DNA from: an uncultured Nitrososphaeraceae archaeon
GTDB lineage: Archaea; Thermoproteota; Nitrososphaeria; Nitrososphaerales; Nitrososphaeraceae
Direction of reading: 5' to 3'
Length of the DNA: 64,000 nt
NCBI GenBank assembly: GCA_963837175.1
Contig: CAWIMJ010000057.1
Location: 160,001-224,000 of the forward strand
Positions 1 to 64,000 of the stretch are shown here, one piece after another. Both the position numbers and the translations under genes were made by a program. Position 1 is the stretch's first letter. Each line of letters starts with the position of its first letter. Under the pieces are notes generated by a model. It was not told where the DNA came from. It ran no database searches and saw only the letters and a program-made list of their open reading frames with translations.

Positions 1-1
1 G

Positions 2-670
2 GAAAATACCAGTAAGGTTGTTGAGAAATTGGAATATGATTTTAAAGAATTAGAAAATACATTAAAGAATTTAGAAGATTCAGGTGAATTTAAAGAGATT
101 ACCCGTACTTTGAGGGAAATAGACAGGTTAAAAATAGAAGAAGAAGAATTTCATAAACAATTGCTAGATCTTTTTGGTCATTTATCCCGAGCTATTACCA
201 AATATTCTTATGGAATGACTAAGGAAATATCTACGAGACTCCATGTTTTGTGTAATGAGCCATGGAAGATTTTTGAGGAAGCAGAAACACTTTCCCGGTA
301 TGTCAAACTATTATATGAAATTCGTAGATCAGTCGAGTTATATACTATTACTCTTAAGGATTCTGACAAAGTTATTCAATATTGTGATATTATTCTGAAA
401 TCGCTTCCTGAGTTTCAAGTTATAACCAAAGAAAGAAACTCAAGATTGGAATTATTACATAGGAGTAAAGTTGACACCCTTGTCAAAACCTCTGTCAAGA
501 TAAGAGAAAAAATGCAACATTATAATGAATCGATTCAAAACAATAAAAGATTATTAGATCAGTTACCTAAACAAATAAATGAAACTAACCGCGAATTAGA
601 AAATTTGACAGTTAAGGCAGAAGAGTATCTTCTAAGGATTACTGGAAATAAATTAACCCTATCAAGATGA
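2..670 (+). CDS. Hypothetical coiled-coil protein, 5'-truncated by the window edge
   Basis: Frame is open from base 2; E/K/L-rich heptad-like composition. Confidence 0.7.
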   Translation, partial: ENTSKVVEKLEYDFKELENTLKNLEDSGEFKEITRTLREIDRLKIEEEEFHKQLLDLFGHLSRAITKYSYGMTKEISTRLHVLCNEPWKIFEEAETLSRYVKLLYEIRRSVELYTITLKDSDKVIQYCDIILKSLPEFQVITKERNSRLELLHRSKVDTLVKTSVKIREKMQHYNESIQNNKRLLDQLPKQINETNRELENLTVKAEEYLLRITGNKLTLSR

Positions 671-1398
671 TTACATAGTTACATATTCTATTCAAATCCA
701 GAAGTAATTATGACCCGATGTTTGTTATTTGATTCTTTATCTTATACAAGTACGAAATTTAGAGTACTTGTTTTACTTCTAGCAAGATTTGTAATTCCGC
801 TAATTCTACGGCTCATAGTCAGAGTAATATGAAATTTCGTTTTTAAAATTTTTACGTCATCGTTTGTGATCCAGCCTGTTTTCGATCTTATTTGCCGGCA
901 AGTTGATTATAATATTCACTTTTCGAACCAATTCAGCTGTACAATCAAATGCTAAGTCTACTTATCTAGATGATCCATCTCATTGACTGGGTGAAATTCT
1001 ACATCAATAGTTGGACAAACCCAATAGAACCTTTCTTCTAATGCTCTCTAAAACTAGATATAATAATGATATCTTCTTTCACATTGCAGCGTCAAGTAAT
1101 AACGTCATTGAAAATCTTCAACTATACTCTTTTTATGTTTGATCTGTTACAGTCTAATGCCTATACATTTTATTGGAAGAAGTAAACAGCACTTCAATTA
1201 ACACATTATCGTTGCTTCAAGAGGATTACCAAAGATGAACAGAATTCAAACTCGAAGGCATCCTAGTGCCAAAATTACAAATATCATAACAGCAAGAGTC
1301 ATACTAATAAGAATTGACTTTTTTAAATTTGTTTTTAACGGATCTGCTTTGATAGTATACCATTTGAATCATGTTCTTATCTAAGGTATAGAAAAATA

Positions 1399-1548
1399 TT
1401 AGCGCCAAAGCGCTGAAACTATTCCCAGTCCGGCAACGGCTAGACCTCCGTACGATAAAAAATTGATTCCTAGTATAAACGCGCCGAGAGCTAAACCAAA
1501 ACCGCTAGCAATCATAATAGCTTCCCCAATTCGTCTTTGGTTCCTCAT
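1399..1548 (-). CDS. Small membrane protein, 49 aa (MRNQRRIGEAIMIASGFGLALGAFILGINFLSYGGLAVAGLGIVSALWR)
   Basis: ATG at 1548; basic N-terminus then two Gly-rich hydrophobic segments; GC-richer than flanks. Confidence 0.65.
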   Translation of the reverse strand: MRNQRRIGEAIMIASGFGLALGAFILGINFLSYGGLAVAGLGIVSALWR

Positions 1549-1749
1549 AAATAACAGATCAATAGTAGATGATAGATTATAAAAGCATAATGATAGTGTG
1601 TATCGCATTTTATATTGAGATAGGGATCAGATAATAAAATATATCGAATTGAAAACGTCTTAGGCTTCGAAAATTTATAGGATCTATTATTTTTAAACGA
1701 TACGCTATGAAAAGGTAAATATCTCAACCATCATATAGTTTGTCCGTAA

Positions 1750-2871
1750 ATGGGTATTCCTGAAAAAATAAAGGCCATCGAAGATGAGATTCATAAAACG
1801 CAGATCAACAAAGCGACCGAATTTCACATTGGTGTACTAAAAGCAAAAATGGCTCGTCTTAAACGCGAAATGGAAGAAAACACCCATGCCAGAACAGTCT
1901 CAAGCGGTGGTGAGAATGTAGGCTTTGACGTCAGAAAAACAGGTGACGCAACAGTTGTTCTCATTGGTCTACCAAGTGTTGGCAAATCAACTCTTCTAAA
2001 TATATTGACAAATGCTAACTCCAGAGTCGCCTCCTATCATTTTACAACTCTGACGGCTATACCAGGCATTATGGATTATCGAGGTGCCAAGATTCAAATT
2101 TTAGACCTTCCAGGAATTATAGAAGGTGCATCAGCGGGAAAAGGAATAGGCAAAAGAGTACTCTCTGTGGCAAGAAATGCTGATCTTGTTCTGATAGTCC
2201 TGGATGTATTTCAACCACATCATTTGAGAATTTTAAAGAATGAATTAGCTGAAATTGGAATTAAAGTTGACCAAAAATCTCCACATGTTACAGTTGAAAA
2301 GACATCTGTCGGTGGAGTTTCAGTAAATATGCTCGTTCCTACGAGATTAACACATAATTTTATAAAGGAAATTTTGCGTGTATCTGGTATACACAATGGT
2401 CGTATAACAATACGAGAAACAGACTTAACCGAGGATCAATTAATCGATGTTTTAAATGGTAATAGAGTCTATGTGAGTTCCTTGACTGTATTAAATAAAA
2501 TTGATCTTGTTAATCAGGCATTTGTGAAAGAGATTCAATCTAAGGTTGGAAATAATTTTATCCCAGTTTCTGCTGATGCAAATATCAATATTGATGCTCT
2601 GAAGGAAGCAATATATGAGAAACTCGATTTCATCAGGATCTACCTGCGTCCGAAGAGAGAAGAAACAGACTACAAAGAACCATTGATAATCAGAAACGGA
2701 AGTACCGTCGCAGTTGTTTGCAATAAACTTCATCGCAATATGATAAAAGATTTTCGCTTCGCACAGATTTGGGGAAGGAGTGCAAAATTCAATGGTCAGA
2801 AAGTTGGTTTAGATCACGTCCTAAAGGACAAGGATGTATTGACAATAATAAAGAAGATAAATACCGTGTGA
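1750..2871 (+). CDS. DRG/Obg-family GTP-binding protein with C-terminal TGS domain
   Basis: GLPSVGKS, YHFTT, DLPG, NKID motifs; GQKVGLDHVLKDKDV TGS tail. Confidence 0.95.
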   Translation: MGIPEKIKAIEDEIHKTQINKATEFHIGVLKAKMARLKREMEENTHARTVSSGGENVGFDVRKTGDATVVLIGLPSVGKSTLLNILTNANSRVASYHFTTLTAIPGIMDYRGAKIQILDLPGIIEGASAGKGIGKRVLSVARNADLVLIVLDVFQPHHLRILKNELAEIGIKVDQKSPHVTVEKTSVGGVSVNMLVPTRLTHNFIKEILRVSGIHNGRITIRETDLTEDQLIDVLNGNRVYVSSLTVLNKIDLVNQAFVKEIQSKVGNNFIPVSADANINIDALKEAIYEKLDFIRIYLRPKREETDYKEPLIIRNGSTVAVVCNKLHRNMIKDFRFAQIWGRSAKFNGQKVGLDHVLKDKDVLTIIKKINTV

Positions 2872-3198
2872 ATTTACAATCAAAGCTCGATAAAAATAAT
2901 ACTATTTTCTAGATCTTATGTTATATTCTAAGAAATATCCAAATGAGTTTGGATAAAGAATTTATACACTAGTTGTAATAATGTCAAAATCTAATGCATT
3001 ATGGTTAATTCGTTCTGACATCTCAGTATAACCAGATATACTTCAAATTCAGTAATCTTGCCCATACGACGTAATGACGAGGTCGGGTTTACAACAAACT
3101 TGCTATTACTTGAATTTTGTCATCTATACACATAGGAGATGAGTAGCTGAACAAGCCTGTAATAGTATTAAAATTAAGACATCGTGAAGAATTTCAAT

Positions 3199-3837
3199 CT
3201 AAAAAGGACTTCCCGTAGGTGGGGATGAACTATCCCCTCCGCCTGTTTCAGCTGATTTGGATGGTCCAGAATCTTTCTTCCTTAAGATGTGGCTGAAAAA
3301 AAGCATTGCCAAGATTACAGCTATAATAATATAATTAACTGGAGGACTTATAGCTCTAGTTATTAATCCAACACCTGGGATTACAAATGCGACCTTTCCA
3401 ATATACTCTTTTTCTGTAATAGGAAAATCTACTCCTGGAATAGAAGAAGGATTAGCATCGCCCTTGGTCCTGATAACTCTCTCTTCTTGAGAATTGATAA
3501 CAATATCTTTGATATCTGCTACCCTATGGACTATTACCCTATCAGCACCGTCAGGCCTATGGAAAACAATAATATCTCCCAGATTTAGACCTTTAAAAGA
3601 GCCGCCATCTCTCACGACTAACACATCATCTACATTTAGGTTGGGCACCATACTACCACTGGAAACTATATAAAATGGATTGGCAGTATCAAACACCAAC
3701 CTCATACCTACCCAAATAATTACAACTCCTATGGCAACAATCGCAATGTCTTTGATAGCACTTGGAATCTTCGACTCACGTTTATTTAGCAACTTTAAGA
3801 TTATCGCTTTTTTCGTTAGATAAACCTTTAGGTACAT
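3199..3837 (-). CDS. sec11: Signal peptidase I, Sec11 type (start uncertain)
   Basis: TM helix, VSSGSMVP, GDIIVF, IVHRV, TKGDAN motifs. Confidence 0.92.
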   Translation of the reverse strand: MYLKVYLTKKAIILKLLNKRESKIPSAIKDIAIVAIGVVIIWVGMRLVFDTANPFYIVSSGSMVPNLNVDDVLVVRDGGSFKGLNLGDIIVFHRPDGADRVIVHRVADIKDIVINSQEERVIRTKGDANPSSIPGVDFPITEKEYIGKVAFVIPGVGLITRAISPPVNYIIIAVILAMLFFSHILRKKDSGPSKSAETGGGDSSSPPTGSPF

Positions 3838-4313
3838 TTTTTTAAAAAATTAACTAAAAAAAGATATTTTTAGATTAAGATAATATATCTATGTATTTAC
3901 AAATATAGAAATGTATACTCATGCTGGCCCTTCCGCTGATTTTTAAGTAAAGCAAATCAGATGACAAAACTTTTTTAGTATTCTTAATTCTTAGTAATTG
4001 TCTCTAAGTGGCAATTTACTTTAAATAAAAATTTCATTAGAGTTGTAGTTATCTTGTGATTTCTTGTCTTCTTCTATTATATGTAAAGATTGTATGTTCC
4101 ATTGCTGGTAAGCACATTAAATAATTATCTGTTTATGTATCTAGCTTATCATAGCAGAGTAATGGATCATTTTAACCCGCAAGGTAGGCAGAGATTAAAA
4201 AAGATCCTCATGGAGCAGAGCTTAACGAAACATCATTTTGTGTACTTGCATTTCAAGTTAAAAAAATAGATCTATTCTTCTCGAACTAAAACCTATGAAT
4301 TCTTTATTATATA

Positions 4314-4394
4314 ATGGCAGCTCAGTCAAATGCCTTCTCCGCATCTTTTGCTCTCGCAAAATCAGACTTAACTCTGAATCTTCACTGCTGCCAT
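4314..4394 (-). ncRNA. Box C/D methylation guide sRNA
   Basis: 8-bp terminal stem ATGGCAGC/GCTGCCAT, C box GTGAAGA, D' CTGA, internal hairpin TTTTGC-GAGA-GCAAAA, D box CTGA; guides TCAGAGTTA and AAGGCATTTG are complementary to conserved LSU rRNA sequence as recalled. Confidence 0.8.
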
Positions 4395-4399
4395 CCTTT

Positions 4400-4825
4400 C
4401 TAAATATTAGGATTTTCATATTTAATGTGTTCGTCTATCGCCTGATTCGCCAGCAAATCTGCATTTCTATTTCTCGATCTAGGCACATGTTTATAAATAA
4501 CAGTTTGAAAATGTTTCTCAAGGTTAGATATTTCTCTAAATATGTCTTTTAGTTGCCTGTTTCTCAGCTTGTATCGGTTCGTTCGCTGATTAACAAGGAG
4601 TTGACTGTCTGACAAAATTGTAATCTTGTCATCTAAACCGAAAGCAATTTGCATAGCTTTTTTTAACGCTATGTATTCAGCCTGGTTATTTGTCTTAGAG
4701 CCGATGAACTCCTTGTGCTCTAATATTTTCCAATTTTCTTTGGCTATTACAATTCCTACTCCTGATAATCCAGGATTACCCCTGCTGGCACCATCGATAT
4801 TAATAATTAGCAAATGGTATAACAC
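4400..4825 (-). CDS. rnhA: Ribonuclease HI, archaeal type
   Basis: DGASRGNPG, TNNQAEY, SDSQL, HVPR, NRNADLLANQA motifs. Confidence 0.93.
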   Translation of the reverse strand: MLYHLLIINIDGASRGNPGLSGVGIVIAKENWKILEHKEFIGSKTNNQAEYIALKKAMQIAFGLDDKITILSDSQLLVNQRTNRYKLRNRQLKDIFREISNLEKHFQTVIYKHVPRSRNRNADLLANQAIDEHIKYENPNI

Positions 4826-5383
4826 AACGTTGAACTACATTATCAATATAATAATTACTCTCAAATCTTTACAAATTAACACCAACAAGAATGTTATCCA
4901 TATTGACGAAAAATCCAGTTACTAAAATAAAAGTTTATACAATATAAAAATGATTCTATATGTTCAATACCTTGACTGTTTAATACTGTGCAAAACAAAA
5001 ATCAGATAGTTAAATATAGAATAAAGAATCATATCATTGTAAAACGGAAATAATCAAATCACTATAATCATAATTTTCTACTATTAGTGCTTAAATTATC
5101 AAATTAGACGACTGAAGTTGCTAATTTGTATTCTAACATGTTCAGAGTGAAGTAGCCAATCCTCTGTGCTTAGCTGTAAATATTATAGTATCTGAAATAC
5201 AGTAATATGGCCCTTATCGATGAAAGTATCAATAAATATCTTCTTTATAAGCACCAGTGAAGTGAATATTAGATTAACGAACTAAAATGATGATGTTGTA
5301 TATCACAATAACTTTTGTATTAATATGAAAGTTAGAAAAGCAATAATAACTGCTTTAGTATTGAATACCAATAGTTTTTTTAA

Positions 5384-5947
5384 ATGCCAAAGCGGAAAGT
5401 TAAAGAAGAAAAACCGAGGAAGAAACTAGGCAAGAAACAAATTCTATTACCGCCAGTGATAGTAGGTGCTGCAACGCTTGCAGGTATTTTGATAATGTAT
5501 TTTGTCCCTCATCCCCCTGTACTCAATGTATGCCTGAAAAAAAATGCCATTGATCCATTTAATGTTTATCCTAGAATACAAATAGTAGTGGATGGAGATA
5601 CAAAACTGATGCCTGATGACGTAGGCAAGGTTTGGAAAGACGGTAAAGAATGCATGCGGGTTATTCGTACTGATGCTGTCGGAGATATGCTTCATATACA
5701 ATATGTCAGACCCATCAGGCTAACCATAGATGACTTTATGAAAATATATTCATATGATAACCGAACTATATCTGTGATGGATAATTCTACAGGAACGCCA
5801 AAGAAGGAAATATTAACACTCAAAGACTTTAATATTGACTATTCATACTTTTCTGAAAAAGGTGAATTCACTAGAGTAACTAAGTCATCAGATATTCCTC
5901 CGTTTACTAATGACTTAGTTGTAAGAATCCAATTAAGATCCAAATAG
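5384..5947 (+). CDS. Hypothetical membrane-anchored protein
   Basis: Basic N-terminus, one TM helix, 187-aa ORF with two Cys. Confidence 0.75.
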   Translation: MPKRKVKEEKPRKKLGKKQILLPPVIVGAATLAGILIMYFVPHPPVLNVCLKKNAIDPFNVYPRIQIVVDGDTKLMPDDVGKVWKDGKECMRVIRTDAVGDMLHIQYVRPIRLTIDDFMKIYSYDNRTISVMDNSTGTPKKEILTLKDFNIDYSYFSEKGEFTRVTKSSDIPPFTNDLVVRIQLRSK

Positions 5948-5984
5948 ATATAAATAGAGAAGATTTTGCCCTAGATTTGATCAT

Positions 5985-7010
5985 TTGGCTAATAAAAGCG
6001 CTGTGATACTGCGTGGAGACGGTACCGGTCGAGAATTAGTGGAGGCGATGATGAGAGTCTTGAAAGCCTGCAATACTAGGATAGAACTAATTTTAGCCGA
6101 CGCTGGATCCGAATGGTGGCAGGAAACCGGAGCGAATTCTTACATTTCACAAGAAGTTTGGAAATTACTTGAAGATAGCGATGCCTGTTTCAAGGGTCCA
6201 ACCACTACTATCCCTAATCCGAATGCTCCACGCAGTGTAGCGGTGAGTATTAGACAGAAATTCGAATTATATGCCAATGTAAGACCTATAAAGACATACA
6301 AAAATGCTGAAAGACAGCTATATTTCATATGTGTACGCGAAGCGACCGAAGGACTATATGCAGGGATTGAATTCAGAACCAGTGACGACTCAGCTATTGC
6401 TATACGCAAAATAACAAGAAAAGGCTGTGAAAGAGTAGTAAAAAAAGGTTTCCAAATAGCAGAGGAGAGAAATTTTCAAAAAATTTATGCGATTACAAAA
6501 AGGAATATATTAAAAGAAACTGACGGAATATTCTGGGCGGCAATAGAAAAGGTTCAAAACCAATTTAAGAATATCGAGGTAGAAGAATATTATGTAGATA
6601 ATATGACACAACAACTCGTTAAGAATCCACAACGGTTTAACGATAGCATATTGATAAGTACAAATTTATTTATGGATATAATCTCAGAATGCGCCTCAGG
6701 ACATGTAGGTTCGATAGGGTGTGTATATTCCGGAAATTATGGTGATGATTATGCAATGTTTGAACCTGCACATGGTAGTGCTCCAAAATATGCGGGAAAA
6801 AATAAGGTAAATCCTGTAGCCACTATCTTGTCAGCCGCATTGATGGTGGATTATCTTGGAGAAAAAGAGATTTCGAGTGCAATTTTTGAAGCCACAGAAA
6901 ATGTTATTAATGAAAATCTGTACGTTACGTATGACTTAGGTGGAAAATCTACTCTTTCTCGAATGGCAGAAGAAATAGCAAATAGGGCAGCCAGAATTCT
7001 GAAAAAGTAA
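5985..7010 (+). CDS. Isocitrate/isopropylmalate dehydrogenase family protein, probably isocitrate dehydrogenase
   Basis: [40 protein letters not shown] motifs. Confidence 0.9.
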
Positions 7011-7020
7011 GTGTTACAAA

Positions 7021-7566
7021 TCAAGAAGTAATGAAGCTAATCTCAACTAAGGAAAGTGTCTCAAAAAATATCTTCCTTTCTTTTATGATCCTTTTCTTTA
7101 AGTTCAATTCTATTATCAATTTGTCTAATTCCGAGGTGAAAGACAAAGATGACGTAATTGTCAACATCTTCCCTTGCCTTTGCAGAACCGAAATAGCGGA
7201 TCGAACAAAATGGAGAGTATATTCGATACCTGTGGGACCTCCATCTATAGTACGGTCGTGATTTGTTTTATTGAGATCCGGTAGATATGGAGGATTGCTT
7301 ACGATAAAATCAAATTTAATAGAAACTGCAGAAGCGGCATCGCAACAAAGCAGCATAGTATTCTTAGGGAGATTATTTTTGTAATAGTGTAGAGACCTGT
7401 AATCAATGTCTGTTCCAACCACAGTATTAAAATTCTGAGAAAGTGCATTCAATATTATACCCGATCCAGCACCTATTTCCAAAGCAAAATCACCACAATA
7501 ATGTTTAGCGTATTCTGCCAAAAAAAAACTATCTTCTGAAGGGATATACAAGTTCCATTTTCCCAT
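7021..7566 (-). CDS. HemK/N6AMT1-like SAM methyltransferase (putative aRF1 Gln methylase)
   Basis: YIPSEDS, LEIGAGSG, SNPPYLP, DGGPTG motifs. Confidence 0.88.
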   Translation of the reverse strand: MGKWNLYIPSEDSFFLAEYAKHYCGDFALEIGAGSGIILNALSQNFNTVVGTDIDYRSLHYYKNNLPKNTMLLCCDAASAVSIKFDFIVSNPPYLPDLNKTNHDRTIDGGPTGIEYTLHFVRSAISVLQRQGKMLTITSSLSFTSELDKLIIELNLKKRIIKERKIFFETLSLVEISFITS

Positions 7567-8626
7567 CTTATAGTGTTTAACTAGAAGAAACTAGGTAGTA
7601 TATCTTATTCATGTCAAATGGCTCTACCGAATAATAAAAGCGATTATTTTTCTTACCATGTTGGTGACAATAACAATAAATGTTAACGATAGGAAGAGAC
7701 ATTATTTTATTTTAATTTTATACATATATCTGTGTACCGTCTGTTGAGATGGATTATTTTTAAATTCCTTGTATCTTTAAGGTAACGTTTTTGAAAATGC
7801 AATAATATTGGTCTAGATTATATTACAACATTGGATCAAATCTTTATACTATTAATAGCGGATTTAGGTATTAATTGATTTTGAAAATCATTATAGGAAT
7901 TTGTTATAACTATACTCAATCATATTGATGGTATTTAGTCTACATGCAGAAAATCCCTTATTACAATATTAAGTAATTATACCATAACATTACTATATTA
8001 TTCATGCTAAGTATAACCACCGTTATGAACATAATGCTAATTTTTGCAGCAAGGTTTGCTATAAACATCTCGAAAAAATTGATTTTGCAGTGAAGATTAG
8101 CTAAATTTTAGGATTCCCAGATATCTTAATATAGATAGTTAAAGGGATGAATGGAGGAATAATTTGTGTTGATAGAATTTAAAAAGCAAGCAACTAAAAT
8201 CAGAGCCCTTATTTATGCATAATTAATTCTCTTTCTTTCAATAGTAGTTATTTTTAATTTTATTACATCAATAAATCGCTTCATAAAATACAATTATATA
8301 TCGCTTCATAATACAGGAATGTGTCATATGTCGATATAGGAGCAAATCTTTCTTTGTACAGCGTTTCTAATCATCAAAATGATAATTAATTCATCGTAGC
8401 TTTTTTCATATTTATTAATATTAATAACAGGAATTTTCAAAAATTGAAAATACTGAGTATTCAATACTACCTTATTTCTCATAATCGTAATGTTCTTGTT
8501 GTTTACTTCGATAATACCTATTAGATAGTAATGAACTAAATAGCATGATTATTCCATCTCTTTTCTGAAGGATTGATTCTGCTGATAATATTTAGTATGG
8601 CTATATATCTAAATAGCGAGGTTTTT

Positions 8627-9340
8627 CTATTCAGCTGCTATTTCCATTAATTCTTTAACAGTTAATTGGTCTATTTTCTTAACATCATGCCTCATTTTAG
8701 TGCCATATCTTTTTAACAATGTGGAAGCGTTCTTATTTCTTTGGGAAAACAGAAAGTTTAGCTTAGTGATAATACTTTTATTCATTATCGCAGATCTTGG
8801 AACTAATCTTATAAGGGTTGATTCTATAGAAGGTTTAGGATAAAAGGCTTCTTTACTTACATTAAATAGCCTTTCAATACTAAAACAATACTGACTTAAT
8901 ACTGTAATTGCTCTATAATTTTTTTCGCCGGGATTAGCTTGTAATTTATCGGCGAATTCCCTTTGTGTCATAATTATGGCTCGTTTGAATTTTTGGAATG
9001 GCAACCATTGTAAAGCATCTTTACTTCTTGAATAAGGAAGATTCGAGATGAAAACATCGAATTCCAAATGATAAATATTGAAAATATCAGCGTTAATTAG
9101 CTCCAAATTTGGATAACAAGTAGAAATATTACGTACTTTTCTAAAAATTTGCCTATCTGCTTCAAATGACTTAACTAAATTGGCCTTTTTACAAAGTTCT
9201 TCAGTTAACACTCCATTTCCAGTGCCTGCTTCATATACAATTTCTTCTTCATTAATTTGAGAAGCTTCAATAATTCTTGCAAGAATCCTATTATCTTTGA
9301 GCATATGCTGGCCAAAAGATCTTCTTTTTGACCATTTCAT
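8627..9340 (-). CDS. ksgA: 16S rRNA adenine dimethyltransferase KsgA/Dim1
   Basis: GQHML, EAGTGNGVLT, SNLPY, QREFADKL, FYPKP motifs; position after rpl21e-rpo4-DUF655. Confidence 0.92.
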   Translation of the reverse strand: MKWSKRRSFGQHMLKDNRILARIIEASQINEEEIVYEAGTGNGVLTEELCKKANLVKSFEADRQIFRKVRNISTCYPNLELINADIFNIYHLEFDVFISNLPYSRSKDALQWLPFQKFKRAIIMTQREFADKLQANPGEKNYRAITVLSQYCFSIERLFNVSKEAFYPKPSIESTLIRLVPRSAIMNKSIITKLNFLFSQRNKNASTLLKRYGTKMRHDVKKIDQLTVKELMEIAAE

Positions 9341-9951
9341 TTTCTAACAAACAGATTCATTCTAGCTTCCCCAGCAATTTCATCTATAATTCTTTTCGAT
9401 ATAAGTTTTGCCGGATCTCTCAATCCAACCCTATTTTGAATATCTTCAAAAGATTCAAATCTTTTTTTGTCCCGCTCTTTGATTATGGTCATCATATAGG
9501 TTTTTCCTATTCCCGGAATTAGTTCAAGAGCATGAATTCTAGGTGTAATTGGCTGAGAAATATTCATGTAATCTATAAACCTTTTCTCGTTTGCAACTAC
9601 TATTATTTCTACGATATTTGGGAGTTCATTTTTCGCTGACTGTGTTATGTTTGGATAATCTAGTCTGCCAAGCACGCTCATCACTTTATTGCGACCCTCT
9701 CGTCCAATATACACCCGCTCTCCAACTTCAAAGCTCATATTTTGAACACCAAGCAATTCTAATAGGGTTAACCTTTCCTCTCCTATGGCCTGAATGATTA
9801 TTCCTTCCCTTCCTCTTACTGTATTAGATTTTCCTCTGAGAGTAAAATCTAATACGTATGCGTACTCCTCATATTTTCTTTGAAATTGCTGTTCCCCGGG
9901 GCTGGATACGCTTGTCCGATTATTAGAGTAACCTGCAGGCAGTGCTGACAA
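9337..9951 (-). CDS. DUF655 family putative nucleic-acid-binding protein
   Basis: YEEYAYVLD, QAIGE, HhH-like ELIPGIGK; conserved archaeal context. Confidence 0.9.
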   Translation of the reverse strand: MSALPAGYSNNRTSVSSPGEQQFQRKYEEYAYVLDFTLRGKSNTVRGREGIIIQAIGEERLTLLELLGVQNMSFEVGERVYIGREGRNKVMSVLGRLDYPNITQSAKNELPNIVEIIVVANEKRFIDYMNISQPITPRIHALELIPGIGKTYMMTIIKERDKKRFESFEDIQNRVGLRDPAKLISKRIIDEIAGEARMNLFVRK

Positions 9952-9987
9952 TCTAAATCACCGGTATATTTACTGATTACTTTTTAT

Positions 9988-10320
9988 TTAACTTTCAGTT
10001 CTAATTTTAAGTATATTTAGCATTTTTTCCAAAGTATCTGTAAGAATAAGTTTTTTCCATCCGAATGTGAATGCTCTTAGTTCCTCTATCGAAGTAGGCA
10101 TCGCATTGACAATTTCAACTGCCTCTTCTTCTTTTAAGTCACATTTTTCAATTAATTGGCTTACCATTCTGGCAGCAAGATTCGAATCTACCTGAGCAAA
10201 CTTCCCAACATAGTCAAAAGTCCACCTTTGGATCTGATCCATATCATCCACCTTAACTCCTTCCAAGATTTTCTTTACCTGCGAAAGTGTAATAATTTCT
10301 TTTTTGACTATATCCGTCAT
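9988..10320 (-). CDS. rpo4: RNA polymerase subunit Rpo4 (RpoF)
   Basis: EAVEIVNAMPTSIEELRA motif; operon position. Confidence 0.9.
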   Translation of the reverse strand: MTDIVKKEIITLSQVKKILEGVKVDDMDQIQRWTFDYVGKFAQVDSNLAARMVSQLIEKCDLKEEEAVEIVNAMPTSIEELRAFTFGWKKLILTDTLEKMLNILKIRTES

Positions 10321-10619
10321 TTTGAATTCTCCTTATCGGTAGTTAATGGTTTAATATGGTTAAGTTTAGTACACAATAATTTTCGCTTGTCTCCTATCAT
10401 TACAGAAAACTTTATTGTCCTTCTTCCAACCTCTTTTACAATACCAACTTTTCCTTGGAATCTCCTGTGAGGAATTGTATTATGTTCTTTTGGATCCACA
10501 TCTACAATAACTTTATCACCTACTTTATAATCAATAAGCAAATACGAAATTCCCCTGGCAACTTTATCTTTAGTAAGCATGGATCGAGACTTTCTTCTGG
10601 TACCGTGCGAGCTTGGCAT
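10317..10619 (-). CDS. rpl21e: 50S ribosomal protein L21e
   Basis: MPSSHGTRRKSR, GDKV, PHRRFQGKVG. Confidence 0.96.
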   Translation of the reverse strand: MPSSHGTRRKSRSMLTKDKVARGISYLLIDYKVGDKVIVDVDPKEHNTIPHRRFQGKVGIVKEVGRRTIKFSVMIGDKRKLLCTKLNHIKPLTTDKENSK

Positions 10620-10672
10620 GACAAATACATTATCAAAATCCTTAATTTATATTATCTGCTTAATTTTAAGCC

Positions 10673-11656
10673 TTAATTTTCAGGATCTGTAACGCCTAGT
10701 TCAGATAAAGTGAATAATACTTCACTTTCCGGATGATATGGGCTATCGACCATTCTTGCTATTCTATTCTTACCGGAACGTTTAAGATATACTCGATAGG
10801 TGCTAGTATGAGCCACTACATGTCCACCAGCTGGTCTATATGCATCTCCAAAAATTGCATCTGGAGATGATTGTATCTGATTAGTGGCCAAAACTGCAAC
10901 TGCATAGGTTTCTGCAATTCTTACTAATACATGCATAAATTTATTAAGTTTCTGTTGCCTTTCTGACAAGGTCGCTCGCCCAAGAAATTCAGCTCTATAA
11001 TGTGCTACTGCTGAATCAACTATTAGCAATTTTACATTATTGCTGTCGATAACTGGACCTGTTTCTTCAAGAATTAATTCCTGATGCGCGCTGTTATATG
11101 CCTTTGCAACGATTATGTTTTCTAGTGATTTGTAGGGATTCAGGTTTCTGGCGTTTGCTATAGAAACGATTCGTTCCGGTCTAAATGTATTTTCGCTGTC
11201 AATATAAATTGCCTTGCCGTTTAATCCTCCTTGTGATCTACTTTGTTGTACCAATACAGACAGAGTATGACATAACTGAGTTTTGCCGGTGCCATACTCA
11301 CCATAGATTTCTGTCACAGAGCCTGTTTCGATTCCTCCAATGAAAAGATCGTCTAAGTTCTTTGAGCCAGTTGAAATTCTTTCTTCCTGTTTTCTTTTCT
11401 CATAAAGTTTAGTAGCAGTAACAAAGCTCTTGTCAATTATACCTAGTTCCTCCAGTCTTATTCTTGCCTTATTGCAGATATAATTTGACTTTTCTATCTC
11501 CATTCCAGTTGCTTCAGCAACATCAGCCGGCCCTCTGACTATGAGATCTTTGATTGATTTGAATCCGGATTCTTCTAAACGACTTTTGGTTGCTGGGCCA
11601 ATCTCATCGATACTATCAAGATCAAAAGAGTCTGGGTGATGGTCATCTTCTTGCAA
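10673..11656 (-). CDS. radA: RadA/Rad51-family recombinase
   Basis: N-terminal HhH, ISTGSKNLD, Walker A GEYGTGKTQ, YIDSENTFRPERI, LLIVDS, GGHVVAH; could be a paralog. Confidence 0.88.
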   Translation of the reverse strand: MQEDDHHPDSFDLDSIDEIGPATKSRLEESGFKSIKDLIVRGPADVAEATGMEIEKSNYICNKARIRLEELGIIDKSFVTATKLYEKRKQEERISTGSKNLDDLFIGGIETGSVTEIYGEYGTGKTQLCHTLSVLVQQSRSQGGLNGKAIYIDSENTFRPERIVSIANARNLNPYKSLENIIVAKAYNSAHQELILEETGPVIDSNNVKLLIVDSAVAHYRAEFLGRATLSERQQKLNKFMHVLVRIAETYAVAVLATNQIQSSPDAIFGDAYRPAGGHVVAHTSTYRVYLKRSGKNRIARMVDSPYHPESEVLFTLSELGVTDPEN

Positions 11657-12256
11657 CTATAATAATTCAAACTAACGTAGCCCACTAATTAGGATTGAGC
11701 CGAGTTTCTTATCGAAATGATCGGACTATATAAATCGCGGACTTTTTTGAGGATGCAATAGATACAAGTGGCAATTTCTGAATGAACGTGTATGTTCTCC
11801 TTAATTTTATAGCTACACAAATTATGCTTAATATAAAGAGCTTCGTTGATCTAATACATTTTATTATGAATTTATTCGTTTAGACTAGATTGTATAATTG
11901 TTTTAATTTTTTATTACACATTCGGTTAATGTAGGTTATAATAATGTTTATCTTATGACCTAAATATTCCATCTACTACAATTTATCTTCGTAAAATCAA
12001 TAGTAAATAGAGGCTTTGTTAGAATCAAAATTGTAAAAGCATAACCTTTACTACTTTGCTTGATAATTTATGAGAAGCCAACAATCATAAATGAAATCTG
12101 AAAAGAAAATGCAGCCATAAGTTGTTCCATTACGATTGCTTGAATATTATGAGCTTATATGATGTAGATTGTTAATATTAGGTTTGTAAACGTTAATGCA
12201 ACGATTAAATAAAGAATTCACATCTATATCTTTGTTAATAACTATCGGTGTATTAA

Positions 12257-12925
12257 TTGATTGTTGACCTGAATGTTGATGGTAAGCATGTCATTGTGGT
12301 CGGTGGTGGCAGCGAAGGTGTAAGGAAGGTCCGCGGACTCTTAGATCAAAACTGTAAAATTACAGTTATTAGTAACCGTTTAAATCGCTATTTGTTAAAT
12401 CTATCTGAAGGAGGCAAGATACAAGTTGTTAAGGCAAAATTGAAAGATGCTGACATACTTGTCAATTACAAAAATCCATTCCTGATTTTAGCTGCTACTA
12501 ATGATAAATCGCTGAATCGTAATATTGTTGATAAAGGCCGTCAAATGGGTTCATTTGTATATGCCGCAGATGATCCTTCTTACAGTGATTTTTCCTATGC
12601 GTCAATAATCAATATTGAAGGAATAATGCAGGTGGCAATTTCCACATCTGGTAAGAGTCCTATAATGGCACGTAAAGTTAGAATAAAAGCCGAACGAACT
12701 TTAAAGAAAATAATCACAAGATCCGATATCGAAAATACAAAATTACAAGAGTTTGCGCGTAACGCGGCAAAATCAAAAATAAAAACAGTTGGTAAGAGAA
12801 AGGAATTTCTATACTCTATTATCCATGACCAAACAATCCAGAACCTTATTAAGGAGGAAAGATTTGAAGATGCTAAACGCACAACGCTGAAACTATTGGA
12901 GAAATGGGAGAATAAGAATAATTAA
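12257..12925 (+). CDS. sirC: Precorrin-2 dehydrogenase/ferrochelatase (CysG N-terminal, SirC/Met8 type)
   Basis: VVGGGSEG Rossmann motif, AATND, AISTSGKSP. Confidence 0.9.
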   Translation: MIVDLNVDGKHVIVVGGGSEGVRKVRGLLDQNCKITVISNRLNRYLLNLSEGGKIQVVKAKLKDADILVNYKNPFLILAATNDKSLNRNIVDKGRQMGSFVYAADDPSYSDFSYASIINIEGIMQVAISTSGKSPIMARKVRIKAERTLKKIITRSDIENTKLQEFARNAAKSKIKTVGKRKEFLYSIIHDQTIQNLIKEERFEDAKRTTLKLLEKWENKNN

Positions 12926-14215
12926 TGACATTATCATCTACCATGACACAATCATTGCAAATAATTAATGCCCGTGTAACCTTCAGAGATGCTCCTATAC
13001 ACTTACTTGAGAAATTTGCCTTCATTGACATCGACTGTGCACATAAAAAGTTTTTAGAAAATTGTAGCATTAGTGAATGCGTAATCATTCAAACATGCAA
13101 CAGGGTTGAGGTTTTTGCTGCTGGTACAGCTGCCTGATGAAAGAAAATTACTCGAAGTCTGGGGATCAATAGTTGGCCTGACCACCGATGAATTTGCCAA
13201 CACGATTGAAATTAGTAAAGATAGAGATGTTGTTCTTCATTTATTAAGATTAGCATCAGGACTAGATTCATTAGTAATCGGTGAAGATCAAATACTGGGA
13301 CAGGTTAAGCGAGCCTTCGACTTTGCGAACAAGCACCATTATGCCGGTTCAAATCTTTCGGTTATCTTTGATAGAGCAGTAAAACTCGGTAGCAGAGTTA
13401 GGACTAGCACTTCTCTCAATAAAGGAAGTATATCAATTGGATCAATTGCAGTTAATCTCGCAGAAGATCATTTAGACAATCTGAAAAATAAATGTATCAT
13501 GCTTATAGGAACTGGAGAGGGTGCAAGTCTAGTAGCCAAGTCACTAAAAAAACGAGATATTAATTTTTTAGTTACAAGCAGGACATTTCAAAGAGCCAAA
13601 TCATTTGCCGATACCGTAGCAGGCGAGCCAACTCCATTTGAGAAAGCACTTGAAATATTACATGAGGTTGATATAATTTTTGTTTCTACAACTGCGCCAT
13701 ATTACCTAATTACATATGATAGAGTTGAAAAAGCCATGAGTAACCGTGAAAATGGAATGATGATTTTAGACCTTTCAAATCCAAGAACTGTAGAAGAAAG
13801 AGTTGCTCAACTAAGGAAAATCAAATTAATAAACATGGATCAAATAGCAGAGATTGTAGAAAATAATAGGCGTTCTCGAAGAAATGAAATCAGTTCAGCC
13901 GAGAAATTAATTGATATTGAAATGAATTCTGTGTATAATATGTACAAGAGAAAAAGGGTCGAACCTATTGTTGTTTCTATTTTTAAGAATGTAGATGCTA
14001 TAAGAGATAGTGAACTCAAAAAAGCATTTTCTATTTTGGGAAAGAGAATAGGACCTGAAGAATCTAAGATAGTTGAAAAACTTTCATATGCTATTGTTGA
14101 AGCAATTCTTTCTTCTCCGATGAACAATCTTAGGAAAGAGCTGGAAGAATGTGAAGAAAAGCAAGAAGATTTTATGAAATTCATCCTAAAGTTGTTTAAC
14201 TATGAAAACAAATAG
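12925..14215 (+). CDS. hemA: Glutamyl-tRNA reductase, split by a +1 frameshift at ~13133
   Basis: QTCNRVE in the first ORF; ASGLDSLVIGEDQILGQVK, IGTGEG and DLSNPR in the second; removing one base in GCTGCCTGA (13129-13137) joins them. Confidence 0.92.
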
Positions 14216-15206
14216 CAATGGCAGAAATGTTGGGTTTCCAACTATTAGATTGCGTCGTTTAAGACGCAGTCCTGCTATTCGTGATGTTTTGCAGGAAACT
14301 CGTCTTTCAGTCAAGGATCTGATTTGTCCTATATTTATTAAAGAAGGGATTAAAAAACCTCAGGCTATAGAATCTATGCCTGCTATTCAAAGGATACCTG
14401 TTTCTAAGTTAATTAAGAATATAGAGACAGTTGCTGATCTTGGCATTAGAGCGATTCTTCTTTTTGGCATTCCATCTCACAAAGATGATAATGCAAGTTC
14501 TGCCTTTGATGATGAAGGAATTGTACAGCAGTGTACAGATATTATTCATAAACATTTCGGAGACAATATTGCCATTATTACAGATGTTTGTTTATGTCAG
14601 TATTCCTCCCATGGTCACTGCGGAATATTAAAAAATCAAAAAGTAGATAATGATAGTACTACAGCCGCTTTAAGAAAAGTTGCTATTAGCCACGCAGGTG
14701 CTGGAGCCGATTTTGTTGCTCCCTCCTCTATGATGGATGGTCAAGTAAAGGCTATTCGCGAAGGTTTGGATAATGCGGGTTATTCGGATACTGGAATTAT
14801 TGGATATTCTGCAAAGCAAGCATCACCATTATACGCTCCCTTTAGAGATGTAGCCCATTCAATGCCAGAGTTTGGTGACAGAAGAAGCTATCAATTGCCA
14901 ATTAGTAATGCGAGGGAAGCCCTTCGAGAAATAGAATTTGATATTAATGAAGGTGTTGATATTATTATGATAAAACCTGCCATTCCCTATTTAGACCTTA
15001 TTTATCAGGCAAAGACGACTACTACTTTGCCTGTCTGTGCTTATAGTGTCTCTGGAGAATATGCATTGATTAAAGCAGCAGCAGACGAAGGTTGGATTGA
15101 TGAAAATGCTGTAATGAGCGAGTTTTTGATCTCTATAAAAAGAGCAGGGGCAGATATGATAATTACTTATTATGCAAAACAGATGGCCAAATTATTAAAT
15201 GAATGA
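14202..15206 (+). CDS. hemB: Porphobilinogen synthase
   Basis: RLRRLR, DVCLCQYSSHGHCG, APSSMMDGQV, MIKPA, AYSVSGEY. Confidence 0.97.
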   Translation: MKTNSNGRNVGFPTIRLRRLRRSPAIRDVLQETRLSVKDLICPIFIKEGIKKPQAIESMPAIQRIPVSKLIKNIETVADLGIRAILLFGIPSHKDDNASSAFDDEGIVQQCTDIIHKHFGDNIAIITDVCLCQYSSHGHCGILKNQKVDNDSTTAALRKVAISHAGAGADFVAPSSMMDGQVKAIREGLDNAGYSDTGIIGYSAKQASPLYAPFRDVAHSMPEFGDRRSYQLPISNAREALREIEFDINEGVDIIMIKPAIPYLDLIYQAKTTTTLPVCAYSVSGEYALIKAAADEGWIDENAVMSEFLISIKRAGADMIITYYAKQMAKLLNE

Positions 15207-15262
15207 TGATTTATGTCAGACGATACAATTATAATGTTTGCAGGCAAAAGTTTTGCCATTAG

Positions 15263-16540
15263 ATGCTTAGCAAATCAGAATCGTTGTTCAATAGAGCAAG
15301 AAATGTAATTCCATCTGGAGTTAATAGTCCTGTACGGTTTTATGATCCATATCCATTTTTTGCAGTTTCTGCCAATGGCAGCAAGATTGTTACAGCAGAT
15401 CACAAAATATGTATTGATTATTGTATGGGATATGGTGCTGTTTTACTAGGTCATGCTTACCAAACAGTAACTGAATCTATAAAGAACCAGCTTGATATTG
15501 GAAGCCTCTACTGTGTCCCAACTGAAAAGGAAGTAAAGCTGGCAGAACTGATAGCAGAAATTGTCCCATGTGCAGAGATGACAAGGCTTGTAACTACAGG
15601 CGCGGAGGCAACTATGAACGCTATTAGATTAGCACGCGCATTTACAAAGAAGAAAAAAATTTTAAAATTTGATGGTTCCTATCATGGTTCTTATGACTAT
15701 GTTTTGATAAATGCTGGTTCGGGTGCTGAAAGTTTCGCACAATCTGACGGGAGCATAGAAGAGGTAACTTCGCAAACTAAGGTAATTCCTTTTAATAATT
15801 CTGAAGAATTAGATCGAGTGATAGCAAAGAACGATGATATTGCCTGTGTCATAATAGAACCAATATTTGCGAATATGGGACTTGTTTTACCTAAAAAAGA
15901 ATATCTCAATGACGTCAGGAAAATAACAAAGCAAAACGACATTATTTTAATATTTGACGAAGTTGTGACAGGCTTTAGACTTGCCCTAGGGGGTGCTAGT
16001 GAATTCTTTGGAATTAAGCCTGATTTAGCAACATTCGCTAAGGCTATGGGAAACGGTTTTCCCGTAGCAGCAATAGCGGGCAAGAAGGAGATAATGCAGC
16101 AATTGGCGCCAGCCGGTAGAGTATATCAAGCAAGTACATATGCAGGAAATCCTATCTCTGTTTCAGCTAGCATATCTACCATTGAAACTCTGATAAGGGC
16201 AAAGAACGACATATATCCAACTATCGCCAAAACATGCGATCGTCTGGTTAATGGAATTAAAGACGAGCTAGAAGATGCCAAACTGAATTTGACGCTGAAT
16301 ACAATAGGATCAATGTATCAATTGTTCTTTACTGAAGGAAGAGTAACCGATGCCATCAGCGCAAAAAAATCTAATGCAGCAAACTTCAGGCTCTTATTTG
16401 ATGAATTATTGAAGAGAGGGGTTTTCATACCTCCTTCTCAATTTGAAACTTGTTTTGTTTCTTATTCTCACAGCGAAGATGATGTATATAAAACTATAGA
16501 GTTCTATGGCGATGCTATACGCAGAGTGAAAGAAACCTGA
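15263..16540 (+). CDS. hemL: Glutamate-1-semialdehyde 2,1-aminomutase
   Basis: GVNSPVR, FDGSYHG, FDEVVTGFR, AKAMGNGFP, PPSQFE. Confidence 0.97.
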   Translation: MLSKSESLFNRARNVIPSGVNSPVRFYDPYPFFAVSANGSKIVTADHKICIDYCMGYGAVLLGHAYQTVTESIKNQLDIGSLYCVPTEKEVKLAELIAEIVPCAEMTRLVTTGAEATMNAIRLARAFTKKKKILKFDGSYHGSYDYVLINAGSGAESFAQSDGSIEEVTSQTKVIPFNNSEELDRVIAKNDDIACVIIEPIFANMGLVLPKKEYLNDVRKITKQNDIILIFDEVVTGFRLALGGASEFFGIKPDLATFAKAMGNGFPVAAIAGKKEIMQQLAPAGRVYQASTYAGNPISVSASISTIETLIRAKNDIYPTIAKTCDRLVNGIKDELEDAKLNLTLNTIGSMYQLFFTEGRVTDAISAKKSNAANFRLLFDELLKRGVFIPPSQFETCFVSYSHSEDDVYKTIEFYGDAIRRVKET

Positions 16541-17490
16541 TGATCAACAGATTAAGAGTAGGTACAAGAGGGAGTAGGCTTGCTCTTCTTCAGACTCATA
16601 TAATATTACGTGCTTTACGAAAATCTAATCCTTCTATTGAATGTGAAATTGTCACAATTAGTACGAGAGGTGACAAAGATGATAGAGCCATATTTACGAT
16701 AGACGAAAAAGGAATATTTGAAAAAGAATTAAATGATGCCGTAAGAAAAGGAAGCATTGATTTTGCTGTTCATAGTTTAAAAGATCTTCCATCGGACCTT
16801 AACGATGAATTAGTTCTTGCTTCGATACCAAAGAGAGCAAGTCCTAATGATGTATTAGTTAATGAAAAAAAACTGAAATTAAGTGATCTTCCTAAAGGAT
16901 CGATAGTGGGAACTAGTAGTTTAAGACGAGCCATTCAGATAATGAGAAGACGTCCTGATTTAAACGTCAAGCCAATTCGTGGAAATGTCGAGACTCGGGT
17001 CAAGAAATCAATTAATGGAGAATACGATGCTGTTGTTCTTGCAGAGGCAGGTTTAGTTAGGCTTGGAATGAAAGATGTCATTGTAGAAAGGTTTAATGTT
17101 AGAGGCTTTATGCCATCTCCTGGCCAAGGCGCAATAGCAACTGTCTGCAGAAAGAATAATCATCAATTAATTAGAATTTTGAATAGTATTGAAGACAAAA
17201 AATCTAGATCTGAAGTTGATGCGGAACGTGCGATGTCAAGTAAAATAGAGGGAGGCTGCAGATTTCCCGTTGGCGCCATTGCAGTTACAAACTCTGACCG
17301 CAGAAAAATGACGCTCTATGCGTCTGTGTTTTCAGCAGATGGTGTGAAATCGATCAGTCTAAAAGAGAGTGGAAGTATAAAAAATCCAGTTAAACTTGGA
17401 ATAATCGTTGCCGAAATGCTTATGAAAAAAGACGTTAAGAAACTGTCAGAAGACTGGCATGATGCAGTTGATAGGTGGAATAAAAAATGA
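16540..17490 (+). CDS. hemC: Hydroxymethylbilane synthase
   Basis: GTRGSRLA, AVHSLKD, GTSSLRR, RGNVETR, EGGC. Confidence 0.97.
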   Translation: MINRLRVGTRGSRLALLQTHIILRALRKSNPSIECEIVTISTRGDKDDRAIFTIDEKGIFEKELNDAVRKGSIDFAVHSLKDLPSDLNDELVLASIPKRASPNDVLVNEKKLKLSDLPKGSIVGTSSLRRAIQIMRRRPDLNVKPIRGNVETRVKKSINGEYDAVVLAEAGLVRLGMKDVIVERFNVRGFMPSPGQGAIATVCRKNNHQLIRILNSIEDKKSRSEVDAERAMSSKIEGGCRFPVGAIAVTNSDRRKMTLYASVFSADGVKSISLKESGSIKNPVKLGIIVAEMLMKKDVKKLSEDWHDAVDRWNKK

Positions 17491-18240
17491 GAAATAGAGG
17501 TAAAGTTTTCCTTTGTGGTGCAGGACCCGGTGATCCGAAGTTAATCACAGTCAAAGCAATGGAACTTTTGAAAGATTGCGATGTTGTACTTTATGACAGA
17601 CTGATTAGTGAAGATATCATTAATCAGATTCCTGCTCAAGCTGAAAAGATCTATGTTGGAAGAAAAGTAGGAGATCCAACAAGTCATCAGGACAATACAA
17701 ATATTCAAATGGTAAGGCTTGCGAAACAAGGCAAGAAAGTTTTGCGACTTAAGGGAGGGGATCCGTTTATCTTCGGAAGAGGAGGAGAAGAAGCGGAATT
17801 TCTTTTTCAGAACGGTGTTCAATTTGAAATAATTCCTGGAATTTCTTCTGCTATAGCGGCTGCTCGCTTATGCTGGGATTCCCTTAACACATAGGCAATA
17901 TGCCTCATCTCTGGCAATTGTTACCGGCCATGAAGACGGAAATAAGGCTGAATCAATTGTCAAATGGGATAGATTAGCTAATGCTGTAGATACTATTGTG
18001 ATCCTCATGGGAATAGAAAGTCTGGAGAGGATCTGTTATAGTCTGATAAATGCAGGAATGAGTACAAATACAGAGATTGCCATAATTGAAAGTGCAACAC
18101 TTAAAACACAAAGGGTAATCAGCGGCAATCTCATGAATATTCTACGTAAAACTGAAGATTCTAGGATCAAACCTCCTGCGATTATTATAATTGGGAAAGT
18201 TGTTACATTATGCAGAAAGATTGCATGGTTTGGTAAGTGA
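17487..18240 (+). CDS. cobA: Uroporphyrinogen-III C-methyltransferase, split by a +1 frameshift at 17865
   Basis: GAGPGDP and RLKGGDPFIFGRGGEE; removing C17865 restores AAYAGIPLTHR...VTGHE in frame with ORF 17998-18240. Confidence 0.93.
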
Positions 18241-19052
18241 TCCAAATGTCACAAAGCTTTCGTAAGAAAATACTTGCGATAACAAGAAACGATGCTGATG
18301 CTGAAGAATTTTCACAGCTTGTCAGAATGGAAGGTGGCAAGTCCATTGCCTTACCTACTATCGAAATAGTTCCCAAAGGTCCTGAAGTTATTTTAGAATT
18401 TATCGATGAGCTAAAAGAAAAAAAGCATGATTATTGTGCATTTATGAGCCAGTGGGCAGTAAATGTGCTATTTGATCTTGCAAATGCAATGAATAAAACT
18501 GATCAGGTTGTCTCTCTATTAAATTCTAGGACTATTATAGCAGTCGGACCAAAAACCAGAGAAAGCCTTCTTAACCGTAGAATATATGTCCATTTGATGC
18601 CAGAAAAATACTCTGCCAAGGGATTGGTGGAACTTTTTTCAAAAATGAATCTCACGTCTCATAGAATTATTATTCCCCGAAGCAGTGCATCAAATGACTT
18701 CATTGCAACAGCTCTTAGTAAAATAGGTATGAATGTCGATGAACTATTCTTATATGACATCCGGACTTCTATTACGAATGCCATTTGGAAAGATTTTAAA
18801 TTACTTTTGGAAAATAAAAAAGTTGACGCTATTATTTTTACTAGTTCCTCTACGGTTCAGTCATTTTTTGAAATCTTACAAAGGATATCTGCTGATGTTC
18901 CAACATTAATCAGGGGTGTAAAGGCCGTAATAGCAATAGGCCCATTTACTCAGGAAGAATTGACGAAAAAAAATATTCACTCTATTGAGTCTAAAATACA
19001 TACGATAAGAGGAGCTATTGAGTTGGCTAAAGACATTCTTCATGAAAATTAA
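18237..19052 (+). CDS. hemD: Uroporphyrinogen-III synthase
   Basis: AITR, AVGPKT, FTSSSTV, AIGPFT motifs; operon context. Confidence 0.9.
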   Translation: MIQMSQSFRKKILAITRNDADAEEFSQLVRMEGGKSIALPTIEIVPKGPEVILEFIDELKEKKHDYCAFMSQWAVNVLFDLANAMNKTDQVVSLLNSRTIIAVGPKTRESLLNRRIYVHLMPEKYSAKGLVELFSKMNLTSHRIIIPRSSASNDFIATALSKIGMNVDELFLYDIRTSITNAIWKDFKLLLENKKVDAIIFTSSSTVQSFFEILQRISADVPTLIRGVKAVIAIGPFTQEELTKKNIHSIESKIHTIRGAIELAKDILHEN

Positions 19053-19168
19053 TATAGAACAAGATGTTCAGTTGTTTATGTATAAACTATCTATTAAATG
19101 TTTGATGATTAGTCATGCATTAATTACACTGCAACATATATATAAAACATAACAGCGTTATACATTAT

Positions 19169-20570
19169 ATGACGACTGAAAAGATGAATATGGATTATAG
19201 TAAATATGACTTTAAGGACTCAACAGAGCTTTATGTATTTTTAAGTAAAAGAGGTCTCTCTCGGGGAACTGTTGAGGAGATTAGTAAGATGAAAGGTGAG
19301 CCTGATTGGATGAGAGATTTTAGGTTGCGATCCTATGATGTCTTTATGAGTAAACCAATGCCAAAGTGGGGTGGAGATATTTCAAAAATTGATTTTCAAA
19401 ATATCTATTATTATGCCAAAGCATCAGAAAAACAAAGTAAAAGTTGGGATGATGTTCCACAATCTGTAAGAAATACCTTTGATAAACTTGGCATTCCAGA
19501 GGCAGAAAAGAAGTTCCTTGCAGGTGTAGGTGCTCAGTATGAGTCGGAAGTAGTTTATCATAATCTAAGAGAAGATCTTCAGAAGCAAGGAGTAATATTT
19601 GTTGATACAGATACAGCAGTTAAGGAATATCCAGACCTGATGAAAAAACACTTTGGAAAAGTTATTCCACCAGAAGATAATAAATTTGCAGCATTAAATA
19701 GTGCTGTTTGGTCAGGAGGATCCTTCATTTATATTCCACCAAATGTAAAGGTCGACCTTCCTTTGCAGGCGTACTTTAGAATCAATGCTGAAAATATTGG
19801 CCAGTTTGAAAGAACTCTTATTATTGCAGATGAGAATGCAGAAGTTCACTACATTGAAGGATGTACTGCTCCAGGTTTATGCTACCGAATCATTGCACTC
19901 CGCAGTTGTAGAGTTAATTGCAAAGAAGGGAGCCAAGATTAGATACACTACAATCCAAAACTGGAGTAAGGATGTATACAACCTCGTAACTAAGAGAGCA
20001 TATGCATATGAAAATGCCACAGTTGAATGGATTGATGGAAATATAGGTAGCAGACTGACTATGAAATATCCTGGTGTCTATATGTTAGGAAGGAATGCGC
20101 ATGCTGAAGTAGTATCAATAGCTTTCGCAGGCGCCAACCAACATCAAGATGCAGGTGCAAAAGCAGTACACCTAGCACCAAATACAACCTCTAGAATTAC
20201 AAGTAAATCAGTTAGCAAAGATTCTGGTAGAACAACATATAGAGGACTATTGCACGTTGCGAAAGGTGCAACGGGAGTAAAATCTAACGTCAGGTGTGAT
20301 GCATTACTATTAGATGAAAATTCTAGAACTGACACATATCCATATGTCGAAGTAAATGAAGAGGATGCAACAATATCACATGAAGCAACTGTAGGAAAGA
20401 TTGGTGAAGAACAGATCTTTTATCTGATGAGTAGGGGATTTTCAGAATCTGATGCATTGTCGATGATCGTTGGTGGATTCATGGAACCATTTACAAAAGA
20501 ATTACCAATGGAATATGCGGTAGAGCTGAATAGACTTGTAAAGCTCGAAATGGAAGGTTCAGTAGGTTAA
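19169..20570 (+). CDS. sufB: Fe-S cluster assembly protein SufB, split by a +1 frameshift at ~19874
   Basis: [15 protein letters not shown]; [21 protein letters not shown] is continuous after removing one base; [13 protein letters not shown]. Confidence 0.95.
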
Positions 20571-20616
20571 GAGTATAAATTCTCTTTCTTTTTTTCTTAA
20601 GGGATGATATGATGGG

Positions 20617-22035
20617 TTGGTAATTTTATCTGATATTGACAGTCAAGATATTAAAACAATAGCAAGAGAAAAAAGAGAGCCAGATTGGCTGGTACAGATG
20701 AGAGAAAAGGCATTATCCAGTTATGAATCACTCCCTGTCGAAGTTTCACCTCTCTATACTAAATATTCTGACGCAAACCGTTTAAAGCCAGAATATATCC
20801 ATCTTCCAGATAGAATTATACGATCGGAACCATACGGAGATCTCGCAGATAGACTTGATGATTTAGAACATGGTACGAATATATTACAAATTGGCTCTTC
20901 GACAAATCGAGTTTTAATCCCTGATAAAATTGCAAAACAAGGAGTTATTGTTGCCGATATAAAAGAAGCGATAGTACAACAAGAAGATCGTATAAGGGAG
21001 ATTCTAGAAAGTAATCAGTTGGACTATACTGAGGACAAATTCCTTGCATTAGAAGCTGCTGCTTTTCAATCAGGTATTTTTATCTATATTCCAAAAAATG
21101 TAATACTTGAAGAACCGATAAGAATTGTAAAATCACTGGCAGATGATAGAATCTCTTCGATATCACGTAATATTGTTTTTGCAGATGTTAGCTCTAAAGC
21201 AACAGTAGTTCAGGAGATTTATGCGCCGTCAAACGCGACAAAAAAAGATATTCAACAGGCTTATTTTGAGTTAGTTGAATGTCATGTACATCCTAATGCT
21301 CATCTCGAAATGGTAACATTGCAAGCTATGAGTGGAGATACTATAAATTTCTCAAACAGGAAGGCTTTCATCGATAGGGATGCTAAAATGTCTTGGTATT
21401 TAGGAATGTTTGGTGCACAATTATCACGATATAAGATTGATAGCATAATGAAAGGGCCAGGCTCGTCTGGCGAAGATGTAGAAATCATATTTGGTATTGG
21501 AAACCAGTCATTTGATGTCACATCTAATTTGATTCATTATGGTGGTAACTCGAGAGGAAGAGTTCTTGTCAAGTCTGTTATGAAAGATACTTCCAAATCA
21601 TTGTTCAAAGGCATGATAAGGATAGAAAAGAATGCCAAAGCTGCTGAGTCGTACCTTGCTGGACATGCAATTCTGCTAGACAAGGGCGCTAAATCAGATG
21701 CTATTCCAGGACTGGAGATCCAGACTAATGAAGTAAGAGCGACGCATTCTGCTTCCGTAGCACAATTGGATGAGTCTCAACTTTTTTATTTAATGAGTAG
21801 AGGATTAAGCAGAGAGGGTGCAAAAAGAGAAATAGTTAGCGGTTTTCTGGAACCATTATCAAGAAAAATGGGACCAACTATTAGAGCATGGATCAATTAT
21901 CTAATCGAAAACAAATGGTCTGGCAAAGCTCTTATGCTCAAGACAGACGAAGCAATGGAACAGATCTTGGAAATAGAGAAGTCGCGATATAGAGAAACTC
22001 AGGACATCTTTGAGAAACACTACAAATATAGATAA
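20617..22035 (+). CDS. sufD: Fe-S cluster assembly protein SufD
   Basis: IPGLEI, ATHSASV, FYLMSRG; adjacent to sufB. Confidence 0.92.
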   Translation: MVILSDIDSQDIKTIAREKREPDWLVQMREKALSSYESLPVEVSPLYTKYSDANRLKPEYIHLPDRIIRSEPYGDLADRLDDLEHGTNILQIGSSTNRVLIPDKIAKQGVIVADIKEAIVQQEDRIREILESNQLDYTEDKFLALEAAAFQSGIFIYIPKNVILEEPIRIVKSLADDRISSISRNIVFADVSSKATVVQEIYAPSNATKKDIQQAYFELVECHVHPNAHLEMVTLQAMSGDTINFSNRKAFIDRDAKMSWYLGMFGAQLSRYKIDSIMKGPGSSGEDVEIIFGIGNQSFDVTSNLIHYGGNSRGRVLVKSVMKDTSKSLFKGMIRIEKNAKAAESYLAGHAILLDKGAKSDAIPGLEIQTNEVRATHSASVAQLDESQLFYLMSRGLSREGAKREIVSGFLEPLSRKMGPTIRAWINYLIENKWSGKALMLKTDEAMEQILEIEKSRYRETQDIFEKHYKYR

Positions 22036-22052
22036 ATACATAGAAATTTAAT

Positions 22053-22370
22053 ATGACAGAATGGATTAAGGTATGCGAGGAAAATTCACTCAAAAATGGA
22101 GATTTGCTAGATTTTGATTATAAAGATAAGAAAATACTTATAACTAAAGCAGGAGATGAGGTTTTCGCTACAGATAGAATATGCACTCATGCATACGCCG
22201 ATCTCTCTACTGGATTTATGAACGTAGCCGAAAGGACAATTACCTGTCCTTTGCATATGTCTATCTTCAAATTAGAGGATGGTGTTCCGCAGAATCTCCC
22301 GGCAGAACAACCATTGAAAATATATCCACTCAAGATAGAACAAAATTGGATCTGTATTTTTATAGAATAA
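22053..22370 (+). CDS. Rieske-type [2Fe-2S] ferredoxin
   Basis: CTH...CPLH ligand motifs. Confidence 0.93.
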   Translation: MTEWIKVCEENSLKNGDLLDFDYKDKKILITKAGDEVFATDRICTHAYADLSTGFMNVAERTITCPLHMSIFKLEDGVPQNLPAEQPLKIYPLKIEQNWICIFIE

Positions 22371-22490
22371 TGCATAATCTCTACATTGATCACATATGGG
22401 TTTATTTTTCCACAAAGATATTATTAATCCACGATACATTTTGCTTGGCATCTATATTATCAGAATAGATATATATTTTTATTATAACAA

Positions 22491-22907
22491 GTGCAATGCA
22501 TGTCTAAGCACGAACTATCTCTTGAAGATGCTCAAAGAAATAGAGAGAAATGTCGTAAGATCCTTGATTTATCAATAAAGATACGGTATGTTGCAGTAGT
22601 AAACAAATTCGGCAGAACTTTGGCTGGACAGTTACGTATTGGAATAATACCATTATTGCAAGCCGATGAAGTCAGAAATGAGTGTTTTATAGAGGCAACA
22701 AGGTTTCAGCTACGAAAAAACTTCGAATCTTCCATAGGAAAAACTGAATTTACTCTAACCGAAAATGCAAAGGTCAAAACTCTCACTTTAGCCAATCATA
22801 ATAATAATAATTATTATTATATCACAATAGAGAAAGATACAATAGAGCCCGATCTCGAAAATATCATAAAATCTGTCATGACATTCCTAATCAATCTGAA
22901 TGATTAA
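22491..22907 (+). CDS. Thaumarchaeal roadblock-like hypothetical protein (DUF6659-like)
   Basis: IRYVAVVNKFGR...G pattern typical of this expanded family, recognised from memory. Confidence 0.7.
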   Translation: MQCMSKHELSLEDAQRNREKCRKILDLSIKIRYVAVVNKFGRTLAGQLRIGIIPLLQADEVRNECFIEATRFQLRKNFESSIGKTEFTLTENAKVKTLTLANHNNNNYYYITIEKDTIEPDLENIIKSVMTFLINLND

Positions 22908-23000
22908 ATTATTGTCTAATATTTAATACTTAGATTTTATGTATATTGACTTATATCTTGAGGAGGCAGGCCTATACCATATTTTAGTAGGAAGAGATTT

Positions 23001-23459
23001 TTATTTTGCAAAAGCCTTGAGCTTGCCACGCATTTCCTTATCTTTGGAAATAGATGGATGATTTGGATATGCGAGTACTATTTCATACCAAAGATACATT
23101 CCATCTTTGTACAAATAGTAAGAACCTAATACTTCCAAGTTTGGAAATATTTCGTTGACTCTTCTTTCTGCCACTTTTCGCATACTTATTCCCTGTTTAA
23201 TATGAACTACACCAATATGTTTAGGTCGCCTACCTGCTACAGGCCTCTGCTTTCTCATTCCACCTCTTCCTACTCTTGCACGAACTACAATGATACCTTG
23301 TTTAGCTTTATAACCTAACCTACGAGCGCGATCAATTCTACTTGGTCTTCGAATTTTAATAATGGCCGGCTCTCCTCTCCAAAGAACAGCTTTGGACTTT
23401 AGTTCATCACTATTTAACTTCCACATATTTGTCCAGGTATCAGCCATATAACTTCGCAT
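23001..23459 (-). CDS. rpl15e: 50S ribosomal protein L15e
   Basis: RARRLGYKAKQG, VAERRV, NLEVLGSY. Confidence 0.96.
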   Translation of the reverse strand: MRSYMADTWTNMWKLNSDELKSKAVLWRGEPAIIKIRRPSRIDRARRLGYKAKQGIIVVRARVGRGGMRKQRPVAGRRPKHIGVVHIKQGISMRKVAERRVNEIFPNLEVLGSYYLYKDGMYLWYEIVLAYPNHPSISKDKEMRGKLKAFAK

Positions 23460-23797
23460 AGCAAATGGCTATTAAAGCGCCCTTAATATTTGTATATTGT
23501 GATCGTAATCGTAAAACTACTGTGATACTTTAGATATTTTATCATTGATGATAAGTATTTTCTGAGATTTAAGAAGTGTCAAAGTCCCCGTTGTTATTAT
23601 ATATGTCATTAATAAAAAAGCCTTCTTACGTTTGAATGAGTTAAGAAGTATATCATAATTATTAACTCCTACATTAACAGTAAGATTTCAAACCATTTAC
23701 TTTATATTAAATATCTCTTATTTTGTAATTCTGACTACAGAGTAGAAAAACGTAATGCTCAACATATTTTTTTAATAGCTTATTGATTTAGCTTGAT

Positions 23798-24754
23798 CTA
23801 AATAATACCACGAGTTATTTGTATAATTTTTTCTGCAATTACGATCGACGCGAGTTGCTGCGCCTCTTTTGTTTGGGCACCTATGTGCGGAGTACAAATC
23901 ACGTTTGGAAGGCCTATAAGAAGCTTATTTATTGGCGGTTCTGTTTCAAAAACATCCAATGCCGCACCAGCAATACTCCTATTCAATAGGGCGTTATAGA
24001 GAGCGTTTTCATCAATTATACCTCCACGTGAAGCATTAATTATATAAGCAGATGGTTTCATATTGGAGATTAGTTCTGAATTAAATAGATGCTTTGTTTC
24101 TTCTAATAGAGGAACATGGCAAGTAATAAAGTCGGAACTTTGGATCAATGTGTTGAGATCAGTTACAATTAAGCTGACTTCTTTGATATAATCGCGGTCT
24201 ATTGGATACGGGTCGTATCCGATTATATTCATTCTTAATCCTTTTGCAATACGTCCCACATTCCGACCTATATTTCCAACGCCAACAATACCAAGATATT
24301 TACCGCTTAGCTCTGTGCCCATTAAATCCTTCTTTATCCAATTTCCTCTCTTCATTTCATTGTCTGCATAAGGAATACTTCGAGCAAGAGATATCATATT
24401 ACCTATAGTAAGTTCTGATACGGCGGTGATGGCTGCCTCAGGCGCATTGATAACTCGAATTCCTTTCTCTTCTGCTGCGGATACGTCTATATTATCAAGA
24501 CCTACTCCTGCCCTCGCTATAATTTTTGCCTTAGTTGCTGCTTGAATAACTTGTCTAGTGATTTTGGTTCGACTTCTAACTATAATGACTTGATACTCTT
24601 TAACAATAGCGAGTAATTCGTCTGTTAAGATGTTGGGTTTGTAATCAACTTTCATGGATGCTTTTTTTAAAATGTCAATTCCTGTCTGATTGATCGAATC
24701 ACAAATAAGAACACTTCCGCTTACTTGCACACTCGTTGGGCAATGGTGTAGCAA
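23798..24754 (-). CDS. serA: D-3-phosphoglycerate dehydrogenase family, short form (start probably downstream of 24754)
   Basis: VRSRT, RAGVGLDNID, GVGNIG, INASRG, TPHIGAQT. Confidence 0.88.
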   Translation of the reverse strand: MLHHCPTSVQVSGSVLICDSINQTGIDILKKASMKVDYKPNILTDELLAIVKEYQVIIVRSRTKITRQVIQAATKAKIIARAGVGLDNIDVSAAEEKGIRVINAPEAAITAVSELTIGNMISLARSIPYADNEMKRGNWIKKDLMGTELSGKYLGIVGVGNIGRNVGRIAKGLRMNIIGYDPYPIDRDYIKEVSLIVTDLNTLIQSSDFITCHVPLLEETKHLFNSELISNMKPSAYIINASRGGIIDENALYNALLNRSIAGAALDVFETEPPINKLLIGLPNVICTPHIGAQTKEAQQLASIVIAEKIIQITRGII

Positions 24755-25217
24755 TATAATTATTACTAGTAAAGCTTTCTATATTGTGAGAAATTATGAC
24801 AAACTAATTATCCAATTCTTACTTATAAAGAGAACGTTTTTGTTAAATTTTAATTTGGACCTCTTAAATTAGAAGTAGATACAAAAAATAAATACGAGTA
24901 GGTATTACTCGATACTAATATTCTCTAATTTAATTAATCTGTTATTAGCTTGTAATTGCATTCTCTAGAATGGTCATTAATTCAGAATAATATTAAAAGA
25001 TATTTAATTTTATTAGATATTGTTTGTACTGTTGAGATAGATGTGAATTATCTAATGGTTCAAAGGTAGTGCATATCTAAAAATTAAGTCGGTATAACTA
25101 TTATAGCAATGTAAGGGAGTAAAGCTTAGAGATAGAATGGGTTGACTAGATAGCGATCTTCAAAGTTGATATTAACAACAACATCACCGAAAATACTATC
25201 GAGTAAATAGAGACTAT

Positions 25218-25295
25218 GATTAGGATGATGACTATTACATTACAATATATCAAGAAAAAGGGATGTTTGATAGATATACTGGACTTTGACTAATC
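25218..25295 (+). ncRNA. Candidate box C/D sRNA
   Basis: Stem GATTAG/CTAATC, perfect C box ATGATGA at 25225, variant D box TTGA at 25286, T-run downstream; guide targets not identified. Confidence 0.4.
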
Positions 25296-25437
25296 CCGTT
25301 TTTCATTTTTATTTTATACAAATTAAAGAGAAGCATCTATATACAAAAGAAATTAAATTATGGTATTTGTAATCACAAAAATTATTTTATTATGAAAATT
25401 TATATGTATTTTTGGCTATACTCAAGCTTTGCCTATA

Positions 25438-25932
25438 TCATATGATTTCGGACCAATAACTTTCAGAATATTTATTTGAACCCTCTTCGCCTCCATTTAT
25501 TGGTTTATCATCTTTACTACCGATGAATTTAGCTGAACTAACATTTGCCATCGTCACTTCGAATATACCCGTGTCTCCTTTTTCTAATTTATTCAATCTC
25601 TTATTCATTTCTGCTGCTATTACGTCCTTTGGTAGACCGTTATGACTCATCTGATTATGTGCTTCGATCATTAATTTGAGAGCATCATCTATAGAAATTC
25701 TATCTTCTTCATAAGATGAAGATATTCTTCTACAAATTGCATTGGCCTGCGTGTAAATTTGCTTATGTTCGCATTGGGTATTTTTCTTTATCATATTTCT
25801 AAGCATAGCACGCCTCTTTAAGTTTATTATTACCAATTTGTTGTATCGCTTTCGAAGAGCAGTATTATTATTTGCTAACTGGTTACCTCTAGAGGAAGGT
25901 ATGATATGCGATTTTCGATTCATTGAGATCAA
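25438..25932 (-). CDS. Hypothetical protein
   Basis: 164-aa ORF in AT-rich DNA; no motif recognised. Confidence 0.6.
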   Translation of the reverse strand: MISMNRKSHIIPSSRGNQLANNNTALRKRYNKLVIINLKRRAMLRNMIKKNTQCEHKQIYTQANAICRRISSSYEEDRISIDDALKLMIEAHNQMSHNGLPKDVIAAEMNKRLNKLEKGDTGIFEVTMANVSSAKFIGSKDDKPINGGEEGSNKYSESYWSEII

Positions 25933-26027
25933 TTTTTGATAGGATGCTTTTGATATATTGGTTTTAGTATTCCAATTGTGAAATTTCTTATTACTATTAT
26001 AATGATATATAGTTGACGTTTTTTCAA

Positions 26028-26489
26028 TTAGAATTTTGATTTTGATATGATCTCACCGGTTACGTGGTCCACATAATATCTCTTCTGGTTTTGTTTATTT
26101 TTAACTTCCCAGGCAAAATGATTTCCAGTGGTAACTGTAGGCTCTGTAGTAGCAAGATATCGTCCTATTGAATTTGAAGAAATGTCAGATTTATAGATAG
26201 TTCCATCTCCTTTAATATATACATAATTTGTTGAAAAGTCATTTAACTTATTCTGCGTTAAGTTTTCTTGTTTAAGTATAATTGAGACTGCAGTCTGTGA
26301 GGAAATTGGTAATTGATTCAGTGAAGGTCGAGTTAAGGAATCTTGTAATGCTAAGTATGTTAACAGCATCACTCCTACACCAACCGATATTGACACAATC
26401 ATTTTCTTGTTTACCATTGTTCGATATATATGTGATAAATATGCTTTATCAAATATTGTTATGTTGTTAGTTTGCGATGAGAATGACAA
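26028..26489 (-). CDS. Membrane-anchored protein with PepSY-like C-terminus (probable start at MVNKK)
   Basis: TM helix; AWEVK...YYVDHVTGEII pattern. Confidence 0.65.
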   Translation of the reverse strand: MSFSSQTNNITIFDKAYLSHIYRTMVNKKMIVSISVGVGVMLLTYLALQDSLTRPSLNQLPISSQTAVSIILKQENLTQNKLNDFSTNYVYIKGDGTIYKSDISSNSIGRYLATTEPTVTTGNHFAWEVKNKQNQKRYYVDHVTGEIISKSKF

Positions 26490-26749
26490 ATAGTTCTTAA
26501 AAAGCTAAGACTGACCTACAAATCTGTTACTGCCTTTTAAAAAGAAAAAAATTTCTCATGATGGTATTTATGTTTCTCCTATAGTGGGATATTTCCAATA
26601 TGTTGTTTTATTACTTGCATGTTATCACCGATTTTTTCCATCCATCTTAATAGATGAATCTTTGATATCTTTCAAAAGTGATGTTCATCGCTATATTTTA
26701 TGAAAGGTTATTTAAAATAGTATAAATTAGATGAAACAACATTTATATG

Positions 26750-28156
26750 TCAAGGAGATTTTAAGCCAATAATATTTTCCTGAGAAAGAGCCTTATCAAT
26801 TTCTTCTTCTTTCATCAAACCCGTGCTTAAAACTAATTCTTTTATAGTCTTATTTGCTTTTGATGATTCCTTATATATTTCTGCCGCATTTTTATAACCA
26901 ATATACGGAGTTAGCAGTGTAACAAGTATTGGGCTTTTTTCTACATATGACTCCAATTTTTTCCTATTATCCTTTAAACCATCAATCATATTGGACGCGA
27001 AAATAGGAAGGAAGTTCTTCAGCATATCTGTCGAATCCAAAACACATTTTAACATTCCCGGTAGCATTACATTGAGCTCAAATTGTCCAGCTTGTGCGGC
27101 CATTGCCACGGAAACATCATTACCTACTATATTAAAGCAAATCATATTAAGACATTCAGCAAGAGAAGGATTGACTTTTCCTGGCATAATAGAAGAACCT
27201 GCATGAACTGCAGGTATCAGGATTTCTGCAAAACCAACAATTGGCCCTGAGGCCATCAATCTTAAATCATTTGCCATTTTGATCAGCTCTAATGCGAGAT
27301 TGCGAAGAGCAGAGGAGCAGTTAGCTATATCATATTTGCTCTGTAAAGAGTAATACATATTTGGAGATGGTTTCAACTCTAAGTGGGAAGTTTTAGAAAG
27401 ATAATCTATAGCCATCTCCTTATACCCCTTAGGAGCGTTAACCCCAGTCCCAACCGCGGTAGCTCCAAGTCCGACGTATTGCAAATCCTCTATGACTTTA
27501 ATTATCTTTTGTTTTGACTGTCCTAGGGAATAAGCATATTCTTGAAATTCACTTCCAAGTGTTACAGGTATGGCATCCATCAAATGAGTTCTACCAATCT
27601 TTATTATATTGCGGAACTCTTCTGCTTTATTAAATAATGATTGAATGAGTTTATCGAGCGCTGATACAGCCTCCTTGATGTTAAATAGGATGGCCACATG
27701 CATTGCTGTTGGAAAAGTATCATTGCTCGACTGTGACATATTGACATGGTCGTTTGGATTGATTACTTCATATTCTCCTTTTTTATTTCCTAAAATTTCC
27801 AATGCTCTGTTTGCAATTACTTCATTTGAATTCATATTAAATGCAGTTCCTGCTCCTGAATTTATCGATTCAACAACGAACTGATCAATTAATTTGCCTG
27901 AGAGAATCTCTTCACAAGCTCTTATAATTGCATCTGCCTTAGTTATATCAAGAACATGGAGCGCTTTATTAGCTTGCGCCGCCGACATCTTAATCATTGC
28001 ATATGCCTTGATAAGATTTAGGTGCGCTCTCTGACCAGTAACCTTATAATGCTTCATAGCTCGTGCTGTAAACGGACCAAAATAAGCATCTATTGGAACC
28101 CTTATCTCGCCTAATGAATCGGTATCAATTCTAAAACCTGACATCTCGCTGGCCAC
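26750..28156 (-). CDS. fumC: Class II fumarate hydratase / aspartate ammonia-lyase family
   Basis: GSSIMPGKVNP signature, SQSSNDTFPTA, KIGRTHLMDA. Confidence 0.85.
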   Translation of the reverse strand: MASEMSGFRIDTDSLGEIRVPIDAYFGPFTARAMKHYKVTGQRAHLNLIKAYAMIKMSAAQANKALHVLDITKADAIIRACEEILSGKLIDQFVVESINSGAGTAFNMNSNEVIANRALEILGNKKGEYEVINPNDHVNMSQSSNDTFPTAMHVAILFNIKEAVSALDKLIQSLFNKAEEFRNIIKIGRTHLMDAIPVTLGSEFQEYAYSLGQSKQKIIKVIEDLQYVGLGATAVGTGVNAPKGYKEMAIDYLSKTSHLELKPSPNMYYSLQSKYDIANCSSALRNLALELIKMANDLRLMASGPIVGFAEILIPAVHAGSSIMPGKVNPSLAECLNMICFNIVGNDVSVAMAAQAGQFELNVMLPGMLKCVLDSTDMLKNFLPIFASNMIDGLKDNRKKLESYVEKSPILVTLLTPYIGYKNAAEIYKESSKANKTIKELVLSTGLMKEEEIDKALSQENIIGLKSP

Positions 28157-28639
28157 TAGTGACGAATCATTAATAAATCAATCGACAGCTATTGTTTTCC
28201 ATATGCTTGCTTAACCTTCGCCTTTGGTTATGAATAACAAATCACAATTTCGGTGCTTGCTTTTCAATAACTATTATGGATGAGTACAAAACAGTCAATG
28301 GTGATAATACTTTCACCTGACTTTTTTTTGATGTCATCAGTTACAGTCTCTTCCAATAGCTTATCAGCCAGTTTGGTTTAAGCGTATCTGAATCCTCACA
28401 ATCTATCTAGTATTGTAATTTTATTAATGAATTCACTGCTTTTCCATCTTAATGCTTTGGCAAAGAGGTGAGCAATTTTGTATATCAAAAAATGTCGGCA
28501 TTGTCTATAGATATCACTTTATTCTCGATAGTTACTTTTAAGGCGGTGCACATGGATGGATAACCTTTAATTATTCTTGTTTTGTTGTAATAGATTCCAA
28601 TATTTGGATCAAATCAGCATTTATTTATCAACAATAACT

Positions 28640-29331
28640 GGCTCTGTTCACTTAACAATAAATCTATAGCTCAAGACGCTCCACTTCCTTGTTATATGGT
28701 TATATTAGAAAGAAGTAGAACGCCTTCAAAATATGTTTATTATGCATTACACTTATACTTTTCAGGTCTTTCACTAAGGAAAACATCCCAAAATCTAGCT
28801 CCATTTATTAAAAGAAATCATGTCTCTATATGGAATTGGATTCAGCGGTACAGACCAGAAAAAATATTTCAAAAGAAAAGTATCAGAGTATCTGAATTCA
28901 TTATAGATGAAACTCTAGTTAAAGCAGGTAATGAATACGTATGGCTATGGATTGCAATTGAACCATTAGATAGGAAAATCCTGGGTATTCGTATTTCATA
29001 TAGAAAGAAACATGCTTATTGCAGAACAATTCCTTCAGAATTTAATTAGAAAATATGGAAAACATAGAATATCAACCGACGGTAGTGGTACTTGGTATCA
29101 ACCTCAAGCCTGCAAATTCCTGAATATGAATCATCATCTTTATTCCTCATATGAGAAAAGCATCATCGAAAGAACAATTCAATACATAAAGGATAGAACT
29201 GAAAGTTTTGATGATTATTTTCCATGTACTAAAGAGAAATGTAAATTAAAGCATATAATGAATTGGTTTAATATGTTTGTTAATATGCATAACAAGGAGA
29301 TTGAAAAAAGATTGTAGTTAACTGAAGAGCC
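28640..29331 (+). mobile_element. IS6-family insertion sequence, 692 bp
   Basis: IRL GGCTCTGTTCACTTAAC (28640-28656), IRR GTTAACTGAAGAGCC (29317-29331), 8-bp direct repeat CAATAACT at 28632-28639 and 29332-29339. Confidence 0.92.
28696..29317 (+). pseudogene. IS6/IS240-type DDE transposase with a +1 frameshift at ~29000
   Basis: SGLSLR, HVSIWNWIQ, IDET, WLWIAI, STDG, IERTIQYIKDRTESFDDYF; the two ORFs join after removing one base. Confidence 0.88.
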
Positions 29332-29886
29332 CAATAACTAGACCAAATGCTTAATTATCAATATAGAACAGGTGTGTATTTGAAGAAAGGAAGTGAGCAA
29401 AGTTATACTATCTGACAAAAAAGGAATACGACAAATAATAATATTTGACGACAGGAATAGCGATGTATTTAGTCAGATGGAGAACAAAATGCTAAAAGAC
29501 TGTAATAGCGGAATTATAGTAAAACAATGGATTATGGATGAATATACAGAAAGCTAACTTATCTTACAACCCTTGAATAAAACGTCATAGTTTATTTTAT
29601 GGTAGACTTAATCGCTCTCGCAGATCTATAGCTTAAAAAATAGTATGGATAATGAAACCCAGAATTTTAACTTCAATATATTTGAATGAATAAAGTCTTC
29701 CTAAAGGCTGTTAAGCATTATAATATTTTTTTGCAATCATCACAACTATATATTCTCTAGACGCACTGACTCCATCTACAGTCAGATTTATATTTTTGAG
29801 GTTATTTTTACATGAAAATTATAATGCATTTATAAACCACTAGTTTAATCTACTATAAACAATAGGTCTACATATATATATATCCC

Positions 29887-29900
29887 GCCTTTATAAAGGC
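29887..29900. promoter_or_regulatory. Perfect palindrome GCCTTTATAAAGGC between the putative TATA (TA run 29872-29883) and the tbp start
   Basis: Sequence seen directly; regulatory role inferred. Confidence 0.45.
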
Positions 29901-29908
29901 ATTTTAGT

Positions 29909-30472
29909 ATGCCACAAACTAAGCCTATAGTAAGCATAGAGAACGTCGTTGCTTCTGCGACTATAAATCAAACGGTAAACTTAAACTTAATCACTCAGAT
30001 TTTTCCTGACGTTGAATATCATCCGGATCAATTTCCGGGGCTCGTTTTTAGGTTGAAATCACCTAAGACGGCGACTCTAATTTTTAGTTCTGGCAAGATG
30101 GTATGTACGGGAGCAAAGTCTGAAGAGCAAGCCATCAAAGCAGTAAAAAATGTTGTTGTAAAATTAAAAAAGGGAGGCATCCCAATACAACACGAACCGC
30201 AAATAGAAATCCAAAATATCGTCGCCTCTGCGAGCCTCGGTGGAAAAATCCACCTTGAGCTAGCCGCAAGGGTTCTTCCTCGGAGTATGTATGAGCCTGA
30301 ACAGTTCCCCGGTCTAATACATAGAATGCTAGATCCCAAGACAGTAATATTGTTGTTTGCTAGTGGTAAGTTAGTTTGCACCGGAGCGAAAAAAGAAACC
30401 GAGGTATATAGAGCTGTCCATAATCTTCATACATTGTTAGAAGAGAAAAATTTAATGATTTATGAAGGTTAA
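29909..30472 (+). CDS. tbp: TATA-box-binding protein
   Basis: Duplicated NVVAS/NIVAS, Y(H/E)P(D/E)QFPGL, F(S/A)SGKxVCTGAK repeats. Confidence 0.98.
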   Translation: MPQTKPIVSIENVVASATINQTVNLNLITQIFPDVEYHPDQFPGLVFRLKSPKTATLIFSSGKMVCTGAKSEEQAIKAVKNVVVKLKKGGIPIQHEPQIEIQNIVASASLGGKIHLELAARVLPRSMYEPEQFPGLIHRMLDPKTVILLFASGKLVCTGAKKETEVYRAVHNLHTLLEEKNLMIYEG

Positions 30473-31098
30473 TCTGTTTCCAATTCTCGGTCTACTTCTC
30501 TTTGATTTATTATTTCCTCTAGCGTACTTCCCTCCAATAGACCTTTATCATGCAAAACATTAACTAACTCATTAATCGTCGCTATCGAAATAATTCTCAC
30601 GCCTATATTCTGTAAGTTCTCTTCTGCTCCTTCAAGCCTACTAATAATTGCAACTACATCTTTAACAACAGCGCCATTCTCTCTTATGACTCTGATGGCA
30701 TTACTCAACGAGGTTCCTGTTGTTGCCACGTCGTCAATTAATAACACTTTTTCGCCGGGTCTTAAATATCCTTCTACCATTTTACTTCTGCCATAAGGTT
30801 TTGATTCTTTTCTAACATAAACAAGTGGTTTTTGCATTTCATAACCTAGTGCAGAGGCAAATATTAGTCCAGATGTTGGAATGGAACCAAGGGAACCAAA
30901 ATCTGTACCAATTTCTTTGTTTATAGTGTCTCGCAATGCAATTATAGCAAGACGGAAATAGTTAGGGAAGCTTTGTAAGATTCTTAGATCAATATAGTAA
31001 GGGCTTTGCTTTCCACTTGCTAATGTAAATAGTCCAAATTTTAATGAATTGGTTTTAAGAAGAAATAATGCCATTTCTGAAACAAAATTAGTCTCCAC
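30469..31098 (-). CDS. pyrE: Orotate phosphoribosyltransferase
   Basis: FTLASGKQSPYYIDLR, VRKE, LIDDVATTGTS. Confidence 0.95.
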   Translation of the reverse strand: METNFVSEMALFLLKTNSLKFGLFTLASGKQSPYYIDLRILQSFPNYFRLAIIALRDTINKEIGTDFGSLGSIPTSGLIFASALGYEMQKPLVYVRKESKPYGRSKMVEGYLRPGEKVLLIDDVATTGTSLSNAIRVIRENGAVVKDVVAIISRLEGAEENLQNIGVRIISIATINELVNVLHDKGLLEGSTLEEIINQREVDRELETD

Positions 31099-31150
31099 GC
31101 TGTCTTTTGTTATGAAAGAGATTTATTTTAACTGATCATCAATTACTGGC

Positions 31151-32266
31151 ATGCCAGAAATTTGGTTCAAATACGGTACTACGGATATTGTTCTTGATAT
31201 TAAATTTGAAAATCTGCTTAAACATGTGTCATCGGACTATCCGTTGCTAACTGAGGACGAAATTAAATCGGCATTAAAAGATGTCATAATAGGAGAAAAT
31301 ACAATATTTTTGGTGTTATCTGGTTCTAGGGCTATTGCTAAAATCATTACAATACTTTCTCAAATGGCACAGTCTAAAGGTTACGAAAAGACAGCGGTAG
31401 AAGCTTTGTCGAATATCGCAGAACCACTAAGAAGCTACCTTGCAGATACAAAAATATCTTTAAGGCGAATTGATTCTCTCTCCTTACAAGACAGAATCGA
31501 TAAATTTCGAAATGTCATTTTTATCTCGCATGTAAATTATGATCCTCTATTCGGATTCAACGGTACTCCTACACTAGCATTACGAAATTTTATGAAGGAC
31601 AAGATGTATGAAGCATTCAAATCTAGACTAGGCAATCTCCCGGCAGTTGGAGTTAAAGGTACTCCACTTGAAATTGCACTAAGTTATTGCGAAGATATTC
31701 CTGCCTTATCTATTGAAGTTGTAGCAAATTATCATGGTATTGCGGGTATTTATTACGGAAATATTTCACAAAGCTTCAATGATGCAGTTACAAAACTGAG
31801 TGCGATTTCCATAACCAATACAGAATCGACCAAATCTGCAATTATTAGTGTGAGCAACGAAATCGTTCCACACTTAACTCTTGCAAACTCTCTAAATTCA
31901 TTATGGAATTCAAGCCACATAGTTAAAGAAGGTGGATCGATAGTATTGCTTGCTGAAAATAGACAAGGGATTGGTGGAGGAGCGTTACAAATGTTTATTG
32001 AAGGAAAGTTAAAGATAGAAGATGCTAGAACAAGTTCCTCATATATAGATGGTTTAGAACACATCCTTTTCATTGAAGCATTGAAACAGAAATATGACCT
32101 ATGTATCTTATCTTCTATGCCGCAGTATTATCTTAGAACTCTTGGTTTTACAACATATCGAGGTATGAAAGATATTTTACAAGATTTATTAGCCAAGTAT
32201 GGGAAACAACATAAAGTTCTAGCAATATCTGATGCTGAAATAATATTGTTGAAGGCTATATTGTAG
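31151..32266 (+). CDS. LarA (lactate racemase)-like domain protein, divergent
   Basis: PEIWFKYG N-terminus and VKEGGSIVLLAE...GIG C-terminal pattern. Confidence 0.55.
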   Translation: MPEIWFKYGTTDIVLDIKFENLLKHVSSDYPLLTEDEIKSALKDVIIGENTIFLVLSGSRAIAKIITILSQMAQSKGYEKTAVEALSNIAEPLRSYLADTKISLRRIDSLSLQDRIDKFRNVIFISHVNYDPLFGFNGTPTLALRNFMKDKMYEAFKSRLGNLPAVGVKGTPLEIALSYCEDIPALSIEVVANYHGIAGIYYGNISQSFNDAVTKLSAISITNTESTKSAIISVSNEIVPHLTLANSLNSLWNSSHIVKEGGSIVLLAENRQGIGGGALQMFIEGKLKIEDARTSSSYIDGLEHILFIEALKQKYDLCILSSMPQYYLRTLGFTTYRGMKDILQDLLAKYGKQHKVLAISDAEIILLKAIL

Positions 32267-32322
32267 TAAATATCCAATGGCAATAGGATTGTAATTTATC
32301 AGATAATTTAGCTCATTTGGTA

Positions 32323-32480
32323 TCTATCTACAGAATGCAAGGTAGAGGAGCAGGTAAAGAATCCAACTGGCTGCCCTCCCCTGAAGGATCATTCGACCTT
32401 CTTATGCTCATATATTTGCGACAACTACAGTTCTTAACGGAACATGACAACATCCCACAGCACAGCGTACGGCACGATAA
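32323..32480 (+). pseudogene. Remnant of a DUF1214/DUF1254-type protein C-terminus
   Basis: IYLQN..GKESNWLPSPEGSFDL, then frameshifted VLNGT*QHP where W is replaced by a stop. Confidence 0.6.
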
Positions 32481-32805
32481 GGATTGTTACTTGTCCATCT
32501 TCATTAATGGGGCATAACATGATCTCCAAATGGCAGGTCAATACGATCAGCCAATAAAGATCTTCTAAACATTATGATAGACTTTTTTGCATTTTACATC
32601 TTCCTCATTTATTATAATTCTTAGCGCCCAGAAGTTCATATTTCGGAAATAGAATATAAGTAATGTCAAAGAATTAGTAAGAACGATTGTCTGATCACTA
32701 AAAGATTATCCTAATATATATCATTTCATTCTCCCTTTTGCGTGTAAAAAATCCAGAAGGGAGTATTTCATAAGATTAAATATTTGTTTTGTCATAATCT
32801 AATAA

Positions 32806-33303
32806 TTGCAAACGGCACTCCGAAGTGTAGGTGATTATATTATTAGACACTGCGAAGAGAGAGATCTTGTATCAGTTATTGAAATTAATATGATCGCTCT
32901 TCCAGAACATTATTCTGATTACTTTTTTGAATCTATTCTGAGAGAGTTACCTGAGGCATTTATCATCGCAGAAATAAATGACAGGATCGTAGGTTATATT
33001 ATGTGTAAAATTGAATTTGGATTTTCTAATTTTAGAAAATTAGGATTTGTAAAGAAAGGTCATGTAGTTTCAGTTGCCGTATTACCAGAACACCGTGGGA
33101 AAGGATTAGGGAAGGCTTTGATGCTTGAAGGCATTAATGGTGTCATGAGCCGAAAAAGTGATGAGATTTACCTTGAAGTCAGAAAGAGTAATGAATCAGC
33201 GATCAAGATGTACCAAAAGCTTGGTTTTCAAATAAAGTCTAACTTACGTACATATTATAGAGATGGAGAAGATGCGTATCTTATGGCTTTAGAATTTGGA
33301 TGA
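32806..33303 (+). CDS. N-terminal acetyltransferase, Ard1/RimI type
   Basis: LPEHY, GHVVSVAV, HRGKGLG, YLEVR, YYRDGEDAY. Confidence 0.93.
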   Translation: MQTALRSVGDYIIRHCEERDLVSVIEINMIALPEHYSDYFFESILRELPEAFIIAEINDRIVGYIMCKIEFGFSNFRKLGFVKKGHVVSVAVLPEHRGKGLGKALMLEGINGVMSRKSDEIYLEVRKSNESAIKMYQKLGFQIKSNLRTYYRDGEDAYLMALEFG

Positions 33304-33341
33304 AGAAATCCAATAAATATGAGCTCTGAAATTACTGTCCT

Positions 33342-33560
33342 ATGAAATATAAAAGAAGTGAAACGAAGGTTGCCGGCTATGCTCTCTTGGTTGCTTCTAT
33401 TCTTGTGTTTATAATTTACGCCTATCTTTTACTTAATACTGGTTTAGGCATACTAATTCTAGAACTAACCGTCCTTGCCGCGATTGCTGCTTTGCTTGCT
33501 GTCTTGGGTTGGATAGGATACACAATGGCGACAGTGCCAGCACAGAAAGATGAACTTTGA
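33342..33560 (+). CDS. Small two-TM membrane protein
   Basis: Two hydrophobic helices; WIGYTMAT motif. Confidence 0.75.
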   Translation: MKYKRSETKVAGYALLVASILVFIIYAYLLLNTGLGILILELTVLAAIAALLAVLGWIGYTMATVPAQKDEL

Positions 33561-33567
33561 TGCGTCA

Positions 33568-34410
33568 TCAACTTATATAGACATCAGATACTATCTGATA
33601 TAGCCTTGGACCCACTTCTCTAACTACTCTTGTATCGAGGGTTTCATGTTTATATTTATTGAATGCAGCGCCTATGTTAAATTCGGCATTTTCTCGGGCA
33701 AGATTCTTGGCATTAGCTCTTATATGTGCAAAAAAATGAATAACTCCTCTTCCACCCTTTAATGCCAGTACCGCCGAATCCACGAATTCATCAGATCTTT
33801 CTGGTAATGGCATCAAGACCCTATTGCATAGGCCTTGGATCTTATTGTGAATAATATCTTTAGCATTTCCGCAAATGGGCAATACTTTATCTTGAACTCC
33901 ATTTAATTTAGTATTGATTATAGACATTTCATGGGCAAAAGGATTAGAATCGATACTATAAACTTTACACGTCTTGTTCATCTTTGCAATTATAATAGAA
34001 AATGTTCCTACCCCTGCAAACATATTTGTAATAACCTCATTATCAGAGATGAGCTTTGCGATTCGCAATCTTTCAGTCGATAACCTAGGAGAAAAATATG
34101 TATTTTGTATATCCACTCGAAACCTACATCCGTGTTCTCTATATTCAGTTATTGTATTATATTCGCCAGCAATAAATTCGAGGCCACGTATTCTATAATC
34201 TCCTTGAACTGCAGTGGTTTGTGTAAAAACAGATTTTGCCGGCTTGACATTCTGAAGAATTCTCTTACCTATTATTTGTTTTTTTTCCTTTAAAGAATCA
34301 GGGATTTTTACTATTACGATACTGCCTATCACATCGAAGGCCGAATAGACTAGAGATATTTCGTCAGGTGTTAATTCTTCACTTAAAATTTTTTTAAGAA
34401 GATGACCCAT
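33568..34410 (-). CDS. Trm5/TYW2-family tRNA-modifying SAM transferase
   Basis: AFDVIGSI, YFSPRLSTER, NMFAGVGTF, DSNP, MPLP. Confidence 0.9.
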   Translation of the reverse strand: MGHLLKKILSEELTPDEISLVYSAFDVIGSIVIVKIPDSLKEKKQIIGKRILQNVKPAKSVFTQTTAVQGDYRIRGLEFIAGEYNTITEYREHGCRFRVDIQNTYFSPRLSTERLRIAKLISDNEVITNMFAGVGTFSIIIAKMNKTCKVYSIDSNPFAHEMSIINTKLNGVQDKVLPICGNAKDIIHNKIQGLCNRVLMPLPERSDEFVDSAVLALKGGRGVIHFFAHIRANAKNLARENAEFNIGAAFNKYKHETLDTRVVREVGPRLYQIVSDVYIS

Positions 34411-34413
34411 TGT

Positions 34414-36228
34414 CTAGCTAGAGGATTTATTTACGAAATAATAATCACCGGTACTTTTTTGGGTTCGATCTAGTCTACCTCCTTCTTTATTAAGCCGGGG
34501 TCTGCCAGTAACATCGTCTCTTCTGTATGTAATAGCTAAAGTTTTCAAGAAATGATTCATTCCATTCTCTTTGTTCATTGGATTGCTAGTCGATCCTTTT
34601 ATAGATGGAATACCTTCGAAAATTACTAAGGTGTCAGCTACTATATCTATTAACTGCATATCGTGATCTATTATTACTGCCGATTTACCTTGTGATCTGA
34701 CGAAACGCTGAATGAATTTTGCCAGTGTGATTCTATCTTCCACGTCTAGGAAGGCAGACGGTTCGTCCAATGCATAAATATCGGCCTGTCTCATCAATGA
34801 TGCGGCTATGGCTACCTTTTGTAATTCCCCTCCACTAAGATTTTTGACATTTTTATCGTATAATTTCTTTATTCCCATTGGAATTAAAATTTGCTCCTCC
34901 ACAGGAGAACCTTCTATCGCATTCTGATATGCAGTATATAATAAAGAGCGCACGTCTCCGTCATAATCTTGGTTAAGATATTGAGGTTTAAATGAAATTC
35001 TTGCGCCAACGTCAATAGTGCCAGACTCTGGTTTGTCTATTCCTGCTAGCATTTTCATGAATGTTGTCTTACCCAATGCGTTGGCACCGATTATTCCAAC
35101 AATTTCTCCTTGACGTATTTTACCTGCAGATATTTTGAGATCAAATGATGGAAAAGACTTTGTTATATTCGTATAATGAGAGAGAGGAACGTCCATAATC
35201 ATATCGTCAATTGAACTTCTTATATCGAATCTGAAGGATTTCTCTCTAAATCGTACATTTTCGGCAGGGAGAAATCCTTCAAGGAAGTTATTAATGCCTA
35301 GTTTTGTACTTTGAACTCGAGAGACAATACCGTATGCGCCCGGCTCGCCGTATAGAATATGAATATAATCTGAAAGATAATCTAATAATGTCATATCGTG
35401 TTCTACCACCATAACACTCTTACCCTGTCGTGAGAGATCTTGAATCACTCTACTGACGGCGAGTCTTTGGTAGACATCGTTGTATGAAGATGGTTCGTCG
35501 AAGAAGTAATAGTCAGCGTCCTTTGCAGATGCTACCGCAACAGCCAACCTTTGCAATTCGCCTCCGCTTAATTCATTAACATTTCGTTCAAGAGAATTTT
35601 TCAGTCCAAGTTCTTCTACCAGAGTATCTGTCACTTTACGTTCGTCATATTTTTTCAATAACTCTTTTGCACTTCCCTTAAATGCTTTTGGAATAAGATA
35701 AACTAATTGAGGTTTGATCGACGCACGTATGCTACCGTTCGCAATTCTCTCAAAATATGATTTTAATTCGGTACCTTGAAAATACTTGAGAATATCGTTC
35801 CAGTTAGCCTTGCAGTCATAATTTCCCAAATTAGGCTGAATATTTCCTGATAAAATATTTACTATAGTTGACTTACCTATTCCGTTTCTTCCAAGCAAAC
35901 CTACGACTGCGCCTTTTTTTGGTGTTGGAAGACGGTATAGTCTGAAAGAATTAACACCATATTGATGAATCTTATCTTGGCTTAACTCCTTTGCGAGATT
36001 AACAATAACTATCGCGTCAAATGGACATTTTTTTATACATATGCCGCAGCCAGTACATAGGTCCTCTGAAATTAATGCCTTTCCATCTTCAGGACGCTGT
36101 ACTATACATTCTCCACCTGTTTTATTTACTGGACAGTAGATAATGCATTCCAATCCGCATTTTTTAGGCTGGCATAATTCTTGGTCTAGAACAGCCACTC
36201 TATGTGTTGACTCTGTTGAATTTCCCAA
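34414..36228 (-). CDS. rli: Ribosome recycling ATPase ABCE1/Rli1
   Basis: N-terminal Fe-S Cys clusters, two Walker A motifs (GIGKS, ALGKT) and two LSGGELQ signatures. Confidence 0.97.
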   Translation of the reverse strand: MGNSTESTHRVAVLDQELCQPKKCGLECIIYCPVNKTGGECIVQRPEDGKALISEDLCTGCGICIKKCPFDAIVIVNLAKELSQDKIHQYGVNSFRLYRLPTPKKGAVVGLLGRNGIGKSTIVNILSGNIQPNLGNYDCKANWNDILKYFQGTELKSYFERIANGSIRASIKPQLVYLIPKAFKGSAKELLKKYDERKVTDTLVEELGLKNSLERNVNELSGGELQRLAVAVASAKDADYYFFDEPSSYNDVYQRLAVSRVIQDLSRQGKSVMVVEHDMTLLDYLSDYIHILYGEPGAYGIVSRVQSTKLGINNFLEGFLPAENVRFREKSFRFDIRSSIDDMIMDVPLSHYTNITKSFPSFDLKISAGKIRQGEIVGIIGANALGKTTFMKMLAGIDKPESGTIDVGARISFKPQYLNQDYDGDVRSLLYTAYQNAIEGSPVEEQILIPMGIKKLYDKNVKNLSGGELQKVAIAASLMRQADIYALDEPSAFLDVEDRITLAKFIQRFVRSQGKSAVIIDHDMQLIDIVADTLVIFEGIPSIKGSTSNPMNKENGMNHFLKTLAITYRRDDVTGRPRLNKEGGRLDRTQKSTGDYYFVNKSSS

Positions 36229-36400
36229 TGTAATATGCTTAGTTTTGCAATAATATATTATAATCCTTGTGCAGGAAATAGAAGAATTTCTTCTGAAAAG
36301 TGCAAAAAGGTTCTTATTGTAATCTGCTATGTTGATATATATAGATATTTGGTATACAATATACCTCCAAGTTTATATTTTATTTTGACCAATATTCTTT

Positions 36401-37228
36401 ATGGCAGATGAATCTGTAGATGATCTTCGAAGTCTATCTTCAAAGACAATTTATTATACCAAAAACTTCGACCTTGATCACATTAGACTACAACATTTTT
36501 TTTCAAAAAAAGATGATCCTCGACCAGTTTTAATTTATAGTCTCTCATCAACCGTTCTTCTTCTAACTTTGACAGGTTTATTATTTTCATCTGCGTTTGC
36601 CCAACAGACGCCAGGAACACAAAATGAAGAGAAATTATTAAAACCGCCAGGAAATATGAGTAGCAATAACGATATGAAGGATACAATATTGAATACAACA
36701 GGCACAGATCTGCCAATTTTACAGAAACTATCTGATAAGGGAAATTATTTAGTACAGGTACGATGGAGTCAGGATCCTACTCTACTTGCTGCAAGTGGAT
36801 TTGATATGGAGATAGTATTCCTTAATGCAAGCGAGCCAGAAGCAACACCACAAACCTTTCCACAAAAAGAGACAAATTTGACAGGAGCGTCATCTCTTGG
36901 TTCAAGTTTCTTCACGGATCCGTCTATCATACAGAGAATGGTTCCAATTGAAAGTTATGATATAATTGTATATTCTGATAGTGGTGAGGAGTTATGGAAG
37001 AAGGCAAACCAACCGGTTCAAGCGGGAAGAGCATATGAAAGAATAACATTTGAAAAACCCTATACAGGTAATATTACTATACAGATAAATAATATCAAAT
37101 CTGGCGGTAGCATGGGTGGAACAATTGGAGGTACATTATCTGGTTCAAATGAAAATAAGTCAAGTGATGAGCGATTGGCAACAGACTCAGTAAAGTTTAC
37201 TGCAAGAGTCATAGAGAATAATCCTTGA
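36401..37228 (+). CDS. Hypothetical secreted/surface protein
   Basis: Signal-like hydrophobic segment ending SSAFAQ; true start probably downstream of 36401. Confidence 0.72.
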   Translation: MADESVDDLRSLSSKTIYYTKNFDLDHIRLQHFFSKKDDPRPVLIYSLSSTVLLLTLTGLLFSSAFAQQTPGTQNEEKLLKPPGNMSSNNDMKDTILNTTGTDLPILQKLSDKGNYLVQVRWSQDPTLLAASGFDMEIVFLNASEPEATPQTFPQKETNLTGASSLGSSFFTDPSIIQRMVPIESYDIIVYSDSGEELWKKANQPVQAGRAYERITFEKPYTGNITIQINNIKSGGSMGGTIGGTLSGSNENKSSDERLATDSVKFTARVIENNP

Positions 37229-37813
37229 AATCTTATAAAATCTTCTTATATCTTTATGATTTTAATAATAAAAAATTGAACAAAAGAAAGGTATATTCCT
37301 GTTTATCCTTAAAATTGCTAGAGCCATGGAACAGATCTATTGACTCATATCATTGCAAGTCCAAAGATCCTTTGTAAATTCTACCCCTATCTCATAGAAT
37401 ATAATGCAGTATAGAGGCATAATCTTGACGATAACAGAGTTACTATTTTTGATTTCAACCATCATCATTAATAATAATATTCATTTCTATAAATTATCAT
37501 TGAGTATAAATTTCTTAACTCGAATAAGTGTTCATTTTGATATTTATATGCAAATGTGGTAGGAGTCTTTTCATAAGAGTCGAAAATAAAATTCTGTCGG
37601 TTTAAACGAATCTGTATGTGTATATGGCTATATAACAAACTATTTCATTATGTAATTTTTTGCATTTATTATTTAACCCTTTTTTAAGCTCCTTTGAACA
37701 CCAACTTCCTTGAACTTTTCAGCTCCCTAATTGGAAATCTTCTCATGGCTATTTATTACATTACTATAGGGACTCTAAAAGATTAAATTAACCCTTTGAG
37801 GATAGTAAATTAA

Positions 37814-37926
37814 GCCGGCCATAGCGACAGGGCGCGACCCGGTCCCATTCCGAACCCGGAAGTCAAACCTGTCGTCGCTGTTGTAATACTGACCTGCGTG
37901 AGCGGTTGGAAAACAGCAGTGCTGGC
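37814..37926 (+). rRNA. rrf: 5S ribosomal RNA, not linked to 16S/23S here
   Basis: GGCCATAGC...CCCGGTCCCATTCCGAACCCGGAAGTCAAACC core; termini GCCGGC/GCTGGC pair; BRE/TATA-like AAAAGATTAAAT at 37777-37788. Confidence 0.96.
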
Positions 37927-38193
37927 ATTCTATTTCCTTAAGCGAAGATATATTATTCCATATTTCAAATTTCTTGTTGCTTGTATTCCAATATATATTC
38001 TATATTTTTGCCCCCTTGATTTACTCCTCTCTAGCAGCCATCTAGAAAAAATGTGCAAGTCTAATAGTTTAAAGCAATCCATTATTATTTATTTTATATG
38101 ATATCCAACGTGCGAGCTCATTATGTTATAATAGTTTGATATTTTCTTAATTTTATTTTCTTTTTTATACTAATCGTATTCTATTGCTATTCT

Positions 38194-38773
38194 TCAGGGA
38201 AGAATATTGTTCTCACCTAAATGGATCTGTTTTAACAATCGCTTTATATTTAGCCCTATTCGGTCAATAACGGGGTATATCGACACTAATCCAGCTGGTT
38301 CCCAAATATGAGTTTCAATAATGCATGCAAAGTTTGCCACTTTAATTGATATTTTTCTTATTTCTTCCTTCATGATATTTGCGGTAAAAGAATCACGAAG
38401 GGAGGTATCTTCTGTCAAAATGTCAGCAAGGAGACCCCCGCTCCAGCCGAATGTAATAACTTTTCCATTGCGTAGTTGGAAGTATGGGTTAGCGAGCCAA
38501 TAACTTATAGGCGCTGTCGTCTTTTTCTGATATTTGCTGATTTTCTATTAAACAATAAACATTGTAAAAGGGGCCCATTCTTACTATGTCTTCTATTCCT
38601 ATGTAGTCTATATTCTCGTTATTAAGTGTGAGAAAACCATCTCTATTCAACAACCACCTTTCGAAATATGGCTTTTTGATATTATTAATATCAAAATTTG
38701 AATTACCAATCTTACAGTTTACCCCTATAGATATCAATTGTTCTACAAGGATCTTCATTTGAAATATTGGCAA
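38194..38773 (-). CDS. Hypothetical protein (~192 aa) split by a +1 frameshift at 38494
   Basis: ORFs 38489-38773 and 38194-38418 join through an open linker (ANPYFQLRNGKVITFGWSGGLLADIL) when one C in GCTCGCT is removed. Confidence 0.7.
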
Positions 38774-39118
38774 TTAGTATTCTAGATCAATAATGCTTAT
38801 CTGTTAGATATATTTGACGCAAAAAGTGCCTTCATTTGTATTCTATAAAAAAGGAATTACAGTGAATGTAATGAGAGGCAAAAATTACAGGATAGTATTT
38901 AGATTTGGTATAAAGAAGAGTTTCCAACTAATGGATTTACCATCTTAAGTAATCTTTTTTTTAAATACGAGACTGTGATTTGAATAATACTAATTGACTT
39001 TGCAGATATGTCATTGTTATCTTCACCTATTACTAAGTCGTGTCATGTTAATTGTATAATATACCCAGAGTCTTAATTCTTATATTTTCCAAAAAGAATC
39101 TAAACTGAAATATGGTAA

Positions 39119-40615
39119 TTAAATTATTTTATCTTCCATCAACAACTTCACGAGAGTTCGGATCCCAAATCCCGTTGCTCCCTTTGGATTGTAGCTTCGT
39201 TCATAAGTTCCTTCCTGTGTCCATGCTGTTCCTGCAATATCTATGTGTATCCACGGCAATCCATTAGTAAAATTTGAAAGGAATGATGCTGCAGTTATCG
39301 CGCCGCCTGGTCTTCCACCGATATTTTTGATATCAGCCACATAGCTCTTTATTTGTTCACTAAATTCTTCATATAATGGAAGCTCCCAAAACTTTTCACC
39401 AGTTCTTTCAGATATGTTATGCAGTTCATCAATAAGCTTTTTGTTTGTTCCTATTACAGCAGCCACATTGGTGCCAAGTGCAATGATACATGCTCCAGTG
39501 AGAGTCGCTAGATCAATAACGGCCTTTGGATTATAAGTTGAAATCCCAAACGCTAAAGCATCTGCAAGAATCAGTCTACCCTCTGCATCAGTATTCAAAA
39601 CCTCGACAGTTTTACCGTTATACATTTTGATTATATCTCCTGGTTTATAAGAAGTACTAGATGGCATGTTTTCAACTGAGGGGATAAGCCCAATAACATT
39701 TATTGGTAATTTCAGAGATGCAACTGCTTTCATAATGGCAATAACGTTACAGCCTCCAGATTTATCAAATTTCATTTCATCCATTTTGTCACTATCTTTT
39801 AAGGAAATTCCACCAGTATCAAACGTTACTCCTTTACCGACTAACAGGTATGGTTTCTCATCATCATTAGAACCACGATACTCCAAAATGATCAGCTTCG
39901 GAGGATAATGACTTCCTTTGCCAACGGACACTATTCCATTGAGTCCCATTGATTCCATTTCATATCGTTCTACAATTCTGGATTTAAGTCCATATTCGGT
40001 GGCTATCGATAATGCAATACTGGCTAATTGGGATGGAGAACAATCATTTGGAGGAAGATTGCTTAGATCCCGTGCAAAGTTCACTGCCTCAACCAACAAG
40101 CTAGTCCTATCTACAATGGATTGAATGTTGGTCATCTCAGCATTAATTAGTATTGTGACCTGATTAGCCTTTAATTCCTCCTTATCATCATTTGTTTTGT
40201 ATCGATTAAAAGAATAAAGCGATAGACCGACGCCCTCAGAAATTGCTTCGATCAAACCTTCATTTAAATTAGAGAAAAGTAAAATGGAAAATTCTGAAAT
40301 TCCCATCTCTCTTACCTTTACAGCGGCTTTTGCGGAGGCAATTCTTGCAATTTCGTTGTTGAATTTGTCTTTTTTGCCAAGACCTAGTAACATGATTTTT
40401 TTCATTGGACCTTTGTCCATTGTAGGTAGAACTAAACTTGTCCCTAGATTAGCTTTAAACTCTTTGTTTGATAGTATTTGCTTGATAATGTGATATAATA
40501 TTGACTCAATCCCATTTGAATATAAAAAATCGTTTTCATTTTCATAGACTCCAACGACTAGAAGAGGTGTTTGTTTTTGGTCAATTCTTGCTTTTTCTAC
40601 TATGATTTGAACCAT
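39119..40615 (-). CDS. pepA: Leucyl aminopeptidase (M17)
   Basis: GKGVTFDTGGISLK, MKFDKSGG, NTDAEGRL, DLATLTGA. Confidence 0.96.
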   Translation of the reverse strand: MVQIIVEKARIDQKQTPLLVVGVYENENDFLYSNGIESILYHIIKQILSNKEFKANLGTSLVLPTMDKGPMKKIMLLGLGKKDKFNNEIARIASAKAAVKVREMGISEFSILLFSNLNEGLIEAISEGVGLSLYSFNRYKTNDDKEELKANQVTILINAEMTNIQSIVDRTSLLVEAVNFARDLSNLPPNDCSPSQLASIALSIATEYGLKSRIVERYEMESMGLNGIVSVGKGSHYPPKLIILEYRGSNDDEKPYLLVGKGVTFDTGGISLKDSDKMDEMKFDKSGGCNVIAIMKAVASLKLPINVIGLIPSVENMPSSTSYKPGDIIKMYNGKTVEVLNTDAEGRLILADALAFGISTYNPKAVIDLATLTGACIIALGTNVAAVIGTNKKLIDELHNISERTGEKFWELPLYEEFSEQIKSYVADIKNIGGRPGGAITAASFLSNFTNGLPWIHIDIAGTAWTQEGTYERSYNPKGATGFGIRTLVKLLMEDKII

Positions 40616-41027
40616 TGAAAACTAATAAAGTTAAACACTTTATTTTAAATTAATGTATATAACTCATGTCCTTATTTTTCTTATACCGATATTATCCCAA
40701 AATGACAGAGACGATAATAAGAACAACATCGCTTATCTCTCATTTTTTTGGTATTATAGGAAATGCATTTGAAATATTGTTATTAATAGAATTTTATGCC
40801 CTCTGAGAATGACTCGACAATCCGCAGTCTAGTCAATATATTAGAAATATTATCATTTTGTAGCAACCAAATGAATAAAACCGGAATGGATGAACCCGAT
40901 GGCATTGTAAATTTTTGGAGGTATGACAGCCATGCTTTGTTAAACCTTATAATCGCCCATATCTTTTTATTTTTGTTATCCTCGCCTTCTCTTATGACAT
41001 GTATATCATCTGATGGCTGTTGTTACC

Positions 41028-42671
41028 ATGGCTTTTAGTATGCGATATCTTGATTTGAAAAGAAAAATACGTGATGTCCGTATGCTGGCAATACAAGGAA
41101 TCGCCAAAGCTGGTTCCGGTCATCCTGGAGCATCATTCTCTGCAGCCGAAATAATGGGAGCGCTTTATTTTAGAAAAATGAAACACGACCATTTAAATCC
41201 ACATTGGGAAAACAGAGATTACTTCATAAATTCTAAAGCTCATTCTGCCCCTGGTTTTTATGCAACTCTGGCGGTTGCAGGTTATTTTCCTGATGATGAA
41301 ATAAATGATTTGCGTAAGCTTGGTTCTAGGCTGCAAGGACATCCCGTAAGATATAGCGAACAACAGAAATACCATAGCGTGCCAGGGGTAGAGTACTCTG
41401 GAGGATCTGAAGGTATTGGGCTGTCGGTATCAATTGGTATAGCATTAGCCAATAAATTAGATAATAAAAAGAATCACGTCTATACCTTGATAGGTGATGG
41501 AGAATCAAACGAAGGACAGGTTTGGGAGGCTGCAATGGCAGCATCAAAGTTTAGATTAGATAATTTAGTAGCTATACTAGATCGTAATCGCATACAACAA
41601 GATGGTTTTACCGAAGACATCATGCCGCTCGATCCGATGCGTGATAAATGGTCAGCTTTTAATTGGAATGTTATTGAGATTGACGGTCACAAAGTTGAAC
41701 AGATAATTGACGCTCTATCCAAAGCGAGCTCGGTTGAAGATAAACCTACTATAATTATTGCTAATACCATCAAAGGAAATGGGATAAAGCATATGGCTAA
41801 TGTTCCACAATGGCACGGAAAGGCACCGCCTTATAAGCATACTCCTTTATTATTAGAGGAACTGGATAGTGAATTCCTGATTGCTCCATCAATCATTGCA
41901 GGATCGCGAGAAAATTATGAAGAGAAGGTTAGAGCGGCAGAACGTGGTGACGCTGATATTATTCATCTAGATATAATGGATGGCAAGTTTGTACCCAATA
42001 TCACTTTCTTTGCAGATACCATTAAGAAATTACGACGTATTACTAGTCTTCCATTTGACGCCCACCTTATGATTGAAAATCCGTTGGATCATATAGATGA
42101 ATACATTGATGCTAGATGCGATATAATCACTGTTCATGCAGAAGCATGTGATGAAAATCAATTTCGGCATATCAATAACAAACTTCTTTCGAATGGTATA
42201 AGTCCAGGTATCGCAATTAACCCAAGCACAGAACTTCCTGATTGGATTTATTCTCATCTTCAAAATATCGATGTTATTGTAATAATGTCCGTAGACCCTG
42301 GTTTTGCTGGTCAGAAATTTGTTCCCAAAATTCTGCCAAAAATGGCATTAACAAATAGAAAATTAAGGGAGAATGGATTCAAGGGATATATTGAAGCAGA
42401 TGGCGGTATTGACGCTACTACTTTACAACAAGTATACGACATTGGGGCAAGGATTGTTGTTGCAGGGAATGCAGTATATGGGAGCACCGATATTCATGCT
42501 GCTATTATCCAACTCAAACATAAAGCAAATGTTGCATTAGAAAGGAGGCTTCTTGAACATGCAACTAAATTGGGGATACGAGTAGATTGGATGAAGACAC
42601 GTAAACATATATTGATTCCACTAGCAAACGAATTGGGAATAGAAGAGGAATTTCATGCAATTAACGAGTGA
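41028..42671 (+). CDS. Fusion of transketolase N-terminal (TPP-binding) subunit and ribulose-phosphate 3-epimerase (start 41013, 41028 or 41040)
   Basis: GSGHPG, GDGESNEGQVWE, WHGKAP, then IAPSI, HLDIMDGKFVPN, DAHLM, MSVDPGFAGQKF, DGGI. Confidence 0.93.
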   Translation: MAFSMRYLDLKRKIRDVRMLAIQGIAKAGSGHPGASFSAAEIMGALYFRKMKHDHLNPHWENRDYFINSKAHSAPGFYATLAVAGYFPDDEINDLRKLGSRLQGHPVRYSEQQKYHSVPGVEYSGGSEGIGLSVSIGIALANKLDNKKNHVYTLIGDGESNEGQVWEAAMAASKFRLDNLVAILDRNRIQQDGFTEDIMPLDPMRDKWSAFNWNVIEIDGHKVEQIIDALSKASSVEDKPTIIIANTIKGNGIKHMANVPQWHGKAPPYKHTPLLLEELDSEFLIAPSIIAGSRENYEEKVRAAERGDADIIHLDIMDGKFVPNITFFADTIKKLRRITSLPFDAHLMIENPLDHIDEYIDARCDIITVHAEACDENQFRHINNKLLSNGISPGIAINPSTELPDWIYSHLQNIDVIVIMSVDPGFAGQKFVPKILPKMALTNRKLRENGFKGYIEADGGIDATTLQQVYDIGARIVVAGNAVYGSTDIHAAIIQLKHKANVALERRLLEHATKLGIRVDWMKTRKHILIPLANELGIEEEFHAINE

Positions 42672-43629
42672 AAAAAAGAGCGCCGATATGAGAGGAGCTT
42701 TTGGTGATACCCTAGTCGAATTAGGAAAAATTAATCGTAATATAGTGTGCGTAGGAGGTGACACCACAGAGTCTGTAAAAACAAAGAAATTTGGAGATCA
42801 CTATCCTGATCGGTTATTCAATGTTGGAATTGCAGAAGCAAACCTTGTCTCTATTGCAGCAGGGCTTGCAATCGCGGGCAAAATTGCATTTGCTAGTACT
42901 TATGCAGCTTTTCTCCCTGGTCGCTGCCTCGATCAAATCCGCAATACTATTTGCTATCCAAATTTAAACGTGAAACTTATCGTTTCTCACGCTGGATTAA
43001 CCGTAGGACCGGACGGAGCATCACATCAACAAATAGAAGATTTCTCAACTATGCGAGCTATTCCTAATATGCGAGTAATTGTCCCTGCGGACGCAGTTTC
43101 AGTAAGACAATTAATCAGGACAATAGCATACACTTCCGGTCCATTTTACGTACGACTTGCAAGGCCATCTAGTGAAATAATATACATGGAAGATGAAATA
43201 TCATTTAATGTAGGTACAGGAAATATTCTGCGAGATGGATCAGATGCAAGCATCATATCGTGTGGGCTTATGGTGACAAGATCTTTGAAAGCTGCCGAAA
43301 TACTTCAGCGGGACAAGGGTATTTCCTGTCGTGTTATAGACATGTTTTCGATTAAACCTATTGATAAGGACCTAATATCTAGCTGTGGTAAAGAAACCGG
43401 AGCAATAGTGACTGCTGAAGAACATAATATAATTGGAGGATTGGGAAGTGCAGTAGCCGAAGTGACTGCAGAAAATTATCCTGTGCCAATCAGACGTGTA
43501 GGGATAAATGATATGTTTGGAGAATCTGCCAGAGATGAAGAAATTGAACTGTTATTAGAAAAGTTTGGCTTAACAGCAACAGAAATAGCACGGGCAGTAG
43601 TAGAATGTAGGAGTAGAAACAAAAGATGA
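42655..43629 (+). CDS. Transketolase C-terminal subunit
   Basis: GIAEAN, GPDGASHQ, TAEEHNIIGGLG. Confidence 0.94.
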   Translation: MQLTSEKKSADMRGAFGDTLVELGKINRNIVCVGGDTTESVKTKKFGDHYPDRLFNVGIAEANLVSIAAGLAIAGKIAFASTYAAFLPGRCLDQIRNTICYPNLNVKLIVSHAGLTVGPDGASHQQIEDFSTMRAIPNMRVIVPADAVSVRQLIRTIAYTSGPFYVRLARPSSEIIYMEDEISFNVGTGNILRDGSDASIISCGLMVTRSLKAAEILQRDKGISCRVIDMFSIKPIDKDLISSCGKETGAIVTAEEHNIIGGLGSAVAEVTAENYPVPIRRVGINDMFGESARDEEIELLLEKFGLTATEIARAVVECRSRNKR

Positions 43630-44291
43630 AAATATTTCTCGATACTGCTAATTTAGAAGATATTAAGACGTTTAATGATATGGGAGTCGTAGATGGGATT
43701 ACTACAAATCCTAGTCTTCTTTCAAAAGAAATAGGTAATCCATCCGAAATAATGCGCGATATCGTGAGAATCGTAAATGGACCGGTAAGCCTTGAGGTTG
43801 TTGCTACTCAATTCGGAGAAATGTTAGAGGAGGCTCATAGACTCAAGAAGTATGGTCAAAATGTAGTTGTTAAAATCCCGATGATTCCAGAAGGGATGAA
43901 AGCAGTTAAAAGGCTAAAAGAAGAAGGTATAGAAACAAACGTTACGCTCATATTTTCTGCTGCTCAAGCAATTATCGCAGCTAAGGCTGGGGCATCTTAT
44001 GTAAGCCCATTTATTGGAAGATTAGACGATGGTGGACAAGAGGGAATGACTCTAATAAGAGAAATTAGTCAAATATTCAAAAACTATCAGTTCGAATCTA
44101 AGGTTCTAGTGGCAAGTATCAGACATCCTCTACACGTTATCGAAGCAGGAAAGGTTGGCGCTCATATAGTCACCTTACCTCCAGATGTTCTAAGAAAAAT
44201 GATGACTCATCCTCTGACAGATAAGGGGCTCGCTGCATTTCTTAATGATTGGGAAAAGGTTAAGACCCAAAATCCCAATCTATTAATCTAG
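43626..44291 (+). CDS. tal: Transaldolase (short TalC/Fsa type)
   Basis: FLDTAN, GITTNPS, VVKIP, SPFIGRLDD. Confidence 0.94.
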   Translation: MKIFLDTANLEDIKTFNDMGVVDGITTNPSLLSKEIGNPSEIMRDIVRIVNGPVSLEVVATQFGEMLEEAHRLKKYGQNVVVKIPMIPEGMKAVKRLKEEGIETNVTLIFSAAQAIIAAKAGASYVSPFIGRLDDGGQEGMTLIREISQIFKNYQFESKVLVASIRHPLHVIEAGKVGAHIVTLPPDVLRKMMTHPLTDKGLAAFLNDWEKVKTQNPNLLI

Positions 44292-45877
44292 TTACGAAGT
44301 AAATTTATCACCTTTTTAGGTATGTCTTGCAACTTACTAACTGACAATGTCTTCTCATAATTCAAATAAACTAAATTCTGACCTATACTAACTGAGTCAC
44401 TCAGGTTTCTACCAACTCCTAGCGAGACCATATGTATTCCGATTTTTCGATATAATAAAACCATTTCACGAACGGCATCAAAGTCAGATGGCTCACCATC
44501 GGTTAGCGTAACCATGATGTCCGGCTTAAATGATTTTATAATAGGCTGTAACAACCCATAAATTTCAGCAAGTGGGGTTCCACCACTTGCCTTTATTTGC
44601 GCCAACCTGCGAGCGCTAACTACTGTCCATTTTAAATTAGCAGGTTTTATTACCCAGCATTTAACTCGTCTCTCATCAGTGCTAAAAGCAAAAACTGCAA
44701 ATTTTATACCAAGATAATGCAGTGCTTCGCATAATGCTATAGTAGCCCTCTTGTATTCCAATTCAACATCTTCTATACTACTAGAGTGATCCAATAGAAT
44801 TACAACTTTTGTTTTAATCGAGAGTTTGTAATCAGTCAAAAAAGTCTTGGGCAGGCTTTCAGTATAACTTTCAGGATCGAATTCCTCTCCTTTTTCCATA
44901 TGCTGTTCTATCCATCCCGTTTTCCAGTCTCTGAATGATGTCTTTACCTTTTGAATTAAATCCGTATCATATATGGAAGTTTCATCTACGTCTATTTTTT
45001 CAGGAATACTTAATCCAAAGTTTTCCAAACTTTCATAACCTTTGTTCTCAGTCTTTTGACTTTCTTTTAACAAAGTTTCAAATTCACTAAGAATTTCATT
45101 GCCTTCAACAATTTCTTTTAATGCGTTTTTATCATCTTTCGACTTATTTTTCCCCGATACAAGTTTTTGTAGCTGTTTTATCAGATCACTTTGACTCATT
45201 GCCATCCCAATTCTTGTTCTTGGAGCGAGAATCGGAATTGATGAAAGAGGATCTAGTTCCAGTATTTTAATTAATTGCGAAATATGTCGTTCTATCCATT
45301 CCGTATTATAATTATTGTCAATAGCTTCTGTTACTACATTGTTGGCAAAATCTGAAGCCTTCTTTACTCTTTCAAATTCACCACCGTACAACTCACCTTT
45401 CATATATCCTGTTAAAAAATATTGAGAGAATGCTTCTGCAGTCTTGTATCTTCCGTATATTGAATTTAAAAGTGGACGCGATATCCAAGAAATTCCTTCA
45501 TTGAATGTGATCTCGTTGTTCATTCCATTCCATTGACTTAATCCAAGCAACTCTATACGCTTAGTTTCAACTGTGTTGAGAAGAAATCCAAACGCATGAT
45601 CATAGCTTAGAACTTTGGTCGAGTGGAGCATTCGCATTGATTCATACCATAATGCAACACGCCATTGACGATATTTTTGAAAATCTGTACCTGGGTAGTA
45701 ATTTAAAAACGGAAGAACAATCTGATTCTTCTCTGGCCTTGCGATAGGGATTTTGTCTTGATTCAAAACTATGACAGCTTTGGAATTCTCAGACCACCTT
45801 CTAGCTAAAAAAGTACCAATGTCCAATAATACGTCATTTCGCATGATCATATTATTTGATAATGACGAAGACGACAT
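44288..45877 (-). CDS. vWA-domain protein, NorD/CbbO-like
   Basis: C-terminal MIDAS LLDHSSS, GGTPL, LTDGEP; directly downstream of the AAA+ gene. Confidence 0.85.
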   Translation of the reverse strand: MSSSSLSNNMIMRNDVLLDIGTFLARRWSENSKAVIVLNQDKIPIARPEKNQIVLPFLNYYPGTDFQKYRQWRVALWYESMRMLHSTKVLSYDHAFGFLLNTVETKRIELLGLSQWNGMNNEITFNEGISWISRPLLNSIYGRYKTAEAFSQYFLTGYMKGELYGGEFERVKKASDFANNVVTEAIDNNYNTEWIERHISQLIKILELDPLSSIPILAPRTRIGMAMSQSDLIKQLQKLVSGKNKSKDDKNALKEIVEGNEILSEFETLLKESQKTENKGYESLENFGLSIPEKIDVDETSIYDTDLIQKVKTSFRDWKTGWIEQHMEKGEEFDPESYTESLPKTFLTDYKLSIKTKVVILLDHSSSIEDVELEYKRATIALCEALHYLGIKFAVFAFSTDERRVKCWVIKPANLKWTVVSARRLAQIKASGGTPLAEIYGLLQPIIKSFKPDIMVTLTDGEPSDFDAVREMVLLYRKIGIHMVSLGVGRNLSDSVSIGQNLVYLNYEKTLSVSKLQDIPKKVINLLRN

Positions 45878-45880
45878 ACT

Positions 45881-46684
45881 CTAGTTAGCAAAGATTGATG
45901 TTACCATATCCATAACCTTTCGATATTCGACTTCTCCCCACTGATCATATACGTTGGCAAAAACGATTTCTGCAACCTTTTTTGGAGAGAGATTTGTATT
46001 AAGAAGTTTTGCAAAAGCAATTGTCTCTCTTAAACTGGGACTATAGTATAGCTCTTCCATAGCAGCTGCTTCTCGTAAACTTTTGGCCAGTTTAATTGCA
46101 CCTTTGACATCAATTGTCTTCGAATTATCAAGTGTAGTATGTTGTTTTATGATCTCCAATTCTACATCTTCAGGAGGATAATCTAACCTCAACCTTACTG
46201 GAAACCTACTTAGAAGCTGAGGTGGTAATTCTTTTGTTCCGACATGTGAAAGAGGATTAATTGTTGCAATTACAAACCAACTATTAGACGCATTGATTAT
46301 TTGTCCTTCTGCCTCTTTTAGTACGAGTTGCTTTCTGTCATCAAGGGCCTCATCAAGTCTCAATAATACATCTGGTTCTGCAGCATTTAGCTCATCAAGA
46401 TATAGGAGACTTCCGTCTCGCATAGATTTTACAAGTATACCCTCTACAAAACTGATATCTCCTTTGTCGAGGGTTTTACTCCCAATAAGATGAGACTCTC
46501 TTGTACGCAGGCTGAAGTTAACCGAGTATAACTCTTTATTCATCATCGAGGCAAATTTCCGAACAAGTGTTGTTTTGCCAGTTCCTTTTGGACCAATAAT
46601 TAATGCGAACAGTCCTGTTTCACGAGCCTTATTCAGTATTTCAATCGCATTATTCCAATCAAGATAATTTATTTCAATCATCAT
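45881..46684 (-). CDS. MoxR AAA+ ATPase, CbbQ/NirQ/NorQ/GpvN type
   Basis: GPKGTGKT, LYLDELN, ATINP, SRF, SPSLRE. Confidence 0.9.
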   Translation of the reverse strand: MMIEINYLDWNNAIEILNKARETGLFALIIGPKGTGKTTLVRKFASMMNKELYSVNFSLRTRESHLIGSKTLDKGDISFVEGILVKSMRDGSLLYLDELNAAEPDVLLRLDEALDDRKQLVLKEAEGQIINASNSWFVIATINPLSHVGTKELPPQLLSRFPVRLRLDYPPEDVELEIIKQHTTLDNSKTIDVKGAIKLAKSLREAAAMEELYYSPSLRETIAFAKLLNTNLSPKKVAEIVFANVYDQWGEVEYRKVMDMVTSIFAN

Positions 46685-46778
46685 ACTGCCAAATCGCCTT
46701 TAGATAATTTCCATTATCTTAATACATAAAAACTATAGCTATTACCAAATGTTCAGCAAAATAGGTTTATTGTAGATC

Positions 46779-48182
46779 TTATCTACGTCCATGAATAGTC
46801 GATTTTTTGTTACTTAAATAGTCATTAAGAAGAACTTTGTCGATTACCGAAGGATTAATATAATAGGATCTTCCTTTAACATATTTTTCCATCTCATTAA
46901 CGTACCCTAGCAAAGAGTCTTCTTCACTTACCATAATAGTATCAATTTCTATCCCCAAACTATGGCATTTTTTTGCTTCGACTATTGTTCGTTCCCCTAT
47001 ATACTGATCGACCTGTCTGTAGCGATAACAAAGATATACAAGCTCTCCTGAGGACACATCTAGGCTTAGATCTTGATTATCTTTCACTGAATCAACAGTT
47101 TCTTTATCTGGTGAATAAAAATGAGAATATGGTCGTTGCGACATTATCTTATCCTGTTCTTTTTTATCCTCAATAAAGCATGCACTAGGATGACCGTCAG
47201 TTATCAAAACTATTCGCTTATTCGAAGCACTATCTTTTTGCAATATTTTTTTTGCTAATCTAAAAGCTGCCTGATAATTTGTATAATGGAGAAAGTCAGA
47301 ACCAGGCTCAAACGTTTGTAGATATGGAATATCTTGTGAAGCAACCCTTGAGGCCAGCGCGCCGAATCCAACTATATATACAGAATCCGAGGGAAAAAAT
47401 TTTCTATTTAGAAGAAAAAGAGTCCAGAGCGCCTTTTTAGCAGCCTCAATTCTACTCATATCTCCAAACATAGAAGAGTATCTCATTGTGGAGCTTAGAT
47501 CAATACAATACACCAATGCGATTCGCACATCTTGCATTGTTTCGTACTCTTCGAGGTCTTCTAACTTTAAATCCAGAGGAATTTTGATTTGAGCAGATGT
47601 TTTGGCCATCCGTTGCACCGTATTCAACAACGATCGGGGAACATTGAGAAGCCTAATATCATTGCCAAGCTCGTATTTTCGCGTAGTATCTTTAAGGAGA
47701 GATCCGGTTCCCTGACTAGAAGTCTCATGTAATCCAAAATCACCTGTCTTCAGAGCCTTCATAACGTCATTTAGAATTTTACCGCCAATGCTTATGAAGC
47801 CTTTTGAGCTAAGCCATTTCTGAGAATCTCTAAGATATCCTCTTTCTATTAGTTGAGTCACAATCGGCATTCCGAAGCCCTTGCGATCTTCATGATCTAT
47901 TTCCCTGGTTTCTCTCTTTTTAACTGGCCGTTGCTTACTGTTAGAATGTTCAGCTTCCTTCGAGATAACCTCTTCCAAGATTTGTTCTAGTTGTTGCAAA
48001 TTAGGAGTCCTTTCCCTGAGCGCTTCTCTACCAATGGCTTGAAATAGCTTTTCGAGTATTTCATTAGAGATATTTTGAGAATTCTGATCTTCACTTGTTC
48101 TATACTTCTGATCTTCAGTCTCTTCAGCAGGAAAATAAACAAATTCTTTTGTTCCTCTTCTACTGTTATTATATTGGTACAT
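46779..48182 (-). CDS. vWA-domain protein (Rv0959-like)
   Basis: CIDLSSTM variant MIDAS, YTNY, LITDGHP. Confidence 0.82.
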   Translation of the reverse strand: MYQYNNSRRGTKEFVYFPAEETEDQKYRTSEDQNSQNISNEILEKLFQAIGREALRERTPNLQQLEQILEEVISKEAEHSNSKQRPVKKRETREIDHEDRKGFGMPIVTQLIERGYLRDSQKWLSSKGFISIGGKILNDVMKALKTGDFGLHETSSQGTGSLLKDTTRKYELGNDIRLLNVPRSLLNTVQRMAKTSAQIKIPLDLKLEDLEEYETMQDVRIALVYCIDLSSTMRYSSMFGDMSRIEAAKKALWTLFLLNRKFFPSDSVYIVGFGALASRVASQDIPYLQTFEPGSDFLHYTNYQAAFRLAKKILQKDSASNKRIVLITDGHPSACFIEDKKEQDKIMSQRPYSHFYSPDKETVDSVKDNQDLSLDVSSGELVYLCYRYRQVDQYIGERTIVEAKKCHSLGIEIDTIMVSEEDSLLGYVNEMEKYVKGRSYYINPSVIDKVLLNDYLSNKKSTIHGRR

Positions 48183-49821
48183 AGCGATTATCCTTTTTAT
48201 TTACCAGAGGAGGCTGAATCCATCTAAAGCCCTCAAGGATTACCTCAGTAATCGAGGCTGTGAACTCGCCATCTAAGTCGTGCATATTGGTCAAGCTGTC
48301 AACGTTTATCCCGAGATCTTTTGCTTTATTCACAAACTCTTCTTGTTGTTCTTTCACAGTATCAATTTTATCGTTTATAATCTGTTTTAAGCTGGGAAAT
48401 TTTGATAGTTGAGATTCATAATCTGTGGAAACAGATCCCTTTGCTCCCAGAATTACCTGAGAGACTAAAAACTCCTTATTCTTCGCAAACTCATTTTTTA
48501 ATTTTGTTATTTGTTCTGGGGATAAATTTTGTACATATTCAAGACAAACGTCTTTAATAGCACTTTCAATGATTGAATTCAGTATTTGCATTCTATTGTG
48601 ATGATTATCTTCCATCTCAGATAATTCAAATTTAGCTGATTGATGTATACTATGAATATCACAAAACCTTGGTATGGCTTTTACATAATGCAATATCGCT
48701 CTAGTTCGTTCGGCTTCACCAATCATGGCTTCCATAGAATGGACTGCCATTCGGACGCTTACGCCTTTATCATGATTGATGTCATGATGAGATCTAGCTA
48801 ATTGTGTTATTTTACTAATCGTCCGTAGTATAAATATTGGAAGAAATACGTTTTTATTATCTGCGATTCTTACTTCCTGAGCTATAATAAGCATCTCGTC
48901 GGTAATGCTATTTGGATAATGTGTATATATATGACTTCTAAGCCTATCAAACAAAGGTTCTATGATCTTTCCTGAATGAGTATAATCTATCGGATTTGCA
49001 GTAGCAATTATTCTGGCATCAGGCCTGAATATGACGGTATATGATCCCGTTGTAAATTTGCCCTCTTGTAGAACGCTCAGTAATGCTACTTGTTTTCGGG
49101 GATCAAGTACAGGAAGCTCATCAATACATAGAATGCCATGACGTGCCTGCAGTAGTTGACCTGGAGAATATGATTCAATATCATACAATTCAACTCCTTT
49201 CTTAGCAATTTTGATTGCATCGATCTGTCCTACTAGGTCTTTTACAGAAATATCAGGAGTAGCCAAGACGTATCTAAATCTATCACTCCCTTCGATCCAA
49301 TCTATTTTCGTATCTAATTTGTTATTGCTAATGATATTCTCGCACTCTTTAGAGACATTAAATTCAGGAGACGAACGAGCGATTTCAGAGTCACTAAGTA
49401 ATGCGGTAAGCTGAGCTTCTGGTATAGAAGTAGGTATATCATTTGTAATTGTTCCACGGACGACCGGGATTGGCGAAAGTAGATTCTTGGCAATTGATTC
49501 GGCGATCTTAGTCTTTGCTTGTCCTATCTGTCCAACAAAGAGCATATCATGTCCCGATAAAATCGACCTATTAACTGCTGGAATAACATCTTCTTCGTAA
49601 CCAATAATGCCAGAATAAGGATGTTCTCCTTTTCTCAACCTTGTGATAAGATTACCACGCATCTGTTGTTCAACTGAACTATGTTTATAATTGATCTTTA
49701 GTAGATCCTCTAAAGTCTTCATTTCTTTATAGTCCTCAGGAAATCCTGGCATTAATTCAGTATATTTTGGCTTAGATGTATACGAATGATGTACAATATC
49801 TTCTATATTTTTAGAATTCAT
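48169..49821 (-). CDS. Mg-chelatase-like AAA+ ATPase (Rv0958-like)
   Basis: IIGYEEDVIP, GQIGQAKT, ATPDISVKDLVG, IDELP, TANP, GVSVR. Confidence 0.85.
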   Translation of the reverse strand: MNSKNIEDIVHHSYTSKPKYTELMPGFPEDYKEMKTLEDLLKINYKHSSVEQQMRGNLITRLRKGEHPYSGIIGYEEDVIPAVNRSILSGHDMLFVGQIGQAKTKIAESIAKNLLSPIPVVRGTITNDIPTSIPEAQLTALLSDSEIARSSPEFNVSKECENIISNNKLDTKIDWIEGSDRFRYVLATPDISVKDLVGQIDAIKIAKKGVELYDIESYSPGQLLQARHGILCIDELPVLDPRKQVALLSVLQEGKFTTGSYTVIFRPDARIIATANPIDYTHSGKIIEPLFDRLRSHIYTHYPNSITDEMLIIAQEVRIADNKNVFLPIFILRTISKITQLARSHHDINHDKGVSVRMAVHSMEAMIGEAERTRAILHYVKAIPRFCDIHSIHQSAKFELSEMEDNHHNRMQILNSIIESAIKDVCLEYVQNLSPEQITKLKNEFAKNKEFLVSQVILGAKGSVSTDYESQLSKFPSLKQIINDKIDTVKEQQEEFVNKAKDLGINVDSLTNMHDLDGEFTASITEVILEGFRWIQPPLVNKKDNRYVPI

Positions 49822-50189
49822 GAATTATTAAGTTCGCTCGCGTGACAAATTTAAACATTCTCAATTGGCGTTGAAGTAGTGTACAACTTTATTATTCGTA
49901 GATAACAAAACTTATCTATCGCTAACAAGTTCTCTTCACTAATTATAACACAACTAAAAATTCTTATGAGGACCTAAATTATATCTCAATTTTTAAATAA
50001 AAGCTTTAAATAAATATAGTTAGTTGAATGCGCCTATGGTCATCTCGTAATATTATATGTAATACTATATTTTTTATGGCCCCGTTAAGTTAAGAAGTAA
50101 GTAATGCTGCAGCAGCAGAGCAAGAGCAGATAATTCGATCATTCTTTGCAAAGACCATAAATGAAACATATAGCAAACACTATAGAAAT

Positions 50190-50495
50190 TTGACAGCCTT
50201 TGAACAACAAAAAGAAGACCAGACCTTAAACAACAAGAAACTTGAACATAGACTTCTTTTTTGCTGTGACAAAGAATTAATTCCATTTCTAAGGAAGAAA
50301 GATGGCAATATACTTATCATGCATAACATAGTAAAAGATATGAAAGACCAAAGGATTCACAGTGCAGCTACTTTGACAGAAATTGCAAGGATACTGCAAT
50401 GCGAAGTTAAACCCGCTAAAGTAGGTGATAAAACATATAGACTAATAGCAATACCAATTCAAAATTTCATAGACTTTGTTCTACCTATGCTATAA
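50190..50495 (+). pseudogene. Probable C-terminal fragment of an unknown gene
   Basis: 101-codon protein-like ORF with only a weak TTG start. Confidence 0.35.
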
Positions 50496-50600
50496 TAACT
50501 TATACTCTAGATTCTTACTAGCACAGTTACATCTTTTCAAAAATGGTTCCTTATTCTGCTACTCGAGTATAGTTTTTATTGCCGAATCTTGTTTATTTTT

Positions 50601-51194
50601 TTGAATTGTCAGGCAGCAGAGTATAAACATATCCTTAGGATTGCAGGGAAGGATATCGAGGGTAGCAAAAAAGTTATTGTTGCTCTCAGTAAAGTTAAGG
50701 GTATCGGTTATAATTTTGCTCATGTTTTACTTCAGTCATTGAATATTAACATGAATAGCAGAGTGGGTTTTCTAACAGATGGAGAATTAGCTGATATTGA
50801 AGCGGCTATAAGAGATCCTTCAAAATCGAGAATACCAGAATGGTATTTGAATAGGAGAAAAGACATGGATACAGGTTCGCATAGACACTTGATTACATCG
50901 GATCTTGATTTTATGATTTCTAATGATATTGAGCGCGAGAAGGCTATTATGAGTTGGCGAGGATATAGACATATGTTTGGTCTAAGAGTTAGAGGGCAGT
51001 GTACTAGAACTACCGGAAGAAAAGGGGGCGCAGTGGGAGTAAAGAAAATTGGCAAACCTATGCCTTCAGCGGTTTCGAGCACTCCTAGCAAAGGTACTGA
51101 TTCAGGAGCCGCGACTGTAACGGGCGAAGTTCCTAGTCCCACCAAATCTGCAGCAGGACCGGAGAATGCAACTACAACACCTCCTAAGAAATGA
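50601..51194 (+). CDS. rps13: 30S ribosomal protein S13 with low-complexity C-terminal tail (start ambiguous: TTG 50601, or TTG 50606 with a +1 frameshift)
   Basis: HILRIAGKDI, WYLNRRKD, WRGYRHMFGLRVRGQCTRTTGR. Confidence 0.96.
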   Translation: MNCQAAEYKHILRIAGKDIEGSKKVIVALSKVKGIGYNFAHVLLQSLNINMNSRVGFLTDGELADIEAAIRDPSKSRIPEWYLNRRKDMDTGSHRHLITSDLDFMISNDIEREKAIMSWRGYRHMFGLRVRGQCTRTTGRKGGAVGVKKIGKPMPSAVSSTPSKGTDSGAATVTGEVPSPTKSAAGPENATTTPPKK

Positions 51195-51206
51195 GGTAGA
51201 TGAGAA

Positions 51207-51704
51207 ATGGGAGATCCTCGTAAACCTAAAAAGAAGTTTCACAGACCGAGAAAGATTTGGACTACTGATCAACTTAGTTCCGAACTTTACATAGTGGGTT
51301 CCTACGGCTTACGCAATAAGCGGGAGTTGTGGCGGGCACAGACTGAAGTTGCGAGACTCAGAAATCAAGCTCGTGCATTACTTGCTCTTCCCGCAGAGGT
51401 ACGACAGGAAAAAGAGTCACAGTTGTTAAATTTCCTAAATAGGCAGGGACTTGTTAACGAGTCGGCTAGTCTTGATGATGTTTTGAACCTGAAGGTTGAA
51501 GATCTCCTCGATAGAAGACTTCAAACAATCGTTATGAAAAAGAATGGATCTAAATCGCCACATCAAGCACGGCAAATGGTTGTACACAAACATGTATCTA
51601 TTGGCGACAGGTTTGTCAACATACCCGGTTATCTCGTAAGAAAAGAAGAAGAATCTCGGATCTTGTTGCATCTGGAAGTTGGCACTCCTTCACAACCACA
51701 TTGA
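51207..51704 (+). CDS. rps4: 30S ribosomal protein S4
   Basis: MGDP, YGLRNKRELW, LLDRRLQT, QARQMV; GAGGT SD upstream. Confidence 0.96.
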   Translation: MGDPRKPKKKFHRPRKIWTTDQLSSELYIVGSYGLRNKRELWRAQTEVARLRNQARALLALPAEVRQEKESQLLNFLNRQGLVNESASLDDVLNLKVEDLLDRRLQTIVMKKNGSKSPHQARQMVVHKHVSIGDRFVNIPGYLVRKEEESRILLHLEVGTPSQPH

Positions 51705-52139
51705 CGCAGATCGGTTACTATATCTAGTACTTTCTGAAAGTGAATCGAAGTTTGGGATACGATCGCTCTATGCTAACAGCAGAAGCGATATTACCAATAT
51801 TTTCTTGATTGTAAAAGGTACGTCATGATAAAAGTCTTCATTTGTTTTCACTAACTCTCTTCTCTGTGGGTAGATTATTGTACAGATTATGGTTATATTT
51901 GTTTGAGTTACAACTGTAATGGTATTAGGGCAATAATGAACAGCTATCACTTACAGAATATATTACGTATAGATGTCATTATCTGAATTTAATATATTCC
52001 ATTAAAGCACTCTCTAATTTAGATGAAGTAGTAAATCAAAGGAGTTGGATATGTCCGTTAAAGATGATTGGAGATCATGTGTGCATATTAGTAATAAAAG
52101 AATATTGAAAGTGTAATACTCTGTTTATAACCCCTCACA

Positions 52140-52337
52140 CGGATCAGCCGGCTTATAATCAGAAAATAATCTCAAATAATATCCTCCTCAAGCATGAAAG
52201 CTTCTCGCTATTATAGATTATTCTGATATTTTGCTTTCCTCCTATGAGGAAAGCATGATTGAAAGAACAACGCAATACATCAAATGGATAGAACCGAAAG
52301 TTTTAGATGACTATTTTCCTTTAAGAAAAGTGTAAAA
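52140..52337 (+). mobile_element. Degenerate IS6 transposase remnant
   Basis: CCTCAAGCATG and CCTATGAGGAAAGCATGATTGAAAGAACAACGCAATACATCAAA...GATGACTATTTTCC align by eye to 29102-29223 of the intact IS. Confidence 0.8.
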
Positions 52338-53073
52338 TACTGCTTTGTTGCGCAAATCCGATATTACTCAACCGTATTGAAAATTCTGACCAAAAGTGAG
52401 TACGTCAAATCTTATTTATACAGAGTAAAGCTGGAAACACTTACAATAGCGACTTTTCTGAATCATGCTACAAAGCATAATTCTCTTTAAATTCAAAAGA
52501 AGTGACATATAAAAAGTATATTTTTATTTATGGAGTAAAGTTGCGACCTTTCATCGCTTTCATTTGGAAAACGTAACCACGGAAGTATATTTGTGTCTTG
52601 TTTATACTCAAGTGAAATCATCAATAAAAAACGGAGAATATGAAGTATGAAATGAATAATAAAATAATATATGGTTATGAAATATAGTGGAATATCAATA
52701 ACCAAAAGAAGTGACTCTAATCTTAAGTCATCATACTCACCGTATTTCATTAATTAGAAGGAAAACATTTTGCTAGGAGAAATTTCTTTGAAGCATAGCT
52801 AAAATATATGGGAAATAATAATACAAGATTTTACAAATACACACAAATGCACATAATTTCACTTAAAAAACAAAGAATACACATAGAGCGAGATAGATGG
52901 TGTAGTAGCTTTGCTATGCGTAAATTCTACTGAATACAAAATATCATTTACATTTACCCTATGGTTTGAATGCGAAAACTCGGAACAGCATCATGCAGAT
53001 AATATTGGAGTGGTGATAAAATTTAGCAAAATTAAAGCGAGTTATTTAGAAATGCCCCATAAGAGAGCTATAA

Positions 53074-53163
53074 ATGTTTACAAATCATTTGTAAACATGC
53101 TTAATTAGGCTATTTTAGTCATCGCAATATCAAGTTATGGTACATAGTTTACCAACTATGTAC
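53074..53163. repeat. Two perfect inverted repeats: ATGTTTACAAAT-C-ATTTGTAAACAT (53074-53098) and GTACATAGTT-TACC-AACTATGTAC (53140-53163)
   Basis: Seen directly. Confidence 0.8.
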
Positions 53164-53930
53164 GTCAGAACATGTTACCAATGATATGAACCAGTTTCAA
53201 AAATATTACAATTCAAAGTGACATATCGATATTGTTTAATACGTTTTAGAACATTAAGGGATTTTTTTATAAAAAGATTTCAATAGTAGTAGATGACACA
53301 ACTACAAGAATATGACAAAAAAGAATGAGATGTGTGTGTTCTAGATAATAATGACATACAGTGAATTACTTACCTAAACAGGACACATATATTTATCTAA
53401 CGTTGTCTAATTATATATATAAGGTATATATAGATATACAACAATGAAATTGAAAAAAACAATAGCAATTTGAATAATAAAAACGTATCATTAAATCAAT
53501 CAACAGCAACTCATTGATTTCCTAAAGCTGAGGCTAGCCAATGGTGATATAACCAATGAACAATTTCGCAAATTAGTGTAATTTCCTTAAATCTAGCGAT
53601 AGAGCATGGCTACGATCGAAATGCCAAGTGAGGGTTGAGTAGTAGTAGATTGCAACAATATAAAAAAAGTAATATGATAATTTTCACTTTAAGCTACGAA
53701 CATTTATATCAGTTCTACCAGTATTAGAAATTAAAGTCCAAGGTTAATATCAATTGATAAACAACAAAACATATTAGAAATTGGTTTAATTTTTTGTTGG
53801 CTATCATAAGAAGGAAGTGATGGCTTAAGTAACCAGTGCGCTTGACACCTAGTTTTTCTTCATATATTTATACTATTCATAGAATGTAGAATGTATCTCT
53901 ACATAGTAGTATCTTTTTAATTTAATATTG

Positions 53931-54175
53931 AATGAAACCATAAGTAAACATGGTACTGAATTAGTGGGACTATGGATTGAAATTAAACATAAAATTAAGA
54001 ATCGGTCATCTCTATATTCATCATGTGAAAAAAGCATTATTGATTAACAATGCAATATGACAGAAATCAGAATATTTTGACAATGATTATCTATCATATG
54101 CGCAAAACAAACCTTTGACTAGAACATATGAAAAATTGGTTGAGATCATTTTTATAGAAATCTACATATAATAAA
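53931..54175 (+). mobile_element. Second degenerate, internally deleted IS6 transposase remnant
   Basis: Fragments NETISKHGTELVGLWIEI, YSSCEKSII and LEHMKNWL parallel DETLVKAGNEYVWLWIAI, YSSYEKSII and LKHIMNWF of the intact transposase. Confidence 0.65.
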
Positions 54176-54269
54176 CATATGAAATAATTATTATAAAAGT
54201 TTCTTAAAAGAAAACAGACAGATATGACAACACAAAAAATTAAATTGTTAAATCTATATTTGAATAGTA

Positions 54270-54419
54270 TTGAATTTGACGTTCTTTTGCAAGCGCGGAA
54301 GGCATATTGATTGTCCAGGTGAATGGCCAGTGGATGATAGCTGTGGATTTAACCATGACTGTTCATTTGACGTTAAGATGACAAAATGTCTCTGTGACTG
54401 TCATAAGTTCCCAGAATAG
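54270..54419 (+). CDS. Cys/His-rich microprotein, 49 aa (MNLTFFCKRGRHIDCPGEWPVDDSCGFNHDCSFDVKMTKCLCDCHKFPE)
   Basis: TTG start, 7 Cys and 3 His, C-terminal CxCxCH; A-tract plus TTAAAT ~30 nt upstream. Confidence 0.7.
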   Translation: MNLTFFCKRGRHIDCPGEWPVDDSCGFNHDCSFDVKMTKCLCDCHKFPE

Positions 54420-54489
54420 GCTTTAAATAAGAGCCAAAAGAATACACAGACGCAAAAGGTTTAAAAATAATTTCTAGCTTGGTGTATCA

Positions 54490-54633
54490 ATGGAGTCATT
54501 TAATGCAAATAGATCTTGTTCTTTCTGCAATACTGTGATTAATGATGATAGAAGCATATGTGATGAGTGTATGATAACATACAATATCAAAACAAGTGAT
54601 CCTCATAATGACGGATGCGGCTGCAACACGTAG
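54490..54633 (+). CDS. Cys-rich microprotein, 47 aa (MESFNANRSCSFCNTVINDDRSICDECMITYNIKTSDPHNDGCGCNT)
   Basis: ATG start, CxxC-x10-CxxC plus terminal GCGC; BRE/TATA AAAAGGTTTAAAAA at 54454-54467. Confidence 0.75.
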   Translation: MESFNANRSCSFCNTVINDDRSICDECMITYNIKTSDPHNDGCGCNT

Positions 54634-54860
54634 TCAAACTAAGAACATTTCATTTTTTAATATCACACAATTTTTTTCTAGACTTGATCCTTAAATTCAT
54701 TCAACGAAAAAATGTCGTAAATTTGTTCAACTTGTCTGTTGAGCATTCCAATAAAGAAGAGACCTTTTAATTTAACGCAACAAAAATTGTGCTCTTTAAG
54801 GCGAACGTTATTTGAGTTCCTATATACTGGATATTACTATTTTATGCACACTACGAAGGT

Positions 54861-54933
54861 AGGGTCAGATATTTGGTATAAACTAATCATTTTTCTATTA
54901 GGAAATCATACAGCCACCACATCATCATACCCT
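54861..54933 (-). ncRNA. Box C/D methylation guide sRNA
   Basis: AGGG-T-ATGATGA (C)-TGTGGTGGCTGT-ATGA (D')-short hairpin-ATGATTA (C')-guide-CTGA (D)-CCCT; begins 4 nt after the DPCK stop. Confidence 0.8.
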
Positions 54934-54937
54934 GAAT

Positions 54938-55468
54938 TTAGTCCATTCCTATTCTATCCATTAAATCTTTAGCCTTCTTCCGGACTTTCGAATTGATTTT
55001 TACTACAACCAAACCTTCAGAGGGTTGTCCATACAGCAGAATAGATCCCTGTGGGACAATTAAGAAAAGTGGCAAGGCTAGTAAATCCTCTTCTCCTTCA
55101 ACTATGATTCTTACATTGGAAGACATACTCAACGCATCTTCTAGCACATCAACTGCATTCTTTGAAATAGTTCCTGCTTGATTAGAACATTTGAATTCTT
55201 TGAATATGATCTTCTCTACTTGATCCCCCTTCGAGGATGAATTATTGCTAGTAGCCCTTTTTATGCGTCTTTCTTTACCGTCAATAACTGAAACGTGTGG
55301 TATTATGTCGAAGGAAATTAAACGTTCAGTCGTAGCATCACCTACAGATATTATTTTCTTAGCATTTTTTAATATTGCATCTAGTCTGCTTTTGGTGATG
55401 TTTTTATCAAGAATGAGATCTCCAAAAGGTTCTTTTAAAATTCGGATACATTCAGGCGTGAGAGGCAT
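54938..55468 (-). CDS. GTP-dependent dephospho-CoA kinase (DUF359)
   Basis: LKEPFG, SVGDAT, IDGKERR, NQAGTI, VEGEEDLLALP, YGQP; probable start MPLTP at 55468. Confidence 0.9.
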   Translation of the reverse strand: MPLTPECIRILKEPFGDLILDKNITKSRLDAILKNAKKIISVGDATTERLISFDIIPHVSVIDGKERRIKRATSNNSSSKGDQVEKIIFKEFKCSNQAGTISKNAVDVLEDALSMSSNVRIIVEGEEDLLALPLFLIVPQGSILLYGQPSEGLVVVKINSKVRKKAKDLMDRIGMD

Positions 55469-56561
55469 TATGAGATTGCATTTGGTCAAATTCTGCTTCA
55501 TTTTTTTCCTCTGCATTCATCTCTGTGGCAATTACACTTATTCGTCCTGCCACTGTCTTGGCGACGTTGATAAATGCATGAGATTGCATAGAATCAGGTT
55601 CAGATATTGTAATAGGTTTTCCATGATCGCTGCCTTCCATGATATGTGTATGAAGGGGGATTTCGCCAATAAAAGGTATATTGAATTGCTCGCTTACTCT
55701 CTGACCACCTCCCTTTCCAAATATGTGAATATGTTCGTTGCAATGAGGACACTGCAAGTAACTCATGTTTTCGATAACACCAACGATAGGAATATTTAAT
55801 TTATTGAACATGCCAACGGCCTTGACGGCGACGTTCATTGCCACTTCTTGAGGAGTTGTTACAATCAATATGCCTGTAATTGGAATCGTTTGTGCCATTG
55901 TCAATGGAGCATCTCCAGTACCCGGTGGTAAGTCAATAATTAAATAGTCCAGATCTCCCCAATTTACATCTGTAAGAAATTGCTTGACTATCCCTGATAC
56001 AATAGGCCCTCTGTAAATTCCTGCCTGCTGCGACTGCTCGTAGAAAAATCCCATGGATATTACTTTGACACCTGACATTATAGGTGGTTGGATTTTATTA
56101 TTAATTACTTGCGGTGATTCCTTTAATCCTAACATTAATGGTACACTTGGGCCATATACATCAGCATCTAATAATCCTACCTTTGCACCGGTCTTCGATA
56201 ATACAAGAGCCAAATTCACGGCTACAGTTGTCTTTCCTACTCCACCCTTTCCACTGGCTACTGCTAAAATATTCTTGACGCCAGGTAATAATTCGTCCAT
56301 TGATATAGCGCGACCCTCCATTACGCGTGCTGTTACCTTTAAATTAAGATTCTCAATTCCTAAACTGGCTACTGCATTCCTAACATCCTGTTCTATATCG
56401 CTGTTAAATGGGCAAGCAGGAGTGGTTAGCTCAAGTGTGAATGCAACCATACCATTATTTATTATAACGTCCTTTATCATACCCATAGATACGACGTCTT
56501 TATGCAGTTCTGGGTCTATAACCTTCTTTAAAGCACCAAAAACTTGGTCGACCGTAACCAT
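55452..56561 (-). CDS. mrp: Mrp/ApbC/Nbp35 Fe-S cluster carrier ATPase with N-terminal DUF59-like domain
   Basis: DPEL, TTPACP, SGKGGVGKT, DLPPGTGD, ENMS..CPHC. Confidence 0.94.
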   Translation of the reverse strand: MVTVDQVFGALKKVIDPELHKDVVSMGMIKDVIINNGMVAFTLELTTPACPFNSDIEQDVRNAVASLGIENLNLKVTARVMEGRAISMDELLPGVKNILAVASGKGGVGKTTVAVNLALVLSKTGAKVGLLDADVYGPSVPLMLGLKESPQVINNKIQPPIMSGVKVISMGFFYEQSQQAGIYRGPIVSGIVKQFLTDVNWGDLDYLIIDLPPGTGDAPLTMAQTIPITGILIVTTPQEVAMNVAVKAVGMFNKLNIPIVGVIENMSYLQCPHCNEHIHIFGKGGGQRVSEQFNIPFIGEIPLHTHIMEGSDHGKPITISEPDSMQSHAFINVAKTVAGRISVIATEMNAEEKNEAEFDQMQSHNASHA

Positions 56562-56642
56562 CCTTAAAAATTTGTTTTCACTGTATTTAAATCATTCACC
56601 TATAATATATTAAAACGGCCTGTTCTAGAAAATAATAGATTG

Positions 56643-57593
56643 TCAAGAAAAAATTTTCCTTACGTCTTGGAATCTTTTCCTTAGAGTAACGATGCTTGTG
56701 TCTCCTGCTACGGCTATCTGTGCTTGACTAACCTTCTCGTCTTCTTTGAGGCATGCGGCGTATAACACTGCAACTGCGAGTGCATTGGGATCTTTGCCAT
56801 GTGAGACAGGATTTTCTTTAATAGTGGTTAACATTTCAAGTGCCCTCCGATATGTCTTTTCACTTACTCTAGCCTTGCTCGCTATTTTCGCAAGATATAC
56901 GCTAGAGTCGATGACGGGGAGGTGAAGTTTCAAATGCCTTACCAATAGACGATAACATTTTCCTGCAAAAATTGAGTCAGTGTTTGCTGTTTCAGCGATC
57001 TCGTCAAGGGTTCTAGGAATGTTTAGCTCCCTACATGCTGCATAAACTGATGCGACAACTAACGCTCGGATTGATCGGCCTTTAATGATACGTTTGTCAA
57101 GCGCTTTACGATAGTTGTATGCCGATTTTTCTATCAACGCCTCATTTAATGACAATTTGTCCTTAACTGTTCCCATAATGGCAAAAGCATTTTTTAGGTT
57201 TCTATGGTAGCTCCTATTATTACTCGAAATCTTGTTCCATCTGCGCATTCGCTGTACCTTGCTCATTTGTTCTGGGCTAATGGCAGCGCCATTTGCGTCT
57301 ATATTAGAATACGATATGAAAGTAGATAGACCCATGTCGTGAAATGCTAAGGAAGTTGGCATTCCAGTCCTACTTTTACTTTCAATATCATCACCCGAGT
57401 AAACTCTCCATTCTGGTCCTAACGATTCTATATTGTCATGGATGACTACGCCACAGGTACTACAAACGATCTCACTAGTCTCGGCATCAAAAACGGTTGC
57501 CGTACTATTACACAATGAACAAACATCGTTACCCTTATCGGATTTTGGTTCAACTTGTAGCGAACGGTTAATGTTACTTGGTGACATTTTCAT
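56643..57593 (-). CDS. tfb: Transcription initiation factor IIB paralog
   Basis: Zn ribbon CSLC...CSTCG, GPEWR, KGRSI, YAACR, two cyclin repeats. Confidence 0.94.
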   Translation of the reverse strand: MKMSPSNINRSLQVEPKSDKGNDVCSLCNSTATVFDAETSEIVCSTCGVVIHDNIESLGPEWRVYSGDDIESKSRTGMPTSLAFHDMGLSTFISYSNIDANGAAISPEQMSKVQRMRRWNKISSNNRSYHRNLKNAFAIMGTVKDKLSLNEALIEKSAYNYRKALDKRIIKGRSIRALVVASVYAACRELNIPRTLDEIAETANTDSIFAGKCYRLLVRHLKLHLPVIDSSVYLAKIASKARVSEKTYRRALEMLTTIKENPVSHGKDPNALAVAVLYAACLKEDEKVSQAQIAVAGDTSIVTLRKRFQDVRKIFS

Positions 57594-57731
57594 TAGTAAT
57601 ACAATCTGTAGAATAAATATAAGCGATAGGTGTACTCCTTTGTCATAACTAACAACTTGTCACCATTTAAAGTACAAAAAAACTCAAGATAACACAATAT
57701 ATTTAACTGGTAGAAATAATAATAGTCTGAG

Positions 57732-58286
57732 ATGCCGCCTAAATTGTCTTCTAATAGTCTTTCAACTACCTCAACAAGGTCTTTTAGATTTGATGTGGAA
57801 TATTCAAAAATATTAGATGAGGAAGCGGAAAGAATGGGTATATCAGTAAACGCCCTAGTGGGAATTATCTTGAGAGGATATACAGAATTTACTCGGTATT
57901 TATCGAAAATTGATATGATTGTCGTAAATCGTGAATTCTTGACTTCATTACTTGAATGTAGTAATGAAGAAAGTCTCTACAACCTTGGCATGAAACTTGG
58001 CGAAACAGTTCCAATTGATACAATAATGTTTTGGAAGAAGGATTTGACTGAAAAGTCAGTCTTAGAATATATAGAAAAAATTATTTGCAGATATGGTCAT
58101 TTAGGAACATATGATGAAATTTCACAATCAGGTAGCAGGATTATCGTGATACGACATCGACTAGGACGAAAAGGTTCCAAATTCTTTGAAGGATATCTTC
58201 GATCTACTTTAAAAAATACTATAGGAAAAGATGCTAGTTTTGAAGTAACTGAATCCTCGATGAAGTTTGAAATATTATACACATAG
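57732..58286 (+). CDS. Putative ribbon-helix-helix regulator with C-terminal sensor-like domain
   Basis: TRSFRFD...LDEEAERMGISVNALV RHH pattern. Confidence 0.65.
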   Translation: MPPKLSSNSLSTTSTRSFRFDVEYSKILDEEAERMGISVNALVGIILRGYTEFTRYLSKIDMIVVNREFLTSLLECSNEESLYNLGMKLGETVPIDTIMFWKKDLTEKSVLEYIEKIICRYGHLGTYDEISQSGSRIIVIRHRLGRKGSKFFEGYLRSTLKNTIGKDASFEVTESSMKFEILYT

Positions 58287-58367
58287 AGCAGTGAGTTCTA
58301 TCAAGCTATCGTTATTCTAATCAAAAGGTTCATAAATTGATGTTTCGATCAACAGCCTACATACATT

Positions 58368-58967
58368 ATGTTTTCGATAGTACATATGAGTGACGTTGTA
58401 CGAATTCCACCAAATAGATTAACTGATTCTCTAAAGAATACAGCTATTGGAATACTAAAGGAAAAATACGAGAGCATGATAAGTCCAGATATAGGTTATA
58501 TTATTATGATTATTGATGCTACAGCTAATGGGATAGGTAAACTACTAGCTGGCGATGGTGCGACTTATCATAAAGTTAACTTCAAGGCATTAACTTTTTT
58601 TCCAAAATTGCAAGAAGTAGTTGAAGGCGAGGTCGTAGAGATCACAGACTTTGGAGCCTTCGTCAGGATCGGGCCGACTGATGCTCTGCTTCATTTATCA
58701 CAAATAACTGATGATTATTTGAAGAGCGATGTGAAACAAGGTGTAATTATAGCTAACCAATCGGCAAAAACATTAAAAATAGGTTCGAGAATAAGAGCGA
58801 GAGTTACAGCTATAAGTCTGGGAAAAGGAGCAGCTATGGGAAAAATTGGTATAACCTGTCGCCAACCTTTTCTTGGTGCAAGTGAATGGATAGAGCAGGA
58901 GGTAAAGAAGGCTAATCAGCCTACTACTCCTTCGCCAGTAAAAGAGAAGAAAGGAGGAGGTAAATAA
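58368..58967 (+). CDS. rpo7: RNA polymerase subunit Rpo7 (RpoE')
   Basis: DVVRIPP, GDGATY, S1 domain FGAFVRIGPTDALLH. Confidence 0.96.
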   Translation: MFSIVHMSDVVRIPPNRLTDSLKNTAIGILKEKYESMISPDIGYIIMIIDATANGIGKLLAGDGATYHKVNFKALTFFPKLQEVVEGEVVEITDFGAFVRIGPTDALLHLSQITDDYLKSDVKQGVIIANQSAKTLKIGSRIRARVTAISLGKGAAMGKIGITCRQPFLGASEWIEQEVKKANQPTTPSPVKEKKGGGK

Positions 58968-58969
58968 TA

Positions 58970-59158
58970 GTGCCCAAAGAGGTTGCGTGTAAAAAATGCA
59001 AGGCGATAACCATCGGGAAGGTTTGTCCAGTATGTAAGTCGTCTGATCTCACTCCAGACTGGTCCGGAATAATTCTTGTCTTTGATCCGTTGAAATCGCA
59101 GATAGCGAACACCCTTGAGATTACTACTCCTCATAAGTATGCACTTAAAGTCTCATAA
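58970..59158 (+). CDS. spt4: Transcription elongation factor Spt4 (RpoE'')
   Basis: ACKKC..CPVC..DWSG..YALKV; follows rpo7. Confidence 0.94.
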   Translation: MPKEVACKKCKAITIGKVCPVCKSSDLTPDWSGIILVFDPLKSQIANTLEITTPHKYALKVS

Positions 59159-59163
59159 TTACA

Positions 59164-60027
59164 ATGAAGAATTTACGGGAGTTTCTGAATGTTAGAGAAT
59201 CTCTCATAATGTTCTTGCGTGAAGACATCGGGAGTGGCGACGTTACCACTAATTGCCTTATTCCAGCCGATATAGATAGTGAAGCACAGATCGTATGTAA
59301 AAATAATAAGCCAGCAGTCGTATGTGGTCTTGAAGAAGCGGCTTTAGTATTTGATCTTTGTGGCTGCAATACAAAAACTTTGGTTTCTGATGGATTTTGG
59401 GTTCAAAATGGCACGCTTGTAATGACAATAGAAGGAAAGACACGTTCTATTCTAAAGGGCGAGAGAACAGCCTTAAACTTGTTAATGAGAATGAGTGGTA
59501 TCGCATCCGAGACCAGATTCATTAGGGACGTAATTGAAGATTTGACCTATTCTGTTACAGTTGCCAGCACTCGGAAAACAGCACCAGGTTTAAGATATTT
59601 CGATAAAAAAGCTGTGACAATAGGTGGAGGAGACAGCCATAGAATACGGTTGGATGACATGGTCTTGATAAAGGATAATCATCTTGCAATTACGGGCTCC
59701 GTAAGAAAATCTGTAGAAATAGCAAAAGAGAAGGTAGGCTCCTCACTAGCCATAGAATGTGAGTGTAAGAATTTCAATGAAGTTATTGAAGCCATAACTG
59801 CTGGGGTAGATATTGTCATGCTTGACAACTTTCCTCCAGCGGAAGCAGCTAAAACAATGAAAGAAATTTCAAGAATGGGACTTCGAAAAAAGTTAAAGCT
59901 AGAAATCTCAGGAGGAATAAACATACGGAACATACGAGACTATGCAAAAGAACTACCTGACATCATCTCCATTGGATTCCTTACTCATTCTTCACAGGCC
60001 ATCGATTTTAGTCTAGAAATAATATAA
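59164..60027 (+). CDS. nadC: Quinolinate phosphoribosyltransferase
   Basis: EDIGSGDVTT, STRKTAPG, IKDNH, MLDN, SGGI. Confidence 0.96.
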   Translation: MKNLREFLNVRESLIMFLREDIGSGDVTTNCLIPADIDSEAQIVCKNNKPAVVCGLEEAALVFDLCGCNTKTLVSDGFWVQNGTLVMTIEGKTRSILKGERTALNLLMRMSGIASETRFIRDVIEDLTYSVTVASTRKTAPGLRYFDKKAVTIGGGDSHRIRLDDMVLIKDNHLAITGSVRKSVEIAKEKVGSSLAIECECKNFNEVIEAITAGVDIVMLDNFPPAEAAKTMKEISRMGLRKKLKLEISGGINIRNIRDYAKELPDIISIGFLTHSSQAIDFSLEII

Positions 60028-60169
60028 AGGCTATAAGATATAAAACAAATTGTATTAGATCGCCTATTAATAAGAATAAAGGTTGCTCTTCTGCTTATCG
60101 CTGGAGGTGGTGTTGGAATGCATTTGAAGAGGCCAAGTTTCAGTGAAAAGCCTGTCTAGTAGTAACCCT

Positions 60170-61120
60170 TCATGATAGTTTCAACATACGTTCAATAGCT
60201 ATTCTTGCTTTTTCTGCTATTTTGGAGGGAACCTTAACTTCATATATATTATTGACTAGAGAATTATGAACCTTGTTTAGATTGATCTTTTTCATATACT
60301 TACAAACTGCGTCATTTTTTATTGGAATGAATGTTTTATCAGGATTCTCTTTAATCATTCTATGGAGAATTCCTGTCTCTGTAGCAATTACAAATTGACT
60401 TGAAGTAGATTTTTTGGCATGATTCATCATCCCTTCGGTCGATAAAATGTAACCAGATTTTATCAATTCACCTGTTGACATATGGTATAGCGCCGATGAC
60501 GTACAACTGCATTCTGGATGAATTAAAAAATCTGCATCTTTGAAAGTTGTAAGCATTTTATTAATATCTTCCGCCTTGATTCCCGCGTGGACATGACATT
60601 CTCCAGGCCAAATAAACATGTTCCTTCTTTTGGTCACATCAGCAACGTACGAGCCAAGAAACATATCAGGCAAAAATAAAATTTCTTTATCTTTTGGAAT
60701 GCTGCTAACTATTTTAACAGCATTTGAAGAAGTGCAACAGTAATCTGATAATGCCTTTACTTCAGCAGTAGTGTTAACATAACTAACAACTATGGCATTT
60801 GGATGCTCTTTAATCCATAGTTTTAGCTCCTCGGCATTAATAGTGGAGGATAGAGAACAACCGGCTTCTAAATCAGGAATAAAGACTTTTTTATCTGGAC
60901 AGATAATCGAAGCAGTTTCAGCCATAAAATGTACGCCGCAGAAGACAATATTCTCAGCGTCTGTATCCGCAGCATGTCTTGAAAGTGCTAGTGAATCTCC
61001 TATAAAATCTGCTACATCCTGTACTTCCGGCAACTGATAATTGTGTGCAAGCACAATCGCATTCTTTTCTTTCTTTAAAGCAATAATCTCCTTTGCGTAA
61101 GTTCTATCTTGTAGCATCAT
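60170..61120 (-). CDS. nadA: Quinolinate synthase
   Basis: AHNYQ, CGVHFMAE, AGCSL, GECHVH, HPEC, CKYMK. Confidence 0.96.
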   Translation of the reverse strand: MMLQDRTYAKEIIALKKEKNAIVLAHNYQLPEVQDVADFIGDSLALSRHAADTDAENIVFCGVHFMAETASIICPDKKVFIPDLEAGCSLSSTINAEELKLWIKEHPNAIVVSYVNTTAEVKALSDYCCTSSNAVKIVSSIPKDKEILFLPDMFLGSYVADVTKRRNMFIWPGECHVHAGIKAEDINKMLTTFKDADFLIHPECSCTSSALYHMSTGELIKSGYILSTEGMMNHAKKSTSSQFVIATETGILHRMIKENPDKTFIPIKNDAVCKYMKKINLNKVHNSLVNNIYEVKVPSKIAEKARIAIERMLKLS

Positions 61121-61147
61121 TTTAGATTGATAACAATTACTAGATCC

Positions 61148-61173
61148 TTGCTACTACATTTAAAGTAGTACAA
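61148..61173. promoter_or_regulatory. Palindrome TTGC-TACTAC-ATTTAAA-GTAGTA-CAA around a TATA-like core upstream of nadA
   Basis: Seen directly, 28-53 bp upstream of the nadA ATG; role inferred. Confidence 0.5.
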
Positions 61174-61337
61174 TCGAGGACAGCTTTGCCTTCACTATCA
61201 AGATTTTGGGCAATACTTGCCACATGAGATGACCATTCATAAAACACTATCCAGTAAGAGCAAATATGCATTTATTAATCACTATTCTAGTAATACATAT
61301 ATAAAACACGCAAACACAATGTTAGTGAGCGAAATAT

Positions 61338-61517
61338 ATGCCAACACATGGATCATTAACCAAGGCTGGTAAAGTGAGAGGTCAGACACCAAAAATCCAA
61401 GGTAGGCCTAGATCTAGTCTCGTTTCGAAATCGCGTAACAAGAACAATTTTATTAAACGTTTTGAGAAAAGAAGGCCCCCTGGACAGAAAAAACCAGAAC
61501 GGCGTGGTAGAAGATAG
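61338..61517 (+). CDS. rps30e: 30S ribosomal protein S30e, 59 aa (not in ORF track)
   Basis: [19 protein letters not shown]. Confidence 0.96.
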
Positions 61518-61734
61518 CTACGCGCCATGAAAGCGGCTTGATTTTGTCTTGTATACACGTATTGGGATAGCTACTTGAGAGTATAACCGCTTTTCTATGA
61601 ATTCGTTTTCAAATTATTTTGGATATTATAGAGTCGTAGCCTGGAAAATTTTGAAATCGTATTATTTTTATCTGGCTGAATAGTTTCCAGGCAACTTAAT
61701 ATCATAATATCTAATAGATCTATATGATAACAAA

Positions 61735-62574
61735 TTGTTTAGGAATGTTGGACTCATAGGCTGTGGAACAATAGGTAGTGAACTTGCTCTTGTTATTGAT
61801 AGTGGTAAGATAAAGAAAGCGGCATTGGTATCGCTTTATGATGAGGTTGAGAATGTAGTGGTTGAATTAAAATCAAAATTACAAAATAATAATACAAAAA
61901 CATTTTCCAATTTCTCCCAATTCATTTCTTCTCCTGCCTTTGCAAATGCAGATATAATAATTGAAGCCGCTTCCCAAGACGCGGTGAGAAAATTTGCGAA
62001 AATTATAATTCAATCTGGTAAAGATTTGATTATAATGAGCATCGGTGCTCTTGCAGAAGCTAACCTTCTTCATGAATTATTAGATATTGCTTCTAAAAAG
62101 GAAGTTCATATTTATGTTCCTAGCGGCGCTGTAGCAGGAATTGATGCTATTCGGAGTGTTAAGCATTTATTAAACTCTGTGACAATTACTACGACAAAAA
62201 ATCCAAAGGCTTTAGCAGGTGCGCCTTTTTTTGAAAAAACAAGAAATAAACTAGAGACAATAACTCACAAAACGTTAATCTATGAAGGAACAGCAAGAGA
62301 TGCTGTAAAAAATTTTCCTGCAAACGTTAATGTTGCAGCCGTTCTAAGCTTGGCGGGAGTAGGTATGGACGAAACAAAAGTCAAAATTATAGCAGATCCG
62401 AACGCTTCAGTAAATCAACATGAAATCCTTGCAAATGGAAAATTCGGTGAAATCAATATTGTTGTTCGAAACACGCCTAGTCCAAGTAACCCCAAGACAA
62501 GTTACCTTGCCATTCTTTCTGCAGTGGAGTGCCTACGCTCAATATGTGATGATAATTTAAGAATTGGAACATGA
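61735..62574 (+). CDS. nadX: L-aspartate dehydrogenase
   Basis: GCGTIG, EAAS, PSGAVAGID, FPANVNVA, NPKTS; near nadA/nadC. Confidence 0.93.
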   Translation: MFRNVGLIGCGTIGSELALVIDSGKIKKAALVSLYDEVENVVVELKSKLQNNNTKTFSNFSQFISSPAFANADIIIEAASQDAVRKFAKIIIQSGKDLIIMSIGALAEANLLHELLDIASKKEVHIYVPSGAVAGIDAIRSVKHLLNSVTITTTKNPKALAGAPFFEKTRNKLETITHKTLIYEGTARDAVKNFPANVNVAAVLSLAGVGMDETKVKIIADPNASVNQHEILANGKFGEINIVVRNTPSPSNPKTSYLAILSAVECLRSICDDNLRIGT

Positions 62575-62708
62575 GTACTAATCTCTAATACATTGAGATC
62601 AAACAGTACAAGTAAATAAAATGATTGTGGTGAAAACGCATCAGCTAATAAGTTATTTTTTGACAGTTTATATAGGGCTATTATCAGTCTTGGATCAAGG
62701 TATTAAGA

Positions 62709-62984
62709 ATGAGTTACGGAGGATTCAGAAGAAACGACAACTTTGGACCAAAACCAGTTGAAACAGGTAAAGAATATGATGTACAGATCACAGAAGTAAG
62801 TCGAAAGGGAGACGGTATCGCACGGATACAAGGATTTGTAATCTTTGTTAAAAACGGCAAGGTAGGACAAAACGCAAAGATTCGTGTAGTTCAAGTAGGA
62901 AACAGATTCGCTACAGCTGAAATAGTAGACAGTGCAACAGCTACTTCATCTTCAACCACTGCCACCGAACCGACTACTAGTTAA
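62709..62984 (+). CDS. Single TRAM-domain RNA-binding protein
   Basis: PKPVETGKEY...GDGIARIQGFVIFV. Confidence 0.92.
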   Translation: MSYGGFRRNDNFGPKPVETGKEYDVQITEVSRKGDGIARIQGFVIFVKNGKVGQNAKIRVVQVGNRFATAEIVDSATATSSSTTATEPTTS

Positions 62985-63540
62985 TTATTCCCTAAAAGGG
63001 AAGATGGTAAGGGGCTTTTTTTGTATTTTATTGAACAATTATTTAAGTTCATCGTCCCATAAGTATTTTTCATTAACTATTGTAGATTGCATAAATTATT
63101 ATTAATTTTACGAGTGTTAGTAGTAAGGCAACAACAGAATGTGTATTAACTAGATAATAGTTTAATTTTTTAACGTTTGTCATCAATATCGCTTTCGTAT
63201 TTTCGATATTTTATGTTTGAACTAAATGTTTTCTAATAGTATTAAAAAATTACGGATATAAAAACAATTAAGAGTGAATTTGGTAGCATCTTTGACAAGA
63301 GAATTCAATCTCTAAAATTAATGTACCCTATAAAAGGTCTGAAGGATGAAGATTATGTCATGATGAAGAATAATGTTGAATATATTTAATCTATGACGAA
63401 ACTATAATAGATAAGCCTAGGGTAGGTCTTAAATAATCTTGATACATGTACTGGTTCTAGCTATGTACTAGCAATATCGCTAATATCTTGTTTTGAACTA
63501 GACTAACACTTAAAAATAAGTCTAAATAGTGATCCAATGT

Positions 63541-63699
63541 ATGGCTGCCCGAAAGAAAACGTCTACAAAGAAACGACTGGTAAAACGCACTAGACAGAAT
63601 AGACCGGTGCCAGCCTGGATAATAATCAGAACACACAGACATGTAAGGACTAATCCAAAGCGAAGACTATGGCGTAGATCAGATGTAAATGTAGGATAA
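63541..63699 (+). CDS. rpl39e: 50S ribosomal protein L39e, 52 aa (not in ORF track)
   Basis: QNRPVPAWI...NPKRRLWRR. Confidence 0.95.
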   Translation: MAARKKTSTKKRLVKRTRQNRPVPAWIIIRTHRHVRTNPKRRLWRRSDVNVG

Positions 63700-63719
63700 A
63701 TCGAGGTGTTGTAACAAAA

Positions 63720-64000
63720 ATGTCAGAAATAGAAGAAAATCTAACTCGTGTATACACAATTAATTTAGGAAAAGCTTGGATAACTCCACAATACAAGAGA
63801 ACGGATAGAGTTATCAATATGATCAAGGAGTTTGCAAAAAAACACATGAAGAGTGAAGAAATAAAAATTGACCAGGATTTGAACCGGCAAATTTGGAAAA
63901 GGGGCAAAACCAATCCTCCAAGGAAAGTGCGTGTAAAGATGGTAAAAGATGAAGATGGGATGGTTATAGTTTCTTCATACGAAGAAGCAATAAAAACCGA
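63720..64000 (+). CDS. rpl31e: 50S ribosomal protein L31e, 3'-truncated by the window edge
   Basis: RVYTINL, KRTDRV, LNRQIWKRG..NPPRKVRV; follows rpl39e. Confidence 0.95.
   Translation, partial: MSEIEENLTRVYTINLGKAWITPQYKRTDRVINMIKEFAKKHMKSEEIKIDQDLNRQIWKRGKTNPPRKVRVKMVKDEDGMVIVSSYEEAIKT

Follow-up and report, generated by a model that had tools for sequence, protein, structure and literature searches.

The minus strand of the window, the 64,000-nucleotide stretch of DNA analysed here (C57:160001-224000 of a 58-contig draft genome with 34% G+C), very probably encodes a single-copy archaeal box C/D sRNA at positions 4314 to 4394, whose D guide is predicted to methylate A2019 of the organism's own 23S rRNA, whose D' arm is predicted to pair with helix 69 (H69) and whose transcription would start from a promoter of its own. 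An earlier note on this DNA had proposed a dual-guide box C/D sRNA with guides to the H69 loop and to the CAAAUG segment of the large-subunit (LSU) rRNA, and this core reading is supported by our analysis. The element belongs to an old single-copy family that is absent from Rfam.

All elements of the RNA are present on the minus strand in the order and at the positions that the earlier note had given (Table 1). It had also placed the RNA 5 nt past the stop codon of an rnhA-like gene, which is the case: AAAGG follows the TAG at 4402-4400. The terminal stem consists of 8 perfect base pairs in the window sequence. By its geometry, base 4386 together with box C leaves a 3-nt bulge (A, G, U) before tandem G.A/A.G pairs with box D, and the sheared-pair G-A of box C and of box D are present here and invariant in 46 homologs. 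In case of the inner boxes, C' has a C where the A of the sheared A.G pair would be expected, while D' is a perfect CUGA. Spacings of 13 nt from C to D' and 12 nt from C' to D fit the ca. 12-nt guides of the box C/D class. An alternative C' register, with GAUG straight after the hairpin, was dismissed, since in relatives RUGNNGA stands exactly 12 nt ahead of box D.

Table 1. Features of the box C/D sRNA and its neighbourhood (positions in the window; RNA sequence first, DNA in brackets)
Feature	Positions	Strand	Basis or remark
rnhA-like RNase H gene, 141 aa	4400..4825	-	Pfam RNase_H 52.5 bits, RVT_3 68.9 bits
TATA-like box TTAAATAT, probable sRNA promoter	4418..4425	-	at -31..-24, inside the last rnhA codons; putative function
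Whole box C/D sRNA	4314..4394	-	81 nt; sequence, BLAST borders, covariance model R1
Terminal stem, 5' strand, AUGGCAGC (DNA ATGGCAGC)	4387..4394	-	perfect pairing with 4321-4314
Single A between stem and box C	4386	-	sequence
Box C, GUGAAGA (DNA GTGAAGA)	4379..4385	-	RUGAUGA variant, A at position 5
D' guide, UUCAGAGUUAAGU (DNA TTCAGAGTTAAGT), 13 nt	4366..4378	-	9 Watson-Crick pairs with own LSU 1992-2000
Box D', CUGA (DNA CTGA)	4362..4365	-	sequence
D'-C' linker, hairpin UUUUGC-GAGA-GCAAAA (4361-4346) and G (4345)	4345..4361	-	lineage specific
Box C', AUGCGGA (DNA ATGCGGA)	4338..4344	-	degenerate; exactly 12 nt before box D
D guide, GAAGGCAUUUGA (DNA GAAGGCATTTGA), 12 nt	4326..4337	-	10 Watson-Crick pairs with own LSU 2016-2025
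Box D, CUGA (DNA CTGA)	4322..4325	-	sequence; C, G and A invariant in alignment A1
Terminal stem, 3' strand, GCUGCCAU (DNA GCTGCCAT)	4314..4321	-	pairing and compensatory changes

The predicted fold of the whole RNA has an energy of -28.2 kcal/mol compared with -18.0 ± 2.7 kcal/mol for shuffled sequences (z = -3.85; none of 200 shuffles was as good), and the linker hairpin alone accounts for -5.2 kcal/mol when folded by itself. A strict structural scan was run over both strands of the whole 3.81-Mb genome. Candidates had to show a C box with a stem of at least 5 bp one base away, the GA of a D' box at a distance of 11-13 nt, and a CTGA as box D preceded at 12 nt by a C'-like heptamer. Exactly one candidate was returned, the element at 4314-4394.

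Both guides match the organism's own LSU rRNA, which is encoded by two copies differing at 4 positions, one of them located at C57:230738-233711, 6.7 kb beyond the window. Positions 2-11 of the D guide form 10 contiguous Watson-Crick pairs with LSU positions 2016-2025 (CAAAUGCCUU; DNA CAAATGCCTT), and the fifth position pairs with A2019 (E. coli A1938), located at the H70/H71 junction as the third A of CAAAUG. Positions 4-12 of the D' guide form 9 contiguous Watson-Crick pairs with LSU positions 1992-2000 (UAACUCUGA; DNA TAACTCTGA). This duplex starts only at guide position 4, and the fifth position lies inside it, opposite A1993 (E. coli A1912). In an alignment to an E. coli 23S rRNA, own numbering equals E. 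coli numbering plus 81 throughout the target stretch, so the D' duplex corresponds to E. coli 1911-1919, the helix-69 loop, and the D duplex to E. coli 1935-1944. The two rRNA segments that the earlier note had named are thus both found in the organism's LSU, 15 nt apart, and the pairing it had proposed, for which it had set a match of at least 9 nt to the 23S as the test, is borne out by 10 and 9 contiguous pairs with the fifth position inside the duplex for both guides. Shuffled D guides reached at least 10 contiguous pairs anywhere in the 16S and 23S rRNAs in 132 of 20000 trials (ca. 0.7%). For shuffled D' guides, at least 9 pairs were reached in 841 of 20000 trials; when the match also had to lie no more than 100 nt from the D target, 450 of 200000 trials succeeded (ca. 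0.2%).

To place these sites relative to known modifications, yeast numbering can be tied to E. coli numbering. According to the accessible text of PMC2794176, yeast Psi2258 and Psi2260 correspond to E. coli 1915 and 1917, i.e. yeast equals E. coli plus 343 in H69, and yeast Am2256 therefore corresponds to E. coli A1913. Near the D target, the yeast LSU carries m5C2278, Am2280 and Am2281 (PMC5199042, accessible text). These three marks fit C-A-A-A at own positions 2016-2019 with the same offset, and own A2019 thus matches yeast A2281. This equivalence holds if the +343 offset carries over from H69 to the CAAAUG segment, a carry-over that we infer. The D site predicted in the earlier note, the third A of CAAAUG as counted by the D+5 rule, is accordingly identified as A2019, its match to yeast Am2281 being conditional on that offset. 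The predicted D' site lies where it had been placed, beside the Am2256 equivalent, namely one base 5' of E. coli A1913. Calling both positions eukaryote-type sites was overstated, since in hyperthermophilic archaea H68-71, and H69 near E. coli A1912, already count as hot spots of predicted methylation (PMC4644070, accessible text).

The RNA is conserved as a unit within the family. BLAST of a 111-nt query (RNA at 17-97) against 101 same-family genomes gave alignments that end at the RNA borders, e.g. 16-100 and 19-96, in most genera and aligned the 3' half only in three genera, a genus tally that takes in the unpublished genomes G077, G035 and G098. All 50 family loci that were fetched, the 30 best and 20 chosen to cover other genera, parse into stem, RUGA[A/G/C]GA, NUCAGAGUU(A/G), linker, RUGNNGA, (N)AAGG(C/U)AUU..., CUGA and stem, with CCGA taking the place of CUGA as box D in 2 of them. 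The 12-nt distance from C' to D in all 50 loci is set by the parse, and a C'-like heptamer is present there in every case. Across the 46 distinct family sequences of alignment A1, the invariant columns are box residues (U, G, A, G and A in box C) and the two guide cores, UCAGAGUU in the D' guide and AAGG.AUU in the D guide. The inner 6 stem pairs are kept in the 46 homologs, with A-U replaced by G-C in 3 sequences and C-G by U-A in 2. Four of the 8 stem pairs have changed on both sides, which as many pairs did in 7 of 500 shuffles, and 87.8% of stem cells are paired compared with 15-57% when the partner strand is slid (46 sequences). The window's C' box AUGCGGA aligns with AUGAGGA, AUGAUGA and AUGAAGA of relatives; the forms AUGCGGA and AUGCAGA are confined to the window's genus among the 50 family loci.

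The rRNA side of the interaction is equally constant. The LSU segment spanning own positions 1940-2080 was found in 14 of 28 genomes queried, in 18 copies, and both target segments are identical in all of them as well as in 4 more distant genomes. Guide-target covariation was sought for the guide variants AUUAGA, GGUAUUUGU, AUUUAU, UCAAAGUUA and CCAGAGUUA in these 18 family LSU copies and 4 distant genomes, and none was seen. Because the rRNA target never varies, no such covariation is demonstrable, and guide variants only weaken the pairing next to box D.

Conservation extends well beyond the family. A covariance model built from 46 family sequences, R1, matches the window RNA end to end at 89.9 bits. 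Within the class it matched 131 of 151 genomes and 108 of the 111 genomes of good quality, nearly always in single copy; this tally takes in the unpublished genome G230. Broken down by family, matches were obtained for f2 (80/80), f3 (3/3), f4 (9/9), f7 (9/10), f8 (7/8), f9 (15/17) and f12 (2/2), while f5 gave 2/14, both weak, and f6, f10 and f11 gave 0/4. In the phylum search 77 of 151 genomes were matched, and families f17 and f22 had no R1 match (0/13 each). An alignment of 25 loci, comprising 22 from more distant lineages, 2 from sister families and the window's own, keeps A[G/A]AGUUA in 22 and AAGGCAUU in 22 loci; in 3 of the 25, another D' guide is combined with the same D guide. An exact scan for the guide pattern yielded at least 120 matches, nearly all in Nitrososphaeria, and has no bearing on other phyla (Asgard, euryarchaeal). 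Among the matches listed are Nitrososphaeraceae, Nitrosopumilaceae, Nitrosotalea and Cenarchaeum, and also Ca. Caldarchaeum, Bathyarchaeia, Ca. Methylarchaceae and Ca. Geocrenenecus. A pattern match in a cyanobacterial MAG had neither C box nor stem and was set aside as a chance match. Boxes and guides, whose conservation in relatives the earlier note had named as a test, are therefore both conserved in the family, class and phylum searches.

Searching Rfam with the window (E up to 10) and 20 homolog loci returned no family at gathering threshold, only sub-threshold, box-driven matches. The best-scoring models were Pyrococcus sR14 (RF01145), sR11 (RF01150) and sR17 (RF01144), which share the generic C/D layout, but their aligned guide regions are unlike those of the present family. 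The window scored 12.7 bits with the best Pyrococcus model against a threshold of 38 bits, and the homologs reached at most 31.1, 27.6 and 29.7 bits against thresholds of 39, 38 and 36 bits. Eukaryotic snoRNA models in Rfam did not match the window at E up to 10, and homologs gave weak, box-driven, sub-threshold matches to plant and nematode families only.

The neighbouring gene and the putative promoter were compared across the same loci. As the earlier note had suggested checking, the RNA is conserved downstream of rnhA: of the 50 family loci, 42 have the gene upstream in the same orientation, 41 of these within 250 nt, and the neighbourhood is thus conserved within the family. It is missing upstream in g15, g4, g9 and two g14 loci. 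TAAATA starts at -34..-23 in 38 of the 50 family loci and in 12 of 16 genera, compared with 4 matches in 3000 upstream background positions (ca. 1.6% expected per such interval), related genomes not being independent samples in these counts. A narrower regular expression, T[TA]A[AT][AT]T[AT], matched in 8 of 16 genera, and TAAATA was used instead. Part of the conservation of the TATA-like motif may be protein-driven since it overlaps conserved Ile-Lys-Tyr codons in an AT-rich genome. In the sister families all 38 loci parse, rnhA is found at one only (f3), ca. 550 nt away, and a hexamer of the TTTTAAAA type starts at -29..-24 in 32 of the 38, with 2 background matches in 2128 positions. Because of the TATA-like box, its fixed distance and the sister families lacking rnhA, an own promoter is favoured over processing from the rnhA mRNA, and the sRNA is most likely transcribed from its own predicted TATA box embedded in the 3' end of rnhA. 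Co-transcription with rnhA, as the earlier note had put it, is doubtful given the fixed-distance box and the strong promoter that appears to serve the sister-family RNAs. Most archaeal C/D sRNAs are reported as independently transcribed in the accessible text of PMC6009581.

Variation among homologs bears on what the D' arm does. Our variation set comprised 230 loci, of which 219 parsed, yielding 184 distinct sequences; 120 pattern-scan loci in it had been chosen for exact guide cores and CTGA, the other features being unbiased. At box C position 5, U occurs in 19 of the 184 sequences and one of the other three bases (A, G or C) in 165. Box D' reads CUGA in 128, another NNGA in 38 and lacks GA in 18, and the D' guide core is retained in these 18 sequences as well. 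The C-to-D' spacing is 13 nt in 125 sequences, including the window, and 12 nt in 39, so the predicted D' site shifts by one base: a 12-nt spacing puts the fifth position opposite E. coli A1913, which is equivalent to Am2256, and a 13-nt spacing opposite A1912. The D'-C' linker measures 3-5 nt in 124 sequences and 13-24 nt in 36. Homologs range in length from 59 to 84 nt, not in multiples of three, and indels are confined to this linker. Its most stable hairpin, at -4.2 to -5.2 kcal/mol, is found in the window's genus. All 16 distinct long linkers start with UUU right after D' and many end in A-runs, an arrangement that would give the canonical stem of an internal kink-turn; 7 of the 16 fold below -1 kcal/mol on their own.

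Taken at the level of sequence, the C/D motif and the D arm are canonical, and the D' arm appears to keep its pairing everywhere while its D' box, register and C' partner drift. Our reading of this pattern is that selection acts on the helix-69 pairing and that methylation at this place is optional. Methylation by the D' arm is uncertain because the C'/D' boxes are degenerate and the spacing is 12 or 13 nt, and it is somewhat doubtful that the arm also methylates its target (A1993 here, E. coli A1912) in this genus. Dual guides that bridge nearby rRNA sites (<100 nt) as folding chaperones are the published norm, according to the accessible parts of PMC7994747 and PMC6009581.

The genome encodes all three proteins of the machinery: a fibrillarin gene at C50:284707-285348 with Nop5 adjoining it, and an L7Ae gene at C16:137289-137525. 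An extra base, peculiar to this assembly, divides Nop5 (near C50 285925) into two frames, whereas the 6 other genomes of the genus all have one 433-aa frame. The simplest reading of the break is an assembly error, although the machinery could be impaired in this strain. Six sequencing runs hold part of the stretch, each at most a quarter of the sampled words, and four RNA runs were compared through their contigs only. Three soil metatranscriptome runs from one study (X1-X3) gave contigs over the rnhA coding part 4433-4803 only, which carry no weight against the sRNA. An oligo-dT sediment metatranscriptome (X4) gave one 230-nt contig, 4189-4418, that exceeds the RNA by 24 nt on the upstream side and by 125 nt on the downstream side and cannot give ends, strand or size. 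Read-through or DNA carry-over fits this contig as well as a small RNA does, and a start exactly at 4394 does not fit it. All that metatranscriptome contigs establish is that a sequence was present in an RNA library.

From the anatomy, complementarity, conservation and protein genes described above, we propose the following course of RNP assembly, methylation and chaperone action, starting from use of the predicted promoter. The terminal stem, box C (GUGAAGA) and box D (CUGA) would form a kink-turn that is bound by L7Ae, whereupon Nop5 and fibrillarin would assemble. The D guide, with its 12-nt spacing and 10-bp duplex, would then direct 2'-O-methylation of 23S A2019 (E. coli A1938), and the D' guide would pair with the whole helix-69 loop 15 nt upstream of the D target. 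Because the two targets lie so close on the same rRNA, the RNA may clamp together two adjacent strands at the subunit interface while the ribosome is being assembled. In case of the D' arm, the pairing itself would be the selected function.

Several other explanations have to be weighed against this proposal. Both arms might methylate, giving Am at A2019 and A1993, with the RNA processed from the 3' end of the rnhA transcript. The perfect CUGA of box D', the 13-nt spacer and the 9 bp to H69 in the window speak for this, as does the linker hairpin, which could supply the canonical stem of an internal kink-turn. As for processing, 41 of 50 family loci have rnhA directly upstream, C/D sRNAs are reported to be transcribed together with protein genes in Sulfolobus and Pyrococcus (PMC6009581, accessible text), and the X4 contig reaches 16 nt past the rnhA stop into the gene. 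However, that contig extends less than 31 nt on the rnhA side and was thus not counted as bridging, the TATA-like box at -31..-24 is conserved, and 37 sister-family loci have a strong promoter without rnhA upstream. Methylation by the D' arm is further called into question by a C' box (AUGCGGA) that lacks the A of the A.G pair, by a predicted site that shifts with the 12- or 13-nt spacing, and by the loss of D' with retention of the guide in 18 of 184 homologs. We consider this alternative unlikely.

More improbable still is a guide-shaped RNA that does not methylate in this organism, acting as an rRNA-folding clamp only or persisting as a relic because Nop5 is broken. The extra base that puts Nop5 into two frames in this assembly and the degenerate C' box would fit such a state, and conserved guide-target pairings without methylation are discussed for Pyrobaculum in the accessible text of PMC6009581. 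Yet in a draft of 58 contigs a frame broken by one base more probably reflects an error, and neither fibrillarin nor L7Ae is damaged. Relatives in the genus whose Nop5 is unbroken have the very same D guide, 12-nt D spacing and C/D kink-turn elements, all of which are intact in the window. Finally, the element might be no RNA gene at all and instead reflect a chance arrangement, an rnhA terminator hairpin or part of a 53-aa ORF (4419..4258). Such an ORF does overlap the element, and the terminal stem does lie just past a stop codon, but no T-run follows the stem, the indels that give homologs their uneven lengths fall only in the linker, and the arrangement recurs in hundreds of genomes whatever the neighbouring gene. 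With the R1 matches in class and phylum, homolog lengths of 59 to 84 nt that are not multiples of three, and a genome scan in which the element is the sole structural candidate in 3.81 Mb, this last explanation is refuted for practical purposes, and we give it next to no probability. The single-copy guide with a methylating D arm, a pairing D' arm and its own promoter is thus the reading we prefer.

Archaeal dual-guide sRNAs of Sulfolobus, Pyrococcus, Pyrobaculum and others, as described in the accessible parts of Dennis et al. 2015 (PMC4644070), Lui et al. 2018 (PMC6009581) and Breuer et al. 2021 (PMC7994747), share with the present RNA the box order C, guide, D', C', guide, D, the ca. 12-nt guide spacing, the terminal stem and a pair of target sites no more than 100 nt apart in one rRNA. 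They likewise have targets in the H68-71 hot spot, E. coli A1912 and its surroundings in H69 included (PMC4644070, accessible text). In contrast to these C/D sRNAs, the present family has A, G or C in place of U at box C position 5 in 165 of 184 sequences, and the window's genus shows a degenerate C' box and an 81-nt form whose linker is a 17-nt hairpin where a loop of 3-9 nt is usual. Moreover, both guides are kept across the class and much of the phylum, whereas the accessible text of two reviews (PMC7994747, PMC6009581) describes fast guide turnover and few conserved sites. The unusual points of the family are the depth of conservation of both guides, the non-U residue at box C position 5 and the hairpin-linker form in the genus.

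Compared with yeast, the predicted D-guide site corresponds to the A2281 position served by snR13 (Am2280/Am2281), and the D' arm covers the same H69 loop as snR63 (Am2256), the A1913 equivalent being hit exactly by relatives with a 12-nt spacer. Yeast uses two separate snoRNAs whereas the present RNA carries both guides in one molecule. The positional coincidence with yeast Am2281 and Am2256 is real as far as positions go, but common descent with snR13 and snR63 cannot be claimed from it; target equivalence alone is no proof of common descent with the snR13/SNORD15 lineage. It is conceivable, if rather improbable, that one dual-guide sRNA already clamped H69 and the H70/H71 junction in the ancestor of the Thermoproteota (TACK), that its sites persist as eukaryotic Am2256 and Am2281 (snR63, snR13/U15) with the eukaryotic pair descending from it or having replaced it, and that the D' arm survives mainly as a pairing-only chaperone. 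If true, this would place the RNA among the oldest traceable methylation-guide RNAs.

In conclusion, we describe what by its sequence-level features is a new family of a known kind, with imperfect C'/D' boxes; homologs may be listed in the supplements of PMC4644070 and PMC6009581, which cover seven and six species. Our search of the literature for C/D sRNAs or rRNA 2'-O-methyl maps in Thaumarchaeota/Nitrososphaeria (Nitrosopumilus, Nitrososphaera) found no description, and the literature searched contains next to nothing on C/D guides of mesophilic, ammonia-oxidiser-type archaea. Genome annotation misses such sRNAs because no Rfam model fits. The family yields a ready covariance model and a one-copy marker in most genomes of the class, together with two precise methylation predictions in the subunit-interface region, one in H69 and one at the H70/H71 junction. 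Its phylum-wide guide retention contrasts with the published rapid evolution of archaeal guides and makes the family well suited to the question of which rRNA methylations are older than eukaryotes. Lineages in which the H69 guide was kept but box D' was lost lend themselves naturally to testing a chaperone function by pairing only.

Downstream of the box C/D sRNA behind rnhA, the next gene on the same strand encodes a signal peptidase (Peptidase_S26) and is separated from the sRNA by a gap of 477 nt. A signal peptidase gene also trails the sRNA in many loci of the family, so the gene order rnhA, sRNA, signal peptidase is conserved. Homologs from some distant Thermoproteota (L127, L129 and L132) lie between or beside tRNA genes, as identified by Rfam tRNA matches no more than 150 nt away, and this adjacency suggests sRNA-tRNA clusters in these genomes.

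The sRNA itself varies among homologs. In the sister family (L077-L115), the terminal stem carries a C.U, U.U, C.A or U.C mismatch where the window's family has an A-U pair; the mismatch was present in all sequences inspected by eye. At the phylum level, L126, L128 and L131 keep the D guide AAGGCAUUUGU while a different guide (GAGUACUCCCGAC-like) occupies the D' position, which represents a guide swap inside one sRNA family. A further match, on the contig of a cyanobacterial metagenome-assembled genome (L208), contained both guide cores and CTGA exactly, without a C box or stem, and was rejected as a chance occurrence; about two such matches are expected for the guide-core plus CTGA pattern by a rough estimate.

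The genome that contains the window (G000) likely encodes a second box C/D sRNA outside the window, on contig C47 (locus L268). Its D' guide would form 11 contiguous pairs with the 23S rRNA (own C2586). A BLAST comparison with 40 other genomes of the family matched the candidate in 22 of them (the 22 including the unpublished G035), with match borders coinciding with the ends of the predicted RNA. A third putative candidate was noted on contig C13.

Features of the G000 genome, with coordinates and strand
Feature	Location	Strand	Remarks
Signal peptidase gene (Peptidase_S26)	window 3199-3837	-	next downstream gene, same strand as sRNA
Candidate C47 sRNA	G000:C47:87590-87676	+	8-bp terminal stem, C box AUGAAGA
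Third putative box C/D sRNA candidate	G000:C13:49067-49158	-	
Nop5 gene	G000:C50:285688-286369		outside window; locus L259 1101-2376

In the G000 assembly, a single additional base within the conserved LPSS-TIQVLGAEKALF region breaks Nop5 into two frames, while all six other genomes of the genus (6/6) encode Nop5 as a single 433-aa frame. The frame break either reflects a mistake in the assembly or is a lesion that arose recently in the scaffold protein of the C/D RNP.

In G279, a distant genome that carries an sRNA homolog, the 23S match breaks off after own position 2005 (E. coli ca. 1924), exactly between the two guide targets, with an interruption of ca. 776 nt (L266/L267, G279:C4:1029-1946). 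This interruption looks like an rRNA intron. If so, the sRNA would base-pair on either side of the insertion.
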